Origin: an uncultured Christensenellaceae bacterium | GTDB taxonomy: Bacteria; Bacillota; Clostridia; Christensenellales; QAND01 | NCBI GenBank assembly: GCA_942492795.1 | Contig: OW818639.1 | Span: 1,685,358-1,749,357 of the forward strand | Direction: 5' to 3' | Length of the DNA: 64,000 nucleotides | Shown: positions 1 through 64,000 of the stretch, in pieces | Position numbering within the stretch: the stretch's first letter is position 1 | How the letters are laid out: the number at the start of each line of letters is the position of its first letter | The notes under the pieces: generated by a model | Told to the model about the DNA's origin: nothing | Seen by the model: only the letters and a program-made list of their open reading frames with translations | Database searches by the model: none | Made by a program: the position numbers and the translations under genes

Positions 1-1
1 G

Positions 2-604
2 ATCAACCTTATCCCGCGCTTTTACGATGTGACGGACGGAAGCGTATCGGTCGACGGGGTGGACGTAAGAAACATGGCGCAGGAAGTGCTGCGCAAAAAG
101 ATCGGCTTTGTTCCGCAGACAGCCATCCTGTTTTCGGGTACCGTTGCACAAAACATCCGCTACGGCAAACAGGATGCGACGGATGAGGAAGTAAGACATG
201 CGGCGCAAGTCGCGCAAGCGCTGGAGTTCATCACTTCGATGCAACAGGGCTTTGATTCTCCCATCGCGCAGGGGGGCACAAACGTCTCCGGCGGGCAAAA
301 ACAGCGGCTATCCATCGCGCGCGCGTTGATTTCCAAGCCGGAAATCTATATCTTTGACGACAGCTTTTCAGCTTTGGATTTTAAGACCGACGCAAACCTG
401 CGCGCCGCATTGAAAAAGGAAACAAAAAGCTCGACCGTGATCATCGTAGCACAGCGCGTAAGCACCATCATGGATGCTGATCGCATCATCGTGCTGGATG
501 AAGGCAAAATCGTCGGCATGGGAACGCATCGGGAACTGCTGCGAACAAACAGTGTTTACTACGAGATCGTAACCTCGCAGTTGTCCGAGGAGGAAATTGC
601 ATGA
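2..604 (+). CDS. ABC transporter ATP-binding subunit, C-terminal fragment (heterodimeric type-I exporter, LmrC-like); 5' end lies outside the window
   Basis: ABC signature LSGGQKQRLSIARAL, Walker B IYIFDDSFSALD and H-loop region are present. The reading frame is open to the window edge. Its stop overlaps the next ABC gene start (ATGA). Confidence 0.85.
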   Translation: MNLIPRFYDVTDGSVSVDGVDVRNMAQEVLRKKIGFVPQTAILFSGTVAQNIRYGKQDATDEEVRHAAQVAQALEFITSMQQGFDSPIAQGGTNVSGGQKQRLSIARALISKPEIYIFDDSFSALDFKTDANLRAALKKETKSSTVIIVAQRVSTIMDADRIIVLDEGKIVGMGTHRELLRTNSVYYEIVTSQLSEEEIA

Positions 605-2571
605 GCGAATCAACGAACAGAGGACCAGCCGCGTCAGGCCGCCCGCCCCAAGGAGGCGGACCGCCGGGACCGATAGGCGGAGGCGGCCCTATGGGTGCCA
701 TGGGGCGTCCGGTCTCAAAAGCAAAAGATTTTAAAGGGACGCTCAATCGGCTTGTACAATATCTGATGATGTTTAAAACGCGCTTTATCGCCGTTTTTCT
801 GCTGGCTGTCGGCAGCACGGTATTCTCGATTGTCGGGCCGAAAGTTTTGGGGTTGGCCACAACGAAACTTGGGGAAGGAATTATCGCGCAGTACAGGCAC
901 ATCGTGCTCGTCCAGACGGCGATCCTTCGCAAATTACCGTCGAGCGTGATCGCCCAGCTGCAGATGCAGCCCGTTGCCAAGTTTGATTTCGGATACATCG
1001 GCAGCATCATCCTGCTGATGGTTTTCCTGTATACCATAAGCGCACTGTTCAACTTCCTCATGGGGTATGTGATGTCTACGGTATCGCAAAAGACCGTGTT
1101 CAAGATGCGCAACGACGTCAAAGCGAAGCTTGACAGGCTTCCGTTGAAATATTTCGACGAGCATACACACGGTGAGATTCTAAGCCGCGTGACCAACGAC
1201 ATGGACAACATAGCGACAACGCTGCAGCAAAGCCTGGGGCAACTGATCACCTCTGTGGTCACCATCATAGGCGTTCTCGCCATGATGATATCCATCAGTC
1301 CCGTAATGACCGTCATCGCACTGGTGACGCTGCCGCTGAGCGCTGTGATTACCATGAGCATCGCCAAACGGTCGCAAAAGTACTATGCCGAACAGCAAAG
1401 CGTCTTAGGGCAGCTCAACGGACACGTGGAAGAGATGTACACCGGGCATAAGATTATCAAGGTGCTGGCACGGGAAAAGGAATCCATCGCGCAGTTTAAG
1501 GCGATCAACGCCAAACTGTATACGTCCGCCCGCAAAGCCCAGTTCATGTCCGGCATCATTATGCCGCTGTTGAGCTTTGTCAACAATGTGGGCTATGTGG
1601 CGGTATGTGTTGTCGGCGGAGTGCTGGTGGCAAAGAACGCCGTAAAGATCGGCGACATCCAGGCATTTATCCAATACATCCGAACGTTTACGCAGCCGAT
1701 CGTGCAGACTGCGAACATCGCCAACGTGATCCAGTCGACCGTAGCATCGGCAGAGCGCGTTTTTGAAGTGCTGGATGAGCAGGAACAGATCCCGGATAAA
1801 GAGCCGTCCATGAAGAACGAAGTTCCCAAGGGCGAAGTGGTTTTCGATCACGTGAAGTTCTCCTATAAGGAGGATATTCCGCTGATAGAGGACATGAACA
1901 TGCACGTCAAGCCCGGCGATACCATCGCGATCGTCGGACCGACCGGTGCGGGGAAGACCACGCTGGTCAACCTCTTAATGCGATTCTATGAGATCAACGA
2001 CGGGCGCATCGTCATTGACGGCATCGATACGCGGGATATGTCCCGCGAAGATCTGCGGCATATGTTTGGCATGGTGCTGCAGGATACCTGGCTGTTTAAC
2101 GGGACCATCCGCGACAACATTGCGTACGGACGGGATGATGCCACGCAGGAGCAGATCATCAATGCTGCCAAAGCGGCGCATGCGGATCACTTTATTGCCA
2201 GTTTGCCCGAGGGGTATGAAACGGTGCTCAATGAAGAAGCATCCAATATTTCTCAGGGACAGAAACAGCTTATCACCATTGCCCGTGCGATATTGGCCGA
2301 CCCGGCGATCCTCATCCTCGATGAGGCGACCAGCAACGTGGATACGCGTTCCGAAGTTCTCATCCAGCGTGCAATGGCGACTTTGATGGAAGGACGCACA
2401 AGCTTCGTCATCGCACATAGGCTTTCCACCATTCGCGATGCCAACATCATCCTCGTGATGAACAAGGGCTCAATCATCGAGCAGGGCAATCACAGGGACT
2501 TGTTGGCCAAAGGCGGCTTTTATGCCGATCTGTACAACAGCCAGTTCTCGGCGCCGTTTGTGGAACAATAA
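601..2571 (+). CDS. ABC transporter permease/ATP-binding protein (MsbA/LmrD-like exporter half-transporter)
   Basis: 656 aa. Six predicted TM helices, then an NBD with Walker A GPTGAGKT, signature ISQGQKQL, and Walker B ILILDEAT. A Gly/Pro-rich extension precedes TM1. Confidence 0.9.
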   Translation: MSESTNRGPAASGRPPQGGGPPGPIGGGGPMGAMGRPVSKAKDFKGTLNRLVQYLMMFKTRFIAVFLLAVGSTVFSIVGPKVLGLATTKLGEGIIAQYRHIVLVQTAILRKLPSSVIAQLQMQPVAKFDFGYIGSIILLMVFLYTISALFNFLMGYVMSTVSQKTVFKMRNDVKAKLDRLPLKYFDEHTHGEILSRVTNDMDNIATTLQQSLGQLITSVVTIIGVLAMMISISPVMTVIALVTLPLSAVITMSIAKRSQKYYAEQQSVLGQLNGHVEEMYTGHKIIKVLAREKESIAQFKAINAKLYTSARKAQFMSGIIMPLLSFVNNVGYVAVCVVGGVLVAKNAVKIGDIQAFIQYIRTFTQPIVQTANIANVIQSTVASAERVFEVLDEQEQIPDKEPSMKNEVPKGEVVFDHVKFSYKEDIPLIEDMNMHVKPGDTIAIVGPTGAGKTTLVNLLMRFYEINDGRIVIDGIDTRDMSREDLRHMFGMVLQDTWLFNGTIRDNIAYGRDDATQEQIINAAKAAHADHFIASLPEGYETVLNEEASNISQGQKQLITIARAILADPAILILDEATSNVDTRSEVLIQRAMATLMEGRTSFVIAHRLSTIRDANIILVMNKGSIIEQGNHRDLLAKGGFYADLYNSQFSAPFVEQ

Positions 2572-2593
2572 AAAACAGATACTCAGTCGGATG

Positions 2594-2627
2594 AATGCTT
2601 CGTCTTTTTGGCGAAGCATTTTTATAT
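2594..2627 (+). terminator. Rho-independent terminator downstream of the ABC exporter pair
   Basis: Stem AATGCTTCG / CGAAGCATT with a 9-nt loop, followed by TTTATAT. Confidence 0.6.
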
Positions 2628-2748
2628 TCCGGTGGATGCAGAGGGAACGGATGAATTGCGGATACGGGCATCTCCGTATGGATTTTCGTTTACGCTTTTT
2701 TCAACAAGCATTATAATGAAGGTGAAATCCCGAAAAGAGGTGTGAGCA

Positions 2749-3723
2749 ATGCCAGAACAATCACAAAAGGCCAAGGAGATATACCTTGCGGGCGGATGTT
2801 TTTGGGGTACCGAGAAGTTTCTTTCACAGATTCTGGGAGTGTTGCATACGGAGGTTGGCTACGCAAACGGCAAAACGGAAATTCCGACCTATGAACAGGT
2901 GTGTTACAACAACACGGGACACGCGGAAACCGTGAAGGTCGTATACAATCCGGATAAACTAAGTCTGAAATATCTGTTGGATCTATTCTACGAAACGATA
3001 GATCCGGTATCCGTCAACCGGCAAGGCGGGGACAGCGGAACGCAATACCGCACAGGCATTTATTATACAGACGAACAGGACCGGGAAATTATCGCGCAAT
3101 CGATTGCACAGCTGCAGAAGAAATACGATAAGCCCATTGCCATAGATGTTTTGCCGCTTGAAAATTATTGTGCTGCGGAAGGATACCACCAGAAGTATTT
3201 GGATAAAAACCCCGGCGGATACTGCCATATCAGCAACAAGACCTTCACGAAGGCGCAAACCGCCAGGGATCCCGATGCGAAATACAAACCCGTTCCCAAA
3301 GAGATACTCAAGCAGACATTAAGCCCGATGCAGTACAATGTTACGCAGAAATCCGATACCGAGCCGCCGTTTCAAAACGAGTACTTCAGCAATTTCAACG
3401 ACGGAATCTATGTCGATATTACAACCGGCGAACCGCTTTTTCTCTCAACCGACAAGTTCGAATCAGGCTGCGGCTGGCCGGCGTTTTCCAAACCGATCGA
3501 AGCGGCGTTGGTACGCGAATTTACAGACCGTTCGTTGTTTAGAACGCGGACGGAGGTTCGCAGCGCCACAGGCGACGCGCATTTGGGCCATGTGTTTGCG
3601 GACGGCCCGAAGGAATCGGGAGGGCTTCGCTATTGTATCAACAGCGCGTCGTTGAGGTTCATTCCGAAAGAAAAAATGGAAGAAGAAGGATACGGAGAAT
3701 TTCTCGTGCTGCTTGATAAATAG
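2749..3723 (+). CDS. msrAB: Bifunctional peptide methionine sulfoxide reductase MsrA/MsrB
   Basis: N-terminal MsrA motif GGCFWGTE. C-terminal MsrB motif GCGWPAF and RYCINSASL. 324 aa. RBS AAGAGG. Confidence 0.9.
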
Positions 3724-3794
3724 GCAGAGCACAGGACGCCCATAGGTGTATTGTGTCAGAAGAACAATTGTTTCTTCGTAAAGCAGATTGTATA

Positions 3795-3840
3795 GAAAGA
3801 GCCTTTCCGAAGAGCTGCGCTCTTCGGAAAGGCTTTTGTG
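3795..3840. terminator. Bidirectional rho-independent terminator between msrAB (+) and the EF-hand gene (-)
   Basis: 15-bp perfect stem GCCTTTCCGAAGAGC / GCTCTTCGGAAAGGC. T-run on the plus side and A-run on the other side. Confidence 0.75.
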
Positions 3841-3854
3841 CATCCAGCGGGATT

Positions 3855-4895
3855 TTACAAAGACAGGTCGATGTGATGGATGGTACCTGCCGTTCCGTTC
3901 TCCTTCAGGTAAAAGGAACTGGATCGCATTGTACCGTAATCGCTTGTCGAGTCCTTGATGCTAAACGGGGTCGCGGCGCTTTGAAGATAAATCGCGCCGA
4001 TTCCCACATCGCTTAAGCGAACCAGTGTCCGTTGTCCTGCCTGATCACTTGAGAGGATGGCAAGCTTGCGAAACACGTCGTCCGACTCGTCTATCCAGCC
4101 GTTGCCGTCAAGATCGTATAGCTGCAGGTCTTCGAATCCATTGCCCGACTGTGGTCCGAAAAGCTCGGTGCCGTCGTTGATTTGCCCGTCGCCGTTCTTG
4201 TCCAGGGCCAAAAAGCCGCTGCCGTTGGTGGCGAAGGCTATCCGGTCCAGCTTCCCGTCGCCGTCAATGTCGAAATCCTGCTTGAGCGTTGTTAACGCCG
4301 GGGCGCTGCCCTGCGCAACAACAACCAGCGGATCAACCTTTGCGGCATCTCCCATTCGGATTGTGGTGTTTTGCTGCTCTACGAACGCGCGCGACAGACT
4401 GAAATTGACTTTAAACGCTATCGTCTTGCCGCCGGAGGTGGTGACCGTGCCTTCTGCGTTGTATTGAACGCTTTCGTTTTCCGCCACGGTTTGCTGATAC
4501 TCGTAAACCAGCCCCCAGCCATCCCGATTGCTCTGTCCGGTCACCGTTTGTGAAGTGCTGAGCATTACGGCTGGCTGAGGATTGTGCAGCCGGAGCTCCG
4601 GGGAGCGAAGTTTGACAGTTTTTCCCGTCATTTGGTAGATCAGAGACTCGATCAGTTTCAGTTTTACGTCGGTGGTCTGATCCTCTACCGATTCGGCATC
4701 GGTATTTGCGACCGAACAAGGCTTCGCTGTTTTGTACTGGTATGGATTGGGTTTGTTTCCAATTTCCACCACATACGCCACGTTCTGATCGGTATTCGGC
4801 CGATTGTGCCAAACTTCCAGCTTTTGTGTGATTTCCTTTTCGGAGTCCATTCGATAGGTAGTCTTTGTTTGTACATTACTATCGATGATTCTCAT
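3855..4895 (-). CDS. Hypothetical cytoplasmic protein with three EF-hand-type Ca-binding loops
   Basis: 346 aa with no signal peptide. Loops DKNGDGQINDGTE, DLDGNGWIDESD and DIDGDGKLDRIA fit the 12-residue EF-hand pattern. RBS AAGGAGG at 7 nt from the start. Confidence 0.55.
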   Translation of the reverse strand: MRIIDSNVQTKTTYRMDSEKEITQKLEVWHNRPNTDQNVAYVVEIGNKPNPYQYKTAKPCSVANTDAESVEDQTTDVKLKLIESLIYQMTGKTVKLRSPELRLHNPQPAVMLSTSQTVTGQSNRDGWGLVYEYQQTVAENESVQYNAEGTVTTSGGKTIAFKVNFSLSRAFVEQQNTTIRMGDAAKVDPLVVVAQGSAPALTTLKQDFDIDGDGKLDRIAFATNGSGFLALDKNGDGQINDGTELFGPQSGNGFEDLQLYDLDGNGWIDESDDVFRKLAILSSDQAGQRTLVRLSDVGIGAIYLQSAATPFSIKDSTSDYGTMRSSSFYLKENGTAGTIHHIDLSL

Positions 4896-5004
4896 TTTTC
4901 GCCTCCTTGCATCATTGTTAACCCGAATCCTTCGGGTATTGTGATAGACCCCTCAAATCTAGAATCGAAACTTTGCCATCCCGACATTAACAAAATGTGA
5001 AATA

Positions 5005-5036
5005 ATTTAAAAAGCGAGCCTAATCAAACGGCCCGC
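5005..5036 (-). terminator. Rho-independent terminator after the GT2 synthase gene (minus strand)
   Basis: Minus-strand stem GCGGGCC..GGCTCGC followed by TTTTT. It separates the GT2 gene from the EF-hand gene. Confidence 0.5.
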
Positions 5037-5074
5037 TGTTTATCCTTTTGCAGGTATACCGAACCTGTAATTCG

Positions 5075-7066
5075 TCAAGTTTTCGTATCCCCGGAGCGAA
5101 ATGAATACAGGCGCCGCATCAATGCACGAGCGTCGGATGCTTTTAAATCCACAGCATCCAAACCATCCGGAAAGACAAAGGTTGATTTATCAGGCATGTT
5201 GTTTTCGGGCGATTCGACCGATGCCCGATCGGTCAACAGGGAAGCCTGTTCCAGGTTAAACAGGCGTTGCTGAAGCAAGTCAAGGTGTCGGTTGTCTTCT
5301 TCATAAACGGATGAGCGCAACAGATCAAGATGGTGCTGCTCCATACGTTGCGAGCTCTGCCTCAATTCTTGAAGCCTATGCTCCATTTCACGCGCGTTCG
5401 TTCGCTCGGACATGGTTGCATCTGCCGAATCCACATAACGGGCATTTATTTCTTTAAATTCCGTCGCCAATCGCAGATTCTCCTCTACCACCTCATGCAG
5501 GCGCTGTTCGTAGGCCTTCTGACTTTTGAGAATATATCCGTACAACGTCAGTCTGTAGGCATCCACCTGCTTGGCGTTCAAGCCGATCAATGTGCGTTTG
5601 AGCGGGCGAAATGCAGAGGTTCTGTAATTGCCATACAACTGCGCTGTGGTTGGGCTCGATTTGTCACCTGTGAACGTTTTACGCTGCATGCTGCCCCAGC
5701 TGTTCTTTTGTTTTCGATAGGCAAACAGCGCCTCAACCCGAAAAATCGTGTTGATTTGCCGGTATCCGAAATTGTCTATGATGGCATAGAATGTAAGCTT
5801 TAGCAACTGCCTGAAAGACGGATACTTTTTAAATGTGTTTTCTTCCAAAAGCAGGGCGCCGATGGACAGTACGATGCCGTAGAGTACAGCCACGGCAAAG
5901 AAACCGAGAAAGAAATTAACGTTGATGATACCCATTGCATACGAGATCGGAACGGCAATGTAGCCCAAGAGTTCAAAGACAGGGCCGACGAATTCGAACA
6001 GCCAGTAATAGGGCAGACTTGCCATGCCAATGCGCCCGTATTTCGGGTTCAACAGCATCTTCTTATGTTTGAACAGGGAGAACATAAGCCCGATCTGCCA
6101 GCGTCTGCGCTGCTTGCGAAGATCCTTTACGGTTTCAGGCGGCTGCGTCCAGCATACGGGGTCGGGAATGAATTTGATGCGGTATTTTGTTTTTCGCTCG
6201 CGCAGCATCCGATGCATCTTGATGACAAGTTCCATATCTTCGCCGATGCAGTCGTTGGAATATCCGCCTGCCTCGATCGCGGTTTGCTTGTTGAATGCGC
6301 CGAAGGCACCGGATACGATAAGCAACATGCCCATTGCGTCAAAACCGATGCGTCCCGTCAAAAAGGAGCGGAGATATTCCACCGTCTGCAGATTGACGAT
6401 TGCCTTTCGGGACAAGTCAATCGTTTTTAGCTCTCCGTCCACAATCTTGCATCCGCTCGCGATGCGGACGATGCCGCCGACACCCACCACCCTGTGGTCT
6501 TTGACAAAGGGCATGATTATTTTGATCAGCGATTCCTTTTCAAGAATGGAATCGGCATCGATGGATACAAACACGGGGTAGCGTGAAACGTTGATGCCGG
6601 CATTGAGCGCGTCCGCCTTGCCACCGTTACGCTTGTCGATAATGACAAGATTCGGATGATCGGGCGAACGATAAATCGCATTTACTTCCTTCGTTTGCAG
6701 CGACCGCTTAAACGGCTGGTTTACGGCAAAGAGCTTAAACGTTTGAATCAGAAGCGGCAAGGTTTTATCCTTTGATCCGTCGTTGATGATGATAAGCTCG
6801 TATTCGGGGAAGTTCAGTGCCAGCAGATTCTTAACATTGTCGATAATCGTTGCTTCTTCGTTGTACGCAGGCACCAACAGCGAAATTGGGATCATATTCT
6901 CGGAATCGACGTAGCGTTCATGATCGGAATAGTGGCGAGACTTTACATATTTGCTCAGGCTCAGCGAAGAACTGATCAGTTGAACAAGGTACACGCAGTC
7001 CACCAATATCACGTAAATCAGCGATAAAACGTTGATCGCAATGATCGCAAAATAGAACGGGTTCAT
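5075..7066 (-). CDS. Processive family-2 glycosyltransferase (PgaC/IcaA/cellulose-synthase-like polysaccharide synthase) with a ~200-aa C-terminal coiled-coil extension
   Basis: N-terminal TM helix, then a GT-A domain (LLVPAYNEE, DADS). QRRRW matches the QxxRW motif of processive synthases. A multi-TM block follows, then a heptad-rich tail (QKAYEQRLHEVVEENLRLATEFKE...). The start overlaps the stop of the upstream gene (ATGA). Confidence 0.8.
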   Translation of the reverse strand: MNPFYFAIIAINVLSLIYVILVDCVYLVQLISSSLSLSKYVKSRHYSDHERYVDSENMIPISLLVPAYNEEATIIDNVKNLLALNFPEYELIIINDGSKDKTLPLLIQTFKLFAVNQPFKRSLQTKEVNAIYRSPDHPNLVIIDKRNGGKADALNAGINVSRYPVFVSIDADSILEKESLIKIIMPFVKDHRVVGVGGIVRIASGCKIVDGELKTIDLSRKAIVNLQTVEYLRSFLTGRIGFDAMGMLLIVSGAFGAFNKQTAIEAGGYSNDCIGEDMELVIKMHRMLRERKTKYRIKFIPDPVCWTQPPETVKDLRKQRRRWQIGLMFSLFKHKKMLLNPKYGRIGMASLPYYWLFEFVGPVFELLGYIAVPISYAMGIINVNFFLGFFAVAVLYGIVLSIGALLLEENTFKKYPSFRQLLKLTFYAIIDNFGYRQINTIFRVEALFAYRKQKNSWGSMQRKTFTGDKSSPTTAQLYGNYRTSAFRPLKRTLIGLNAKQVDAYRLTLYGYILKSQKAYEQRLHEVVEENLRLATEFKEINARYVDSADATMSERTNAREMEHRLQELRQSSQRMEQHHLDLLRSSVYEEDNRHLDLLQQRLFNLEQASLLTDRASVESPENNMPDKSTFVFPDGLDAVDLKASDARALMRRLYSFRSGDTKT

Positions 7067-10000
7067 AGCGCCACCTGCCTTTTGGTTTGACTTGCCATGA
7101 ATTGAAGAATATCATACGCGTATTTGTCGCCCGATTGTTTGACGCTCACGAGCAGTCCATCGATATCGGAATATTCCGCAAGCGCTTTTGCCGCATTGTA
7201 ACGAACCTGCCATTCCCGGTCGAACAACACATCGGCGATCTGCGGGGCATAGCGTTCCAAATCGATGCCGGATAGCGCTGAGGCTGCAATGCTTCGAACT
7301 TCCCACCGCACGTGTGATAATAGTTCGATGAGTTTGGGTGCTGCGGGGGCATATTTCAGCTGTCCCAGCGTTCGCGCCGCGTCAAGGACGGTGTTGAAGT
7401 CCTCACTTTCAAGGCAGGGGTGTATCAACGGTGCAAATCCGTCCAACCCTTCCAACCCGATGCGCTTGATGCAGATACGCCGGACGAACTTGTCGGGAGA
7501 GTCCAGCAACGCTCCGTACAATGCGCATTTATCACCGTCATACACTTTGAATATTTCCTGAAGGCTCCGGAAGGAAAGCGTCTGGATGTAGTTTTTATCC
7601 TGTGCAATGTGAACGATCTGTTCATGACCGGCCAACTGGGCCAAGCTTAGCAAGCCCTGGTACTGCAGATCGATATCGCTTTTATGCTTATACAGAAGTT
7701 TCATGATGTCATTTGCGAATACCGTGAGCTTCAATTCGCCGACAAGGCGGATGGTAATGATCAGATCGCCGATGTTGCGGTCTTTTATCCGACGCTTCAG
7801 AACTCTTTCAAATCCCGCTGCAATAACCAGTTCGCGCAACGCTTTTTCATACGGCTCATCATTTCCTTCGAACAGATCAACCAATATGGCAAGTCCTTTG
7901 CGTGAGCGCATCTTGTTCAGCTTCGCGGATACGTCGGCAGCGGACTTGTAATTCCGTTGCACCGCATGCACGGACGCCGTCACGCTGGCCTTCAGATGCT
8001 GCTTTCTGCGCTCGCGGATGGCCGTCTGTGTATGGATGTACATAAGCGCCAGAATAAAATAGACGATCAGGGAAAGCATGAACGCGATCATATAGTTTAA
8101 AACAGGCTGAATGGGGAACCATGTGGCGATTTTGGAAAACGCGGATTGGTTCCATTTTAACCAAAAGAGCTCAAAGCCGGTGCGCTGCGAAACATGCGCC
8201 GATGCGATGTTGGCAAAATAGTCCTTTACGATGAAATAGGACTTTTTAAGCCGTTCGTGATATGTGGGTTGTTCCCATTTCTGCCATGTGTATTTGCCGA
8301 TACCGCCGGTGCCCGTTTGGGAGGTGACGCCGAAGGTGAATCCATCCGCTTCCTGGGCTTTGATGCCCTGATTCCGGTACATGTTTCCGATGATCTTTTT
8401 GCCGGAAGGATCCATGACGTTGAGCAGCAGCCACGGAATGCGTATTTCAACAGATCCGTTGCCATAAAAGAGATCGGAAAGGGAATCGTAGTCGCCCGAA
8501 TTCGGGTTTGCGTTGCCATATCGGAGTTTTCCGGCGTCGAACATGGAAAACGGAACGCTCTGGCCTGTTTGAGGTATGGACAATGCGCGGTTTAGTACCT
8601 GCGTGATGGTCACGAAGTTACCGGTATCGGTTTTTTCGAATTCCGGATTGCGGGCCAATAAGGTTTTGCTCACACCGTATTCGTAATAGGTGACGTCATA
8701 ATGAGGGTCCACCAACAGCATGCTGTTGTCGCGGCCCGATATCACAAGCATGAAATCCGCGCCCATGTTCAGGTTTATGCCTTGATACGAAGTATTTCCC
8801 TGATCGGCGATGGTATCGATCGGGATATAGAGCGTATCGCGGGCAAAATCGGCAATGTTTACCTTGAGATAAACAAATGCCTCGTCCGATTTTACATAGA
8901 GCTTCGTTTCGCCGTTTTGCGCTATAAGATCGGTTTCTTTCCATTCGGACGGATCCCCGTCCACCGTTGCAGCGGTTGCGGTATTGCCGGGATCAAATGC
9001 CAGAAGCCCGAAGTTCTGCTCGTTTGTCTGGTAATCCAGCCAGTAAGCACGATTGTCTTTCAGATCCAGATCCATCGTGTTCCAGGTGGTCTTAAACCAC
9101 TCGTCGTCCCAGGAAAAGATCAGTGCACCCATGCAGCCTTCGGATTTGATATCCCCGATCAGGGAAGTGAGCATACGGCCTTGTTCGGATTCCTCAACGT
9201 TTCCCTGGTTAAACCCCGTCAGCATGTTTTCGTGGGCAATACCGCGGGATGCGGGTATACCAACCTCCGCCACAAGCAAAGGCACGCTGTGGTACGCATC
9301 AAGTTCCTTTAAGTAAGCGGCATATGTGTTCTTGTTTCCGCCCTGTTGGTATTTGACTTCATAGCTGAACATGTCCGGGTAATAGGGGTAAATATGATAG
9401 GAAGCGAAAAAGCCTGCTTCAAATCCGTCTTTTGCAACAAGATGCTCCACATCCACGCTGACGGCATCCTCTTTGGGGTTGGGCTCATTCGGATGCGAAA
9501 GCGGATCGGTCGTAACCCAGTTGCAAATCGCAACCGGGCGCTGTTCTTTATAATGCAGGGTTTCATATGCAATGGCCGTATCGGCCGCTTCCGCCAAAAA
9601 TGCTTCAAACGGGGACGCGTTATCGGTTTTCACAAAGGTGCCGTCATAACTATTCAAAGTAGGATTGTTCGTGTTGGTGGTGATGACAAACGCGGGATCC
9701 CACTCGATGCCTAAAATCAAACCTATGACATATTGCGAAACGTCTGCCCGATAGATTCCACCCGCGTTGCCCGGTAACTTCTGGATAGTCGCTTTGCCGT
9801 GGATGATGTCGACGGCGCGCTTGATATCCGCATTAAAGTCCACCTTGATTTTGCCGTCCTGGGCATAGGCATCCTGGTATTGTGCAATATCCGCTTCGTT
9901 GTTGTATACACCCTGCATGAGATACAGCGGATTTGAAGCGGTTTCGTTGAATTCATAAAGCGCTTCATAGAACACGGGCATCATCAGCGTATAGACGCGG

Positions 10001-10302
10001 ATGGTGTTGGCATTCATGTCGCTTATGTATTGGAACCAACGCAGGTATTCCTGTTTGGTGATGGACAGCTCACCGGGATAGCTGCCGGGTTTGGCGGAAC
10101 CCAGGTTTACACCCGCCACAAAAAGTTTCTTCCAATAGCCTTGTTCATCGTAAATTAAAAAGTTTTTGCCCTGCGTTTTGCCGACGTAGGCTATGCCGTT
10201 TTCGCTGTGGTATTTTTGAGAATAGGAACCTTGAAGAAGATAGAGCCGGTTGCCGAAAAAAACGGCGACAAGCACCGAAAAAAACAGTATATAGCCGAGC
10301 AT
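7063..10302 (-). CDS. Large bipartite membrane protein: extracellular clan GH-A-like TIM-barrel glycoside hydrolase domain, TM helix, cytoplasmic HEAT (PBS-lyase-type) repeats
   Basis: N-terminal signal anchor KRIMLGYILFFSVLVAVFF. Candidate acid/base HPNEP and nucleophile-like LLVAEVGIP spaced as in GH-A families. TM helix near residue 760 (LNYMIAFMLSLIVYFILALMYI). C-terminal repeated W/F-x-VR-x-xAAxALG HEAT units. The ORF extends to 10398 by a GTG, but no start has a good RBS; ATG 10302 is used here, so the start is uncertain. Confidence 0.7.
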   Translation of the reverse strand: MLGYILFFSVLVAVFFGNRLYLLQGSYSQKYHSENGIAYVGKTQGKNFLIYDEQGYWKKLFVAGVNLGSAKPGSYPGELSITKQEYLRWFQYISDMNANTIRVYTLMMPVFYEALYEFNETASNPLYLMQGVYNNEADIAQYQDAYAQDGKIKVDFNADIKRAVDIIHGKATIQKLPGNAGGIYRADVSQYVIGLILGIEWDPAFVITTNTNNPTLNSYDGTFVKTDNASPFEAFLAEAADTAIAYETLHYKEQRPVAICNWVTTDPLSHPNEPNPKEDAVSVDVEHLVAKDGFEAGFFASYHIYPYYPDMFSYEVKYQQGGNKNTYAAYLKELDAYHSVPLLVAEVGIPASRGIAHENMLTGFNQGNVEESEQGRMLTSLIGDIKSEGCMGALIFSWDDEWFKTTWNTMDLDLKDNRAYWLDYQTNEQNFGLLAFDPGNTATAATVDGDPSEWKETDLIAQNGETKLYVKSDEAFVYLKVNIADFARDTLYIPIDTIADQGNTSYQGINLNMGADFMLVISGRDNSMLLVDPHYDVTYYEYGVSKTLLARNPEFEKTDTGNFVTITQVLNRALSIPQTGQSVPFSMFDAGKLRYGNANPNSGDYDSLSDLFYGNGSVEIRIPWLLLNVMDPSGKKIIGNMYRNQGIKAQEADGFTFGVTSQTGTGGIGKYTWQKWEQPTYHERLKKSYFIVKDYFANIASAHVSQRTGFELFWLKWNQSAFSKIATWFPIQPVLNYMIAFMLSLIVYFILALMYIHTQTAIRERRKQHLKASVTASVHAVQRNYKSAADVSAKLNKMRSRKGLAILVDLFEGNDEPYEKALRELVIAAGFERVLKRRIKDRNIGDLIITIRLVGELKLTVFANDIMKLLYKHKSDIDLQYQGLLSLAQLAGHEQIVHIAQDKNYIQTLSFRSLQEIFKVYDGDKCALYGALLDSPDKFVRRICIKRIGLEGLDGFAPLIHPCLESEDFNTVLDAARTLGQLKYAPAAPKLIELLSHVRWEVRSIAASALSGIDLERYAPQIADVLFDREWQVRYNAAKALAEYSDIDGLLVSVKQSGDKYAYDILQFMASQTKRQVAL

Positions 10303-10540
10303 GATTCGTTTAGGAATGATGTTTTCCTCAATTCCATAAAAGTATGACGGAAAGGCCTTTTCCTTTGTGTGACAAGTACTTACAAAGCACAGGCTCACTG
10401 GGTAAAAGTCGCCAACATATTTCGATATCAGTATACAGGAAACGACATGGCGTTGGAATATGGCTGATCGGTATAAATTAAAAAATATCCAGAATAAACG
10501 TTGTATTTTTTATTGAAACAAAGATACAAACAGCACGATA

Positions 10541-10590
10541 AAAAACAAAAGGGAAAAGCCGGAAAGAGCGTTCCTCTTTCCGGCTTTTCG
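10541..10590. terminator. Rho-independent terminator after the larA-like gene (also shields the EPS-module promoter region)
   Basis: Stem GCCGGAAAGAG / CTCTTTCCGGC, flanked by A/T runs on both sides. Confidence 0.7.
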
Positions 10591-10650
10591 TGGGTGAGGC
10601 TTTTATATCCCGGTATATACTGTTTGCCCCGATATAATGGGTTAGAGCAG

Positions 10651-11919
10651 TTAGAGGATGTTCCCGTCTTTGTCAAACACAAGCGAATATGGTTCGGAAG
10701 CGATCTCAAGATAGGGATTCGCCAGCACCTCATCCATCAGAGACTCGCTGACTTCGATGACATCCAGCTGCAAGGTATTTTTGATCCGGACGAGTCGCAC
10801 ATTTTCCTTGTCCAGGATGTTGCAGGTCTTGATGGCTGCCTGGAACACCTGCAAGTCGTTTTTGAACACCATCGGCATCTTGACCGTAAGCGGAACGGTG
10901 GATGTCAAAGCATTCGGATAGGATTGTTCCGGAATGAACTTGTCTGCCAGGCGTTTGGTGGTGTAGTCGACAATACCGACGCCATTCGCATTGCCGTGTG
11001 AACGATCCGTCAGATCAAGGATGCCCATTTTGGAGATGTTCGGGCCGCCGGATATGAAAGGCGTATGATAGCGCCCCACAACGCCGGTGTCAAATCCCGT
11101 TCCGCTGATATCCTTGCCGATCTCATCCATGATGAGCACGTCGAGCTGATCGAACTGTATGCGCGGGCACAACTCTCTGGAAAGCAGCTGCAAACCGATT
11201 TCACGCTCGGCAATCTCATCCTTGTTCAACACAACCAGCGTGTGTGTTTCATGGAAGGCATTTTCCAGCAAGCCTACCGCAAAGAGGATGTTCTTCATTT
11301 CGATCATCACATTTGCGATCTCCGGGATGTTTACCGCCATCTTTCCAAAACCCAATTCATGGCAAATATCTGCGCCTTGCTGCTTGCCCAATCCGATGGT
11401 GAGCATTTTCATCAGACCGCTCTCATAAGGCCCGCGGAACGATGTATGCGGCTTGATGCGGTTGATGATGACGATGCCATCCGCCTCGCTTGCGTATTTA
11501 TCCATCAGAACAGGCAAGCCGTTCACCGTTTCTGCAAGCTGCACCGTTTCCATGGAGGCATGGATCGGGGCATCCACGTAATCCTCCGTGATGCCCATGC
11601 CTTCAAGCATGCTCTTTTGGCCTTCGGCCGTTGCGCCGCCGTGGCTGCCCATCGCGGGTACGATGAAAGGTTCCGCACCTTTTTCGCGAAGTTTTGCGAT
11701 GATGATCTTCACACACAGCGGCAGATTCGTGATCCCCCGGCTGCCCACTGCGACGGCAATTTTCATACCGGGCGTGATGGATCGGTATCCTCTGTTGGAT
11801 TGAATCTGTTCCATCAGCGTTGCTTCGACGTCTTCTAGCTTTGTGCGGTCAAAGGTTTGCGTGACTTTCATCACTTTTGGAATCGGAATGCCCTCAAGCA
11901 ATATATCAATAGCGTCCAT
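10651..11919 (-). CDS. LarA-family (nickel-pincer cofactor-dependent) lactate/2-hydroxyacid racemase-like protein (DUF2088)
   Basis: 422 aa. Length and overall pattern match LarA (AVAVGSRGI, PAMGSHGG, INRIKPHTSF). Assignment is by motif recollection only. Confidence 0.5.
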   Translation of the reverse strand: MDAIDILLEGIPIPKVMKVTQTFDRTKLEDVEATLMEQIQSNRGYRSITPGMKIAVAVGSRGITNLPLCVKIIIAKLREKGAEPFIVPAMGSHGGATAEGQKSMLEGMGITEDYVDAPIHASMETVQLAETVNGLPVLMDKYASEADGIVIINRIKPHTSFRGPYESGLMKMLTIGLGKQQGADICHELGFGKMAVNIPEIANVMIEMKNILFAVGLLENAFHETHTLVVLNKDEIAEREIGLQLLSRELCPRIQFDQLDVLIMDEIGKDISGTGFDTGVVGRYHTPFISGGPNISKMGILDLTDRSHGNANGVGIVDYTTKRLADKFIPEQSYPNALTSTVPLTVKMPMVFKNDLQVFQAAIKTCNILDKENVRLVRIKNTLQLDVIEVSESLMDEVLANPYLEIASEPYSLVFDKDGNIL

Positions 11920-11967
11920 GGTATCCTCCTGTTTTAAAGGGTATCTGTATTCTGTGACATTGTAAAC

Positions 11968-13050
11968 TTATAGCTTAATGGCAACACGCAGGCAATCGAA
12001 GCTCGTTGCAGCAAGATCAAAACCTGCATACCAATCTTCAAGCGAAAACGTATGCGTCACCAACGGATCAAGCTTAACGGCGCCGCTTTGCACCAGCTTT
12101 ATCGCCGTCGTCCAGTCGTAGGGGATCTGGGAGATCTCACCGCGAACATCCAGTTCCTTCACGATGATCTTGTAGGTATCCACCGGTGCCACAATGCCGC
12201 CCCTGATACCGCCGCCGGCCCACATGACCCTGCCGCCCTTGCGTACGATGTCCAGGGACTCATCGATGGGCTCTACCGACCCCGTATTCTCAAGAACCAC
12301 ATCCACGCCCAGACCGCCTGTGATCTCGGCGACCCTCTTACGCACATCTTCCTTTTCGACGTTGATGGTGTAATCGCAGCCCAATTCTTTTGCCATGGCC
12401 AAACGTGTGGGTTCGTCCCTGGTCAATCCCGTCATGATGATAGGACCGGCGCCGATCGCCTTGCAGACCTGCATCAACAGGATGCCTCTCGCACCCGGGC
12501 CCAGAATTGCTACGGATTCTCCCGCCTTGACGTTCATCCGCGTGATGACGCTGTGCACGGAACCTGCTGTTGGTTCCATCAGCACGGCCGATCTCGGATT
12601 GATGTTGTCCGGCAGTTTGTGCAGCTGAAATTCAGGCCAAACGGTGTACTTTGCAAAACCGCCGCCTGTGACGAAATGAGCACGCCCTTCCATCGGAGCG
12701 ATGGTGTTGCATATATTGAACTTGCCTTCCAGACAGTTGGGGCAGCGGCCGCAGTAGAACGTTACGATCTCATGGATCACGCGGTCTCCGACTTTCACGT
12801 TTTTTACGGCAGGGCCAATTTCCTTTACGACACTCACGATTTCATGCCCCACGACGACCTTTCGCGGGGAGGTCTTAACACCCGTTTTATCGGCGTTCCA
12901 ACGGTGTATATCGCTGCCGCAGATGCCGCAATACTCCACCTCGCAAAGCACGTCGTGCGGCGCGTAGGGATTGTTGCCCAATGTAGGGACAGGTACGGTT
13001 TCCAACTCCAGATCACCGTTGGGATAGGCGATAATGCCCTTCATTTCCAT
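11968..13050 (-). CDS. Zinc-dependent alcohol/polyol dehydrogenase (MDR superfamily, sorbitol/threonine dehydrogenase-like)
   Basis: Catalytic Zn motif GHE(IVSVV), structural Zn Cys cluster CGRCPNC, Rossmann ILGPGARG. 360 aa. Confidence 0.85.
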   Translation of the reverse strand: MEMKGIIAYPNGDLELETVPVPTLGNNPYAPHDVLCEVEYCGICGSDIHRWNADKTGVKTSPRKVVVGHEIVSVVKEIGPAVKNVKVGDRVIHEIVTFYCGRCPNCLEGKFNICNTIAPMEGRAHFVTGGGFAKYTVWPEFQLHKLPDNINPRSAVLMEPTAGSVHSVITRMNVKAGESVAILGPGARGILLMQVCKAIGAGPIIMTGLTRDEPTRLAMAKELGCDYTINVEKEDVRKRVAEITGGLGVDVVLENTGSVEPIDESLDIVRKGGRVMWAGGGIRGGIVAPVDTYKIIVKELDVRGEISQIPYDWTTAIKLVQSGAVKLDPLVTHTFSLEDWYAGFDLAATSFDCLRVAIKL

Positions 13051-13298
13051 GATGCGTCCTCCTGATTGTAATTGGCTTTTGATGCAACCATTTTCAAAAG
13101 TGATTCATTATGATTCCAATACTGATGATACACTGCAAGCATAGCGGACGCAATACTTCACATCCGCAGTTTCTCTCAAAGTCGATCCGAATTGGCACCG
13201 TCAACAATGGTGTGATTCCGCGACTTTGTTGCTATAATAGGATAAGAGTTATTCTGTTTTGTCCTGACAGCAACGCTGCATAAGGCGGGAGGCCAAGC

Positions 13299-13814
13299 AT
13301 GTTTTCCAACGAGTATTTGAATATTGCCATCAGTTCTTTGAGCGTCTATGTCTTTATCCTCGCAGCCATACGCATAACGGGCAGGAAAGAACTAAGCCAA
13401 TTGTCCGTTATCGATCTGGTATTCATACTATTGATCAGCAATGCGGTGCAGAATGCCATGGTAGGTCCCAATACATCGCTGCTGGGAGGTTTAACCGCAG
13501 CCGGTACGCTGTTTGTGGCCAATTTCGTGCTCAAGGAGCTTATGTTTCGCTCCAGGATGCTGAGCAAACTGATCCAGGGGAGTGAAGTCATGCTGATCTA
13601 CAACGGCGTTGTCAACGGGAAGAATCTTCAAAAAGTGAAGATGAGCATGGAGGAGTTGGAGGAAGCCGTACGGGAACACGGAATCTCGGACGTTGGGGAT
13701 GTGAATCTGGCGGTGCTTGAAGTGGACGGAAACATCAGCGTGTTATCGGACAATTACCGGAATAAATCCGTCAAGCGGCGCAAAGCACACAAAACACTTC
13801 GGAAGAATACATGA
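13299..13814 (+). CDS. DUF421 (YetF-like) membrane protein
   Basis: Two N-terminal TM helices, then conserved LIYNGVV...ELEEAVREHGI...LAVLEVDGNISV, typical of the YetF/YdfS family. Confidence 0.75.
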   Translation: MFSNEYLNIAISSLSVYVFILAAIRITGRKELSQLSVIDLVFILLISNAVQNAMVGPNTSLLGGLTAAGTLFVANFVLKELMFRSRMLSKLIQGSEVMLIYNGVVNGKNLQKVKMSMEELEEAVREHGISDVGDVNLAVLEVDGNISVLSDNYRNKSVKRRKAHKTLRKNT

Positions 13815-13915
13815 AACGATTCTTCTAAAAGGTTTAGGGATTCTGTTCCATTGAAAGGCATGTGTTGGCAATCAACACATCTGCGTATAAAGACGTATAA
13901 AAAGGAGAGAGAGTC

Positions 13916-15298
13916 ATGCTTGCAGGTGCTTTTATCGTGCCGCATCCGCCACTGGCGATAGCGCAAGTAGGGCGGGGACAGGAAAAAGAAATTCAAAAGA
14001 CCATCGATGCGTTGCTGGATGTTGCGAAGCGGATCGCGGATTTGAAGCCGGATACCATCGTTCTGACGACGCCCCATTCCGTACTGTATGCGGATTATTT
14101 TCATATTTCGCCAGGATCGGGCGCGAAAGGGGATTTCAGGACTTTCGGCGCCGGTGATGCCGGAATGAAAGTGGACTATGACACGGAGTTCGTCGAAAGT
14201 ATATCCCAAATCGCCGGAGCGCGGGATATTCCCGCCGGAACGCAGGGCGAGCGGGACAAGACGCTGGATCATGGAACGCTGGTGCCGCTGATGTTTGTCA
14301 ACCGCTTTTATACGGCGTACAAGCTCGTCCGTATCGGGCTTTCAGGCCTTTCGCTGCTCACACACTACCAATTTGGAAAATGCATCCAGGAAGCTGCTCT
14401 TCGTAGCGACAAACGTATGGTGCTGATTGCAAGCGGCGATCTGTCGCATAAGCTCAAATCGGACGGCCCCTATGGTTTTGCGCCGGAAGGCCCGGAATTC
14501 GACCGCAACGTTACCGAGGCGATGGCAAACGGAGATTTCCTGCGGTTTCTTGACTTTGAAGAGGAAATCTCTGAAGCGGCAGCAGAATGCGGCTTGCGTT
14601 CCTTTGTCATCATGGTGGGAGCGCTGGACGGCCTTATGGTCAAACCGGAGCTTTTAAGCTACGAAGGACCTTATGGCGTAGGATATGCCGTTGCATCTTT
14701 TTCCATAGAGGGTACGGATGAAAACAGACATTTCGATATCCTGTTTGAACAACAGGAAAAAGAACGGCTCGATGAGCGCAGGGCAAGCGAAGACGCGTAT
14801 GTGCGCTTGGCCAGGCAGACGGTTGAACACTATGTCAGGACGGGCACGCACATAAAAAGACCGGAAGGACTTCCTGATTCGATGACGGCACAGCGGGCAG
14901 GCGTGTTCGTATCGCTTAAAAAGGAAGGGAAACTCCGGGGCTGCATCGGGACCATCTCTGCGGTGACACAAAGCATCGCGGATGAAATCATCAAAATGGC
15001 CGTGAGCGCCGCTGTGGAAGATCCGCGCTTTGCCGCCGTGCGTAAAGAGGAATTGCCCAAACTGGTGTATAGCGTTGACGTTTTGATGATGCCGGAGCCC
15101 ATCTTATCCATCGATGAGCTCGATGTGAAACAATACGGTGTCATCGTCCGTTCCCGCGGCAAGCTGGGGCTTCTGCTGCCGAATCTTCAAGGCGTAGACA
15201 CACCGCAGCAGCAGGTCGAGGTCGCGCTGCAAAAAGGAAATATATCCCCAAACGACACATACTCGATGGAGCGCTTTAAGGTGGTTAGACACACATGA
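13916..15298 (+). CDS. AmmeMemoRadiSam system fusion protein (MEMO1-like protein B domain + AMMECR1 protein A domain)
   Basis: N-terminal extradiol-dioxygenase-like region (IVPHPP...HS...SGDLSH) and C-terminal AMMECR1 motif GVFVSLKKEGKLRGCIGT. 460 aa. Stop overlaps the radical-SAM gene. Confidence 0.8.
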   Translation: MLAGAFIVPHPPLAIAQVGRGQEKEIQKTIDALLDVAKRIADLKPDTIVLTTPHSVLYADYFHISPGSGAKGDFRTFGAGDAGMKVDYDTEFVESISQIAGARDIPAGTQGERDKTLDHGTLVPLMFVNRFYTAYKLVRIGLSGLSLLTHYQFGKCIQEAALRSDKRMVLIASGDLSHKLKSDGPYGFAPEGPEFDRNVTEAMANGDFLRFLDFEEEISEAAAECGLRSFVIMVGALDGLMVKPELLSYEGPYGVGYAVASFSIEGTDENRHFDILFEQQEKERLDERRASEDAYVRLARQTVEHYVRTGTHIKRPEGLPDSMTAQRAGVFVSLKKEGKLRGCIGTISAVTQSIADEIIKMAVSAAVEDPRFAAVRKEELPKLVYSVDVLMMPEPILSIDELDVKQYGVIVRSRGKLGLLLPNLQGVDTPQQQVEVALQKGNISPNDTYSMERFKVVRHT

Positions 15299-16125
15299 GC
15301 AAACTGGGATGCACTATCTGCCCGCATCATTGCATGCTGGATGAAAATGAGATCGGGTTTTGCAACGCCAGGAGCAATATCGGCGGTGCCATTACTGCGA
15401 TCAACTATGGAAAGATTACAGCCATTGCGCTGGATCCGATCGAAAAGAAACCGCTGTATCGGTTTTATCCTAAAAGCACCATCCTTTCGGTGGGAAGCTT
15501 CGGATGCAACCTGCGCTGCCCGTTTTGCCAGAATTTCGAGATTTCCATGGCGGACAGTCAAAGCACCGTTGTACGGGAGATGACGCCGGAGGAGCTCGCA
15601 GATCTTGCCGTAACCAAGAAGAGCCAGGGCAATATCGGCGTTGCCTATACCTATAACGAACCGCTGATAGGCTATGAATTCGTGCGCGACTGTTCGCAGG
15701 CGGTACATCGGCGCGGTCTTAAAAACGTGCTGGTCACCAACGGCTATATCTGTGAAGAACCGTTCAAACAGCTTCTGCCCGATATCGATGCGCTGAACAT
15801 CGATTTAAAGGCGTTTTCGGAAGAATTCTACAAACGCATCTCCGGCGACCTTCAAACGGTCAAGCGATCCATCGAATTGGCAGCGAAGCGATGCCATGTG
15901 GAAGTGACGACGCTAGTCATCCCGGGCGAAAACGACGACGAAGAGGATATCCGAAGCCTCAGCCGTTGGTTGGCATCTGTACGCTTTGATATTCCGCTGC
16001 ATCTGACACGATTTTTCCCGCGCTATAAGATGACGGACAAGAACATGACGCAGATTGCTTCGATTCAAAGACTGGCCGAAATCGCGAGAGAATCGCTTCG
16101 TTATGTCTTCATCGGAAACTGTTAA
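15295..16125 (+). CDS. AmmeMemoRadiSam system radical SAM enzyme (PFL-activase-like)
   Basis: [10 protein letters not shown] (CxxxCxxC) radical-SAM cluster motif. 276 aa. Translationally coupled to the A/B fusion. Confidence 0.85.
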
Positions 16126-16151
16126 GGGCAGGTATATCCCAAAGATCAATC

Positions 16152-17228
16152 ATGGAAACGGGTGGAGCTATGAATCTGTGTGTGCAAATGGAAAATATCA
16201 GGCTCAATGACGCCAAAGACGCGATCATCATCCTCGATCAAACACGCCTTCCCAACTACGTCGAATATGTGACGCTACGTTCAGCCCAGGAGATGTTCGA
16301 TGCCATTCGCACGCTGAAGGTGCGCGGCGCACCTGCCATCGGCATCTGTGCAGGGTATGCGATGTACTGCTTGGCACAGCAGATCAAGGCGGATTCGTAC
16401 GACACTTTTGCCCGTGAATTCAAAAACCAATTGCAATATCTCAATGCGTCCCGCCCGACGGCAGTGAATCTGAGCTGGGCGCTTGAGCGGATGGAGAAGG
16501 TCGTTGAAAAAAACAAAGAGATGGATATTGCGGAAATCATCCGACTGCTTGGAGACGAATGCCGGGCGATACACGAAGAAGACATCGCGATGTGCAGCGC
16601 CATCTCGGAATACGGACTTTCCCTGTTAAAGGATGGTGACGGCGTTCTGACGCACTGCAACGCTGGGCCTTTGGCCACCTCCCGCTACGGCACTGCGCTT
16701 GGACCGCTGCTTTTGGCACACGAACGCGGCATGAAACTCAGGGTCTTTGCCGATGAAACCCGGCCTCTGTTGCAGGGCGCGCGACTGACAGCATTTGAGC
16801 TGCATCAGGCAGGGATCGATGTGACGCTCATCTGTGACAACATGGCGAGCATCGTGATGCAAAACGGATGGGTGCAGGCCTGCTTTGTGGGATGCGACCG
16901 GGTCGCCGCAAACGGGGATGTGGCGAATAAAATCGGTACAAGCGGCGTTGCTATTCTGGCCAAACACTACGGTATTCCGTTCTACGTGCTCGGGCCCACT
17001 TCCACCATCGATATGCGCTGTAAAACGGGCAAACAAATACAGATCGAACAACGTGACCCGCAGGAGATCAAGCAACTGTTCTTCAAAGAACCGGTGGCAC
17101 CAGAGGGCGTGAAATGTTATAATCCGGCGTTTGATGTGACGGATCATACGCTTATCGCCGGCATTGTGACGGAAAAGGGCATTTGCCGCCCGCCTTATGA
17201 GGAAAGTCTAAAAGCGCTGTTCGACTGA
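16152..17228 (+). CDS. mtnA: S-methyl-5-thioribose-1-phosphate isomerase (eIF-2B alpha/beta/delta family)
   Basis: eIF-2B-family motifs ([24 protein letters not shown]). 358 aa. An alternative start at 16170 is possible. Confidence 0.8.
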
Positions 17229-17396
17229 ACCGTTTTGTGTCGCCCCGCTTCCAGCCTTAACGGGCAGGAATCTTAGCATGCATGGCATGTGGACACATCC
17301 GGACGGACCGCATTTTGAATGCACAAACACTCTGTTCGGGGAATTTTATTGGGAACGGTCCCCGAAGCACCGCAGTGCAAAATGTACACGCTCCTA

Positions 17397-17452
17397 TTGA
17401 CAAGCAGGAATATATTTTCATATACTTAACCGACTAAATATTAATCGGCTAA
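17397..17452 (+). promoter_or_regulatory. Sigma-A-type promoter (TTGACA-17-ATATAC/TATACT) with an adjacent imperfect inverted repeat, a putative MarR operator
   Basis: TTGACA at 17397-17402. Inverted repeat TTAaCCGAcTAAATATTAaTCGGcTAA at 17426-17452, immediately upstream of the marR RBS. Confidence 0.45.
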
Positions 17453-17466
17453 TTAAAGGTGGGCGC

Positions 17467-17901
17467 ATGGTGAACGAAGATATTGCATTGATTGAAAGCA
17501 GCTTTCGGAAGCTTAACCGTGTGTACAGGCGCAGGATGCGTGAAATCATGCTTGCGCACGGAATCTATTTCGGGCAGCCTCAAATCCTTTTCGCGCTTCT
17601 TGGTTCTGGAGGAAGCACACAGAAAGAAATCTCGGAACAGCTTTCCGTGAGCCAGGCTACTGTGGCCGTATCCATCAGACGCTTATTGAAAGGCGGCTTT
17701 ATTACCAAAGCAACCGATAAAAAGGATCTTCGACGAAACCGCATAGAGCTTACGGAAAAAGGGCAGGAGGCTGCCGTCGCGTGCAGGAACGAGAGTGACT
17801 CGTTGTTTACGAATATGTGCGCGGGATTTGATACAAACGAAATCAAAAGAATGGCCGAGTACTTTTCGCGGTTGAGCGAAAACCTCAGCGTAAAACAATG
17901 A
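17467..17901 (+). CDS. MarR family transcriptional regulator
   Basis: 144 aa with a winged-HTH pattern (KEISEQLSVSQATVAVSIRRLLKGGFI...DKKDLRRNRIELTEKG). RBS AAAGGTGG. Confidence 0.85.
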   Translation: MVNEDIALIESSFRKLNRVYRRRMREIMLAHGIYFGQPQILFALLGSGGSTQKEISEQLSVSQATVAVSIRRLLKGGFITKATDKKDLRRNRIELTEKGQEAAVACRNESDSLFTNMCAGFDTNEIKRMAEYFSRLSENLSVKQ

Positions 17902-17925
17902 CACGGACAATATGACGCATGGAGT

Positions 17926-19656
17926 GTGTATATGAAACGGTTTCTCATCTATTTTAAAAAATATCGGCGAGCCGCCATCACCGGACCGGTGCTCGTCATC
18001 ATAGACGTTTTTGCGGAGATCGTCCAACCGGCGCTGATGTCGAAAATCGTCGATTATGGCATCGTCGGCAGGAATGTCGGGTATATCGTGCAAGTTGGCA
18101 TGGTGATGACGGCATTGGCACTGATCGCGTTGGTGACAAATTTCGGCAGCGTCTATTTTTCGTCTAAAGCAAGCCAGGGAATGGGTGCCGAACTGCGAAA
18201 AGCCGTGTTCGCCAAAGTGCAGACGTTTTCCTTTGCCAACATTGACAAGTTTGGTTCCGCTTCGCTGATAACAAGGCTTACCAACGATATCAATACCCTG
18301 CAACAAACCGCGATGATGATCATGCGCATGCTGATAAGAGCGCCGCTGACACTCATCATGGCATTGGGATTGTCTTTTGCGATCAATGCGCGGGTCGCCC
18401 TGGTTCTTCTTCTGGCATTGCCGGTTTTGAGCGTTGCCATCGTGTTGATCATCAGCCGGGGCCTTCCGCTGTTTTCCAAAATGCAGGATAAGCTCGATAA
18501 GCTCAACGAGAACATTCAGGAGAATCTGACCAACGTCAGAGTCATCAAATCGTTTGTGACACAGAATACGGAACGGAAAAAGTTTCTTGCCTCCAACGAG
18601 GATTTGATGAACGCCACCATCCGTGCGATGAATGTGACCATCATGACGATGCCCGTCACGATGCTGCTGATGAACATGACGACCATCCTGGTCATTTGGT
18701 TTGGCGGGAATCTGGTCGGGCAAGGCAAGCTGATGACAGGACAGCTTATTTCATTCATAAGCTACGTGACGCAGATATTGATGTCGCTGACAGCGCTTTC
18801 ACAGGCGTTCATGATGTTCTCCCGCTCCCGCGCCTCAAGCCGGCGCGTCATTGAAGTGCTCGACTCGCCAGTGGACATCCTCGACGGCTCCGCGGAGAGC
18901 TTGTCGGTCACCCGCGGGCAAGTGGAATTTCAGGATGTCAGCTTTTCCTACAATAAGCACGCGAGTGAGAAAGTCATTCAAAACGTCAGCTTTACGGCGA
19001 ACGCCGGAGAAGTTGTCGCCATTGTCGGGTCTACGGGATCGGGGAAAACAACGCTCATATCGTTGATCTCCCGCCTGTATGATACCGATTCGGGGCAGAT
19101 TATGGTGGACGGCAACGATGTGAAAGAGTATAGCCTGCTCAAACTCAGGCAGGGTATAGGGATGGTCATGCAGCGCAGCATGCTCTTTTCGGGTACCATT
19201 CGGGAGAATATTGCCTGGGGAAAGCAAGACGCGTCGATGGAAGAAATTTTGATTGCGGCAAAGGCTGCACAAGCGCACGACTTCATCATGGAAATGCCGC
19301 AGGGATATGAAACCGAGTTGGGACAGGGCGGTGTTACCCTCTCCGGCGGTCAAAAGCAGCGTATGTGTATTGCCCGCGCAATGATCAAAAGACCGAAGAT
19401 TCTGATACTGGATGACAGCACCAGCGCCGTCGACTCGGCTACCGAATTGAGAATTCGCGAGGCGTTCGATACGATTCTCAAAGATACGACCACGTTTATC
19501 ATCGCACAGCGCATCAGTTCGGTACGATACGCGGACAAGATAATCGTTATGGACAATGGCCGGATATCCGGCATCGGTACCCATAAAGAATTGATGGCGC
19601 AAAACGCCATTTACAAAGAGATATATGATTCGCAGCAGGAAGAGGTGAAAAACTGA
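17926..19656 (+). CDS. ABC transporter permease/ATP-binding protein (heterodimeric exporter subunit, paralog of the gene at 2-604)
   Basis: TMD plus NBD (GSTGSGKT, LSGGQKQRMCIARAM, ILILDDSTSAVD). Its C-terminus aligns with the truncated gene at the window start. Confidence 0.9.
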   Translation: MYMKRFLIYFKKYRRAAITGPVLVIIDVFAEIVQPALMSKIVDYGIVGRNVGYIVQVGMVMTALALIALVTNFGSVYFSSKASQGMGAELRKAVFAKVQTFSFANIDKFGSASLITRLTNDINTLQQTAMMIMRMLIRAPLTLIMALGLSFAINARVALVLLLALPVLSVAIVLIISRGLPLFSKMQDKLDKLNENIQENLTNVRVIKSFVTQNTERKKFLASNEDLMNATIRAMNVTIMTMPVTMLLMNMTTILVIWFGGNLVGQGKLMTGQLISFISYVTQILMSLTALSQAFMMFSRSRASSRRVIEVLDSPVDILDGSAESLSVTRGQVEFQDVSFSYNKHASEKVIQNVSFTANAGEVVAIVGSTGSGKTTLISLISRLYDTDSGQIMVDGNDVKEYSLLKLRQGIGMVMQRSMLFSGTIRENIAWGKQDASMEEILIAAKAAQAHDFIMEMPQGYETELGQGGVTLSGGQKQRMCIARAMIKRPKILILDDSTSAVDSATELRIREAFDTILKDTTTFIIAQRISSVRYADKIIVMDNGRISGIGTHKELMAQNAIYKEIYDSQQEEVKN

Positions 19657-21476
19657 TGGCACAACAAACCAACAGAGATCCTGTCGTCATGCCAATGCGG
19701 GGTGGCGGACGGTTTGGGGGCATCCGGTCTTTCGCCAAGCCAAAGAACATAAAGGGGACGGCAAGAAGGCTGTGGGACTACCTGAAGAGGAGCAAGGTCA
19801 CCTTGTTGGTGGTTTTCCTGCTTGTTGTTATCCGCACAGCGGCATCGCTTACGGGCAGTTATTTCATCCGTCCGCTGATCAACAACTACATTATCCCGAA
19901 AAATTTTGCGGGGCTTTCGCAGATGCTCCTCATTTTGGCGTGCATCTATATAACGGGCGTGACTTCGACATACCTGATGAATAAAACGATGATCGCCGTT
20001 TCGCAAAGAACCGTGCGGTCCATGCGCGAGGACCTGTTCCAAAAAATCCAATCGCTGCCTTTGCGCTTTTTCGATACCCATGTGCACGGCGAGGTTATGA
20101 GCCGGTTCACCAACGATATGGACAGTGTCTCCACCTCGTTGAACAACGCGATAACGCAGCTGTTTTCAAGCGCGATAACCGTCGTAGGCACTTTTTCTCT
20201 TATGATTTTCATCAGCCCCGTCTTAACGTTGGTGACGCTTGTCATCATGCCGCTGATGCTTTCGGTTGCGAGATGGGTCATCAAGCGGAGCCGGAACTAT
20301 TTCAGCGCCCAGCAACGGAGCCTCGGGGCCATGAACGGCTACATCGAGGAGATGATGGAGGGGCAGCGCGAAGTTAAGGTGTTCTGCCGTGAGGGCGATG
20401 TGCATGCACGTTTTGAGAACCTCGTCGAGCAGCACCGAGCGAACGCGACCAGAGCACAGCTGTTTTCCGGCATGATGATGCCGCTGATGGCGAATATCAA
20501 CACCGTCAACTATGCGTTTACTTCCGCAATCGGCGGCGTACTGGCGGTATCGGGAGTATTGGATATCGGCGGGCTGGGTGCATTTCTTCAATATACAAGG
20601 CAAATATCCCATCCGGTCAACGAGATTTCCAACCAGATCAACACCATCCAAAGCGCTTTGGCCGGTGCGGAGCGCATGTTTGAAATCATGGACGAGGTTC
20701 CGGAATCCGCAGATGCACCGGACGCTGTGGAGCTTAAAGATGTCAAAGGCGACGTCCGCTTTGAAAACGTGACGTTCAGCTATATCCCGGGCAAAACGGT
20801 GTTGAAGAACATCTCGCTGTATGCGAAACCCGGACAGAAAATCGCGTTTGTCGGTTCGACCGGAGCGGGCAAGACGACGGTGACAAACCTCATAACCCGC
20901 TTCTACGATATAGACCAGGGACGGATTACCATCGACGGCATCGACATTAAACACATTCAAAAGGACAGTTTGCGCAAATCATTGGGCATGGTGCTGCAGG
21001 ATACGCATTTGTTCGACGGCACGGTACTGGATAACATCCGCTACGGCAGGCCGGATGCGACCGACGAGGAGTGCATCGAAGCGGCAAAAATAGCCAGCGC
21101 CGACACATTTATCCGGCAACTGCCCGAAGGATATCAAACAGTTCTGACCGATGACGGGGCGAATTTGAGTCAGGGGCAGCGGCAGCTTTTAAGCATTGCG
21201 CGGGCGGCTGCAGCCGATCCTCCGATATTGATCCTCGATGAAGCGACAAGTTCCATCGATACCCGCACCGAGCGGCTGATCGAACGCGGCATGGATAAGA
21301 TCATGGAGGGAAGGACGACGTTTGTCATCGCACACCGGCTTTCCACCGTTCGCAATGCCAACGCGATCATGGTCATTGAGAACGGGGAAATCATCGAGCG
21401 CGGCGACCACGATGATCTTCTCAGGCAGAAAGGCCGCTACTACCAACTGTATACCGGGCAGTTCGAGCTGGATTAG
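19656..21476 (+). CDS. ABC transporter permease/ATP-binding protein (heterodimeric exporter subunit, paralog of 601-2571)
   Basis: TMD plus NBD (GSTGAGKT, LSQGQRQLLSIARAA, ILILDEATSSID). Its Gly-rich N-terminus resembles that of the 601 gene. Confidence 0.9.
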   Translation: MAQQTNRDPVVMPMRGGGRFGGIRSFAKPKNIKGTARRLWDYLKRSKVTLLVVFLLVVIRTAASLTGSYFIRPLINNYIIPKNFAGLSQMLLILACIYITGVTSTYLMNKTMIAVSQRTVRSMREDLFQKIQSLPLRFFDTHVHGEVMSRFTNDMDSVSTSLNNAITQLFSSAITVVGTFSLMIFISPVLTLVTLVIMPLMLSVARWVIKRSRNYFSAQQRSLGAMNGYIEEMMEGQREVKVFCREGDVHARFENLVEQHRANATRAQLFSGMMMPLMANINTVNYAFTSAIGGVLAVSGVLDIGGLGAFLQYTRQISHPVNEISNQINTIQSALAGAERMFEIMDEVPESADAPDAVELKDVKGDVRFENVTFSYIPGKTVLKNISLYAKPGQKIAFVGSTGAGKTTVTNLITRFYDIDQGRITIDGIDIKHIQKDSLRKSLGMVLQDTHLFDGTVLDNIRYGRPDATDEECIEAAKIASADTFIRQLPEGYQTVLTDDGANLSQGQRQLLSIARAAAADPPILILDEATSSIDTRTERLIERGMDKIMEGRTTFVIAHRLSTVRNANAIMVIENGEIIERGDHDDLLRQKGRYYQLYTGQFELD

Positions 21477-21526
21477 AAGGCCGCAATACAAGGCGAGATC
21501 AAGACACATTGTCTCTGTTGACAACG

Positions 21527-21564
21527 CAAGAGAGCCCTGCATGGCAAGGCTCTCTTGTTTGGTT
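21527..21564. terminator. Bidirectional terminator between the ABC pair (+) and the SGNH hydrolase (-)
   Basis: Stem CAAGAGAGCC / GGCTCTCTTG followed by TTTGGTT. Confidence 0.65.
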
Positions 21565-22271
21565 CAGATTGAAAACAAAATGGTCTCGTACTTCTTCCAC
21601 TGCGATATGAAGACTTCATAGATCAGCTGATAACCAAATTCGTTGGGGTGGATGCCGTCTTCGCAAACCCACTCCCGATACGGCCTGTTGGCGAGGAAAT
21701 ATTCCCTGACGGGAAGACAGGGGATGCTTTGCTCCAGCGCGATCTGCATGTTTATCAGGCTGTAGTACTCCTGCCAGCGATAGATTTGCTGCACGTCGCC
21801 GAGAAAAGCCAGAATGTTTTCACCGTTGAGACCAACACTTGTGATGCCCCGAAAGAAGCTGTTGGCATTGAGCGGCGGAAGCGTCGTCATCACGGGATAC
21901 CCGCCCGCGTTTTTGATTATCCCGATCATTTTCAACAGGGTATCCCTGTATTGATCGGGAGGTACATGGCAGACATGTTGCGCAGACGGTTCCTGTGCAA
22001 TCTTCCGCCAGTCGAAGTCACAGTCGTTGCCGCCAAATTCCAACAGCACCACATGGTTTTTGAGTTTAGCGGCATCGGATTCCAGCATGTTCTGGTATCC
22101 CGTTAGTACGGTATTGCCCATGCGGGCATGGTTCACAACCGGCAGCCCGATTGCCGACGCCGCCATGTCGACCGGCGGGCGGGATGTAAGGACGTGCCGT
22201 TTGCGCGTACCGTCGTATTGAACGCCGCGAAACAACGAATCGCCCCAAATCTGGATTCCCTCAACGATCAA
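21564..22271 (-). CDS. SGNH/GDSL-family hydrolase
   Basis: Block I GDSL-like IWGDSLF, block II LLEFGGND, and a C-terminal DGIHPN (DxxH) block. 235 aa. Confidence 0.8.
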   Translation of the reverse strand: MIVEGIQIWGDSLFRGVQYDGTRKRHVLTSRPPVDMAASAIGLPVVNHARMGNTVLTGYQNMLESDAAKLKNHVVLLEFGGNDCDFDWRKIAQEPSAQHVCHVPPDQYRDTLLKMIGIIKNAGGYPVMTTLPPLNANSFFRGITSVGLNGENILAFLGDVQQIYRWQEYYSLINMQIALEQSIPCLPVREYFLANRPYREWVCEDGIHPNEFGYQLIYEVFISQWKKYETILFSI

Positions 22272-22406
22272 TTGACCTCACCTCTTAATAATTGTTAATA
22301 CCATGATATAAGATAATCAAAATCCTGTCAAGAAATATAGATATATAAATAGACAATATTAAATATATATGATAGGCTACAGATATTAAAATGCCGGAGG
22401 GAAAGC

Positions 22407-22925
22407 ATGAAGCAGCGTACGGAGGAAATAGCGGCGAATCTATCCAGTTACCATACCGTAACATATGACGAACTGCCGGATATCGAACTGTATCTGGATC
22501 AGGTGGTAGGCTATGTCCAAAGACAAATGGCGTTGTTTCAGCGCTCCCAGACGGAGAACCTTGTGACGCCCGCCATTTTGAGCAACAGTGTCAAATCGGG
22601 ATTGATCCCAAGACCAAACAAGAAAAAATATGTAAAGCGGCATCTGGCTGCTTCTGTCATGGCATGCACATTGAAGCAGGTTTTCCCGGTTCAGCAGGTC
22701 GAACAACTGTTGAATCTGTTCGAAGGCGAGGACGAAAAGAAATTTGAAGCCTTTGGACGCTTGCAGGACGAATCACTGGCTTGTGTTGCAAAGAGCATCA
22801 GCTATACAGGCGAAGACGCTCAACAGATGTTTGACCAAATCATGCGATTGGCCTTGCGTGCCAACGCGAACCGGCTTGCTGCGCGTATGCTGCTGAAGCA
22901 GCTGGAACATGTGCCGAAAGGATAA
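22407..22925 (+). CDS. DUF1836-like hypothetical protein
   Basis: 172 aa. Pattern ELYLDQVVGY...TPAILSNSVK resembles the DUF1836 family. Recognition is weak. Confidence 0.45.
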   Translation: MKQRTEEIAANLSSYHTVTYDELPDIELYLDQVVGYVQRQMALFQRSQTENLVTPAILSNSVKSGLIPRPNKKKYVKRHLAASVMACTLKQVFPVQQVEQLLNLFEGEDEKKFEAFGRLQDESLACVAKSISYTGEDAQQMFDQIMRLALRANANRLAARMLLKQLEHVPKG

Positions 22926-22943
22926 AATCCCGGATAATAGAGA

Positions 22944-22980
22944 AGGGGATCGCACCATTTGTGCGGTCCCCTCTTTTGTG
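22944..22980. terminator. Bidirectional terminator between the DUF1836 gene (+) and metY (-)
   Basis: Stem AGGGGATCGCAC / GTGCGGTCCCCT followed by a T-rich tract. Confidence 0.7.
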
Positions 22981-22981
22981 T

Positions 22982-24310
<1,329 letters not shown>

Positions 24311-24510
24311 CTATGAGTATCTCGGCATACAGCCACACATTCGGCAACAACGGGGACCATGCGACTGTTTTCTTGTTTCGCATTGTTTCGTAAAAAACAT
24401 CCCGATGATCTCCTTCCCATTCGACATAAATAAATCCTATCGAATTAGTAATTTTATGTTATTATATCATAGCTGGTTTGGATGTCAACGGAGATTTTTG
24501 CGGTTCCAAG

Positions 24511-24543
24511 GAATTTGACTAATATTAATTCCATGGGTATAAT
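24511..24543 (+). promoter_or_regulatory. Sigma-A-type promoter (TTGACT-17-TATAAT) for the class-V aminotransferase gene, overlapped by the inverted repeat GGAATT-N11-AATTCC
   Basis: TTGACT at 24515-24520 and TATAAT at 24538-24543 with a 17-nt spacer. The repeat arms GGAATT / AATTCC flank the -35. GGAATT also ends the B. subtilis CymR box (inference). Confidence 0.55.
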
Positions 24544-24572
24544 AAGTTTAAAATATTGATGGCGGTGATCCT

Positions 24573-25712
24573 ATGATCTATCTTGATAATGCGGCAACCT
24601 CCTATCCGAAACCGGAGGAAGTTTATAAGGCGGTGGACGATTGCATGCGAAATGCCGGGGCAAATCCCGGACGATCCGGGCATTCAATGTCTGTTCGCGC
24701 CGGTAAAATTGTGTTGGAAACGAGGCAGCTAACTGCGCAGCTCATCGGGGCAAAAACAAATCAGGTCGTCTTTACACAGAATGCGACCGATTCCATCAAC
24801 CTTGCCCTCAAAGGGTTGCTCAAGCCGGGCGATCATGTCATTACAAGCGCTATGGAGCACAACGCGATGGCAAGACCGTTGGAGGCACTTAAAAAACTGG
24901 GCGTGGAAGTGGAAAAAGTCCGTACATCTGCGGTTTTTGGTGTGGATCCGGATGATATAAAGGCATCCATACGGAAAAATACAAAATTGATCGCACTTAC
25001 CCATGCATCCAATGTCACCGGCACCATCAATCCGGTAACGGAAATCGGAAAAGCAGCGCGCAAAGCGGGCATACCGCTGTTGGTCGACGCGGCGCAGACG
25101 GCAGGCTTTTTGCCCATCCATGTGGCGGAGATGAACATATCCCTCTTGGCGCTGGCAGGCCATAAATCCCTCCTAGGAGCGCAAGGAACAGGTGTGCTGT
25201 ACATCGAAGAAGGGCTGGAAGTAGAGCCTTTGAAACAGGGAGGCACGGGAAGCGCTTCCGAGCAACTTGAACAGCCAAGGGCAATGCCGGACAGATATGA
25301 AAGCGGAACAGTCAACACACCCGGGCTTGCAGGGCTTGGCGCCGGCATCCGGTACATTCAAAAGACGGGGCTTTGCACGATCCATGATCATGAATGCCAG
25401 GTAGTCCAGCAACTGATTGCGGGTTTACAGAACTTGGCGGGGATAACCGTATATGGGCCCAACGCCGGCATGGAACGGGCTTGTGTTGTCTCCTTCAACG
25501 TGGAGGGCATGGATTGCCAGACGGTCGGCATGATCCTTGATGATTCGTTTGGCATTGCAGTACGGCCCGGGTTGCACTGCGCCCCCGATGCCCACAGGAT
25601 CATCGGCACGCTGGCAATGGGCGGAACGGTGCGTGTCAGTCCCGGATGCTTTACCACGGAGGAAGAAATCGAGGCGTTTATCGAAGCGATCCATAGGATC
25701 GCAAAGAGTTGA
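24573..25712 (+). CDS. Class-V aminotransferase / cysteine desulfurase family protein
   Basis: 379 aa. MIYLDNAATSYPKP N-terminus. PLP-lysine region LALAGHKSL. Fold-type I class V. Confidence 0.8.
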   Translation: MIYLDNAATSYPKPEEVYKAVDDCMRNAGANPGRSGHSMSVRAGKIVLETRQLTAQLIGAKTNQVVFTQNATDSINLALKGLLKPGDHVITSAMEHNAMARPLEALKKLGVEVEKVRTSAVFGVDPDDIKASIRKNTKLIALTHASNVTGTINPVTEIGKAARKAGIPLLVDAAQTAGFLPIHVAEMNISLLALAGHKSLLGAQGTGVLYIEEGLEVEPLKQGGTGSASEQLEQPRAMPDRYESGTVNTPGLAGLGAGIRYIQKTGLCTIHDHECQVVQQLIAGLQNLAGITVYGPNAGMERACVVSFNVEGMDCQTVGMILDDSFGIAVRPGLHCAPDAHRIIGTLAMGGTVRVSPGCFTTEEEIEAFIEAIHRIAKS

Positions 25713-25726
25713 CAGGGAGGATAACG

Positions 25727-26734
25727 ATGGAACAAAGGTATCTTCGGCAAAGCGCGTTTTCAAAGCTTGGGGTTTCCGGACAGGCTAAACTCAAAGAGTC
25801 AAGGGTTGCAATCGTGGGGGTAGGCGCACTGGGCACCGTGATCGCAAACAACCTCGCCCGCGCCGGTGTCGGATATTTGCGCCTGATAGACCGGGATTTT
25901 GTGGAGCTGCACAATCTTCACCGGCAAATCCTGTTTAGCGAATCGGATGTTGCCGACAATCTTCCCAAGGCCATAGCGGCAAAAAAAAGATTGCTGGAGG
26001 CTAATTCACAGATCACAATCGAAGCGGAAGTGGAGGATTTCAATGCTTTTAACGCAGAAACCCTCATAAACGGCGTCGATCTGGTACTGGACGGTACGGA
26101 CAATCGCGAAACGAGGCACCTGATCAACGAAGCATGTTGCAAACACGGCATTCCCTGGGTTTTCGGCGGAGCATTGGGCAGCGTGGGGATGACGATGAAC
26201 ATTGTTCCGGGCGTCACCGCATGTTATCACTGCATGACCGGTGAGGCAGTGGGCGGCACCGGTGAATCATGCAGCACAGCGGGTGTGCTCAATACGCTGA
26301 CTTCCATCATTGCGTCCTACCAAGCCACAGAGGCGATAAAAATCCTAACGGGTAGTCCGAAAGCACGGCATGATTTGATCGTGTTGGATATATGGGAGAA
26401 CACATTTCATTCGCTGCCGGTACAAAAGAAGCCCGATTGCCCCGTATGCGGGTTGGGTGAATACCATAGACTTCAAAATACGGGCGGCACGTATACCACC
26501 CAGATCTGCGGGCAGGATGCCGTGCAAGTGGTCCCCGGCTTCAAGCGAAAAATGGATTTCGCGGAGCTCTCTCAAAAGCTCGAAGGGGTTTGTGACATTG
26601 CGTACAACGACTTCATTCTGAATCTTAAAAGCGCTCAAACGGAAATAAGCTTATTCTCTGACGGCAGGGCTATCATCAAAAATGCCGGAGACGCCAACCG
26701 GGCAAAGTCGATATACACGGAGTATTTTGGATAA
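25727..26734 (+). CDS. ThiF/MoeB/HesA-family E1-like adenylyltransferase with a ~100-aa C-terminal extension carrying CxxC pairs
   Basis: Nucleotide-binding GVGALG...IDRDFVELHNLHRQ. CYHC and CPVC Zn-type motifs. RBS GGGAGG. The upstream in-frame ORF start at 25709 is rejected in favour of ATG 25727. Confidence 0.8.
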   Translation: MEQRYLRQSAFSKLGVSGQAKLKESRVAIVGVGALGTVIANNLARAGVGYLRLIDRDFVELHNLHRQILFSESDVADNLPKAIAAKKRLLEANSQITIEAEVEDFNAFNAETLINGVDLVLDGTDNRETRHLINEACCKHGIPWVFGGALGSVGMTMNIVPGVTACYHCMTGEAVGGTGESCSTAGVLNTLTSIIASYQATEAIKILTGSPKARHDLIVLDIWENTFHSLPVQKKPDCPVCGLGEYHRLQNTGGTYTTQICGQDAVQVVPGFKRKMDFAELSQKLEGVCDIAYNDFILNLKSAQTEISLFSDGRAIIKNAGDANRAKSIYTEYFG

Positions 26735-26845
26735 TAACAGAAGACAGGTACCGTCGGTTGCATTTGCGAGGCGGTACCACTATAATCGAACTTATCAGAG
26801 CAGTGTATTTAATAAGTTTACGTAACGGATATGGAGGAACGGGGT

Positions 26846-27289
26846 TTGAGAATTTCAACACGCGGACGATACGGGCTGCAGGCGATGGTCATACTCGCGA
26901 ATCACCCCGGTGACTTACCTGTTATGCTCAAGGAAATTGCGCAGGAAGCCGATGTGTCGGAAGGATATTTGCAGCAGCTGTTCATCGGACTTCGATCGGG
27001 GAATTTGGTTGTTGGCATCAAAGGCGCCGCACCCGGATATTTGCTTGCAAGACCTGCCGATTCGATCAGTGTCGGCGATGTGCTGCGTCAGATGGAAAGT
27101 GCCTTTACCACGGTAGATTGCCTCGCCGACGGAGACTGTGAACGCCGTGATCTCTGCGTAGCCCGCGATGTCTGGAGAGGGCTAAAGGATGAGATAGATG
27201 CCTTTGTGGATTCCGTAAGACTATCGGATCTGGCCGAAAGCTACCATATCGCGCATAAAGCAGACAGCTCATGGAACTACTCAATATGA
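26846..27289 (+). CDS. Rrf2-family transcriptional regulator, Fe-S type (IscR-like, three clustered Cys)
   Basis: A TTG start gives the canonical MRISTRGRYGL N-terminus. RBS GGAGGAA at 6 nt. Cys triad CLADGDCERRDLC. Confidence 0.75.
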   Translation: MRISTRGRYGLQAMVILANHPGDLPVMLKEIAQEADVSEGYLQQLFIGLRSGNLVVGIKGAAPGYLLARPADSISVGDVLRQMESAFTTVDCLADGDCERRDLCVARDVWRGLKDEIDAFVDSVRLSDLAESYHIAHKADSSWNYSI

Positions 27290-27308
27290 AATCCGGGAGG
27301 GTATTATT

Positions 27309-27737
27309 TTGAAACTTTCCACCAAAAGCAGATATGGCGTTCGCATGCTTGTGGATATGGCGATGCATCAGGATCAGCCGCACTGCAATCTGGCGGATAT
27401 CGCCAAGCGGCAGGATATTTCCCCGCGATACCTTGAGCAGATCGCCGCAGAGCTCAAGCGAAACAGCATCATTAAAAGTGTTCGGGGAGCCCATGGCGGA
27501 TACCGTTTGGGATTTCCGGCGGAAAAGCTGATGCTCAAAGAAATCCTGGACGTTCTGGAAGGGGATCTTCATATCGTGGATGAGCAGGATTCCTATACGG
27601 CTTTGCAGCAGTGCCTGAATGAAAATGTCTATGATCCGTTAAGCCGCGTCATGCAATCTTATCTTGGGAAAATATCCCTGCAGGATATGGCGGAGCAATC
27701 GCGTTTGAAGGACGATGGCGAGATGTACTATCTCTAA
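27309..27737 (+). CDS. Rrf2-family transcriptional regulator lacking the Cys ligands (CymR-like)
   Basis: A TTG start gives MKLSTKSRYGVR. RBS GGGAGGG. No Cys triad. Confidence 0.75.
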   Translation: MKLSTKSRYGVRMLVDMAMHQDQPHCNLADIAKRQDISPRYLEQIAAELKRNSIIKSVRGAHGGYRLGFPAEKLMLKEILDVLEGDLHIVDEQDSYTALQQCLNENVYDPLSRVMQSYLGKISLQDMAEQSRLKDDGEMYYL

Positions 27738-28052
27738 GAGTCCAAAACCGAGCGCGCTGCAGCGTGACATCCGGCATAATGCACAAACGGTATTTGTTTG
27801 AAACGCGAAGCAAACAGGTGTGGGCAGGATCACTATCAACTCCAACCGCTGCTTTGTTTGAAGCATTGTATAAAACGTGCAGTATTTTGCCAACAGTATA
27901 CAGAAGTTGTTTGTCGGTCATGCTGTTTGTACAAACGCCGGCAAACGGAATAATCTCAATGCCTCCCGCGGCCGGCATAAATTCATCTGTAATGTATGCG
28001 ATAAAAGTGATAAACTATGAATAATTTATAGAATGCTGAGAGGGGCTCGACA

Positions 28053-29228
28053 ATGGACTTATTTACCAAATGTGAAAATTTTACTGCAGCAAAAGAAGCA
28101 AGAGAACGAGGGGTATATCCATATTTTCATGCACTGCAATCCCGCCAGGATATCGAAGTTATTATGGAGGGGAAGCGCCGTATCATGTTGGGTTCCAACA
28201 ACTATCTGGGGCTGACAACAAACGAAGAGGTCATTGAAGCGGGCATCAAAGCGTTTGAGCGTTACGGCTCCGGCTGCTCCGGCTCCAGGTTTTTAAACGG
28301 AACGCTGGAAATGCATTTGGAATTGGAAAAAGAACTGGCGGCATTTGTCTATAAAGAAGCGGCCGTGACGTTTTCAACAGGGTTTCAAACCAATCTCGGA
28401 ATCATAAGCGCGCTCGTCGGCAGGAACGACTATGCCATTTGCGACAAGGAAAACCACGCCAGCATCTACGACGGATGCAAGCTCAGCTTTGGCAAAATGG
28501 CACGCTATAACCACAACGATATGCAGGATCTTGAAAATACGCTCAAAACAATACCGGAAAGTGCCGGAAAGCTCATCATTACCGACGGCGTGTTCAGCAT
28601 GGGAGGCGATATTGCGGATCTTCCGGGGATCGTCAAGCTTGCAAAGCAATACGGCGCGCGGGTGATGGTCGACGATGCGCATGCGCTGGGCGTTATTGGC
28701 AACGGGGGCAGGGGTACTGCGGACTATTTTGGCCTGAATGATGAAGTGGATATCATCATGGGGACTTTCAGCAAATCCCTGGCAAGCCTCGGCGGCTTTA
28801 TGGCGACCACGGAAAGCGTTGCGGAGTATGTCAGACACAGTTCCCGCCCGTTTATTTTCTCGGCATCGATCCCGCCTGCAAACTGCGCATGTGCGTTGGC
28901 AGCGCTTCGGTATCTTGAAAAGCATCCGGAAATTTCACAGCGACTGATCGACATTTCCGCATATGCCAGAGCCGGATTCAAAAAGCGCGATATCCGGATA
29001 CGCGAATCGGTGACGCCCATCATACCGCTGTATACCTATGATTTGGAAAATACCCTTATCAAATCCAAACGCCTGTACGACGAAGGCGTGTATGTTAATC
29101 CGGTGCTTCCGCCTGCCACGCCGCCGTCGGAATGCCTGCTTCGCACCAGTTATATGGCAACGCACACGGAAACGATTCTCGATGAGGCTATGGATATTAT
29201 CGCAAAGGTGTTCAAGGAGACGCAATGA
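28053..29228 (+). CDS. Alpha-oxoamine synthase family PLP enzyme (serine palmitoyltransferase / 2-amino-3-ketobutyrate CoA ligase / BioF-like)
   Basis: 391 aa. GSNNYLGL near the N-terminus. PLP-lysine motif GTFSKSLASLGGF. A DDAHA block. Confidence 0.8.
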   Translation: MDLFTKCENFTAAKEARERGVYPYFHALQSRQDIEVIMEGKRRIMLGSNNYLGLTTNEEVIEAGIKAFERYGSGCSGSRFLNGTLEMHLELEKELAAFVYKEAAVTFSTGFQTNLGIISALVGRNDYAICDKENHASIYDGCKLSFGKMARYNHNDMQDLENTLKTIPESAGKLIITDGVFSMGGDIADLPGIVKLAKQYGARVMVDDAHALGVIGNGGRGTADYFGLNDEVDIIMGTFSKSLASLGGFMATTESVAEYVRHSSRPFIFSASIPPANCACALAALRYLEKHPEISQRLIDISAYARAGFKKRDIRIRESVTPIIPLYTYDLENTLIKSKRLYDEGVYVNPVLPPATPPSECLLRTSYMATHTETILDEAMDIIAKVFKETQ

Positions 29229-30013
29229 GCAGGATTGCCGTTATAACGGGCGGAAGCAGCGGCATCGGAATGGCGCTTGTACAAGAATTCGCGCGTCATG
29301 GATTTCTTGTCTTTGAACTCAGCCGAAGCGGTTTGTCTTATGAAACAGTCCACCATATCGATACCGACGTATCCGATCCAAAGAGCATCCAATCGGCTTT
29401 TGCGCAGATTCACAGACAGACGGATCACATAGACGTGCTTGTCAACAACGCCGGGATGGGCATTTCCGGTGCGGTGGAGTATACGGATTATGCTGACGCT
29501 CATAAGCTGTTCGACGTCAATTTCTTCGGGACGGTGGCGTCCGTGCAGTGTGCACTCCCGCTGCTTAAAAAAGGATATGGACGAATCGTCAACGTGAGCT
29601 CTGCGGCAGCGGTGCTCCCTGTGCCGTTCCAGGCGTACTATTCCGCCTCCAAGGCGGCAATCAACGCCTATTCACTGGCGCTCGCCAATGAGATTGGACG
29701 TTTTGGTGTCGGCGTTTGTATTGTAATGCCCGGCGATGCCAAAACCGCATTTACCGACAAACGCAACAAAAGTGATCTGGGCGATGAAGCATACAAAGGT
29801 GCGATCGGACGTTCCGTTTCTTTGATGGAAAAAGACGAGCAGCACGGAATGTCCGCAACGTATGTTGCAAATAAAATCTACCATATCGCAACGAAAAAAC
29901 GCGCAAAGACAATTGCCACGATCGGCATTAAATATCAGTTGTTTGCGGTGCTGTCAAAATTTTTACCAACGGGGTTGGTCAACAGGCTTATCGGATCCAT
30001 ATACGCGAAATAA
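29225..30013 (+). CDS. Short-chain dehydrogenase/reductase (SDR) family oxidoreductase
   Basis: TGGSSGIG cofactor motif. YSASK catalytic motif. NNAG. 262 aa. Translationally coupled to the oxoamine synthase (ATGA overlap). Confidence 0.85.
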   Translation: MSRIAVITGGSSGIGMALVQEFARHGFLVFELSRSGLSYETVHHIDTDVSDPKSIQSAFAQIHRQTDHIDVLVNNAGMGISGAVEYTDYADAHKLFDVNFFGTVASVQCALPLLKKGYGRIVNVSSAAAVLPVPFQAYYSASKAAINAYSLALANEIGRFGVGVCIVMPGDAKTAFTDKRNKSDLGDEAYKGAIGRSVSLMEKDEQHGMSATYVANKIYHIATKKRAKTIATIGIKYQLFAVLSKFLPTGLVNRLIGSIYAK

Positions 30014-30049
30014 ACCTGTATATACAGTTATTTACTCAATCATCGATCA

Positions 30050-30085
30050 CAAAAAAAGAACGGCATTGCTGCCGTTCTTTTTGCA
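30050..30085. terminator. Bidirectional terminator between the SDR (+) and the MBL hydrolase (-)
   Basis: A-run, then stem AGAACGGCA / TGCCGTTCT, then a T-run. Confidence 0.7.
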
Positions 30086-30091
30086 TGATCA

Positions 30092-30820
30092 CTATTTACC
30101 GTAACCGGCGAGGTTTCCCCAGAAGCTGACACACTCATAGGTATACAGCTTGCTCTTGCCGTATAGCCTGTTGTCTGGTTCCGGCTCGATTCCCGCAATT
30201 TCACCTGAAAAAATCCGTTTGGCTCCTTCTATCAGCGTGGACAACATGGATACAGGAACTTCAAGATCATAATGGGAGGCGTAAACGATGTCAAAACTGT
30301 CGGTCATAGCCTGAAGCTTCTCCATGCTCGCGATATACCCGGGGAAATTGCGTGCCGCGCCAAACATATGAATGGGACCGGGTTGTATGCTGTCACCGCC
30401 GATGAGAATCCGATTCGCCCTATCCAAAAGTACGATGCTGCCCGGTGTGTGACCCGGGATATGGATGATCTCAAAGCATCTGCCTCCAAGATCAAGCACA
30501 TCCTTCTCCCAAAGCGGCGCAACGGGACATCCGGCAAAAGCACCGCTGTTGTACAATGCAAATTCCGAGGGGTGCATGTGCGCCCGAGAGAATCCTCTGT
30601 TTGCTCCGATGTGGTCACCGTCCGCGTGCGTGATGACAAGCGTCAACGGCTTTGAAGTGATGCTCAAAACCAAAGAGGCAAGATCGCCTGTGCCAAAACC
30701 GGTATCAACCAAAATGGCACGATCTTTTCCTTCGACAAGAAAACAGCGTACACGGCCATCCTCAATGCTCCAAAACCCGTCCGAAATCTTGTTGATGAGA
30801 TAATTTTCCATATCTGTCAC
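30092..30820 (-). CDS. MBL-fold metallo-hydrolase
   Basis: HADGDHIG (HxHxDH) metal-binding motif. 242 aa. Confidence 0.8.
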   Translation of the reverse strand: MTDMENYLINKISDGFWSIEDGRVRCFLVEGKDRAILVDTGFGTGDLASLVLSITSKPLTLVITHADGDHIGANRGFSRAHMHPSEFALYNSGAFAGCPVAPLWEKDVLDLGGRCFEIIHIPGHTPGSIVLLDRANRILIGGDSIQPGPIHMFGAARNFPGYIASMEKLQAMTDSFDIVYASHYDLEVPVSMLSTLIEGAKRIFSGEIAGIEPEPDNRLYGKSKLYTYECVSFWGNLAGYGK

Positions 30821-30995
30821 CTTCCTTAATCGAGATTATTTCATTCATAGGAAAACTTGTCAATATGCGATAAATCGCCAATGCGGCAGCAATAGAGTCA
30901 GTGGGGTATAAACATTTTATCATTGAATATAGTAACTATGCTATACTATATATGCATTTAAATATGCATTAAAAAAACACTGGAGGAAAAGGACG

Positions 30996-33005
30996 ATGGA
31001 AATCGATTTTGGACAAATACTCACCCTATTGGCATACGTTGCAGGCGGGGTGGTTGTCCTCTACGTATTGATCTTTAAAATCCTTGGATTGCGCGTCATT
31101 CGCTCCGATGAAGTAGCTGTGATTGAAAAATGGTGGAGCATGAAAGGATCGCTCAAAGATGCCATCATTGCGCTCAACGGCGAAGCCGGTTATTCTCCGG
31201 ACTTGCTGCGCGGCGGCATCCATTTCAAGTCGGTGCTCAAATTCAAGATCCATCGCTATCCGCTTATAACCATTCCGCAAGGCCAGATAGCCTATATCTT
31301 CGCTAAGGACGGAACGCCGCTTCAGCCTTCCCAAACGCTTGGAAAGGTCATTCCCGAGGCGAACAACTTCCAAAGCGTCAGGGGCTTTTTGCAAAACGGC
31401 GGGCAAAGAGGGCCGCAGCGCGGTATTCTTCGAGAAGGAACCTATGCTATCAACCTTGCACAGTTTGTCGTTATTACACCAAACGAAATCAAGGCCATCA
31501 TGACCGGCGCACGGCAGGAACGGACGGAAATCGCAGGCATGCAGCAGACGCTTCTTTCCAGAGATGCGTTCAGCCCGGTCGTCATCATGGGGAACAGCAA
31601 GGAAACCAGCGACCTGATGGGCATTGTCACCGTTCACGACGGACCTTCGCTGGAACAGGGTGAAATCATCGCGCCGAGCGTCGGACAAGGTCACGCCAGT
31701 TTTCAGGATCCGGAAAAATTTCTTGAATTGGACGGCAAGCGCGGCAAACAGCTGCAAGTACTTACCGACGGTACCTATTATATCAACCGACTTTTTGCAA
31801 CCGTTGAATACCGTCCAAAGACGGTCGTGCCAATCGGCTTTGTCGGCGTGGTCGTTTCGTTCTATGGCATTGAGGGCGTGGATACCACGGGAGTTGATTA
31901 CCGTCACGGGGAATTGGTGCAGGTAGGCGCCAAAGGCGTGCAGGAAAAACCGCTGATGACCGGCAAGTATGCGTTTAATACCGATGCGGGCAAAGTCGTG
32001 CTTGTTCCGACGACCAATATCATTCTGAAATGGAACCGCAATGAAACGGGTGACCATAAATACGACGAGAACCTTTCCGAAGTGGACATCATCACCAAGG
32101 ATGCGTTTGAGCCGTCACTGCCGCTTTCGGTTGTTATGCATATCGACTACAAACAGGCGCCGTGGGTCATCCAACGCTTTGGCGACATCAACATGCTGGT
32201 CAACCAATCGCTGGATCCGCTGGTCAGCGCTTATTTCAAGGATGTCGCGCAGACCAAGACCCTCATCGAGTTGATCCAGGAGCGCAGCGCTATCCGTGAG
32301 CGGGCAGTGCTGGAGATGCGTGAAAAATTCCGATATTACAATTTGCAGCTCGAAGAAGTGCTGATCGGCACACCCAAATCCATGGTGGCGGATGTGCAAA
32401 TAGAAAATATTCTAACACAACTGCGCGAACGCCAAATTGCCGAGGAGAAAAAGGTCACCTATCAAAAGCAGCAAGAGGCAGCCGAAAGCGAAAAGGCGTT
32501 GCGTGAAGCGCAGGCAACAGCCGAGCAGCAGAGCTTCTTGACCAAGTCGAAGATACAGATCGAAGTGGAACGCAACAGCGGCGCCGCATTGGCAAGCAAA
32601 GCCGAACAGGAAGCGTACCAGATCATAGCGCTTGCCAAGGCCAACGCCGAAAAGGTGCGCCTTGAAGGCGAAGCGGAAGCGTCCAAGGAAACCAACGTCG
32701 GTTTGGCCAAAGCGCAGGCCATCGACGCACAGGTCAAAGCATATGGCGGGGCGGAGTATCGCGTTATACAGGAAGTTGCCGATAAACTGTCCGACGCCAT
32801 CAAACAGACACACGTGGACATTGTGCCAAAGACAGTTGTCAACATGGGCGGACAGGGAAACGACACCGGCGGCGGAACCATTTTGGATAACCTGTTGCGG
32901 TTCATCTCGCTGGAAAAACTTGGCGTTTCGCTCCATGCGACGGCAAACCCGACGGATGCTGCGGCAACGGGCACAGAGGAAACACAGACGGAAAACAAAC
33001 AATGA
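30996..33005 (+). CDS. SPFH/band-7 (flotillin/YqiK-like) membrane protein with an Ala/Glu-rich C-terminal repeat region
   Basis: N-terminal TM helix. An extended SPFH-like region. A C-terminal coiled coil rich in EA/AEA repeats as in flotillins. 669 aa. Confidence 0.6.
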   Translation: MEIDFGQILTLLAYVAGGVVVLYVLIFKILGLRVIRSDEVAVIEKWWSMKGSLKDAIIALNGEAGYSPDLLRGGIHFKSVLKFKIHRYPLITIPQGQIAYIFAKDGTPLQPSQTLGKVIPEANNFQSVRGFLQNGGQRGPQRGILREGTYAINLAQFVVITPNEIKAIMTGARQERTEIAGMQQTLLSRDAFSPVVIMGNSKETSDLMGIVTVHDGPSLEQGEIIAPSVGQGHASFQDPEKFLELDGKRGKQLQVLTDGTYYINRLFATVEYRPKTVVPIGFVGVVVSFYGIEGVDTTGVDYRHGELVQVGAKGVQEKPLMTGKYAFNTDAGKVVLVPTTNIILKWNRNETGDHKYDENLSEVDIITKDAFEPSLPLSVVMHIDYKQAPWVIQRFGDINMLVNQSLDPLVSAYFKDVAQTKTLIELIQERSAIRERAVLEMREKFRYYNLQLEEVLIGTPKSMVADVQIENILTQLRERQIAEEKKVTYQKQQEAAESEKALREAQATAEQQSFLTKSKIQIEVERNSGAALASKAEQEAYQIIALAKANAEKVRLEGEAEASKETNVGLAKAQAIDAQVKAYGGAEYRVIQEVADKLSDAIKQTHVDIVPKTVVNMGGQGNDTGGGTILDNLLRFISLEKLGVSLHATANPTDAAATGTEETQTENKQ

Positions 33006-33184
33006 CGATTTGAATGCGCGCATTCAGATGGAAAAGCAACGGAGAATTCATCACCCGTTGCTTTTCTCTTGCGCGTATAAAGCTGAAAACTTGACGGATG
33101 CTTTGATCAATTTCATTAGAAATATGATCGTTAAAATGATATACTCTGAATCGATTGTAACTTATCATTATTTTGGGGGTTATT

Positions 33185-33787
33185 ATGAAACATTTTTCTG
33201 TTCTCCTTCTATCGGTGCTGCTGCTGATAGGATCAGCCGGATGTGCATCCGGCAACGCGGGAAAAACTGCGGCGCCATCCGTCCAACCATCTGCAAATTC
33301 ACAAGCTGCTGCCACGCCGAAAGGCGAGCCAACGCCGAAAGATTATTTGGAGATCGGGTTTGATCTTATGGACAAAGAAGCGTTGGGGCAACTGAAACTC
33401 AATATGACGGAAAGCCAGCTGACAGAAAAAATCGGCAAGCCGAACACAAAATCCAAAGCACAGGTATGGGGTGCGGACGGATTTGAGCATTCCACCTGGT
33501 CCTTTACCAAAATCGGTCTGAGCATTGATATGCAAAAAGAGGTCGATTCCAAGGCGGAGTCAGTGGTTTATTCCATCACGGCAAAAGCCCCCTGCGACTA
33601 TGCCACACTGCGCGGGATCAAGATCGGCGATAAAAAGGAAGCCGTCCTAAGTGCATATCGGGACGAAGTAGACCAACAGGCGGGTGATGATCAAAGCATT
33701 GTCATCGGTTCCGTCTATGGCGGGATCATCGTTGGAATTAAAAACGGCATGGTACAGTCCATTTTCATCGGTGCCAGCGCGGAATAA
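33185..33787 (+). CDS. Putative lipoprotein (hypothetical)
   Basis: Signal peptide with lipobox LIGSAGC. A Pro/Ala-rich linker. No recognisable domain. Confidence 0.55.
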   Translation: MKHFSVLLLSVLLLIGSAGCASGNAGKTAAPSVQPSANSQAAATPKGEPTPKDYLEIGFDLMDKEALGQLKLNMTESQLTEKIGKPNTKSKAQVWGADGFEHSTWSFTKIGLSIDMQKEVDSKAESVVYSITAKAPCDYATLRGIKIGDKKEAVLSAYRDEVDQQAGDDQSIVIGSVYGGIIVGIKNGMVQSIFIGASAE

Positions 33788-33964
33788 TCGATTTCGCGAA
33801 CAGCAGAATCAAGAAGCGGAACGGGATAATATATCCCGGTTTCCGCTTTTTATGTTATCGGCCAATCGCTGCCAACTGTTCGTTAAGATTACACATTGCC
33901 CGTAGGCTTGCAATTCAAAAGATGGTACACTGTTGACATGTGCTGATTGAAGAGGGAATGTTTG

Positions 33965-34306
33965 ATGGATCAAAAGGTCATCGAGATCAATTTGGAATAT
34001 GGCAATCCGACGGTGGACAGCGCCCTTATGAATATGGTGAACCAATTGACAACACACATGCGCCGGGGTTGCAAAGCGGCTATCCTGATACACGGGTATG
34101 GTTCAACCGGTACAGGCGGCAGCATCAAAACGGCGGTGCGAAGCAAGCTCGCAGACAGCAGCTTAAAAGGCATTGTTCGCGTGGCGGTCGGGGGAGAAGA
34201 TTGGTTTTTCAGGCGAAAAGAGCTATACGCTCTTTGCAAGTCGCTGGAGAAATTTGACCGCAGAATCGCCAACAACGAAGGAATAACCGTTGTTTTGCTG
34301 CGCTGA
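33965..34306 (+). CDS. Smr-domain-like small protein
   Basis: AILIHGYGSTGTGGSIKTAVRSKL resembles the Smr core (hGxG...lk.aV). RBS GAGGGAA at 6 nt. Confidence 0.45.
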   Translation: MDQKVIEINLEYGNPTVDSALMNMVNQLTTHMRRGCKAAILIHGYGSTGTGGSIKTAVRSKLADSSLKGIVRVAVGGEDWFFRRKELYALCKSLEKFDRRIANNEGITVVLLR

Positions 34307-34371
34307 GACACTTTTATTAGAATATATCCTCAACGTAAGTTGATTTAGAATCAGAATTGACAGAGGGGAAC

Positions 34372-35022
34372 ATGGAAAAAAGATCAATACAAAACATCAA
34401 AGCATTTGAAATCCGCGACGGAGACCGGACTTTTTTTGGATTTCGCCAGAAATGGTATAAAACCGGTTGGCAGCGCATGTCGGGTTGCGGACCGACAGTC
34501 GTTGCCAACATCGTATACTATTACAATTCCAGAAAAAGAACCGTATCCGCCGGCACACCGGTTCAAAAGGATTCGATTGTTGAGATCATGGAAGAAATCT
34601 GGCAGCACGTCAAGCCAACGGTCAGAGGACTGCCGGAAGCAAGGCTGCTGCACGAAGGCGTACTTCAATATGCACGGGCAAAAAGGCTGCGCCCCAAGAC
34701 CGCCATGTTGAATATACCGCAAAAGGGCAATAAGCGGCCGCCATTTTTGGACGTTATCCAGTTTGTTGACAGTGCGTTGAAAGAGGATTCGCCTGTTGCG
34801 TTTCTCAACTTAAACCACGGAGAGGAAAAGCAGCTGGAATCCTGGCACTGGGTCACTATTGTTTCGATGGAATACTCGCAGGACGGTGATTCTGCATTCA
34901 TTGAGATTCTGGATGAAGGGTATATCAAAAGAATCGATCTTGCAAAATGGTATCGGACAACATCCCTTGGCGGAGGTCTTGTAAGCTTTGCTTTTGATGA
35001 TGCCATGCCTGTCGTTGTTTAA
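34372..35022 (+). CDS. Hypothetical protein with a BtrH-N/C39-like papain-fold signature
   Basis: SGCGPT motif about 50 residues in, with a later His-rich segment (LNHGEE...WHWVTI). Weak call. Confidence 0.35.
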   Translation: MEKRSIQNIKAFEIRDGDRTFFGFRQKWYKTGWQRMSGCGPTVVANIVYYYNSRKRTVSAGTPVQKDSIVEIMEEIWQHVKPTVRGLPEARLLHEGVLQYARAKRLRPKTAMLNIPQKGNKRPPFLDVIQFVDSALKEDSPVAFLNLNHGEEKQLESWHWVTIVSMEYSQDGDSAFIEILDEGYIKRIDLAKWYRTTSLGGGLVSFAFDDAMPVVV

Positions 35023-35135
35023 TCGCCATAGAAACGACCGGTTCGCGCCTGTTTACAATCTCATATGAATAAATATTGAAATGATACGATTTATAGTAGT
35101 GTAGGACTTGGCAGTGTTGATTTAAAGGCGAAGCT

Positions 35136-35948
35136 ATGAGAATTGAGAAATCCTTTCAGAACGCGGCAAGAGAATATACTACGGTTCAGCAGGTACAAGG
35201 AAGTGTACCTGTTGCTAAAAATACGCAAATACACAGCGGGACCGATCTGGTAAACGATATGATCCAAGGCGCAGCAAAAGCAGACGGACTTCACGAGCAT
35301 TTGGCCGACACAACGATATTGCCGCCTTCCATCAAAGGGCTTGTGCAGATGGCAGCGAGTTTGAGTGAGCGGGATTGGAGCTCGTTTAGCCAGCATGTTC
35401 AATTGTCCGGGGTGGCCGGTTCCGTTGCGGCATTGACAACGCCGTTTGCCAAGGTGGACGCGGCATGCTATCGCCTCGAAGTGTATATACTGGATCAGAA
35501 CGGACAAGAGGTGCTTGTTCTGCGTGAAGGCAATTTTGACGTATTCACCATTCGGGACAGGAGCAGTACTGACGCAATCCTCGTTGATGCGCAAAGTTTT
35601 GGCGGCACATTGCTGCTGGAAACTGTTTTTGACGAAATCGTTTCAGCCCAGGCACTGCCTGCACATGTAAAGAGCATGCTTGGAGATAACCTCCATGCAA
35701 CTGGTTTCCACATCGTTGAAAGCGCCATTCTCGCAGGCATTCCATTGGGTATTGCGGGCGAAGTTTACATACGAAACGGCATCGTTCATATTCGCAGATA
35801 TTACGACGGATCGGGTACGCCCATCACCAAAGAGATGCAGCAAAAGCAAATGTCCGGTAAAAGAATTCAAAGGATTGTATTCTCAAGCGTGATCGGTGTG
35901 GCTGTACTCGTGTTTGCGTTAATCGTCTTGCTTTTCTCCGCCAGATAA
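35136..35948 (+). CDS. Hypothetical C-terminally membrane-anchored protein
   Basis: 270 aa. A single C-terminal TM helix (IVFSSVIGVAVLVFALIVLLFS). No recognisable domain. Confidence 0.45.
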   Translation: MRIEKSFQNAAREYTTVQQVQGSVPVAKNTQIHSGTDLVNDMIQGAAKADGLHEHLADTTILPPSIKGLVQMAASLSERDWSSFSQHVQLSGVAGSVAALTTPFAKVDAACYRLEVYILDQNGQEVLVLREGNFDVFTIRDRSSTDAILVDAQSFGGTLLLETVFDEIVSAQALPAHVKSMLGDNLHATGFHIVESAILAGIPLGIAGEVYIRNGIVHIRRYYDGSGTPITKEMQQKQMSGKRIQRIVFSSVIGVAVLVFALIVLLFSAR

Positions 35949-36240
35949 GAAACCCGACGTATCAACAATTATCGGCGGAACTTTAAAAATGGATATTCAT
36001 TCAGTTTATTGCATGTTCGGGAATCGTGCCGATTCGGACGTCATGATTAGCAATATTGTCTAAAAATAGTCAATATCTATTGTTAAACCGCACATACAAA
36101 CCAATTTTTCCTTCGGCAAAAATCAGCAGCATAAAAAAGCATCAAGAATATTGCATGTTTATTACTTCGCCTATTGTTGGATAGGCAAATATTTGATACT
36201 ATTTATATGCTACTGATATAAGATTGAAGGAGGGAACTCA

Positions 36241-37884
36241 ATGATAAATTATCAGAAGAGTAACGATGTATTGGGCACAGTCAACAGGGGAAATCCGGCG
36301 GAATCCGGCCTTTGCACGCTATGCAGAGCGGACTGTAAAGGCAGATGCGAAACTTGGCTTTCCAGCATCAAGGGCAGAAAGATGCTTTATCCCAGAGATT
36401 TTGGAACGATCACGGCAGGAAGTTCCAATATCAACCACATTGGCCTCTGCTACAACAACCTCCGTATCCAGGGATACTGCTACGGTGCAAACGGTCTTCC
36501 CGATGGCATGACCAACAGCCAGGACGATTGCCTTTTCACCAATGTCAGCCTCGAAACCTCTTTTGGCAAACAGGTAAAGACGAAATCGAAAGTCCCCATG
36601 ATGACCGGCGCGCTTGGATCCACTTTTATCGCAGCTAAGTATTGGAGCTCCTTTGCCATTGGTGCAGCTTTGGTAGGGTTTCCGATCGTTATCGGCGAAA
36701 ACGTCGTAGGCATCGACAGGCAAGCCGTGTTTGAAAACGGCAAAATCAAGACTGCACCCGAACTGGAGCGCAGGATCGATGAGTATCTTCGCTACTATGA
36801 CGGATACGGTGCAATCATTGTACAGATGAACGTGGAAGATACCAACAACGGTGTTGCAGAATTTTTGGCGGAAAAATACGGAGACAAGGTCATTCTTGAG
36901 CTCAAATGGGGCCAGGGCGCCAAGGATATCGGCGGAGAAATCCAGGTCACGAACCTCGATTATGCTATTTTCCTCAAAAATCGCGGCTATGTCGTGGATC
37001 CCGATCCCACCAAACCCGAAGTCCAGGCAGCGTTTACGAGCGGTGCTATCCGTTCGTTTGCCCGTCACTCCAGGCTTGGCAACACAACGCTTTCCAGCTA
37101 TCAGCAGGTGCAGGATAGCTTTATGAAAGCCATCGAATACTACCGCAGCATCGGTCACAAGCGCATCACGCTCAAAACAGGCTCCTACGGCATGGAAGGG
37201 CTTGCGATGGCCATCAAATTCTCAACGGATGCAAAACTGGATCTTCTGACCGTTGACGGTTCCGGCGGCGGAACCGGCATGAGTCCGTGGAACATGATGG
37301 AATCATGGGGCGTCCCCTCCATTGTCCTGCATTCCAAGGCAAGGGAGTATGCCGGAATTCTGTCCCAAAAAGGCGCGGATGTCGTGGATATGGCGTTTGC
37401 GGGCGGATTGGCCAGAGAAGATCATATATTCAAAGCACTGGCACTCGGCGCTCCGTACACCAAGTTGGTATGCATGGGTCGTGCGTTGATGATCCCGGGA
37501 TTCCTTGGATCCAACATCGAAGGCGCGCTCAACCCGCAGAAGAAAGAAGCATTGTGCGGCAACTGGGATGAACTGCCCAAGAGCATGGTGGAAGAGTTTG
37601 GCGGCACACCGGAGCAGATCTTCGCAGGCTACTACGATGTGCAGAGCAAAGTGGGTGCATCCGAGATGAAGAACATCCCCTACGGCGCCATTGCGGTTTG
37701 GACGCTTGCCGACAAGCTGGGTTCCGGTCTGCAGCAGATGATGGCGGGCGCAAGAAAATTCCAGATCGACGCCATCTCGCGTGACGACCTCTTTGCAGGC
37801 AACCGGGAAACCGAGAAAGAAACGGGTATCCGTTTCGTGGGCGATGTCGGAGATGAAACAGCCAAAAAGATATTGAGCCTGTAA
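36241..37884 (+). CDS. FMN-binding glutamate-synthase-family protein (GltB central-domain-like) with an N-terminal Cys cluster
   Basis: N-terminal CTLCRADCKGRCE cluster. FMN-domain motif VDGSGGGTGMSP (compare GltS DGxEGGTGA). 547 aa. RBS GAAGGAGGG. Confidence 0.75.
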   Translation: MINYQKSNDVLGTVNRGNPAESGLCTLCRADCKGRCETWLSSIKGRKMLYPRDFGTITAGSSNINHIGLCYNNLRIQGYCYGANGLPDGMTNSQDDCLFTNVSLETSFGKQVKTKSKVPMMTGALGSTFIAAKYWSSFAIGAALVGFPIVIGENVVGIDRQAVFENGKIKTAPELERRIDEYLRYYDGYGAIIVQMNVEDTNNGVAEFLAEKYGDKVILELKWGQGAKDIGGEIQVTNLDYAIFLKNRGYVVDPDPTKPEVQAAFTSGAIRSFARHSRLGNTTLSSYQQVQDSFMKAIEYYRSIGHKRITLKTGSYGMEGLAMAIKFSTDAKLDLLTVDGSGGGTGMSPWNMMESWGVPSIVLHSKAREYAGILSQKGADVVDMAFAGGLAREDHIFKALALGAPYTKLVCMGRALMIPGFLGSNIEGALNPQKKEALCGNWDELPKSMVEEFGGTPEQIFAGYYDVQSKVGASEMKNIPYGAIAVWTLADKLGSGLQQMMAGARKFQIDAISRDDLFAGNRETEKETGIRFVGDVGDETAKKILSL

Positions 37885-37954
37885 TACAGGACAACGGGCG
37901 CCAGTGCCTTCCTTTCTTGGCGCATACGTTCTTTGGCTCAGTTGGACCTCTTGC

Positions 37955-37990
37955 ATGTTGGCCAAAAGCCCCGGCCGTTTGACGGCCGGG
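37955..37990 (+). terminator. Rho-independent terminator after the GltB-like gene
   Basis: Stem AAAGCCCCGGCCG / CGGCCGGGGCTTT followed by TATT. Confidence 0.7.
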
Positions 37991-38100
37991 GCTTTTATTC
38001 CGCCTAAAATGCGGCTGTTGGGGCATTTCTTTCTCCGGGCGCCTTGCTATCAAAGTATCCGGTATGCTATCATAAACCGAATTGCTTGGGGGATGTTTGG

Positions 38101-39009
38101 ATGCTTGAGAAATCAACAAAAGGGCCTATATTGATTGCAATCACCGCTATACTATGGAGTTTTGGCGGCTTGCTCATCAAACTGATCCCGTGGGATGCGA
38201 TGACGATCATCGGTTTGCGCGCTGTATTTGCCGCCGTTATTATCGCCATCTATATGCGCCGTCCCAAAATCGAGTTTTCGCTCTCGGTCATTTTGGGTGC
38301 CGTGTGCATGTCGGGCACGACCATTCTGTTTGTTTTTGCCAACAAACTGACAACGGCTGCAAACGCCATTGTTCTGCAATACACTGCGCCGATATTTGTC
38401 ATCATACTCTCTGCATTGTTTCTAAAGAAACGGGCAAAAGCACCGGATCTGATCGCGGTGCTGATCGTTTTTTTCGGCATAGCGCTGTTTTTCTTTGACA
38501 AGCTCAAAGGAAGTGCGATGCTGGGAAATATATTGGCGCTGCTGTCCGGCATCACGTTTGCCGGCGTATTTATGATGAACCAGATGCCCAAAGCCAAGCC
38601 GGAACAAGCCATTTTATTGGGGCATCTGATCAATATCACGATCGGTTTGCCGTTTGTTTTGAGAAATGTCACATTCGCGCCCGTTCCGTGGCTGGCCATC
38701 ACATTGCTGGGCATCTTCCAGTTGGGGTTGGCATATGTGCTCTTCAGCATCGGCATCAAGTTGACACCCGCGGTCTCCGCTTCTTTGATAGCGTCATTGG
38801 AACCCTTGCTGAATCCGATTTGGGTCTTTATGCTCACGGGCGAGAAACCCGGCTTTTGGGCACTTGTGGGAGGCGCTGTCGTGTTGATCACGGTCATCAT
38901 CTATACCGTAACGTCCAATAAAAATGCAAAGCAACCGATGGTTGTGGATGAGCCGGCAAACGCAGAACTTTTGGAGAATACCGGCATTTTGATGGAAGAC
39001 AAACCGTAA
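38101..39009 (+). CDS. DMT-superfamily (EamA-like) transporter
   Basis: Ten predicted TM helices in two EamA repeats. ORF begins at 38044; ATG 38101 is used here. Confidence 0.75.
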   Translation: MLEKSTKGPILIAITAILWSFGGLLIKLIPWDAMTIIGLRAVFAAVIIAIYMRRPKIEFSLSVILGAVCMSGTTILFVFANKLTTAANAIVLQYTAPIFVIILSALFLKKRAKAPDLIAVLIVFFGIALFFFDKLKGSAMLGNILALLSGITFAGVFMMNQMPKAKPEQAILLGHLINITIGLPFVLRNVTFAPVPWLAITLLGIFQLGLAYVLFSIGIKLTPAVSASLIASLEPLLNPIWVFMLTGEKPGFWALVGGAVVLITVIIYTVTSNKNAKQPMVVDEPANAELLENTGILMEDKP

Positions 39010-39201
39010 AGCGGGTTCTATTGCTGTGCCAACAGCGCAGCTTCCTAAAGAGCAGCAACCAAACATCCTGAAAATAGCCAATCCAAACAGAGCGATGTAT
39101 GCTCTCTTTTTTTGCCTGCGGAGCCCTCGCAACGCTTGCGTCCTTCCTCGGAACATGTTATGAATAGGAGAGATTTATGTCTAGCGATGAGGAGGTCATC
39201 C

Positions 39202-40464
39202 ATGCACGCGTTGGAAAAAATGCTGGCAAGGGCTGCTGGCAAAGAAAAAGTTGAAACCGGCGAAATTGTAAACTGTAAAATTGATTTTGTGGAAATCAAC
39301 GATCTATACCCCCAAACCATGTATTCCTTCTATGAAATGGGAGGCAAACGAGTCTGGGATAAGGACAAAGCCGCCTTCATCTTTGACCACTATGCTCCGT
39401 CACCAACCATTAAAACCGCTCAAATACACAAAGAAATGCGGGCTTTTGCAAAGGAGCACGGGCTTACGCACCACTTCGATATCAATTCTGGCGTTTGCCA
39501 TCAAGTGATGGCGGAAGCCGGTGTGGTCTGGCCCGGGATGATCTTAGTGGCCACGGATTCGCATACCACCACGCACGGTGCATTCGGCGCGTTCGGCACC
39601 GGTGTCGGCGCCACCGACATGGCAACGATTCTGATATCCGGAGAATTGTGGTTCAGGGTACCCGAAATCATGCGCATCATTATCGACGGCAAACTGCAAA
39701 AGGGCGTATATGCCAAAGACGTCATTCTGCATATTCTGGGAGAACTCAAAGCAGACGCGGCGGTATACAAAGCCATCGAGTTCTGCGGGTCGTATGTGGA
39801 CTCCATCGGTGTTGCCGACCGCATGACCATCTGCAACATGGCGGTGGAGATGGGCGCCAAGACCGCCTATATGAAGCCGAACCAGGCGGTTCTCGACTAT
39901 GTCCGCAGCCGGACCGATAGGGAATTTGATCTGCTTGAAACGGATGAAGATTATATGTTCTGTGAAACTTATTCGTTCCAGGTGGATGACCTGACTCCGC
40001 AAATCGCCTGCCCACACAGTGTGGACAATGTATTTTCCATTGAAAACGTCCAAAGAGTCGCCGTCGATCAGGCGTTCATCGGCTCCTGTACGGGCGGAAG
40101 ACTGGAGGATATTGCAGCGGCGACTTCGATCCTCCTTGGAAAGCATATCCATCCGGATGTTCGCCTTGTCGTGATCCCGGCTTCCAAGGAAGTCTACATG
40201 GAGGCGATGAAGCATGGCTATGTACAGGCTTTGATGGATGCGGGTGCTGCGTTTGCAGCTCCGGGCTGTGGGCCATGTCTTGGGACGCACGCGGGCCTTC
40301 TGGCGGACGGGGAAGTGTGCATCTCCTCCACCAACCGTAATTTCCCCGGCAGGATGGGCAGCACAAAAGCGGATATCTATCTCGGATCTCCGGCTTGCGT
40401 GGCGGCCTCCGCGTTGTGCGGCATATTGACGGACCCAAGAACCACAGCAGACGAGGTGGAATGA
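39202..40464 (+). CDS. Aconitase-family dehydratase large subunit (archaeal-type 3-isopropylmalate/homoaconitate dehydratase LeuC/HacA-like)
   Basis: Begins MHALEKMLARAAG. Cys ligands in GSCTGG and GCGPCLG. About 420 aa. RBS GAGGAGG. Alternative upstream in-frame start at 39112. Confidence 0.85.
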   Translation: MHALEKMLARAAGKEKVETGEIVNCKIDFVEINDLYPQTMYSFYEMGGKRVWDKDKAAFIFDHYAPSPTIKTAQIHKEMRAFAKEHGLTHHFDINSGVCHQVMAEAGVVWPGMILVATDSHTTTHGAFGAFGTGVGATDMATILISGELWFRVPEIMRIIIDGKLQKGVYAKDVILHILGELKADAAVYKAIEFCGSYVDSIGVADRMTICNMAVEMGAKTAYMKPNQAVLDYVRSRTDREFDLLETDEDYMFCETYSFQVDDLTPQIACPHSVDNVFSIENVQRVAVDQAFIGSCTGGRLEDIAAATSILLGKHIHPDVRLVVIPASKEVYMEAMKHGYVQALMDAGAAFAAPGCGPCLGTHAGLLADGEVCISSTNRNFPGRMGSTKADIYLGSPACVAASALCGILTDPRTTADEVE

Positions 40465-40979
40465 TGGATACGATTATAGCAGCGAAAGCCCATGTGTTTG
40501 GAAAGAACATCGATACCGACCAGATCCTGCCAGGCAGATTCCTTGAGCTGACCAAGCCGGAAGAAATAGCACAGCACTGTCTTGAAGGTGCCGATCCTCA
40601 GTTTGCGAAAAGCATGGAAAAAGGCGACATCGTGGTGGCCGGTACGAATTTCGGCTGCGGATCCAGCCGCGAGCACGCGGCTATAGCGTTGCTCAACGCC
40701 GGTGTCAGCGTTGTATTGGCGGAATCGTTTGCGAGGATATTTTACCGCAATGCCATCAACCTAGCGCTGCCGCTGATGGTATGTCCTAATATCGGCTCCA
40801 TGGTGCACCGGGGAGACAGGCTTCGCGTTGACCTGGCATCAGGATTGATCGAGAACCTTTCCACAGGGGAAAACCTGCAAGGACAGCGCATCTCGGAATA
40901 TGCGATGAATATTTTGCAAAGCGGCGGCATCAAGCCGATGTTTTTGAAAATTACGCAGAAGATGTACCAGAACGATTGA
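40461..40979 (+). CDS. Aconitase-family dehydratase small subunit (LeuD/HacB-like, archaeal-type)
   Basis: IDTDQILPGRFL swivel-domain motif. About 172 aa. The start overlaps the large-subunit stop (ATGA). Confidence 0.85.
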   Translation: MMDTIIAAKAHVFGKNIDTDQILPGRFLELTKPEEIAQHCLEGADPQFAKSMEKGDIVVAGTNFGCGSSREHAAIALLNAGVSVVLAESFARIFYRNAINLALPLMVCPNIGSMVHRGDRLRVDLASGLIENLSTGENLQGQRISEYAMNILQSGGIKPMFLKITQKMYQND

Positions 40980-40993
40980 AGAAGGATACGCAA

Positions 40994-41031
40994 AAGAAGA
41001 GCACAGGGAAGACCTGTGCTCTTCTTTTTAT
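40994..41031. terminator. Bidirectional terminator after leuD-like (+) and the small membrane-protein gene (-)
   Basis: Stem AAGAAGAGCACAGG / (c)CTGTGCTCTTCTT followed by TTTTA. Confidence 0.7.
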
Positions 41032-41086
41032 GTTGGAAAAGGCGGCGTTTCCTGCCTCTCAGGTGCAAATGGAGATCTACAATTGT

Positions 41087-41431
41087 TTAATTGTTCGCGT
41101 TGCTCTTGCGTTCCCGGTTCTTGTACCGGAAGTACAAAAGGATATCCGCACTGACGAACACAATGTTGAATACATAGAAGATCAGCACATAATTCCTGTC
41201 AAACATCAGTTTTGCGGTGATTCCAAAGACATAACCTATGAAGATGAGCATCAGAAATAGCAGGCTTTTTCCCTTGGTGCTCTTCGTACGAAGAGATTTC
41301 ATCACATTGATCGGCCAGGATATGCCAAAACAGAGTATCATTGCAGCTTCCAGAAGACTTTTCACGATTGTTCCTTCTCCCTCAAACGATTCAGCACTTT
41401 TGAACGCGGCAAAATCGCATAATAACTGCAA
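41087..41431 (-). CDS. Small hypothetical membrane protein (3 predicted TM helices)
   Basis: 114 aa, hydrophobic, with a Lys/Arg-rich C-terminal tail. No recognisable family. Confidence 0.4.
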   Translation of the reverse strand: MQLLCDFAAFKSAESFEGEGTIVKSLLEAAMILCFGISWPINVMKSLRTKSTKGKSLLFLMLIFIGYVFGITAKLMFDRNYVLIFYVFNIVFVSADILLYFRYKNRERKSNANN

Positions 41432-41593
41432 GTATAAAATTTTCGTACCGTTCTGTCAAAGGGATTCCATATAAAAGACGGTATCAAAAAACTATTTGAA
41501 AAATATATAAAAATATTTCTGAGATACCTTGACAGGCGAAGTAAATACGAATATTATATAGCTGTAAAAGCAAGACAGGAAGGAGCTGAGCAG

Positions 41594-41914
41594 GTGTCAA
41601 TCACATCGGACTTGATCCGGGGCAACACGGATACCATCATATTGGCGCAGCTGTTGGAAAAAGACAGTTACGGATACGAGATCAACAAAGTGATCGTTGA
41701 AAAATCCAAAGGAAGCTTTGAAGCAAAGGAAGCCACACTGTATTCGGCCTTTCGCAGGCTTGAGGAATCCGGGATGATCACCTCCTATTGGGGGGACGAA
41801 ACGACGGGCGCTCGGCGCAGATACTATTCCATCACCAATCTCGGACGGGCGCTGTATGATAAGAACAAACTGGACTGGCATGAGGCCAAACAGATCATAG
41901 ATCGATTGATATAG
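41594..41914 (+). CDS. PadR-family transcriptional regulator
   Basis: GTG start with RBS AAGGAG. Winged-HTH pattern ILAQLLEKDSYGYEI...TLYSAFRRLEESGMI. Confidence 0.85.
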   Translation: MSITSDLIRGNTDTIILAQLLEKDSYGYEINKVIVEKSKGSFEAKEATLYSAFRRLEESGMITSYWGDETTGARRRYYSITNLGRALYDKNKLDWHEAKQIIDRLI

Positions 41915-41920
41915 GGAGAA

Positions 41921-42595
41921 GTGAAGATGATAGAAAAACTGCGTGATCATGTTGAGGGGCTTTTCGCCGATGCACCAAAGACCAGAAAGGCGAACGAGCT
42001 TAAAGAGGAACTGTTGGCAAACCTCATCGATAAATACAACGACCTTCTTTCACAGGGAAGCACCGAATCGGACGCTTTTGTGAAGGTCAAAGCGAGCATC
42101 GGGGATATTGACGAATTGATTCGGGGATTGAAGGAGACGGATGTTATGGATTTCGGACTAACACAAAAAGAACGCAAAAAGACCGCTCTTGTCGTGTCCA
42201 TTGCCGTAGGACTGTATATGCTGGCTTTTCTGTTTTTGATCATAACGGTCGCGGCACTGAACCAGAATCCGGTGATCATGTTTGCCTGCACGGTTTTTAT
42301 CAGCGCTATCCCGACGTGCATGCTCATCTACCACTTCATGTCGCGTCCGAAGTATGAAAAGGCCGACGATACCCTGGTGGAAGAGTTCAAGCAATGGAAA
42401 TCCAAGTCCTCGCACCAACAGAAGGTCTATACGTCCATATCCTCCATTTTTATGACCTTCGTCGTGGCGATCTACCTGTTGGTGAGTTTCGTAACCGGCG
42501 CATGGGGCATAACCTGGATTATCTTCATCATTGCTGCGGCAGTCGACAAGATCATCAAGCTGCTGTTCCAGCTTAAGGAGGCCAAAGATGAATAG
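41921..42595 (+). CDS. DUF1700-like membrane protein (PadR-associated)
   Basis: Soluble N-terminal helical region, then three TM helices. The position after PadR and before a DUF4097 gene matches the conserved triad. Confidence 0.55.
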   Translation: MKMIEKLRDHVEGLFADAPKTRKANELKEELLANLIDKYNDLLSQGSTESDAFVKVKASIGDIDELIRGLKETDVMDFGLTQKERKKTALVVSIAVGLYMLAFLFLIITVAALNQNPVIMFACTVFISAIPTCMLIYHFMSRPKYEKADDTLVEEFKQWKSKSSHQQKVYTSISSIFMTFVVAIYLLVSFVTGAWGITWIIFIIAAAVDKIIKLLFQLKEAKDE

Positions 42596-43559
42596 ACGCT
42601 CCATTCTGCTGAGAATCGTACTTTTGGGGGTAGCCGTTGTGGCACTGCTGGGTGTTCTGGCGTTCGTGCTAAACCGCGGATTCTTCATAGGATCGATCCG
42701 GACGGGAGACTTGAAGCTGGTGCATGAACAGTCGGTTTCCGCCGATGGTCTGCAGAATATCGCTCTTGATTTTGGAAGCATGGAAGTTGTGGTCTTTGTC
42801 ACGGAGGAAAAAGACATACGCATCCAACAGTTTGCTTCCGGAAGCATCCAAGAGGACGAATTCTTCACTGTGGTGAATACGAACAGTACCCTCGATATTG
42901 GGCAGCGCAACATGAAGCCCTTTTTGGGACTGTTCCGGATCAATACGTATCAGATGCTCAAGCTTTATCTGCCCAAAAGCTTTACGAACAACTTGGTCAT
43001 CAGCACGAGTTCCGGCAATGTGGACTTCCAAAACGAGATCATGATGCGCAACATCAATGTCCGCATGACGTCCGGGAACTGCACAAGCGGTCAAGCGATC
43101 AATGCTTCGCAGATCACGCTCGTTGTGACATCCGGGAACATCGATTTGCCTTCGATTGTATGTCAAAACTATCAGATCAAATCGACGTCAGGCAACATCA
43201 AGATCAGATCGCTGGAAGGATCGGGATCTGTGGACGGGACATCGGGGAACATCAACCTTGGCAACTATAAAGGCGCAGGAAGCATCCACACGACATCCGG
43301 CAACATCACGGCAGAGCTTATAACGCTCACCGGCAACCTGAATGTTGGGCTTACATCCGGCGACATCCGCTTGAGCGTCGGCACCGACGCAAGCTTCAAC
43401 CTGCTGGCCTCCTGTGTTTCGGGGACAATTCGGGGCGATCTTGGAATGACTGTGACCAACAGCGGCAAAGCGGCATCGGCCAACATCGGGAGCAATCCGA
43501 CGGCTTCGCTGACGGTACAGGCGACATCGGGCGGCATCACCATCAACCGGGTAAAATAA
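42588..43559 (+). CDS. DUF4097-family putative beta-helix (adhesin-like) protein with an N-terminal TM anchor
   Basis: At least eight tandem TSGN(I/V)-type units about 22-25 aa apart. RBS AAGGAGG. ATG 42588 overlaps the upstream gene. Confidence 0.7.
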   Translation: MNRRSILLRIVLLGVAVVALLGVLAFVLNRGFFIGSIRTGDLKLVHEQSVSADGLQNIALDFGSMEVVVFVTEEKDIRIQQFASGSIQEDEFFTVVNTNSTLDIGQRNMKPFLGLFRINTYQMLKLYLPKSFTNNLVISTSSGNVDFQNEIMMRNINVRMTSGNCTSGQAINASQITLVVTSGNIDLPSIVCQNYQIKSTSGNIKIRSLEGSGSVDGTSGNINLGNYKGAGSIHTTSGNITAELITLTGNLNVGLTSGDIRLSVGTDASFNLLASCVSGTIRGDLGMTVTNSGKAASANIGSNPTASLTVQATSGGITINRVK

Positions 43560-43569
43560 ATTCGTTTCA

Positions 43570-43602
43570 GAGGCGGCACAGGAAACTTGCCGCCTTTTTT
43601 TG
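43570..43602 (+). terminator. Rho-independent terminator after the DUF4097 gene
   Basis: Stem AGGCGGCA / TGCCGCCT followed by TTTTTTTG. Confidence 0.75.
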
Positions 43603-43619
43603 TCCAAAAGTACGCGAAT

Positions 43620-44120
43620 TCAATTGATGCCGGTGATATGGTGGAAAATAGCTTCGGGGAAATATTTCCGCCAGGTGACGTTTTTGCCGTTGTATGTATG
43701 CTGGCAAACCAGAGGCTCGCCGTTGCTGTCAAAGCCGGTGATGATGGCGGAGTGTTGGATTCTGCCTTGATCGTTGCGGTATTGGATCAAATCTCCCGGT
43801 TCGACCTTGCCCTTTATGCTGCTTGCATACCCGTTGTTGTCATCAAGATAATACGTCTTTGCCCTGATGCCGAAACTGTTCCGTGCCGAGCAGGTGCGGA
43901 TATACCAGAACAGCGAATGCGCGACAGCCCAGCAAACCGAAGGGCGTCCGTCGTACCACCAGGGATGCGTACGGTTATAATCGTTTTTAGCGCCCCCTGC
44001 GCGCAGGCACTGTGAGATAAAGTTGCTGCAATCGTTGTCTTCATAATAGACATAAGCCCTGTTGGGAGAAAGAGCGTATTGCAGTGCGTAGCGGACTGCT
44101 GCATTCCGGTCATAGTTCAT
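43620..44120 (-). CDS. Putative amidase-domain protein (NlpC/P60-CHAP-like Cys peptidase superfamily)
   Basis: DCSNFISQCL places the nucleophile Cys after an N-terminal helix; downstream His-rich region (QHSAII). 166 aa with no signal peptide. Confidence 0.5.
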   Translation of the reverse strand: MNYDRNAAVRYALQYALSPNRAYVYYEDNDCSNFISQCLRAGGAKNDYNRTHPWWYDGRPSVCWAVAHSLFWYIRTCSARNSFGIRAKTYYLDDNNGYASSIKGKVEPGDLIQYRNDQGRIQHSAIITGFDSNGEPLVCQHTYNGKNVTWRKYFPEAIFHHITGIN

Positions 44121-44343
44121 ATCATCGCCTCGGTTTTATTCTATGAGTCCGGGGCGGATTTGTGACGAAGCCGAACACTGTCGCTGTCATCCACATTTGT
44201 TTGTGCTCCTGTGGGATTATCGAAGTGTGCGTGAAATACTAAAAGTGGAAGTTTGGGCAATTCTATGGTAAAGTGAAACTACAATCCAGATTGGGTTTTG
44301 TTAAAAAGGAAATACAAGAGAACCGATTGAGAAGAGGGATACA

Positions 44344-44514
44344 ATGAGTTACTCCAGAAAAAAATCGTACAATACAACGTGGGACCAACGGCAGAAGGAA
44401 TCGCAACAGGCACAAAAAGCTGTCGTTGAAAAAGCACTTTCCAAAAAGACAGACTCGGCGTCAGGCAAACCGGATTCACAGGATGGCAACGATCCCGAGA
44501 CGAAACAGCAGTAG
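44344..44514 (+). CDS. Possible small hydrophilic protein (56 aa)
   Basis: RBS GAGGG at 5 nt from the start. Highly charged K/Q/E/S-rich product. Below the ORF-track length cutoff, so speculative. Confidence 0.25.
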   Translation: MSYSRKKSYNTTWDQRQKESQQAQKAVVEKALSKKTDSASGKPDSQDGNDPETKQQ

Positions 44515-44674
44515 GCTGCAAAATCATAAAACGGCAAGCGGACAGGATTTGAAAGACCAAATCCTGTCTTTTGTATTGGCGCTAAAGATGCAAGGCACAG
44601 TTTACGGGAACTGTTTTGCATTAAACAGTTATGTTATAATGAATTCGGTATCTAAACGAAACGGAGGACAGAAG

Positions 44675-45082
44675 ATGGTGCCTGCGGATATGCAAACGTT
44701 GATCGCTCCATGCGGGATGAATTGCGCGTTGTGCTCCGGTTACCAACGGAAGAAAAACCACTGCGCGGGCTGCAATGCGCAAAGTGAAGAAAAGGTTGCC
44801 CATTGCGCTACTTGCAGCATCCGACATTGCCAGGCGCTTGCGGACGGACAAGCAGGCTTCTGCTATGCCTGCAGTCGTTATCCGTGCAGAAGGCTTAAAC
44901 AATTGGATAAACGCTATGTCACCAAATACGCAATGAGCATGCTGGAGAACCAGGCTTTTATCCGGGATATGGGGATGGATGCGTTTTTATCGGCACAAGA
45001 AGAGCAATGGACATGCAAGACATGCGGCGAATTGCTTTGCGTCCACAAAGGTGTTTGCCTTACATGCAAACCCAACGGATAA
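44675..45082 (+). CDS. DUF3795-like cysteine-rich protein
   Basis: CGMNCALCSGY...CAGCN...CATCSIRHC...CYAC...CKTCGELLC...CLTC. RBS GGAGG. The ORF track starts at 44426, but ATG 44675 is used because of the RBS. Confidence 0.55.
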   Translation: MVPADMQTLIAPCGMNCALCSGYQRKKNHCAGCNAQSEEKVAHCATCSIRHCQALADGQAGFCYACSRYPCRRLKQLDKRYVTKYAMSMLENQAFIRDMGMDAFLSAQEEQWTCKTCGELLCVHKGVCLTCKPNG

Positions 45083-45104
45083 GCCGCGAGCGTTGAGAGG
45101 CGGC

Positions 45105-45593
45105 ATGATAGGAGGGGATCATTTGGAGATCCGAAGTTTGGTTGAGCAGGATTTACAGGCGGCTCACGAGCTGGTTTGGCAGGTTTTCTCGCAATTTGAA
45201 GCACCCGAATACAGCGAAGAAGGCATCCGAACTTTTTCGGACTTTATCCAAACGCAATCGATGCGACAACGGATATTGGACGGCGAATTGGTCCTGTATG
45301 GCGCTTGGCGGCTGAACGAACTCATAGGAGTGCTTGCGGCCAAAGCGGGCGGTCATATCAGTCTGTTTTTTATACGTGCGGAATATCACCGGCAAGGGTT
45401 TGGGAAGATGTTGTTTCAACGCTATCTCAAGGATGCTGCAGCAAGCGGCACAGAAATCATTACGGTGAACTCGTCCCCCTATGCCGTTGCGGTCTATGAA
45501 AAATTGGGTTTCTCCAAAACAAGTGAAGAACAAACGATCCAGGGAATTCGGTTTGTCCCGATGAAATTCTGCATAACGAACGCGAATTTGTAA
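45105..45593 (+). CDS. GNAT-family N-acetyltransferase
   Basis: RQGFGKMLFQ acetyl-CoA-binding motif (R/Q-x-x-G-x-G/A). About 162 aa. Confidence 0.75.
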   Translation: MIGGDHLEIRSLVEQDLQAAHELVWQVFSQFEAPEYSEEGIRTFSDFIQTQSMRQRILDGELVLYGAWRLNELIGVLAAKAGGHISLFFIRAEYHRQGFGKMLFQRYLKDAAASGTEIITVNSSPYAVAVYEKLGFSKTSEEQTIQGIRFVPMKFCITNANL

Positions 45594-45620
45594 CAGGTCA
45601 AACGGTGTGATCCCTTAGCC

Positions 45621-46088
45621 TTAAATACGGCTGTAATACTTTCTTCGCACGCTTTTTGTAAAACCGTAGTCAATGATAACAATTTTGTCGTTCACCCATC
45701 CCCAGCTCGACGAACGGCAAAAATCCGCAAACACAAGATTATACGTATCACAGAGTTTTCGAATTTGCGGAACTCTGGAGAGTCCCGAATTGCTATGAAC
45801 GGAAAAGTATTTCCAAACCTCTGACATACTGCTCACGCGCTCTGCTTTCTGCATGATAAGCAATCCGAAATCCTCGGACACCTGTACGATTGGGGCAAAC
45901 AAATCGGAGTGGTTGTCGCAGGCGATTTCATACTCGGCTCTGTTTTGCGCATACCCCTTTCTGTTTTTGGCAGCTTTGACTACATAGCCATTTGAAAGAT
46001 CAAACACGTATCTGCCCGATCCCGAGCCAATATACCCGTAGCGGTTGCTTCTTGCGTTGATCAATATTTCATCCAGATCGAGTTTCAT
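45621..46088 (-). CDS. Small protein with a kinase-like Gly-rich loop/Lys signature (hypothetical)
   Basis: GYIGSGSGRYVF...GYVVKAAK resembles a GxGxxG P-loop plus a VAIK lysine, and IIDYG resembles a DFG-like motif. Only about 155 aa. RBS AGGTGG at 6 nt. Confidence 0.4.
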   Translation of the reverse strand: MKLDLDEILINARSNRYGYIGSGSGRYVFDLSNGYVVKAAKNRKGYAQNRAEYEIACDNHSDLFAPIVQVSEDFGLLIMQKAERVSSMSEVWKYFSVHSNSGLSRVPQIRKLCDTYNLVFADFCRSSSWGWVNDKIVIIDYGFTKSVRRKYYSRI

Positions 46089-46263
46089 TCCATCCACCTA
46101 ATCCGTTTGTATTCCAGTCACTCCAAACTATTAATGAGAGAAATATTTGGTGAATGGATCAATCGGCAGACGGGACTATGCATACCTGTCATGCAGGCAT
46201 CAACAACCAGAGTTCGTCATAGTTGGCAAAACGAGGGCTTGAAGCCCTCGTTTTGCCAATTGC

Positions 46264-46470
46264 TCATGGACGGCGCTTTCGCTTGCCGCCCTTTTTGTGA
46301 CAGGCTCGTTTCTCATGCTTTTCACATTTATCGTGCTTGTCACATTTTTCCTGTTCATCCGAACCAGAGCCGGTACCGCTGCAGTTGTTGCCTTTTTCAC
46401 CGCAGCAACACAGAAGCAACAGGACGGGAAGGAAACTGCCGCATCCGCCGCCTCCATTGAAAAAGCCCAT
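46264..46470 (-). CDS. Small Gly/Cys/His/Lys-rich protein (68 aa), hypothetical
   Basis: AGGAGG RBS 7 nt upstream of the ATG. Gly-rich start, a hydrophobic LPVLLLLCCCG segment, then a (K/C/H/E)-rich tail KCDKHDKCEKHEKRACHKKGGKRKRRP. Confidence 0.45.
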   Translation of the reverse strand: MGFFNGGGGCGSFLPVLLLLCCCGEKGNNCSGTGSGSDEQEKCDKHDKCEKHEKRACHKKGGKRKRRP

Positions 46471-46754
46471 TTCGACGCCTCCTATAGCCGTTGTTTCGCC
46501 ATGTAAATGGCTGGTCTATAATACGTGGATACAACACATGTTGTTCAAGGCCGTTTATAGCTTAACAGTCATAGAATAATCCCGGTCTTTGTCGGGTTGG
46601 CTCTCATGCTGCGCATGGTAAGCCGGTTGACATGGACAATTTTGGCTTAATGATTTATATTGGTGGAGAGAGACTAAAACATAACAACGTTAATATGCAT
46701 TTAAACCAATCAATAGGAAAGAATAGCTGCGGGCATAACAAACAAGGAGATACC

Positions 46755-48545
46755 ATGAAACTATACGCATCCATAAGAGACAGGATCCGACGTATAACCG
46801 ATGCCTTCGAACGCTATCCGTTGACCGTGGCGTTCTTGCTGATAGCCGTTATCCTGATGGCGATTCAGATCAATACGGACAGGGAATATTCCAATGCACT
46901 CTGGACGCTGTCGTTCGGGGCTGTGCTCTGTGCCGCAATACAGTCGGCATACGAGCGATATTTCACAAAAACCGCGACAAAGTTGCTGCTGTACGGTATC
47001 GGGATTGCGCTGACGGCGGGTTATTATCTGCTGGTACAAAAATCTGCTGAACCAGGCAGGGAAACCGAGATACGGACGCTCATCGCGATCTTTGCCCTTG
47101 TCATGGCAACGATATGGCTTCCGGTCATCAAAAGCAGTGTCAGTTTTAACGAGAGCTTTATGGCTTCGTTCAAAGCGTTTTTTCTGGCCCTGTTATTTTC
47201 CGCCGTGCTGTTCGCCGGTTGCTCGTTGATCTTTGCCGCAACGAATACGCTTATCACCCATGTGGATTCCAAAGCCTATTCGCATGCCGCCAATATCATC
47301 TTCGTGTTGTTCGCGCCTGTTCTGTTCCTCTCGCTCATTCCCGTATATCCCGGGGAAGGAATACTGCCGGACAATCAATTAAGCGCGAATAAGGTTGACC
47401 TGGAGAAGGCATCGAGGAGTCCGCGTTTTCTCGAAGTTTTGATTTCGTATGTCATCATCCCGTTAGCGGCGGTGTTTACCGTCATACTGGTCGCCTATAT
47501 CGCCATCAATATCAAAGGGCAATTCTGGACCAACAACCTTTTGGAACCCATGCTTGTCTCCTATGCCGTAAGCATTATCCTGCTGTATGTGCTTTCAAGC
47601 AGGATGGAGAACAAAGTTGCGATGCTTTTCCGCAAGGTGTTTCCGAAGATATTGATCCCGATCGTCCTGTTTCAGATTGCGGCGTCCGTATTGAACTTAC
47701 GGGATACCGGATTGACGCATGCCCGCTATCTTGTTATTCTGTTCGGGTTGTTCGCAGCTGTATCCGGCGTTGTGTTAAGCATTGTGCCCGTGCGGAAAAA
47801 CGGCATCATTGCGGCGTTGCTCATTGTGTTTTCTCTGTTTTCGATCACGCCGCCTGTCGATGCGTTTACCTTGAGCCGCATGAGCCAAACAGGCATCCTG
47901 ACGGAGACGCTTACAAAAAACAACATGCTTTCGGATAACCGCATCACGCCCAAAGCGACTATTGCGACCGGGGATAAACAAAAGATCGTTTCCTCCGTGC
48001 AATACCTCCAAGCGATGGGTTATACCGGATCGATCGGTTACCTGCCGGCCGGATTTGACTCATTCAGGGATTTCAATGCGGTCTTCGGTTTTAACGACTT
48101 TGATCTGCCCGGATCGCCATCCGGCTATATAAGCGTCATCCTCGGCCAGTCCGAACCGATCGATGTTCAAGGCTATGACGATATGGCAAGGACGTATATC
48201 GGAAGATTTAACGATCAGTTTAACGACGGGGAAGAAGCAACGATTTGTACCTTCGACTTTGACGGAAATCAGTATGTTCTGCAAAAGGACAAGACGGCAG
48301 GCAAGTATGACATCATTCTTGCGGATCAAGGGGGACAGGAACTGATACGCTTTAAAACCGATGACATCCGTGAAAGGTATAGCGCTTATACGACGGAGAA
48401 AACCGGGATGTCGGCTGCGCAAGCCGCCTTTACCCAACAGAACGATTTGGTGAAACTAACCGTCGTTGTCAACAACGCCAACATCGACTTGAACATGAAA
48501 CAGAATTATAGCGCGGATTTGTATCTGTTCGTGCAGTTCAAATAG
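46755..48545 (+). CDS. DUF4153-like polytopic membrane protein with a C-terminal extracytoplasmic domain
   Basis: About 12 TM helices over roughly 430 aa, then a soluble ~170-aa C-terminal domain. RBS AAGGAGA. ORF track start at 46632 replaced by ATG 46755. Confidence 0.55.
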   Translation: MKLYASIRDRIRRITDAFERYPLTVAFLLIAVILMAIQINTDREYSNALWTLSFGAVLCAAIQSAYERYFTKTATKLLLYGIGIALTAGYYLLVQKSAEPGRETEIRTLIAIFALVMATIWLPVIKSSVSFNESFMASFKAFFLALLFSAVLFAGCSLIFAATNTLITHVDSKAYSHAANIIFVLFAPVLFLSLIPVYPGEGILPDNQLSANKVDLEKASRSPRFLEVLISYVIIPLAAVFTVILVAYIAINIKGQFWTNNLLEPMLVSYAVSIILLYVLSSRMENKVAMLFRKVFPKILIPIVLFQIAASVLNLRDTGLTHARYLVILFGLFAAVSGVVLSIVPVRKNGIIAALLIVFSLFSITPPVDAFTLSRMSQTGILTETLTKNNMLSDNRITPKATIATGDKQKIVSSVQYLQAMGYTGSIGYLPAGFDSFRDFNAVFGFNDFDLPGSPSGYISVILGQSEPIDVQGYDDMARTYIGRFNDQFNDGEEATICTFDFDGNQYVLQKDKTAGKYDIILADQGGQELIRFKTDDIRERYSAYTTEKTGMSAAQAAFTQQNDLVKLTVVVNNANIDLNMKQNYSADLYLFVQFK

Positions 48546-48605
48546 CGAATAGCTATCACGGTATGGAGCATTCGGATGAAAAACAAAAGGGATGAAGAGG
48601 TATCC

Positions 48606-49016
48606 ATGAAAACGATCATCAGCGGCATCGTGCAACAGGGGAAACGGATGGGACGCGAGCTGGGTTTCCCAACGGCGAACATTGCGATTCCCGTTTCCGT
48701 ACAATTGCCGCAAGACGGTGTCTATATCGGTATGGTGACGCTGGAGGACGGCAGCAAGCAACCGTGTATTCTCAATCAGGGAAAGCATCCGACCCTTCCG
48801 GAGGGACAGGCGAGCATCGAAGCGCACCTTTTGGATTTTGAAGGCGACCTGTACGGGAAACGCATTTCCATTGAATACCTTCACCGGCTTCGGCCCGAGC
48901 ATAAGTTTCCGAATGTCGGAGCGCTTCGGGAACAGCTTAAAAAGGACAGGGCGGATGCACAGGCATGGTTCGCACAAAACAAATCGAGTCACGAAACCGA
49001 TGCAGCCAAACCATAA
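48606..49016 (+). CDS. Riboflavin kinase domain protein (standalone RibF C-terminal-domain-like)
   Basis: GRELGFPTANI flavokinase motif and (A)HLLDF(EG)DLYG. About 136 aa. Confidence 0.75.
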   Translation: MKTIISGIVQQGKRMGRELGFPTANIAIPVSVQLPQDGVYIGMVTLEDGSKQPCILNQGKHPTLPEGQASIEAHLLDFEGDLYGKRISIEYLHRLRPEHKFPNVGALREQLKKDRADAQAWFAQNKSSHETDAAKP

Positions 49017-49025
49017 GCACAAAGA

Positions 49026-49060
49026 AAAAGCGGTGATGAATATATCACCGCTTTTATATT
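49026..49060. terminator. Bidirectional terminator between the riboflavin kinase gene (+) and the ferredoxin gene (-)
   Basis: Stem AAGCGGTGAT / ATCACCGCTT flanked by A and T runs. Confidence 0.7.
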
Positions 49061-49068
49061 GATATGTA

Positions 49069-49260
49069 TTATTCGCCGGTATGGATGACGGAAACGGGGC
49101 AGGAATCCTCGGCATCCAAAACGCTGTCCTTCAATTCATCCGGCACAATCCCTTTGGAGACGTCAGCTTTTTCGTCTTCCGCCATGAAGAACACAAAGGG
49201 GGACAGACTGATGCAAACGCCGCAGCTGATGCATCCGTCCCTGTCGATGGTAACTTTCAT
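49069..49260 (-). CDS. Small single-cluster ferredoxin
   Basis: CISCGVC...CP motif. About 63 aa. ORF track start at 49293 trimmed to MKVTIDRDG. Confidence 0.75.
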   Translation of the reverse strand: MKVTIDRDGCISCGVCISLSPFVFFMAEDEKADVSKGIVPDELKDSVLDAEDSCPVSVIHTGE

Positions 49261-49385
49261 AGTGCGCTCTCCTTTCCCATGAGTATGCCGCATGTACGGC
49301 TTGTGCGATTATCATGTGCAAAAAGGCAAAAATATATAAGCGCTAAATGCGGCGACGTACGCTTGGAACGAAACGCCGAAAACTG

Positions 49386-50666
49386 TTACGCAAGAGCAAG
49401 ACCGAGCAAAAAGACACCAAGATTATCGCGAAAAATCTCATCGAATTGGTTCAATGGCAACGGATTTTCCCCAATACCCGATTCGATGGTATAGCCGGGA
49501 AGGTTATACTGCAAAATGAACCAATCCTTATAGCCCGCGAAACCGGATTCATAAGGCGTATCCACCAGCGCATAGCCGCTTGCGTTTGCAAACGCCTGCC
49601 CGATCTGCTGTGCGCGCGGAGGCCGCATATCCAAATACTTCCAATAGATCTCCTGACCCTGTGTATGATAGGCGAGGACCAAGGCAAACGAATGTGACAG
49701 CGTAAAGTTATACATTGCCTGGCTTTCGGGCTCCGACAATGCATTGGAACCGACAAAATCACGGGGACCGGGCTTATTATACCCCTGCCGGTATTTGATC
49801 TCCTTTGCGTTTTCCCAGCCGGCAGGATAATTGAGATTCAAATCCACGCCGTTGATATTCGCTTTCCAGCCGTCGGGAAACGGGATCGTGGGGTAGTTGT
49901 CTGCATAGGATCGCGCCTGCTTATAAAACGGGTTGCTTACGGGGATGGCCCCGTTTACCAGATCGACGCCGTCAGGATTGACCAGCGGAATGAGAAACAG
50001 AGATGTTTTGTTGTAGAGATCCCGGGCGTCGAAATCGCCGATATTCCGCCCCGAGGCATAGGAAGAAGAATAATCCTCCAGAAACTTCAACAAAACCGGT
50101 GTGTTGATCCATTCGTTCGCATGGTGCGAGGCGTTGTAGGATATTTCTGTCTCTCCCTGTCCGATACGAACACCCCATAACGGTCTGCCCATCATACTGC
50201 GTCCTATGATAAATGTCTGCAAAAAAGGATAACGATGCTGTAATCCGTTGATAATCTGCTCTGTCAGATAACTTGTATAACGGATCCCAACGGGCACGAC
50301 GGGAAAAGCAAACGGGATAACCAGTTGCTGCCCTATCCGCAGACGGAAAGCATCTGCAGACGGATTGGCCTGCACAATCGCATACAGCGTTGTTCCGTAT
50401 TGACGGGAAAGCCGGTACAGGGTATCGCCCTTTGCTATGGTATGGATGACGTAGCCGCGAAGGTATGGCGCGAGCGCCTCTTGTGTCCTGGGGCCTACTA
50501 TGCCATCCGCCAACAGGTTGTGATCGCTTTGAAACTGCAATACGGCACTCTGCGTCCGTCCGCCAAAGATGCCGTCTATGGCGCCAGGCTGATAGCCTGC
50601 GCGTGTCAATGCAAGCTGAAGAGCCTCCACATGCGCCCCGCGGCTTCCGATACGCAAGATTTCCAT
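49386..50666 (-). CDS. Gamma-D-glutamyl-meso-diaminopimelate peptidase-like M14 zinc carboxypeptidase with N-terminal peptidoglycan-binding and LysM domains
   Basis: PG_binding_1 pattern (LQLALTRAGYQPGAIDGIFGGRTQSAVLQFQ), LysM (HTIAKGDTLYRLS), and M14 Zn motif HANEWI. RBS GGAGG. ORF track start at 50726 replaced by ATG 50666. Confidence 0.8.
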   Translation of the reverse strand: MEILRIGSRGAHVEALQLALTRAGYQPGAIDGIFGGRTQSAVLQFQSDHNLLADGIVGPRTQEALAPYLRGYVIHTIAKGDTLYRLSRQYGTTLYAIVQANPSADAFRLRIGQQLVIPFAFPVVPVGIRYTSYLTEQIINGLQHRYPFLQTFIIGRSMMGRPLWGVRIGQGETEISYNASHHANEWINTPVLLKFLEDYSSSYASGRNIGDFDARDLYNKTSLFLIPLVNPDGVDLVNGAIPVSNPFYKQARSYADNYPTIPFPDGWKANINGVDLNLNYPAGWENAKEIKYRQGYNKPGPRDFVGSNALSEPESQAMYNFTLSHSFALVLAYHTQGQEIYWKYLDMRPPRAQQIGQAFANASGYALVDTPYESGFAGYKDWFILQYNLPGYTIESGIGENPLPLNQFDEIFRDNLGVFLLGLALA

Positions 50667-50805
50667 TGTCGGTCCTCCCAATATGATTCTATTGTATCGT
50701 ATGAAGCGAAGGTTAAAAAGTATCATGCTTCCGCCGGAAATTGAATGTGGAAGTGCGATATGTTAAAATTACACTATGTTTTGATTATGACAGAGGAGGC
50801 GCAAT

Positions 50806-51783
50806 ATGGGAAAACTCAACGTATTGGTATTATGGGATAATATGACCGAACAAAGAAAGACAGTGCTCGAATCGGTTTCACCGGAGGCTGAATATACCTA
50901 TTCGGACACGAAGCAGGTGGACAGGGAAACGGTGCAAGCCGCGCAGGTCATCCTCGGGATCCCGCCGGTGGAATATGTCAGGGATTCACCGAATTTGAAG
51001 TATCTTCAATTGTCCTGGGCCGGCGCTGAGGTCTATTTACAGGAAGGTGTTTTGCGGGATGACGTTCTGCTGTGCAGCGGAACGGGCACATACGGCATGC
51101 CGATCTCGGAATACATGGTGGGAGCGGTAATCGCCATGTTCAAGAATTTCCCGATCTACCGTGACCAGCAGAAACAGGGACTCTGGCAGCGGACGCGTTT
51201 GTATACCAACAAACCGATTTATGGCGCGACAGTGATGTCTGTCGGCACAGGGGATATCGGCGGCACATTCCTAAAACATATGAAGGAGCTGGGCTGCAGA
51301 ACAATCGGTATCCGGCGCACAGCGGGTGAAAAGCCCGAATATGTTGACGAGATGTACACGACCGAGGAAATGGACGATGTGCTGCCGCGTGCGGATGTCG
51401 TGGCGCTTTCAATGCCGCAGACCCCGCAGACCATCGGCATGTTTGACAAGCGCCGTCTTGGGTTGATGAAAGAGGATTCGGTTTTGATCAACATAGGACG
51501 CGGTTCCGCCATCGTTACACAGGCTCTGTGCGATGAGCTTTCTTTGGGCCGCATACGCGGCGCGGTGCTGGATGTGACCGATCCCGAGCCATTGCCCAAG
51601 GATCACCCGCTTTGGAAATTTGACAACGTCTTGATCACGCCGCATTGCTGTGCGGGCGGTTCAACGCTGACGCAGCAAAAATCCTTTGAAGTCTGCTACG
51701 AGAACTTCAAAGCGTTTGTCGAAGGCCGTGACCCTATGTCCCGGGTGGACAGATCAACAGGGTACCGCATTTCAAGGAGATAA
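50806..51783 (+). CDS. D-isomer-specific 2-hydroxyacid dehydrogenase (NAD-binding), copy 1
   Basis: GxGxxG-type VGTGDIGG, catalytic R/E/H pattern, 325 aa. Confidence 0.85.
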   Translation: MGKLNVLVLWDNMTEQRKTVLESVSPEAEYTYSDTKQVDRETVQAAQVILGIPPVEYVRDSPNLKYLQLSWAGAEVYLQEGVLRDDVLLCSGTGTYGMPISEYMVGAVIAMFKNFPIYRDQQKQGLWQRTRLYTNKPIYGATVMSVGTGDIGGTFLKHMKELGCRTIGIRRTAGEKPEYVDEMYTTEEMDDVLPRADVVALSMPQTPQTIGMFDKRRLGLMKEDSVLINIGRGSAIVTQALCDELSLGRIRGAVLDVTDPEPLPKDHPLWKFDNVLITPHCCAGGSTLTQQKSFEVCYENFKAFVEGRDPMSRVDRSTGYRISRR

Positions 51784-51950
51784 GGCAAAATATATTTTTG
51801 GCAACAAAAAGGCGGGATAACCGCCTTTTTGCTAAAAGTGCAATTGCGGAGCGCATCATGGCGGAATATGCAGGCAACGATGTTTCGTTTGTTGAACATG
51901 CGTGTACAGTATGTTAGAATTCAAAGTATTAAGCGGCAGGAGGATTCAGA

Positions 51951-52928
51951 ATGGCCAATTTAAAAATACTGGTGCTGTGGGAGCACCTGACAGACGAACG
52001 AAAAGCGATGCTTCAATCGGTCGCACCGGAAGCCGAATACACCTTTGCAAGCCGGGACAGCGTGGATATGCAGACCGTACAAGGCGCGCATATCATACTC
52101 GGGAACCCTCCGTATGACAAGGTGACAGGATCTTTGAACCTAAAGTATTTGCAGCTAAACTCCGCGGGAGCCGAACGGTATCTCAACGAAGGCATTTTGC
52201 GGCCCGAAGTCCTGCTGTGCAGCGGAACGGGCACATACGGCATTCCTATCTCCGAATACATGGTCGGCGCCGTGTTCGCAATGTTCAAGAACTTCATGCT
52301 GTACCGCGATCAGCAAAAACAGGCAACATGGCAGCGGATCCGCAACTATACCAATAAGCCGGTATACGGTTCCACGGCGATGGTCGTGGGTGCAGGAGAC
52401 ATCGGCAGCAACTTTTTGATGCGCATGAAGGCTCTGGGGTGCAGGACCATCGGCATTCGACGTACAGCGGGGGAGAAGCCAGAGTATGTCGATGAGCAGT
52501 ATACGACAGATGAAATGGACGACGTCCTGCCGCGCGCGGACATCGTGGCGCTGGCATTGCCGCACACACCGGAGACCGCAGGCCTATTCGATGCACGCAG
52601 GCTATCGCTTTTAAAAGATGATGCCGTATTGATAAACGTAGGCCGTGGCACGGCCATCGTGACACAGGCGCTGTGCGATGAGCTATCAAAGGGCCGCATC
52701 CGCGGAGCGGTGCTGGATGTTGTGAATCCCGAACCTCTGCCCGCCGACCACCCGTTGTGGAAATTTGACAACGTATTCATCACGCCGCATGCGTGCGCCA
52801 CCAATTCGGAATTGACACAACAGAAATCGTTTGAAGTGTGCTACGAGAACTTCAAAGCTTATATTGAAGGACGGGAGCCGATGTCCCTCATTGACAGGGC
52901 GACCGGGTACCGCGTTTCAAGGAAATAA
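51951..52928 (+). CDS. D-isomer-specific 2-hydroxyacid dehydrogenase (NAD-binding), copy 2 (tandem paralog)
   Basis: Identical length. Long blocks are identical or nearly so to copy 1 (LLCSGTGTYGxPISEYMVGAV, GCRTIGIRRTAGEKPEYVDE, KSFEVCYENFKA). Confidence 0.85.
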   Translation: MANLKILVLWEHLTDERKAMLQSVAPEAEYTFASRDSVDMQTVQGAHIILGNPPYDKVTGSLNLKYLQLNSAGAERYLNEGILRPEVLLCSGTGTYGIPISEYMVGAVFAMFKNFMLYRDQQKQATWQRIRNYTNKPVYGSTAMVVGAGDIGSNFLMRMKALGCRTIGIRRTAGEKPEYVDEQYTTDEMDDVLPRADIVALALPHTPETAGLFDARRLSLLKDDAVLINVGRGTAIVTQALCDELSKGRIRGAVLDVVNPEPLPADHPLWKFDNVFITPHACATNSELTQQKSFEVCYENFKAYIEGREPMSLIDRATGYRVSRK

Positions 52929-53057
52929 ACGCACGTTGACACAAGACAAAAAAAGACGGAAATTCCGTCTTTTTTTATGTTCGGATTGGTCGCAGCACCG
53001 ATCCGGCTCCCATTTGATTTTATTGTTCTGACATTCGATCAGAACGGATGCAAGCTG

Positions 53058-54320
53058 CTAATTGTTTCTGTTGCTGCTGTCTGTCAGGGTCAGCTGCAGA
53101 GTGATTTGCTTCTTGTCACGCTCGATGACCATCTTTATGACCTGACCCACACGGGAGCCGTCGATGAAGGCATCGATATCCGAAATGCTTGTGATTGTCT
53201 TTGTGTCGATGGATACAATGCGATCCCCGATCGCCAGGCCGGCCTTTTCCGCGGCGGAATTGCTGTATACCTGCACGACGTAAACACCGGGTGTATCCCC
53301 CATTCGGGTTGAGGTTATTTCCTGCATGGAGATGCCGATATAAGGCCTGTCCTTTACGTATCCATAGGTGAGAAGCTGTTCGATCACCGAAGTTATCTTG
53401 TTGAGCGGAATGGCGAATCCCAACCCCTCAACGCTTGTACCGCTGGATTTCGCGTTGACAATGCCGATCAGCTGCCCTTGGCTGTTTAGAAGCGCCCCGC
53501 CGGAATTGCCGGGGTTGATGGCGGCATCGGTCTGCAATACCGTCATGGAATAGTTGCCGATGACGATGCTGCGATCCACAGCGCTGATTACGCCAACGGT
53601 TACCGAACCGTTGAGTTCGCCTAGCGGATTCCCGATTGCGATGACGTTGTCGCCAAGCCGAAGCTGGCTGGAATCGCCGAGCGAAACAGGCGAGAGATTC
53701 GTTGCGCTTATTTTCAACACGGCAATATCGGATTTTTCATCAGAGCCGACCACCTGTGCTTCATACTCCTGTCCATTTTTCAGGTAAACTTTAATGCTCT
53801 TGGAACCCTCAATCACATGCGCGCAGGTGACGATGATGCCGTCCGCGCGGATGATAACGCCAGAACCGGCGCTCGTAGCGGTAGAACCGTAAAAATTGGT
53901 GCCCTGTCCTTGTGCGGTGATGGCAACAACGCCCTCGGAGGATTGTTCGATCACATCCGAAAAGCTGCTTGCCTGATAGGATGCGCTGGTGCCGCTGACG
54001 ATAGGTTTCAGCGATATGGAATTGACGACACGGGTTACCGCTTGATTGATAAGTACTTCCAAATTGCCGCGCATCAGAAAGTATGTGGCAGTGCTGCCGG
54101 CAATCCCGCCAAATAAAGCCAAACACAACATCGCTGCGATCATGCGAAAACGATGTCTTTTAGGCTGTTTCCTGCGTGGCTCCTTTTCGTAAGCCATAAC
54201 GGGGGGCGTTGGCTCATGCTCATCGTGCGGTTCCGGATCCTTTAATTTAAAGCGTTCCCATCCGAAAGGGTCGTTTGTATCCCGTTCTCTTCCCTCATCG
54301 TGGACGCGGTATTCACTCAT
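53058..54320 (-). CDS. HtrA/DegP-family trypsin-like serine protease with a PDZ domain and N-terminal membrane anchor
   Basis: Catalytic triad contexts CAHV, GDSS-like, and GNSGGAL. A C-terminal PDZ domain. An N-terminal cytoplasmic tail plus TM helix. Confidence 0.85.
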   Translation of the reverse strand: MSEYRVHDEGRERDTNDPFGWERFKLKDPEPHDEHEPTPPVMAYEKEPRRKQPKRHRFRMIAAMLCLALFGGIAGSTATYFLMRGNLEVLINQAVTRVVNSISLKPIVSGTSASYQASSFSDVIEQSSEGVVAITAQGQGTNFYGSTATSAGSGVIIRADGIIVTCAHVIEGSKSIKVYLKNGQEYEAQVVGSDEKSDIAVLKISATNLSPVSLGDSSQLRLGDNVIAIGNPLGELNGSVTVGVISAVDRSIVIGNYSMTVLQTDAAINPGNSGGALLNSQGQLIGIVNAKSSGTSVEGLGFAIPLNKITSVIEQLLTYGYVKDRPYIGISMQEITSTRMGDTPGVYVVQVYSNSAAEKAGLAIGDRIVSIDTKTITSISDIDAFIDGSRVGQVIKMVIERDKKQITLQLTLTDSSNRNN

Positions 54321-54486
54321 GTTGATCCTCCTATCCCGGAATGAAAATCCCTTTTAACCATTATATACCGAATAATTGTGTCATGGGTAGGGTAGGCTTG
54401 CGTCAAATATTTATGCGAAGTGGTAATTCTTAAAAAGAATAGAAACAAGCAATGTGGAAAACCTATCCATCCGAGGAGGAAACACC

Positions 54487-55197
54487 ATGTTGATGATCTT
54501 TTTGCGTGCGCTGTTGCTGTATATGATTGTGGTCTTGTTTATGCGGCTGATGGGAAAGCGTCAAATAGGGCAGCTGGAGCCGTTTGAGCTTGTTATCACG
54601 CTGATGGTTGCCGATCTGGTGGCTGTGCCGATGCAGGATATCGGTGTTCCCATCGTCGAAGGGATCATACCGATGCTGGCGTTGTTTGCCATTCATAATG
54701 TCATATCGTTGCTCTCGGTACGAATTCAACCGCTTCGCGTTTTGTTTTGCGGGAAGCCGAACATTCTGATCGATCACGGGATCATCAATGAAAAGGAACT
54801 GAAAAAAATGAACATCAGCGTTCAGGAATTGATGGAGGGACTGCGGGTAAAAGGTGTTCCCGATGTATCGGATGTGTACCGGGCTATGCTGGAAACGAAT
54901 GGCGATATGAGCGTGATTGTTAAAAAAGAAGCCCAGCCCGTTATTGCACGTGAAGAAGGAGCGAAAGTTGGCATGGACAGCCTGCCGATGACGCTGATTA
55001 CCGATGGCAAGCTGGATCCCGGCAACCTGCGTGTCTTGAGCATTACGGAGCAATCATTGACAACCGCGCTTCGCGGAATGGGCATTGAGGACCTCAAGCA
55101 GATATTTGTTGCGATGTCGGATGAATCGGGGACATTATGGGTGCAGCAGCGCAACGTGCAGCAAATGCAAAAAGGAAAGGTCAATGTGAGCAGATGA
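54487..55197 (+). CDS. DUF421 (YetF-like) membrane protein, second copy
   Basis: Same architecture as the gene at 13299 (ELVITLMVADL...LIDHGIINEKELKKMNISVQELMEGLRVKGV). RBS GAGGAGG. Confidence 0.75.
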   Translation: MLMIFLRALLLYMIVVLFMRLMGKRQIGQLEPFELVITLMVADLVAVPMQDIGVPIVEGIIPMLALFAIHNVISLLSVRIQPLRVLFCGKPNILIDHGIINEKELKKMNISVQELMEGLRVKGVPDVSDVYRAMLETNGDMSVIVKKEAQPVIAREEGAKVGMDSLPMTLITDGKLDPGNLRVLSITEQSLTTALRGMGIEDLKQIFVAMSDESGTLWVQQRNVQQMQKGKVNVSR

Positions 55198-55577
55198 AAC
55201 GTTTGTTGCCGACGTTGTTGCTCGTGGCAGTGTTCGTGGCGGCTTCGCTTGTTTGGGAAGGCCATGTTCGCAACCATGCGGAATCTCTTGTCAAAACGGT
55301 GGAGGAAGCGATGGAGGCAGTTGAAGTCGAGCAGAATTTTTTACGATGCAGGGAACTTTTGGACGATTTCTCCAAACAATGGGAGCATGTGCACGATTCG
55401 TGGGAAACGCTCATCGCACACAAGCGGTTGACCGACATCGATTCCTCGCTTGTGCAGGCACAATATGCGGCACAAAACAGCGACGCTGAGCAGACACTTT
55501 CGCATCTTGCCGTCCTGCGTCTTGAACTGGTTCATCTTGGCGCCTATTATTCGCTTTCCTGGTCGAATTTGCTGTAA
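55194..55577 (+). CDS. DUF4363-like small protein (signal peptide / membrane anchor), DUF421-associated
   Basis: Translationally coupled (ATGA) to the DUF421 gene. N-terminal hydrophobic helix, then a helical domain. Confidence 0.5.
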   Translation: MKRLLPTLLLVAVFVAASLVWEGHVRNHAESLVKTVEEAMEAVEVEQNFLRCRELLDDFSKQWEHVHDSWETLIAHKRLTDIDSSLVQAQYAAQNSDAEQTLSHLAVLRLELVHLGAYYSLSWSNLL

Positions 55578-55668
55578 AAGGGATAGGAAACGCTCGCGAA
55601 ATCGACTATAATGATTCCATATTGTAAGACTTCTGTATGAAGTCGCTATTCATAGGAGGGTGTGTTTT

Positions 55669-56802
55669 TTGGTTGAAATCCGGGAAGTAAAAACAGCGAA
55701 ACAGCTGTCCGATTTCTGTAAGTTCCCGATAAAATTATACCGTGATTGTCCAAATTTTGTCCCCGATTTGATCTCGGATGAAAAGAACATGTTTCGTAAG
55801 AACAAAAACCCGGCTTTTGAGTTTTGTGATGCGAAATGTTTTTTGGCATATAAAGACGGGCGTTTGGTTGGCCGCATTGCTGGCATCATCAGCCATGCCG
55901 CCAACAACAAATGGGGCACCAAACGCGTGCGTTTTTCCCGTATTGATTTTGAAGAGGATATCGAGATAGCAAAAGCGCTCATTCGCGCAGTGGAAGACTG
56001 GGGAACCGGCATGGGGATGGAAGAGATCCAAGGCCCTATCGGATTCTGTGATTTGGATCAGGAGGGCATGCTGATAAAGGGTTTTGAATATCCCAGCATG
56101 TTCATCACTATATACAACCATGCCTATTATCCCGAATACCTCGAAAAACTTGGTTTCTGCAAAGATGTTGACTGGGTTGAATACCGCATCCATACCCCGG
56201 GGAAACCCAACGAACGCATAGAACGGCTGAGCCGGGCAGTGCTTGAACGGTACAACCTGACATTGATCACCCCAAAGAGCAAAAGAGAAATCGCACCGCT
56301 GGTCCGACCTGTTTTGGATGTCATCAACCGCACTTATGATGTATTATATGGCACGGTGAAGCTTTCGGATGCGCTGCTTGAAAAGTATTACGAACAATTT
56401 AAGCTTTTAATGAATCCCAAATACATTCGCGTCATCAAGGATAAAACCGGAGCTTTGATCGGATTTGGACTTGCAATGCCGTCGCTGAGCGAAGCGATCA
56501 GAAAGTCCAAGGGCAGACTGTTTCCGTTTGGCTGGTACCGCATTCTGCGCACACCGTATAAAAAGGCCGAGGTGGTGGACCTGTACCTTGTAGGGGTTAT
56601 TCCGGAAATGCAGAACATGGGCCTTCCCGCCGTTTTGTTGGATTCGATAACGCGCACCGCCATTGAAAACGGGGTCCAATATGCCGAAACCGGGCCGGAA
56701 CTGGAATTGAACACCAAAGTGCAGGCTATGTGGCAGGCTTATCCGACAACGCAGCACAAGCGCAGGCGTTGTTTCATCAAACCAATTGAGAAGTCGTCGT
56801 GA
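55669..56802 (+). CDS. Hypothetical protein, possibly an acyl-CoA N-acyltransferase-fold enzyme
   Basis: 377 aa. A TTG start is used with RBS AGGAGGG at 8 nt. The ORF track begins at a GTG at 55660, which sits too close to the RBS. No firm family recognised. Confidence 0.4.
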   Translation: MVEIREVKTAKQLSDFCKFPIKLYRDCPNFVPDLISDEKNMFRKNKNPAFEFCDAKCFLAYKDGRLVGRIAGIISHAANNKWGTKRVRFSRIDFEEDIEIAKALIRAVEDWGTGMGMEEIQGPIGFCDLDQEGMLIKGFEYPSMFITIYNHAYYPEYLEKLGFCKDVDWVEYRIHTPGKPNERIERLSRAVLERYNLTLITPKSKREIAPLVRPVLDVINRTYDVLYGTVKLSDALLEKYYEQFKLLMNPKYIRVIKDKTGALIGFGLAMPSLSEAIRKSKGRLFPFGWYRILRTPYKKAEVVDLYLVGVIPEMQNMGLPAVLLDSITRTAIENGVQYAETGPELELNTKVQAMWQAYPTTQHKRRRCFIKPIEKSS

Positions 56803-56829
56803 TCCGTGTTTCTTGATAGACGATATTAA

Positions 56830-56853
56830 AAAAAGCCCCGAGGGGCTTTTTTT
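56830..56853. terminator. Bidirectional terminator (AAAAAGCCCCGAGGGGCTTTTTTT)
   Basis: GC stem AGCCCC / GGGGCT flanked by an A-run and a T-run. Confidence 0.75.
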
Positions 56854-56863
56854 GATGGAAAGG

Positions 56864-58051
56864 TCATTTTCCTCTTCTGCGCTGTGAGCGAGGTGCGAAA
56901 GAAGGTGCATGCGTCAACCTCGGTTCGTTTAAAACGGTATTTTCGCTAGGCTTCGGTGCTCTTGCTTGATCCGGAGAACTCGTGGGCGCTGCCGTTGGTC
57001 TTGTTTGAACCTGTTCCGCTTTTTTATCCGGCAGAGCAGAACCGTCAATCCGGCGGAACACCTGTGTTGCATCCATCGATTCACTGGTTTGAGCAATCGA
57101 TTCGGCTTGTTGCACCACGGCTACCTGGACCGGCGGAATTTTCCGTTGGGGAATTGCGATTGGCTCTTCATCCTTGTAAGCTTCTGTCTGGCTTCCGCGA
57201 CGCCGCTCCTTGACAGGCTGGGGCTGGTCATCATCAAACAAATCGGATTCGGCGTCGTCCGCCATTTGTTTGCTCTTTCCAAACAGACCGCGTTTGCTTT
57301 TACGGCCGATGGAAACGTCTTCCTCCAAATCCTCGTCGAGGATCAATAGGTCGCTTAACGGCTCGTCTATATGCTCAAGCTGAGGGAATTCATCCCGTTT
57401 TCGCTTAAAATTCACCTGCAAAACGCAGCCAAGCACCCCGATGATAAATGCAGCAAGCAGCAGGAACATCTTGACGGTCGGGGAGATCATTGCGTTTAGG
57501 CCGAATATCTTGGTCAAAAAATTACCGGCAAGAGCCGGATCTGTAGAACCAAACCCGCCCGCCGTGAACCACATCAGCACAAGCGTCAGGGTGAGCACGG
57601 CTGCATAACTCCCGCTGAATGCCGTGGTCAGCCATTTTGCCCCTTCATGCCAGATCAGACAAAGTATGAATGTAATGGCTATCAAAGCAACGCTGATACT
57701 GGTGTAGAGCAGAGGGTCGATGGCTCCTTTTAGCAAAATATCGACGGTATCCACCACGCCGACTCCGTAAAAATAACCCATGCATATACCGCCGAGGCCA
57801 GCGCCGACGATTGGCACAAATCCACCAAGAAGCCCAAGGAACAACCCGAATACGGGTGTGCCGATCATGACCGGGAGCGAGGTGTATGAAAAGCCAAATT
57901 GTGAGGCGGCGAACAGCATACCAACCATCCCCAGGCCGAAGCCGAAAAAGGCCCCGCTTAGGCGGAATGCCCGATGGCCAAAAAACGTCATCCACACACC
58001 GAGAATAAAAACACCCGACAAAAGGGTAAGCAATATGATGGTTTGCAGCAT
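56864..58051 (-). CDS. Hypothetical polytopic membrane protein with a disordered acidic/Pro-rich C-terminal tail
   Basis: About 8 TM helices over 250 aa, then a low-complexity tail (DEDLEEDV...PQPVKERRR...APTSSPDQARAPKPSE). Confidence 0.5.
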   Translation of the reverse strand: MLQTIILLTLLSGVFILGVWMTFFGHRAFRLSGAFFGFGLGMVGMLFAASQFGFSYTSLPVMIGTPVFGLFLGLLGGFVPIVGAGLGGICMGYFYGVGVVDTVDILLKGAIDPLLYTSISVALIAITFILCLIWHEGAKWLTTAFSGSYAAVLTLTLVLMWFTAGGFGSTDPALAGNFLTKIFGLNAMISPTVKMFLLLAAFIIGVLGCVLQVNFKRKRDEFPQLEHIDEPLSDLLILDEDLEEDVSIGRKSKRGLFGKSKQMADDAESDLFDDDQPQPVKERRRGSQTEAYKDEEPIAIPQRKIPPVQVAVVQQAESIAQTSESMDATQVFRRIDGSALPDKKAEQVQTRPTAAPTSSPDQARAPKPSENTVLNEPRLTHAPSFAPRSQRRRGK

Positions 58052-58253
58052 AATAACCTCTCCTTACATGGCAATAAATCAAGTGGACCCATTGCAGACA
58101 TTGTTGCATATTCAAGCAAGGAAATCAAGACAAACGGGCTTTTTCAACAACGTAAGCCCCGGTGATGTCGGATTGTCCGGCATAAGTTCATTCTTTCACA
58201 TTGCTTTACGGACATGGAGAAATACTTTATAATGAAAACAAAATGCAGTTGAA

Positions 58254-59645
58254 TTGGAAACGAGAGGTGCTTTTTTGCGAGCTCTGCGATTTGGTATGGG
58301 AGGCGTTGCACCGTTACGCCGCCAGCATGAAGGTAAGGCGCTAACGCAGGATAAACCCATCGTTACGCTTGCTCTAAAAGGGAACGTCAGTATTCCGCTG
58401 ATGCAGAACATCGGTTCGCCGTGCCGGGCAATTGTCAAAGCCGGCCAGCGAGTCTGCGTCGGTGAGAAAATAGCGGAGCCAACCGGTTATGTCGGTGCGC
58501 CGGTCCACGCCAGCGTATCGGGAAAAGTGTTGGCTGTTCGGGATATGCTGCATGTCACCGGCTTAAGGCTGCCGCATATTGAAATCGAAAACGACAACCT
58601 TTATGAGATAAAAAGTGATCTTAGGGCTTATTCCTTCGCGGACGCGATGGAATTGCCGCCCGGCGAATTGCAAAAAATAGTGCAGGAAGCCGGCGTTGTC
58701 GGTGCCGGCGGCGCAACATTTCCGACCCACGTTAAACTGAATGTCCCAGCAGATAAAAAAATCGATACGCTGTTGATAAACGGCGCGGAATGCGAACCGT
58801 TTATTACCGCTGATTATCGGCTGATGCTTGAATACGGTTCCCAGATAGTAGACGGAGCCGCCATCGCGATGCACATCCTCGGCGTTGAAAAGGGAATCAT
58901 CGGCATAGAGGACAACAAGCCGATGGCGATCGAAGCGATGAAGAAAGCGGCTCAAACACATCCCGGGATATCCGTCGCGGTGCTCATGACCAAATACCCG
59001 CAAGGATCGGAAAAACACTTAATCGAAGCCATCCTTCACCGAAGGGTTCCATCGGGCATGCTGCCAATGGATGTGGGTTGCGTCGTGTGCAATGTCGGTA
59101 CATGCGCTGCAATAAGCGATGCCGTGCTGTTGGGAATGCCGATGATCAGTCGCGTTACAACGGTCAGCGGCAGTGTTCTGAATCCGCAAAATCTGCGTAT
59201 ACGCATCGGTTGTTCTTTCGCCGAGGCTATCGAAGCATGTGGCGGATACGTCGGTGAACCCACAAAGCTGATATCAGGCGGGCCGATGATGGGCGTGACG
59301 CAGAGTGAAGACAGCGTCTGCGTGGTAAAGGGAACATCGGGTATACTTGTTTTAAACGCCAAATCTACAGCCTATCCCAAGGAATTGAACTGCATACGGT
59401 GCGCAAAATGCGTTTACGTTTGTCCGGTAGGGTTGGTGCCTACATCCATTGATCTGTGGTCACGAAACAAAGACTGGGAACGTGCTGAGGACTATCTTGC
59501 AGCCAATTGTATCGAGTGCGGTTGCTGTGCTTATATCTGCCCGAGCAAGAGGCATCTTGTGCAGAGCATACGCCTTGCCAAAGGGGAGATAACCAAGCGG
59601 CAAAGAGAGCGCGCCTCAAAAGCACAGGGAGGGACCAAACCATGA
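58254..59645 (+). CDS. rnfC: Rnf electron-transport complex subunit C
   Basis: Two C-terminal 4Fe-4S motifs, CIRCAKCVYVCP and CIECGCCAYICP. NADH-binding fold region GAGGATFPT. An alternative TTG start at 58275 is possible. Confidence 0.85.
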   Translation: METRGAFLRALRFGMGGVAPLRRQHEGKALTQDKPIVTLALKGNVSIPLMQNIGSPCRAIVKAGQRVCVGEKIAEPTGYVGAPVHASVSGKVLAVRDMLHVTGLRLPHIEIENDNLYEIKSDLRAYSFADAMELPPGELQKIVQEAGVVGAGGATFPTHVKLNVPADKKIDTLLINGAECEPFITADYRLMLEYGSQIVDGAAIAMHILGVEKGIIGIEDNKPMAIEAMKKAAQTHPGISVAVLMTKYPQGSEKHLIEAILHRRVPSGMLPMDVGCVVCNVGTCAAISDAVLLGMPMISRVTTVSGSVLNPQNLRIRIGCSFAEAIEACGGYVGEPTKLISGGPMMGVTQSEDSVCVVKGTSGILVLNAKSTAYPKELNCIRCAKCVYVCPVGLVPTSIDLWSRNKDWERAEDYLAANCIECGCCAYICPSKRHLVQSIRLAKGEITKRQRERASKAQGGTKP

Positions 59646-60634
59646 CCGTTCCACGTTTTATTGTTTCCTCCTCTCCGCATATCCGCCAATCGCAGACGAT
59701 TCCCAAAATCATGGGTGACGTATGTTTGGCGTTGTTGCCGGCTGCAATTTTCGGTGTTGTCCGTTTTGGTGTCTATGCGGCCTGGATACTGCTGGCTTCG
59801 ATCTTAGGTGCGGTATTGACGGAATTGATTGGTTGCGCTTTGATGAGAAAACCAACGAGCATCGATGACGGATCCGCTGTTGTTACAGGGCTTCTATTGG
59901 GCATGTGCTGCCCGCCGTATGTGCCGCTTTGGCTGCCGTTTATCGGCGGTGTGTTTGCGATTGCAATCGTCAAACTGCCGTTCGGCGGCTTGGGACATAA
60001 CTTTTTAAACCCTGCGTTGACCGCTCGGGCGTTTCTTTTGGCAAGCTGGCCGGCGTTGATGACGCAATGGAAACCCGCAGAGATCATTTTAAAAACTACG
60101 GAAACCATATCACTCGCTACACCGTTGGCAGCGTATAAACTGGGCACCCAGAAAAGTTATATGGACCTGTTCTTAGGCAACGTCGACGGTTCTATCGGTG
60201 AAGTTTGCAAGCTTGCTCTGATCGCGGGCGCTCTTTACCTGATTGTCCGGTGGATCATCAATTTGAATACGCCGGTCGGCTTCCTTGCGGGGCTGTTTGT
60301 ATTCACCTGGATATTTGGCGGCAAGGCCGGCTTGTTTACGGGAGATGGCCTGTTTGCCATCCTCTCGGGAGGAGCAATGCTGGGTGCACTGTTCATGTGC
60401 AATGATTACGCGACATCTCCGATTACGCCGATGGGGCAGTTTATCATGGGAATAGGAGCCGGTATACTAACGGCACTCATACGCATCTTCGGATCCTACG
60501 TCGAAGGCGTTACCTATGCTATTCTTTTTATGAACGTGCTGACGCCGTTGATCGATCGGTTCATACGACCAAAAGCTTTCGGTGAAGCAGAAAAGCGCGC
60601 GCAGCTCTTGCGTCGACAGGGGGTAAACCAATGA
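59642..60634 (+). CDS. rnfD: Rnf complex subunit D
   Basis: 330-aa polytopic NqrB/RnfD-like protein (SSSPHI...; MCNDYATSPITP carries an FMN-attachment-type Thr/Ser). ATGA overlap with rnfC. Confidence 0.85.
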   Translation: MTVPRFIVSSSPHIRQSQTIPKIMGDVCLALLPAAIFGVVRFGVYAAWILLASILGAVLTELIGCALMRKPTSIDDGSAVVTGLLLGMCCPPYVPLWLPFIGGVFAIAIVKLPFGGLGHNFLNPALTARAFLLASWPALMTQWKPAEIILKTTETISLATPLAAYKLGTQKSYMDLFLGNVDGSIGEVCKLALIAGALYLIVRWIINLNTPVGFLAGLFVFTWIFGGKAGLFTGDGLFAILSGGAMLGALFMCNDYATSPITPMGQFIMGIGAGILTALIRIFGSYVEGVTYAILFMNVLTPLIDRFIRPKAFGEAEKRAQLLRRQGVNQ

Positions 60635-61245
60635 AGCTGAAAAAGGTGTTTTGGAACGGCATCATTCCCGAGAATCCTACATTGCGGCTGGTTCTTGGAA
60701 CATGCCCCACCATAGCCATCAGCAAGACGGCAATGAACGGACTTGGCATGGGTTTGGCAGCGACATTCGTGCTGATTGGCAGCAATGTCATCGTGTCTCT
60801 GTTGCGCAATTTCATCCCGAGCAAGGCGCGTATTCCCGCCTTTGTTGTCATTATCGCGACCTTCGTTACCATCGTGGATCTGTTTATCAAGGCATACGCA
60901 CCTGCTTTGAACAACTCGCTGGGCATTTTTATTCCGCTTATCGTTGTCAACTGTATCATTCTGGCGCGCGCGGAAGCATTCGCAAGCCAAAACGGCGTGA
61001 TGGCGTCGCTCGTTGACGGCGTGGGAATGGGGCTTGGGTTTACCCTTGCACTGACGTTCATTTCGGCAGTCCGTGAAATACTGGGAAATGGATCGTTGTT
61101 TGGAATGACTTTGTTCGGGGTGGGATTCCAGCCCATCATGATGTTCGCGCAATCTCCGGGTGGATTTATCGTATTTGGCTTTACCATAGGCGCCGCCAAC
61201 GTCATTATGAACTACCGGGCGCGTCGGAAGGAGGTGCGTTCATAA
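60631..61245 (+). CDS. rnfE: Rnf complex subunit E
   Basis: LVLGTCPTIA and IPLIVVNCIIL motifs typical of RnfE/NqrD. 204 aa. Overlaps rnfD. Confidence 0.85.
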   Translation: MKLKKVFWNGIIPENPTLRLVLGTCPTIAISKTAMNGLGMGLAATFVLIGSNVIVSLLRNFIPSKARIPAFVVIIATFVTIVDLFIKAYAPALNNSLGIFIPLIVVNCIILARAEAFASQNGVMASLVDGVGMGLGFTLALTFISAVREILGNGSLFGMTLFGVGFQPIMMFAQSPGGFIVFGFTIGAANVIMNYRARRKEVRS

Positions 61246-61841
61246 TGTCGGGAATGCTTCAATCTCTTGTTATTATGATCAATGCGGTTTTCGTCAACAA
61301 TATCGTTATGTCGCAATTTCTTGGCATCTGCCCGTTTTTGGGTGTATCCAAGAAACTGGATACGGCTATTTCGATGGGTCTCGCGGTGACATTCGTCATG
61401 GCGCTGGCAAGTGTTATCACCTATCTGATACAATACAGCGTACTGGTTCCGCTCCATATCGAGTATATGCAGACCATTGTGTTTATTCTGGTCATTGCGG
61501 CTTTGGTGCAGTTTGTGGAAATGGTCATAAACAAATCATCGCCGGCCCTGTACCGGGCACTGGGCATTTATCTGCCGCTGATTACAACCAACTGCGCCGT
61601 GTTGGGCGTCGCAATTTTGAACATCCAGGAAGGCTACAATCTGTTCAATACGCTGATAAACGGCATTAGCGTGGGGTTGTCCTTTCTGTTTGCGATTGTG
61701 TTGTTTGCGGGGATTCGCGAACGACTGGAAACCAGCAATATACCGCCCGCCTTGCAGGGATTTCCGATTGCACTCATCTCAGCGGGACTGATGAGCATTG
61801 CATTCTTTGGTTTTGCCGGGCTGACAAACGCCTTATTATAG
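61245..61841 (+). CDS. rnfA: Rnf complex subunit A
   Basis: SQFLGICPFLGVS and LPLITTNCAVLG motifs typical of RnfA/NqrE. 198 aa. Confidence 0.85.
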   Translation: MSGMLQSLVIMINAVFVNNIVMSQFLGICPFLGVSKKLDTAISMGLAVTFVMALASVITYLIQYSVLVPLHIEYMQTIVFILVIAALVQFVEMVINKSSPALYRALGIYLPLITTNCAVLGVAILNIQEGYNLFNTLINGISVGLSFLFAIVLFAGIRERLETSNIPPALQGFPIALISAGLMSIAFFGFAGLTNALL

Positions 61842-61850
61842 GAGGAATTT

Positions 61851-62642
61851 ATGGCCATTCTCATACCAACGCTCGTTATCAGCATATTGGGACTGGCATT
61901 CGGTCTTCTTTTAGGATATGCGGGCAAGAAATTTGCCGTGGATGTCGATGAAAGCGTTATGCGGATTCGCGATCTTTTGCCGGGCGCGAATTGCGGCGGA
62001 TGCGGAAACCCAAGCTGCGATGCTTTTGCTGCCTTGCTGGCTGCCGGAAAAGCGGATGTCAGCGACTGCGCCGTTAATTCGGCGGATAACAGCAATGCCA
62101 TCGGGGTACTATTGGGAGTGGAAGTCAAAGAAGCATTGCCAAGCGTTGCCACCGTATTTTGCCAGGGTGATGAGGACAACTGCAAGGCCAAGGCGTCCTA
62201 CAGCGGGCTTTTAACCTGCAAAGCGGCGAGCACACTGGGCGGGAACAAGGGATGTGCGCAGGCTTGCCTGGGATTGGGCGATTGCGAAAGGGTCTGTGCC
62301 TTTGATGCGCTTTCCATCCATCACGGCTTGGCGAAAGTCGATCCGGACAAATGCACCGCTTGCGGCACCTGCGTCAAAGAATGCCCGAGGCAAATTATAC
62401 GCATTGTCCCCAAGGGAAAGACCGCACGAACCCTGTGCCGGACAACGCTGAACCCGCGCGAATCGCGCGCGGTCTGCAAAACAGCTTGCATCAAGTGCCA
62501 GTTGTGCGTAAGGAGCTGTCCCGAATCTGCCATTTCATTTGTCAGCAATCAGATCGAAGTGGATAGGGAAAAATGTACATCCTGCGGTATTTGTGTCGAT
62601 AAATGCCCGACGAATGCGATCTTGTTAGGCGAAGATCAGTAG
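61851..62642 (+). CDS. rnfB: Rnf complex subunit B (polyferredoxin)
   Basis: N-terminal TM helix. CGGCGNPSCDAF cluster. Several CxxCxxCxxxCP ferredoxin motifs. Confidence 0.85.
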   Translation: MAILIPTLVISILGLAFGLLLGYAGKKFAVDVDESVMRIRDLLPGANCGGCGNPSCDAFAALLAAGKADVSDCAVNSADNSNAIGVLLGVEVKEALPSVATVFCQGDEDNCKAKASYSGLLTCKAASTLGGNKGCAQACLGLGDCERVCAFDALSIHHGLAKVDPDKCTACGTCVKECPRQIIRIVPKGKTARTLCRTTLNPRESRAVCKTACIKCQLCVRSCPESAISFVSNQIEVDREKCTSCGICVDKCPTNAILLGEDQ

Positions 62643-62753
62643 GATATCTGTCAAGTAAAGCCGCGCTTGTGCAATCGGATTTTGTGCGAAACGCGAACCC
62701 TTTGGCGCTTAAGAAGACCGAATATTTCGGTCTTTTTTCACAAGGAGGAACAC

Positions 62754-63323
62754 ATGCAGATTATTTTGGCGTCTCAGTCTCCCAGGCGGCGGGAGGCGCT
62801 GTGTAAAATGGGTCTTAACTATACATGGATAGAACCGAAGACCGACGAAACGATACCCAGCGGAATGCCGGTACAGCAAGGAGTGCAGCTTCTTGCAAAA
62901 CGAAAGGCACTTCAGATAGCGCAGACGAATCCGCAGGCTATCTGCATCGGTGCTGACACCTTGGTCGTTTTAAGCGAACGGGTATTGGGAAAGCCTACGG
63001 ATGATCATGATGCCTTTTGTATGCTGACAATGCTGCAAGACGCAAGCCATGATGTCTATACAGGTGTATGCGTTTGCTGCAAGGACAGCGGCAAGACGCT
63101 GACGGATTTCAGGCATTCCGTCGTCCGCTTTCTTCCCATGAGCGCGCAGCAGATTCAAACATACATCGATACCGGGGAACCGATGGATAAGGCGGGCGGC
63201 TATGGCATACAAGGAAGGGCAGCGGCGTATATCCACGGAATCGTCGGAAGCTACGATAATGTCGTCGGCTTGCCGATGTCGCTTCTTCGGCAAATGCTTT
63301 TGGAGTTTGATGTAGAAGTATAA
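62754..63323 (+). CDS. maf: Maf-like nucleoside triphosphate pyrophosphatase (septum-formation protein Maf)
   Basis: MQIILASQSPRRREAL N-terminus. About 189 aa. RBS AAGGAGG. ORF track start at 62667 replaced by ATG 62754. Confidence 0.85.
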   Translation: MQIILASQSPRRREALCKMGLNYTWIEPKTDETIPSGMPVQQGVQLLAKRKALQIAQTNPQAICIGADTLVVLSERVLGKPTDDHDAFCMLTMLQDASHDVYTGVCVCCKDSGKTLTDFRHSVVRFLPMSAQQIQTYIDTGEPMDKAGGYGIQGRAAAYIHGIVGSYDNVVGLPMSLLRQMLLEFDVEV

Positions 63324-63572
63324 GGATCTTTCCGCCAATGCGAAGCGAGAGTCTGTCAATGAGAATACGCAATCCCGATTCGATGCAGCGTATTTGGTAC
63401 CGTAACTTTGGAGCGCCGCGAAAAGCAAGTCATCATGCAGCCTATACGAAGGCTGTTTTTTATTGTCCGGCATGTCCCGCATGCAAGGTTGTTCCGAATA
63501 ACACAGTAAATATTTGGGAATAATCTGCGTAGTTTTCGCTGTTGAAAAAGATGGCGGACAAGGAGGACTGCA

Positions 63573-64000
63573 ATGGCGATCAATCTGATGGGACGTGACT
63601 TGGCCATAGATTTGGGAACAGCCAATACGCTTGTGTATATGAAGGGAAGGGGAATCATCCTGCGTGAACCGTCGGTGGTGGCTGTTAAAAACGGAACGCG
63701 GCGGGAGGTTCTGGCAGTCGGAGAGGAAGCCAGGGATATGATCGGGCGTACCCCGGGCAACATCGTTGCAATTCGCCCGTTAAAGGAGGGGGTCATCGCC
63801 GATTTTGACATCACGGAAGTCATGCTCAAATATTTTATTCGAAAGGCGGTGCCGCGTACGTCGTCGCTGTTTAATCCTCGCGTCGTGCTTTGCGTGCCGT
63901 GCGGTATCACGGAAGTGGAGCGCAGGGCGGTGGAAGAAGCAACGCGCAGTGCCGGAGCACGAGAAGCGCTTTTGATGGAAGAACCGATGGCGGCAGCTTT
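63573..64000 (+). CDS. mreB: Rod-shape-determining protein MreB, 5' fragment (continues beyond the window)
   Basis: [14 protein letters not shown]...EPSVVAV matches the actin-like ATPase N-terminus of MreB. RBS AGGAGG. No stop before the window end. Confidence 0.85.

Follow-up and report, generated by a model that had tools for sequence, protein, structure and literature searches.

A two-gene locus encoding a putative exopolysaccharide synthase, a HEAT-repeat module and a glycoside hydrolase-like ectodomain: a candidate fused form of a conserved triad

Introduction

What kind of machine is encoded by two overlapping genes, one for a membrane glycosyltransferase of family 2 (GT2) and one for a hydrolase-like protein with HEAT repeats, in a 64,000-nt stretch of DNA (the whole of it called the window below)? 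A first-pass annotation had read the pair as a minimal two-protein synthase/hydrolase machine. We consider it likely that the locus makes an extracellular beta-linked polysaccharide by a synthase-dependent route, with three conserved modules carried by two genes. Gram-positive synthase-dependent exopolysaccharide systems are far less mapped than the proteobacterial cellulose, PNAG, Pel and alginate systems.

Results

Organization of the locus

Gene A (7063-10398) and gene B (5075-7066) lie on the minus strand, to which all feature coordinates below refer. Gene A, a fusion of an ectoenzyme (ECTO) and a bitopic HEAT protein, encodes 1111 aa from a GTG at 10398 or 1079 aa from an ATG at 10302. 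The peptide upstream of the ATG is conserved in the closest homolog, which supports the GTG as the real start. Residues of gene A are counted here from the ATG at 10302, and adding 32 gives the numbering from the GTG. Gene B encodes a GT2 with a C-terminal tail (663 aa).

The junction of the two genes reads CTATGAAC, so that the stop codon of gene A and the ATG of gene B share 4 nt (ATGA). The 5' boundary of the unit is set by the terminator of the upstream gene (10651-11919), a 16-bp stem with a T-run at 10553-10589. A terminator-like hairpin with a T-run is located at 5009-5036, 39 nt past the stop codon of gene B. Read from 5036 to 5009, it consists of GCGGGCC, a 9-nt loop, GGCTCGC and TTTTT; its folding energy was -15.6 kcal/mol (z = -4.7), and none of 200 shuffles was as good. 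The terminator scanner had skipped this hairpin because its loop is longer than 8 nt. The overlap and the hairpins on both flanks bear out the proposal that the pair is translationally coupled and isolated as one transcription unit.

The ectodomain of gene A

The product of gene A starts with a TM helix (aa 5-23; 10234-10290) of signal-anchor type, which was located by a hydropathy scan, is preceded by KR and is modelled as helix 2-16. Next in the predicted structure comes a clan GH-A (beta/alpha)8 barrel (about aa 60-430; 9013-10125), in which R102, E200, N261, H303, Y305, E346 and W398 are invariant. A beta-sandwich region (about aa 431-700; 8203-9012), delimited by the secondary structure of the model, ends in a conserved PTYHERLK.SY motif. 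Fold and coherent topology agree with the extracellular GH-A-like barrel first proposed.

The top structural match was a GH157 endo-glucanase, and the Foldseek alignment covers the full length of the GH157 protein at 13-17% identity. GH157 enzymes such as the endo-beta-1,3-glucanase LaGH157 (PDB 9fz9, 9g5g), which at this identity has no detectable sequence relationship with the ectodomain, are soluble catabolic laminarinases and not synthase partners. No Pfam or NCBIfam family matched aa 1-760 of gene A, and the ectodomain profile had no match among PDB sequences at E<=10. Profile and structure searches, which had been suggested for placing this domain and for confirming the HEAT repeats, thus found the GH-A fold and the repeats, but assigned the domain to none of the existing sequence families (GH157, GH2, GH5, GH39 or others). 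Since it has no Pfam family, ECTO is a candidate new GH family.

E200 (GIEWD; codon 9703-9705) follows barrel strand 4 in the strand order of the model and does not vary in any of the 100 main and para2 sequences; E346 (AEVG; codon 9265-9267) follows strand 7 and is likewise invariant (100/100). Both codons were checked. On the model, E200 is the probable acid/base residue and E346 the probable nucleophile, positions that were read from its secondary-structure order. This assignment is uncertain, because E200 is preceded by Ile where clan GH-A typically has Asn and because a nearly invariant E273 lies on the strand-5 loop. Of the two catalytic contexts named in the first-pass annotation, EVG, which contains E346, is probably right, but NEP (aa 272-274) is probably wrong, as it falls after strand 5 and its N272 is variable.

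Divergent paralogs of the ectodomain ('ectoL'), present in many operons, are without the Glu pair; having lost it, they point to a non-catalytic role within the ECTO family. The ectodomain of gene A might then not be degradative at all: it could be a glycan-remodelling or wall-attaching transglycosylase (GH72 Gas/Gel or GH17-like), or a largely non-catalytic chain guide like BcsB. The Ile-Glu in place of the Asn-Glu signature and the ectoL paralogs are in its favour, and the double membrane tethering beside the synthase recalls BcsB. We nevertheless think this unlikely, since the fully invariant GH-A-type constellation of the main family argues for catalysis and the closest structure is an endo-glucanase.

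The HEAT module

The second TM helix predicted by hydropathy (aa 738-756; 8035-8091) is the counterpart of the one TM that free-standing HEAT proteins have. Beyond it lies the cytosolic HEAT-repeat module (aa 757-1079; 7066-8034), so that this part of the earlier annotation holds as well. The module consists of tandem helical-hairpin repeats matching HEAT profiles: Pfam located HEAT_2, HEAT and HEAT_PBS at aa 931-1045, and on the isolated domain all three scored over their cutoffs (HEAT_2 60.8 bits, 1.5e-16; HEAT 38.7; HEAT_PBS 28.4). PDB searches gave AlphaRep/HEAT matches, those to AlphaRep down to 1.7e-16. Free-standing homologs of the module are 40-50% identical to it. No recognisable ligand-binding motif was found in the HEAT module.

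The synthase core of gene B

The membrane GT2 synthase core occupies aa 1-465 of gene B (5672-7066), as judged by Pfam/NCBIfam matches, motifs and model fold. It matches Glycos_transf_2 and Glyco_tranf_2_3 of Pfam and has the motifs DGSKD96, DAD170, GED275 and QRRRW319 (QRRRW at 6098-6112), all in invariant or nearly invariant columns among 70 homologs. These are the D, DxD, (T/G)ED and QxxRW motifs of processive GT2s (BcsA, HAS, PgaC and chitin synthase type). The model fold resembles processive membrane synthases and unites the GT domain with the TM and interface helices of a translocation channel. Motifs and fold support the processive-type GT2 with QxxRW first noted here.

That gene B instead encodes a lipid-carrier or acceptor-specific glycosyltransferase (GtrB/DPM-like or teichoic acid-decorating), with the ectodomain acting on another substrate, is hard to credit: the GT2 family is very broad and the best sequence-family match, NCBIfam TIGR03937 (PgaC_IcaA; 1.5e-43), reaches 149.3 bits, far under the cutoff of 422.3 for a PgaC/IcaA equivalog, but QRRRW, GED and DAD are all present.

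The tail of gene B

The remaining part of gene B (aa 466-663; 5078-5671) comprises a linker, a short helix, a long helix (498-615) and a conserved C-terminal helix (ARALMRRLY). A cytoplasmic coiled coil of roughly 200 aa had been announced at this place; the tail is real, but it is modelled as the one long helix, at low confidence (pLDDT 50-70). The short helix carries a GpsB/DivIVA-type motif, LIGLNAKQVDAY, which is degenerate in the window copy (LIGLN in place of LFGYN).

Only 10 relatives of the tail were found among 1.84 billion representatives, and nine of them are free-standing proteins of about 180 aa that have a GpsB/DivIVA-type motif at the N-terminus. The surroundings were inspected for one, P0263 (locus L093), which follows lgt, away from polysaccharide loci. 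The profile of the tail family matched GpsB N-terminal domains in the PDB at E 0.002-0.02, and Wag31 more weakly, all below curated thresholds. Pfam DivIVA (PF05103) was seen in 7 of 8 free-standing relatives at 12-22.6 bits, under its cutoff of 28, and gave no match in the window tail itself. The family is built like GpsB/DivIVA, with a long helix after a short N-terminal motif; GpsB/DivIVA are free scaffolds, whereas the tail in the window is joined to an enzyme. By sequence, the tail appears to be a fused GpsB/DivIVA-like protein.

Distribution of the triad

Relatives of ECTO were counted in at least 587 species-level genomes, and the protein clusters of the family number more than 3,900; its hosts are Clostridia of the gut, Bacilli and Paenibacillus of the soil, Tenericutes and Deinococcus. 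Among the best 80 ECTO loci, the cognate GT2 was present within 8 kb in 57, a HEAT gene in 52 and both in 51, so the pair is conserved as neighbours, a point that the first-pass annotation had proposed to check. The cognate GT2 was absent within 8 kb from the other 23, some of which are short contigs and some of which have a different GT2. HEAT was directly 5' of GT2 in all 56 loci having both modules, with gaps of -34 to +119 nt.

The HEAT module exists as a protein of its own or as a fusion partner of either the ectoenzyme or GT2. ECTO-HEAT fusions occur in the window and in loci L001, L003, L004, L015 and L094, and HEAT-GT2 fusions with an extra linking TM in L005, L027 and L090; L007 and L009 have free HEAT and GT2 with no adjoining ectoenzyme. 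Comparative sequence evidence thus indicates that ectoenzyme, bitopic HEAT protein and GT2 make up a conserved triad, of which the gene pair is the fused form and which is present in Clostridia, Bacilli, Tenericutes and Deinococcus. The two-protein machine of the first-pass annotation is real as a pair, but this three-component system, with some of its genes fused, describes it better. The triad is also found on plasmids of Deinococcus and Planococcus, where its annotations go no further than hypothetical or TPR protein, HEAT-repeat protein and glycosyltransferase.

The same loci bear on the idea that the HEAT scaffold docks onto the tail and so couples hydrolase to synthase. Both parts are cytosolic and they co-occur in the window and L001. 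However, in 55 of the 56 HEAT+GT2 loci the GT2 is tail-less (404-479 aa). Tail-less GT2s, up to 81% identical, are also found in the close relatives L003, L004 and L094, whose gene A is fused to HEAT. Between the window and L001, conservation is about 25% in the tail and about 78% in the GT2 core, and the tail homologs are free-standing GpsB/DivIVA-like proteins, P0263 among them. Because the tail is confined to the window and close relatives and appears to be a fused GpsB/DivIVA-like protein, docking is not supported, and we regard it as highly improbable. The HEAT domain would rather partner the synthase core.

Discussion

Proposed mechanism

In the synthase-dependent machine that we favour, the GT2 of gene B would polymerise a nucleotide sugar in the cytosol and pass the chain through a channel formed by its own TMs. 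In its predicted topology, the C-terminal third of gene A is bitopic, with its N-terminus outside, one TM and a cytosolic HEAT solenoid. Encoded immediately upstream of the synthase and usually overlapping it, the HEAT module is most likely an obligatory co-subunit; like PgaD/IcaD, it may pack its TM against the synthase and place the HEAT domain on the cytosolic GT face. The rest of gene A, its N-terminal two-thirds, would form a membrane-tethered extracellular clan GH-A enzyme with its beta-sandwich region, which, like PslG, BcsZ, CcsZ and the C-terminal domain of PgaB, may act on the chain as it emerges and cut, trim or release it. In the lineage of the window, fusion of this enzyme to the outer end of the HEAT protein would fix the hydrolase at the channel exit. 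In a separate fusion, a small GpsB/DivIVA-like coiled-coil protein would have been added to the C-terminus of the synthase, plausibly to let it oligomerise or to place it at septa or poles.

We found no publication describing the triad, which is widespread, apparently undescribed and, in annotations, nothing more than a hypothetical protein, a HEAT-repeat protein and a glycosyltransferase. None of the described systems has a counterpart of its HEAT subunit. The natural fusions are ready constructs for structural study of the transmembrane coupling between synthase, cytosolic regulator and extracellular hydrolase.

A possible link to c-di-GMP

The window has no GGDEF gene, and to this extent the earlier statement that no c-di-GMP component is in sight is true; in the family, however, GGDEF genes are frequent in homologous triad operons. 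No PilZ or other known c-di-GMP receptor is in sight in these operons, and the two observations together point to c-di-GMP input outside known receptors. A bolder reading, which we offer as a long shot, is that HEAT is both the obligatory activating subunit and the c-di-GMP receiver, through nucleotide at the HEAT/GT2 interface or docked REC-GGDEF neighbours, in very widespread, unrecognised Firmicute exopolysaccharide machines. The ectoenzyme would then be a new product-processing GH family, and the lineage of the window would have been rewired, with no GGDEF and a GpsB/DivIVA-like tail placing the synthase at septa or poles. If HEAT were such a receiver, it would represent a new class of c-di-GMP effector.

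Comparison with known systems

Like the ectodomain of gene A, PslG (GH39, Pseudomonas Psl) and CcsZ (GH5) have a clan GH-A barrel, membrane-tethered or secreted, encoded at an exopolysaccharide locus; their presumed role is polymer trimming or release. CcsZ of the clostridial cellulose synthase locus is described in a preprint (bioRxiv 10.1101/837344). In PslG the barrel is followed by a beta-sandwich domain, as in gene A. The ectodomain differs in having no sequence-level membership of GH39 or GH5, and neither PslG nor CcsZ continues across the membrane into a cytosolic domain. Psl, moreover, is Wzx/Wzy-like and not synthase-dependent.

Listeria PssA-E and B. subtilis YdaJKLMN are c-di-GMP-dependent EPS systems of Firmicutes with an IcaA/PgaC-like GT2 and accessory membrane proteins, and the Yda proteins gather at poles and septa, which is of interest given the GpsB/DivIVA-like tail. 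As in many triad operons, a (degenerate) GGDEF protein (PssE/YdaK) is encoded in the operon (PMC4125290, PMC5422440, PMC13274460). The Pss partners, however, are the BcsB ortholog PssD and a separate glycosidase gene, lmo1913, and the window has neither the BcsB match nor the GGDEF gene that would place it with Pss/Yda. HEAT is not reported for these systems. YdaN is presumed to be BcsB-like, and the ectodomain of gene A has no BcsB match and a GH-A fold.

PgaCD/IcaAD, the poly-beta-1,6-GlcNAc synthases, resemble the triad in that a small membrane GT2 requires, or never occurs apart from, a small membrane partner encoded next to it (PgaD/IcaD, or the bitopic HEAT protein) and, for PgaCD, in that an outward-facing (beta/alpha)8 enzyme, the C-terminal domain of PgaB, accompanies the synthase. 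PgaCD reportedly responds to c-di-GMP, a finding attributed to Steiner et al. 2013. In contrast, the partner in the triad is a HEAT protein of about 350 aa, and its hydrolase is GH-A/GH157-like where PgaB is GH153. Neither a de-N-acetylase (PgaB/IcaB) nor PgaD/IcaD was found in the window or in the triad operons examined. At L004, a Polysacc_deac_1 gene is located in a separate, divergent cluster.

A conserved module of ectoenzyme, HEAT protein and synthase

The gene pair of the window is one arrangement of a conserved module made of an extracellular glycoside-hydrolase-like ectodomain or ectoenzyme (ECTO), a bitopic HEAT-repeat module (HEAT) and a membrane GT2. The module itself is a more interesting result than the docking of a HEAT scaffold onto the GT2 coiled coil that the first-pass annotation had proposed; the observation in that annotation was confirmed and its interpretation partly supported. 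Clustered at 90% identity, the ectodomain family has over 3,900 clusters; it occurs in at least 587 species genomes. Our own HMMs of five elements (GT2 core, HEAT module, ECTO, tail and GGDEF) were run over 80 genome loci and over the other loci fetched. Within 8 kb of ECTO, the cognate GT2 was present in 57 of the 80 species loci, the HEAT module in 52 and both in 51. The HEAT gene lay immediately 5' of GT2 on the same strand in all 56 loci having both, the two genes being -34 to +119 nt apart.

The three parts of this triad occur as separate genes and in several other orders: ECTO, GGDEF, HEAT, GT2 in Carnobacterium, Thermobrachium and Clostridium; GGDEF, HEAT, GT2, long-ECTO in Bacillaceae; and divergent-ECTO, HEAT, GT2, ECTO, ECTO in Ruminococcaceae and relatives. 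An ECTO-HEAT fusion is followed by GT2 in the window and in the homologous loci L001, L003, L004, L015 and L094, while Trichococcus, Izemoplasmatales and Heliophilum have ECTO, GGDEF and a HEAT-GT2 fusion. HEAT and GT2 stand alone in L007 and L009. The triad is also plasmid-borne in Deinococcus radiophilus and Planococcus maritimus, where its annotation goes no further than glycosyltransferase, HEAT-repeat protein and, for the remaining gene, TPR protein in Deinococcus and hypothetical protein in Planococcus.

Because HEAT is fused to either of its neighbours, this Rosetta-stone evidence from the sequences suggests that ECTO, HEAT and GT2 work as one assembly, in which HEAT would partner the synthase core. 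Docking of HEAT on the coiled-coil tail of GT2 was rejected on comparative grounds, since 55 of the 56 GT2s paired with HEAT have no tail.

Many operons begin with a divergent paralog of the ectoenzyme of about 1000 aa, ectoL (L023, L026, L028, L030, L037, L041, L042, L044, L048-L053, L057, L060, L064-L066 and L074). It has an N-terminal extension of about 380 aa without a Pfam match, and it has kept neither the E200/E346 pair nor most of the other residues that are invariant in the ectodomain; from its sequence it may be a pseudo-enzyme subunit. In these operons GT2 is often followed by two more intact ECTO copies. Some ECTO genes in L032, L033, L036, L040, L051, L058 and L087 are not beside the cognate GT2/HEAT pair; in these loci a different GT2 of about 450 aa, matching our HMM weakly (score 53-72), lies 1-5 kb from ECTO and could be a partner synthase of another type.

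Gene A encodes an ectodomain joined to a HEAT protein

Gene A residues are numbered from ATG 10302 (add 32 for numbering from GTG 10398). By hydropathy, its product has two transmembrane (TM) helices, aa 5-23 and aa 738-756, each flanked by basic residues on the cytosolic side. The C-terminal 320 aa matched HEAT_2, HEAT and HEAT_PBS above cutoffs, and also designed alphaRep proteins. Free ECTO proteins have a single N-terminal TM and end just past PTYHERLK.SY, and a free HEAT protein consists of a short stub on the outside, a single TM and a cytosolic HEAT domain; gene A is therefore an ECTO joined to the outer end of a HEAT protein, a topologically coherent fusion. The natural HEAT-GT2 fusions have one extra TM between the modules, which is what the topology needs if the GT2 N-terminus is outside.

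The 715-aa ectodomain had no sequence match in Pfam, NCBIfam or PDB, profile search included. Its AlphaFold model, built with 51 homologs, had a pLDDT of 89 and a pTM of 0.87, and Foldseek matched it to GH157 at 1.5e-12. Like GH157 and PslG, the ectodomain has a beta-sandwich region C-terminal to the barrel. With strands read off the model, the invariant residues are R102 on barrel strand 2, E200 (GIEWD) after strand 4, N261 on strand 5, H303 and Y305 on strand 6, E346 (AEVG) after strand 7 and W398 on strand 8. Clan GH-A enzymes classically have this layout, but with Asn in place of the Ile that here precedes the strand-4 Glu. In the NEP motif (272-274) that the first-pass annotation pointed to, on the strand-5 loop, N272 is variable and E273 nearly invariant. 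From conservation and model, the assignment of the catalytic residues is probable.

Gene B encodes a synthase with a tail

Gene B matched GT2 families in Pfam, and its D, DxD, GED and QRRRW motifs are invariant or nearly so across 70 homologs, which supports the earlier reading of a processive beta-glycan synthase. Its top NCBIfam match was PgaC_IcaA; since the score was 149 bits against a cutoff of 422, gene B is by sequence a relative and not a member of that family.

Almost all of the approximately 7,900 gene B homologs have about 470 aa. An extension of about 190 aa was found among them only in P0121, the partner of the gene A homolog P0004 at locus L001, and the tail of gene B aligns poorly with that of P0121, at about 25%, where the cores reach about 78%. 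Among 1.84 billion representatives, all scanned with HMMER, the tail had ten relatives, one of them a fragment from a near-identical GT2-tail protein. The other nine are free-standing proteins of 136-202 aa with the N-terminus M..FKRSLFGYNRxQVD. The only one whose locus was placed, P0263 (L093), is encoded after lgt, far from polysaccharide genes.

The isolated tail of the window gave coiled-coil noise only in Pfam, and a GpsB/DivIVA link was visible only via the free-standing relatives: seven of eight had sub-threshold matches to Pfam DivIVA, and the tail-family profile matched several GpsB structures in their N-terminal domains (E 0.002-0.02) and, more weakly, Wag31. The model of the tail shows, in order, a linker, a short helix, a helix of about 118 residues with low confidence, a disordered segment and, at the terminus, a conserved helix. 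Because of these sub-threshold and profile matches and the model, we take the 'coiled coil' to be a putative small GpsB/DivIVA-like protein whose fusion to the synthase took place in the lineage of the window. Such a tail may oligomerise or position the synthase.

Links to c-di-GMP

A GGDEF gene was in the operon in 14 of the 80 species loci, and anywhere in the locus in 23. The in-operon proteins of Bacillaceae are Hpt-REC-GGDEF proteins with GGEEF and RxxD intact. Those of clostridia, Trichococcus and Izemoplasma have a degenerate motif (SGDEF, SGKKF, EGPKF and others) and look receptor-like in sequence; they are encoded at L005:10563-12524, L022:10117-11619, L024:10148-11422, L027:5426-7636, L029:10043-11314 and L090:8004-9992. 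Some are joined to REC or ODP domains. Because degenerate GGDEF proteins occur in the clostridial, Trichococcus and Izemoplasma operons and intact Hpt-REC-GGEEF cyclases in Bacillaceae, one machine is, as judged from these motifs, wired to c-di-GMP by two distinct schemes. None of the synthases has a PilZ domain. In the HEAT module, nothing similar to a known c-di-GMP motif was found, and its conserved positions are generic repeat positions. The earlier statement that no c-di-GMP component was in sight holds for the 64-kb window, in which our crude GGDEF HMM found no gene, but links to c-di-GMP are frequent in the family.

Proposed mechanism and related systems

The whole would be a synthase-dependent beta-glycan exopolysaccharide machine of three parts. 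GT2 would polymerise and export the chain, the bitopic HEAT protein would, by the logic of PgaD/IcaD, be an obligatory co-subunit or regulator, and the tethered GH-A enzyme at the channel exit would trim or release the chain. GT2 enzymes invert and give beta linkages, the kind that clan GH-A enzymes cleave, so that chemically the two activities fit together. The lack of a deacetylase argues mildly against PNAG as the polymer. Among the fold neighbours of the modelled ectodomain, GH157, GH17 and GH72 hint at beta-1,3-glucan and GH5 and GH113 at mannan, but specificity does not follow from similarity of fold.

The triad would work like Pga/Ica, Psl (PslG), Ccs (CcsZ) and Pss/Yda, yet by the membership tests it belongs to none of them. 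The ectodomain was suspected to be B. subtilis YdaN because its relatives carry the odd name 'family 2 glycosyl transferase' and PMC5422440 terms YdaN a putative glycosyltransferase. This identity was dropped: Listeria PssD, the counterpart of YdaN, is a BcsB ortholog (PMC4125290) and the ectodomain is a GH-A barrel, YdaN being judged by its description. In the literature covered, which left out many subscription papers, we found no description of the triad or of a HEAT/GT2/GGDEF system. Two leads for the latter, PMC5342196 and PMC10374906 (on RiGT2, a protein with a PilZ domain), were unrelated. On this coverage, we rate the triad a variant of known synthase-dependent systems and not categorically new.

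Transcription unit and gene boundaries

Gene A (7063-10398) and gene B (5075-7066) are on the minus strand. At their junction, CTATGAAC, the TGA of gene A shares 4 bases with the ATG of gene B. A strong terminator (10589-10553) ends the LarA-like gene (10651-11919) that precedes gene A, and 39 bases past the gene B stop is a hairpin (5036-5009) of GCGGGCC, a 9-nt loop, GGCTCGC and TTTTT, with a folding energy of -15.6 kcal/mol (z = -4.7). The terminator scanner missed this hairpin because the loop was above its size limit. The overlap, with terminator and hairpin on either side, bears out the earlier view of an isolated, translationally coupled pair. No sigma-70-like promoter was seen in the leader (10400-10550). 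Rfam gave no match of any family, c-di-GMP riboswitches included, either in 4500-11000 at E ≤ 1 or at the gathering threshold across the whole window.

The public annotation starts gene A at GTG 10398 (1111 aa, P0001). This long form is plausible from the alignment, because the closest homolog, P0002, has Ile at the internal Met (10302) and the 32-aa upstream peptide is conserved. Neither GTG 10398 nor ATG 10302 is preceded by a good Shine-Dalgarno sequence.

Neighbouring genes

A 346-aa ORF (3855-4895, minus strand) lies 3' of the pair, past the hairpin, with weak FG-GAP and EF-hand matches; it is probably unrelated to the pair because it is not conserved beside it in L001 or L094. On the plus strand, a LigB/Memo-AMMECR1 fusion gene and an overlapping radical-SAM gene (13916-16125) form an AmmeMemoRadiSam arrangement. 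These two genes also adjoin the triad in L001 and L094, so the neighbourhood shows synteny, though with rearrangement.

In L004 (Christensenellales), a second cluster (1-5676, minus strand) adjoins the triad and is transcribed divergently. It encodes a 1117-aa Polysacc_deac_1 protein, a 685-aa GT2 and a 724-aa protein without a Pfam match, and could represent a distinct system of the PNAG or Yda kind. On the Planococcus maritimus plasmid (L091:4991-7847), genes for a polyphosphate polymerase domain, DUF4956 and the CotH kinase family lie 5' of the triad, a trio typical of spore-coat or VTC-like clusters.

Follow-up and report, generated by a model that had tools for sequence, protein, structure and literature searches.

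A predicted fusion of a GH-A-fold ectodomain with a HEAT-repeat adaptor, encoded next to a processive GT2 in a Christensenellaceae genome, as a likely accessory subunit of an exopolysaccharide machine

Synthase-dependent polysaccharides, including cellulose, PNAG, Pel and alginate, are central to biofilms, and to our knowledge few such systems are known in Gram-positive anaerobes. In PgaC-PgaD of E. coli and IcaA-IcaD of staphylococci, the PNAG synthase GT2 needs an adjacently encoded, non-homologous membrane co-subunit (PMC7112194). Listeria PssA-E and B. subtilis YdaJKLMN are c-di-GMP-dependent exopolysaccharide (EPS) operons (PMC4125290, PMC13274460), and PssD has been described as a BcsB orthologue (PMC4125290). 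In Lactobacillus acidophilus, the gtsA-gtsB-pdeB locus encodes a GT2 (GtsB), an uncharacterised membrane protein that accompanies it (GtsA, “no conserved domains”), and a c-di-GMP receptor of degenerate type (PMC6123363). The window analysed here, a 64-kb stretch of DNA from an uncultured Christensenellaceae bacterium, carries on its reverse strand a large membrane protein gene that runs directly into a GT2 gene. We regard it as likely, though well short of certain, that this protein is a fused accessory subunit of a synthase-dependent EPS machine, in which a GH-A enzyme is tethered to the GT2 via a HEAT adaptor.

Like PgaC-PgaD and IcaA-IcaD, the window encodes a processive membrane GT2 of PgaC/IcaA type and an adjacent candidate co-subunit. 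PgaD and IcaD, however, are small two-helix proteins, whereas the candidate consists of one helix and a 320-residue HEAT solenoid, and the locus lacks the PgaB/IcaB deacetylase and the PgaA porin of PNAG systems. The grouping of a synthase with a membrane-anchored extracytoplasmic partner and a putative dedicated endoglycanase may also be likened to BcsA-BcsB with BcsZ and to CesA with KORRIGAN, and c-di-GMP linkage, as in bacterial cellulose synthase, is present in relatives of the window. Unlike cellulose systems, the locus has no BcsB or PilZ domain, and its glycanase-like domain is GH-A/GH157-like instead of GH8 or GH9 and is HEAT-tethered. Like the present system, Pss and Yda occur in Firmicutes and pair a PgaC/IcaA-like GT2 with a large extracytoplasmic partner, and they too include a degenerate GGDEF receptor (PMC4125290; PMC13274460), but the partner in the window is a GH-A barrel, and a HEAT protein is undescribed in either operon. 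Identification of the N-terminal domain (N-domain) with YdaN or PssD was rejected, as PssD is by description a BcsB orthologue, whereas the N-domain has no BcsB match in Pfam and folds as a TIM barrel. The L. acidophilus locus is a lead only, likened through gene descriptions.

The open reading frame at 7063..10398 (-), 1111 aa when counted from GTG 10398, has thousands of database homologues with E values down to 0, and is therefore a real gene and no chance ORF. Hydropathy analysis places a first membrane segment at residues ~33-53 of the 1111-aa numbering, with K-R just before it. This N-terminal signal-anchor helix (LGYILFFSVLVAVFFG..., 10240..10302 (-)) appears as helix 2-16 in the structure model. 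A second helix spans residues 767-789 of the same ORF (8032..8100 (-)), with RERRKQHLK after it. Applied to these segments, the positive-inside rule puts ~710 residues outside and ~320 inside, in agreement with the first-pass annotation, which had proposed an inside/outside split, an internal helix near residue 760 and a cytoplasmic HEAT solenoid. The latter, at 7066..7941 (-), is a HEAT/PBS-lyase-type α-solenoid whose repeats exceed the curated Pfam cutoffs at residues ~960-1080 (HEAT_2, 53.8 bits against 27.7; HEAT, 32.2 against 23.5; HEAT_PBS, 26.3 against 20.9). In the structure model residues 788-1078 form a helical solenoid, and the PDB sequence matches are alphaRep/HEAT proteins (alphaRep, E 2e-16). 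Likeness to phycobilin lyases (CpcE/F, CpeY, NblB) is at the level of the repeat only, with scores of 11-19 bits against equivalogue cutoffs of 220-600.

The outer part begins with an extracytoplasmic (β/α)8 barrel (9028..10131 (-)) which, in the structure model and fold search, superimposes on clan GH-A members. The earlier idea of a GH-A-like domain outside the cell is thus strongly borne out as a fold, but its implied membership of a CAZy-type family is not: residues 1-750 gave no Pfam or NCBIfam match at E<=0.1, a 40-sequence family profile matched no PDB sequence at E<=10, and no significant sequence similarity to a specific CAZy family (GH157, GH2, GH5 and others) was found. By the criterion that the first-pass annotation had itself set, the family assignment fails. 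Numbered from ATG 10302, the residues invariant in the family are R102, N135-E136, E200, N261-W262, Y302-H303-Y305, E346 and W398-D400-E401-W402. At the predicted strand ends they include a GH5-like constellation, with R on β2, E200 after β4, H/Y on β6, E346 on β7 and W on β8, which is invariant in both the 60-sequence and the 40-sequence sets and is retained by primary copies across phyla. In clan GH-A the acid/base usually lies in an N-E motif after strand 4 and the nucleophile glutamate on strand 7. The structure model places E200 after predicted strand 4 and has E346 on strand 7, while an Ile precedes E200 and the invariant N135-E136 pair comes after predicted strand 3, so that the catalytic assignment is uncertain.

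C-terminal to the barrel, the model has further β-rich extracytoplasmic domains (model residues ~430-690; 8233..9015 (-)). The first-pass annotation had suggested that this region may be a carbohydrate-binding module (CBM); a Pfam scan gave no CBM match, and GH157 and GH2 relatives likewise have β-sandwich domains following the barrel. The nearest structural neighbour is GH157, and the closest structures are all enzymes, aligning structurally at 13-17% identity. Such is the level for LaGH157 (PDB 9fz9/9g4n), a GH157 endo-β-1,3-glucanase undetectable by sequence profile; it is soluble and catabolic, whereas the window domain is membrane-tethered and synthase-linked, and its substrate specificity cannot be transferred. 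The N-domain has more than 3,900 database homologues. As a candidate, the ectodomain could found a family of glycoside hydrolases or transglycosylases that is new.

Immediately downstream, a processive GT2 synthase of 663 aa (5075..7066 (-)) starts with an ATG that overlaps the stop of the fused gene (ATGA), which suggests translational coupling. It carries DAD, GED and QRRRW motifs, matches Glycos_transf_2, Glyco_tranf_2_3 and Chitin_synth_2 in Pfam, has membrane segments by hydropathy, and aligns with BcsA across residues 52-391. This adjacent processive GT2, with its motifs and membrane helices, makes the locus a probable member of the synthase-dependent EPS systems. The best NCBIfam match is PgaC_IcaA (1.5e-43), but its 149.3 bits fall far under the cutoff of 422.3 bits for the PgaC/IcaA equivalogue TIGR03937, so the window GT2 is not PgaC.

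Judged by its relatives, the protein upstream naturally combines the products of two neighbours that most genomes keep as separate genes. Typically, the set consists of an N-domain protein of ~700 aa, a TM+HEAT protein of ~350-390 aa and a processive GT2 of ~475 aa. These genes are adjacent, with a standalone TM+HEAT ORF beside the GT2, in ~55 of 80 species-level loci; the set spans Clostridia, Bacilli, Tenericutes and one Deinococcus plasmid, and the separate genes are annotated in RefSeq on two plasmids, of Deinococcus and Planococcus. What had been taken for a rare combination in one polypeptide is better described as a fusion of adjacent operon genes. Its junction and linker (8113..8205 (-)), with an amphipathic helix and low pLDDT in the structure model, fall where standalone N-domain proteins stop and standalone TM+HEAT proteins start. 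Fused forms occur at no fewer than two to three separate places in a rough tree. In Heliophilum and Izemoplasmatales, HEAT is joined to the N-terminus of GT2 instead (two proteins only in a homologue search with such a fusion), and across the loci compared the HEAT gene is always beside GT2, at times fused to it.

Fusion of HEAT to the N-domain in this lineage and to GT2 in others argues for a three-part complex. Since the HEAT-GT2 fusions of other lineages involve the same synthase, the cytoplasmic partner suggested by the first-pass annotation can with fair confidence be proposed to be the GT2 encoded immediately downstream. Literature searches for a HEAT plus GT2 EPS system found nothing relevant, nor did the searches that were run turn up a name, a Pfam family or a publication describing the three-gene system. 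The locus points to a large conserved polysaccharide-synthase system that is widespread in Gram-positive bacteria, and the natural fusions offer both a ready hypothesis as to which proteins touch and a single-chain construct that is convenient for structural studies.

In the proposed mechanism, the downstream GT2 would polymerise and translocate a β-linked polysaccharide. The HEAT solenoid, anchored by its single helix to the cytoplasmic face of the membrane, would dock on the cytoplasmic part of the synthase, as gene order and the alternative fusions suggest. The ectodomain of ~700 residues would then work on the polymer as it emerges, cutting or transglycosylating it as a membrane-tethered clan GH-A enzyme, in a role perhaps akin to that of BcsZ, PslG, PelA or plant KORRIGAN elsewhere. 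In the window lineage the two accessory genes may have been joined when the stop codon separating them was lost, which would keep the outside enzyme next to the synthase channel in a fixed 1:1 arrangement. A broader proposal, which we put forward only tentatively, is that the N-domain, TM+HEAT and GT2 proteins form an undescribed class of EPS machine, with HEAT as an obligatory co-subunit of a new kind that recruits a degenerate GGDEF-REC c-di-GMP receptor inside the cell and positions a new, sequence-orphan GH-A family outside it; such a class would be widely distributed over Clostridia, Bacilli, Tenericutes and Deinococcus, and the window protein would be its covalently locked version.

An ectodomain acting as a non-catalytic guide or scaffold in the manner of BcsB, using its acidic residues to bind the nascent chain and hand it across the wall, seems unlikely to us. 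Some paralogues in other genomes, namely the “long” forms in Ruminococcus-type loci and a Planococcus plasmid copy, lack both putative catalytic glutamates and all remain in the operon, so the barrel fold can serve a non-catalytic role; the missing canonical Asn ahead of the β4 glutamate and the unmatched CAZy-type sequence family speak for the same possibility. Against this, the GH-A-type residues are invariant in the window protein and in all primary copies (40-60 sequences, 37-86% identity), an invariance typical of an active site. All of the closest structures are enzymes, and loci with degenerate paralogues retain an intact copy too.

Transmembrane signalling, along the lines of the coupling suggested by the first-pass annotation, would have HEAT sense something in the cytoplasm, be it a ligand or a partner (c-di-GMP, for instance, sensed either directly or via a degenerate GGDEF-REC protein), and pass the signal through the single helix to switch the outside enzyme independently of the synthase; this is in our judgement quite improbable. 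HEAT solenoids are protein-binding surfaces, and c-di-GMP genes lie within or beside the triad at 48 of the 80 loci. Degenerate GGDEF-REC or HD-GYP genes often accompany the three-gene set, and the GGDEF domains inside the operons are without the GG[DE]EF motif and so look like receptors. But most genomes encode HEAT and ectodomain as separate polypeptides, which excludes a relay through a single covalent helix as the general mechanism; the constant adjacency of HEAT to GT2 likewise tells against independence from the synthase. Moreover, the HEAT part showed no known motif for c-di-GMP binding, and the 64-kb window contains neither GGDEF, HD-GYP or REC homologues nor a c-di-GMP riboswitch, so that no receptor or turnover gene marks its locus as a c-di-GMP-regulated EPS system. 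That the long ORF is itself an artefact, whether of faulty sequencing or assembly or of a recent read-through that joined two genes in the course of pseudogenisation, might be suspected because related Christensenellaceae genomes carry both parts as separate genes that abut tightly. This explanation is effectively refuted by the fused form in more than 60 independent database proteins (37-86% identity, varied assemblies and sources, conserved linker) and in five or six 50%-identity clusters, and by an identical protein on a 2.6-Mb NCBI contig. The fused accessory subunit with a tethered enzyme is the reading we retain.

The start of the gene was correctly recognised as difficult by the first-pass annotation, GTG 10398 and ATG 10302 both being without a Shine-Dalgarno sequence, but as the only candidates both are probably wrong by orthologue alignment. 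Comparison of relatives favours ATT (AUU) at 10315..10317 (-), giving (M)PKRIMLGY..., so that the coding sequence would be 7063..10317 (-), with stop TGA at 7065..7063, and the protein 1084 aa long; the earlier length of 1111 aa is probably too great. A Shine-Dalgarno core, GAGG (10326..10329 (-)), lies inside the conserved GGAATTGAGG, 8 nt 5' of ATT 10317. The ATT is kept in the window, in an 86%-identical relative (L081) and in a second one (L002), and these two close relatives have no canonical start at the corresponding site. In L002 an in-frame TGA stands seven codons upstream, and no ATG, GTG or TTG precedes the membrane helix. More distant orthologues begin with M[KR]K..GY at the position matching ATT 10317. 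GTG 10398 is unconserved, with indels in L081 throwing the aligned region out of frame, and the site of ATG 10302 reads ATT in L081 and ATA in L002. The probable AUU start matters for annotation, as gene callers choose a different wrong start in each relative.

Further upstream, a possible extended -10 promoter-like element, TGTATACT (10430..10437 (-)), was read by eye and missed by a consensus scan; it sits in a block shared with L081. An intrinsic-terminator-like hairpin of 16 pairs with a T run (10553..10589 (-)) ends the upstream Lar_N-like gene, so that the operon begins downstream of it, and no RNA elements, including a c-di-GMP riboswitch, were found in the 5' leader. At the other end of the locus, the GT2 bears a lineage-specific, coiled-coil-like C-terminal extension of ~200 aa (5078..5674 (-)) that is unmatched in 80 related loci. 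The idea that it is a DivIVA domain came from a GGDEF-REC-DivIVA neighbour in Heliophilum and was not supported, with no Pfam match even at E 10 and a BLASTP E of 1.3. Beyond it lies a possible third gene (3800..4895 (-), 346 aa) with EF-hand/FG-GAP-like loops and no signal peptide, whose operon membership is uncertain. A strong terminator (3834..3800) follows it, and L081 likewise has this gene after its GT2.

The ORF at 7063..10398 on the minus strand of the window (1111 aa counted from its first GTG) is clearly a genuine gene: a database search in which 8,000 candidates were scored returned at least 3,939 significant homologues, among them one identical NCBI protein and one that is 86% identical. 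Comparative evidence indicates that its product is a fusion of an extracytoplasmic N-domain with a TM+HEAT module (a membrane helix followed by a cytoplasmic solenoid). For 80 related loci, scanned with one genome per species, all ORFs were translated and searched with the two window proteins cut into four pieces, and again with a TM+HEAT profile. In about 55 of the 80 the module is a separate ORF of ~345-395 aa, which has a membrane helix of its own at the N-terminus and is in every case adjacent to a GT2 synthase of ~475 aa. Christensenellaceae have three abutting genes in the order N-domain, TM+HEAT, GT2; Clostridium loci follow the same order, in some cases with an extra gene after the N-domain; Paenibacillus has a long paralogue at that position; and in the Bacillus and Ruminococcus types the order is TM+HEAT, GT2, N-domain. 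RefSeq annotates this triad on plasmids as three distinct genes, arranged as in the window and overlapping at their ends, both in Deinococcus radiophilus (808 aa, a 390-aa "HEAT repeat domain-containing protein" and a 479-aa "glycosyltransferase") and in Planococcus maritimus (689, 355 and 470 aa).

The fused form occurs in two of the 80 species loci (L001 and L002), and an exhaustive search for sequences matching TM+HEAT end to end gave ~45 standalone clusters at 50% identity and five or six fused ones. On a rough neighbour-joining tree of the N-domain, built without support values, fused forms fall in at least 2-3 separate places, one of them (protein P0071) nested in split Clostridium forms; repeated events of fusion or fission are probable.

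A Kyte-Doolittle scan of the fused protein finds exactly two membrane-length hydrophobic segments, one at residues ~33-53 with K-R before it and one at 767-789 with RERRKQHLK after it. The positive-inside rule predicts an extracytoplasmic location for the intervening ~710 residues and a cytoplasmic one for the last ~320, in agreement with the inside/outside split proposed in the first-pass annotation. The HEAT/PBS-lyase-type repeats recognized there are likewise recovered by Pfam, whose HEAT_2, HEAT and HEAT_PBS models score above curated cutoffs at residues ~960-1080; NCBIfam gives phycobilin-lyase repeat matches only, all sub-threshold, and the PDB sequence matches are artificial alphaRep/HEAT proteins. 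Pfam has no match whatever in residues 1-750, and a 40-sequence profile of the N-domain has no match among PDB chains at E<=10, making this domain an apparent orphan at the sequence level. An AlphaFold2 model computed from a 60-sequence alignment is nevertheless a confident prediction (mean pLDDT 90.6, pTM 0.68). It begins with an N-terminal helix, followed by a (beta/alpha)8 barrel at residues ~60-425 (counted from ATG 10302) and beta-rich domains at residues ~430-690, then a linker that is poorly predicted and contains an amphipathic helix, a very long single helix that takes in the second membrane segment, and an alpha-solenoid up to the C-terminus. The extracellular GH-A-like domain suggested earlier is retained as a predicted fold, although these searches assign it to no sequence family.

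Residues invariant in the 60-sequence and 40-sequence alignments map onto the modelled barrel as R102 (strand 2), N135-E136 (after strand 3), E200 (after strand 4), N261-W262 (strand 5), Y302-H303-Y305 (strand 6), E346 (strand 7) and W398-D400-E401-W402 (after strand 8), a set that resembles a GH5-like active-site pattern. E200 would be the candidate acid/base and E346 the candidate nucleophile, an assignment kept tentative because the Asn that usually precedes the strand-4 glutamate is missing in this family.

The next gene (5075..7066, minus strand) encodes the GT2, and its ATG overlaps the TGA of the fused gene as ATGA. Its product matches Glycos_transf_2, Glyco_tranf_2_3 and Chitin_synth_2 in Pfam, contains DAD, GED and QRRRW motifs and can be aligned with BcsA across the catalytic region; the top NCBIfam match, PgaC_IcaA, lies far under its cutoff. 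In Heliophilum fasciatum (L018) and two Tenericutes/Izemoplasmatales genomes (L045 and L080) the HEAT region is instead fused to the N-terminus of GT2, in the order membrane helix, HEAT region, two membrane helices, GT2, a topology consistent with that deduced for the window protein. Pfam detects the repeats in L018 and L080; it finds none in L045, where the assignment follows from the matching architecture. The neighbour to which the HEAT module is joined thus differs between lineages, being the N-domain in some and GT2 in others, Rosetta-stone evidence which argues for N-domain, TM+HEAT and GT2 acting as one complex. The cytoplasmic partner that the first-pass annotation had postulated can, with fair confidence, be named as GT2.

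The window protein is probably a tethered polymer-processing subunit of this synthase. GT2 would make and extrude a beta-linked polymer, the nearest relatives of the synthase and of the barrel both acting on beta-linked equatorial substrates; the HEAT solenoid would dock onto the synthase from the cytoplasmic side, the membrane-anchored GH-A domain outside would trim, release or transglycosylate the chain, and fusion would set stoichiometry and proximity. It is rather unlikely that the ectodomain is instead a non-catalytic, BcsB-like guide, a reading favoured by the loss of glutamates in some paralogues. Ruminococcus-type loci carry long N-domain paralogues of ~1020 aa, in which ~390 aa are added at the N-terminus. 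In these long forms (L039 4290-7355, L035 2729-5779, L044 4222-7296) and the N-domain copy of the Planococcus plasmid (L083 7977-10046) the putative catalytic glutamates are apparently lost, the alignment being uncertain at such distance, and these proteins may be pseudo-enzymes; the Bacillus long forms retain the glutamates.

The signal relay across the membrane, from HEAT to ectodomain, that the first-pass annotation also implied is quite improbable as a general mechanism, since the two parts are usually separate polypeptides. That the fused ORF is an assembly artefact can be considered negligible in view of more than 60 independent fused sequences.

As a tethered polymer-processing subunit, the protein has functional counterparts in PgaCD and IcaAD (GT2 with a membrane co-subunit) and in BcsA/BcsB/BcsZ and CesA/KORRIGAN (synthase with a tethered glycanase). 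Membership in these systems was rejected, with BcsB, PilZ, PgaB and PgaD all missing, as was identification of the GT2 as PgaC, whose equivalogue score is not reached. The partner in the Listeria Pss and B. subtilis Yda systems is BcsB-like (PMC4125290, PMC13274460), whereas the window system has no BcsB. HEAT components go unmentioned in a survey of synthase-dependent operons, and no account of the triad turned up in the literature searched; a possible relative is the gtsAB-pdeB operon of L. acidophilus (PMC6123363), whose GtsA is WP_003548094.1. The triad thus appears to be a synthase-dependent EPS system belonging to none of the known systems compared, and the finding matters beyond the single protein because it points to a system that is widespread and uncharacterised.

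A fourth, c-di-GMP-type gene class recurs in 48 of the 80 loci and comprises GGDEF-REC proteins (encoded, in Clostridium types, between N-domain and HEAT), PAS-GGDEF-HD-GYP, HD-GYP proteins of 740 aa, a 7TM-GGDEF protein and, in Heliophilum, a GGDEF-REC-DivIVA protein. The GG[DE]EF motif is absent from the GGDEF domains encoded within the operons, as in the GGDEF-REC proteins within the triads of L013 (12114-13616), L015 (12145-13419), L020 (12022-13311), Heliophilum L018 (5429-7648, with a C-terminal DivIVA domain) and L045 (16039-18030, with an N-terminal ODP metallo-beta-lactamase-type domain). A missing motif is typical of c-di-GMP receptors, including PelD, PssE and YdaK (see also PMC4125290), and these triad-embedded proteins are for this reason probably receptors rather than cyclases. 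The 64-kb window contains no gene of this GGDEF/HD-GYP class, and Rfam at gathering score finds nothing in it, leader included (no tRNA, rRNA or riboswitch).

The start-codon problem raised in the first-pass annotation is real, as neither GTG 10398 nor ATG 10302 has an SD, but alignment of orthologues makes both less likely than a third candidate. In the syntenic, 86%-identical locus L081, ATG 10302 is replaced by ATT, and GTG 10398 is unconserved, with single-base indels upstream breaking the frame. The block GGAATTGAGGAAAAC(ATC/GCC)ATTCCTAAA is kept between the two loci, and changes in the 17 codons 5' of it are mostly non-synonymous, which fits the expectation for a leader. L002 (75% identity) has an in-frame TGA seven codons 5' of the same ATT CCA AAA AAG, GAGGGGAG just 5' of it, and no ATG, GTG or TTG ahead of its membrane helix. 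More distant orthologues begin with ATG and a good SD, reading M[KR]K..GY, at the position of the window ATT to within one residue. Initiation at AUU 10317..10315, 8 nt downstream of a candidate SD core GAGG (10329..10326, minus strand), is the most economical reading and a likely one; it would give a 1084-aa protein, (M)PKRIMLGY..., that retains the conserved positive charges ahead of the signal anchor. For the window, but not for these two relatives, ATG 10302 is a possible, less likely start.

Terminator-like hairpins flank the unit at 10589-10553 and 3834-3800. The GT2 ends in an extension of ~200 aa (5078-5674, minus strand) with many heptad-like charged helices, which has no Pfam match and is present in L081 but in none of the GT2s from the 80 related loci; a relationship to DivIVA was tested and is unsupported. 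In L081 the GT2 (7306-9296) is called as two ORFs of 292 and 380 aa, which implies that the gene there is frameshifted, a pseudogene or misassembled. In the window, after a gap of 180 nt from the GT2 and ahead of the first strong terminator (3834-3800), lies a gene for a 346-aa protein (3855-4895, minus strand) with three D-x-D/N-G-D-G EF-hand/FG-GAP-like calcium loops and without a signal peptide. It may be a third operon member, and L081 also has this gene, tagged Pfam "SPM", after its GT2. Upstream, a Lar_N/DUF362-like protein and a zinc alcohol dehydrogenase (10651-13050, minus strand) are syntenic in L081, where an additional, flavodoxin-like gene is inserted ahead of the operon and after these two; both are probably unrelated to the operon because a strong terminator divides them from it. 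The window has a GC content of 50.4%, and the organism is closest to uncultured Eubacteriales, Christensenellales and Clostridia MAGs. On the Planococcus plasmid (L083), polyphosphate-polymerase-domain, DUF4956 and CotH kinase family genes (5096-7952) directly precede the triad, and a Qat anti-phage system follows it at a distance of a few kb.
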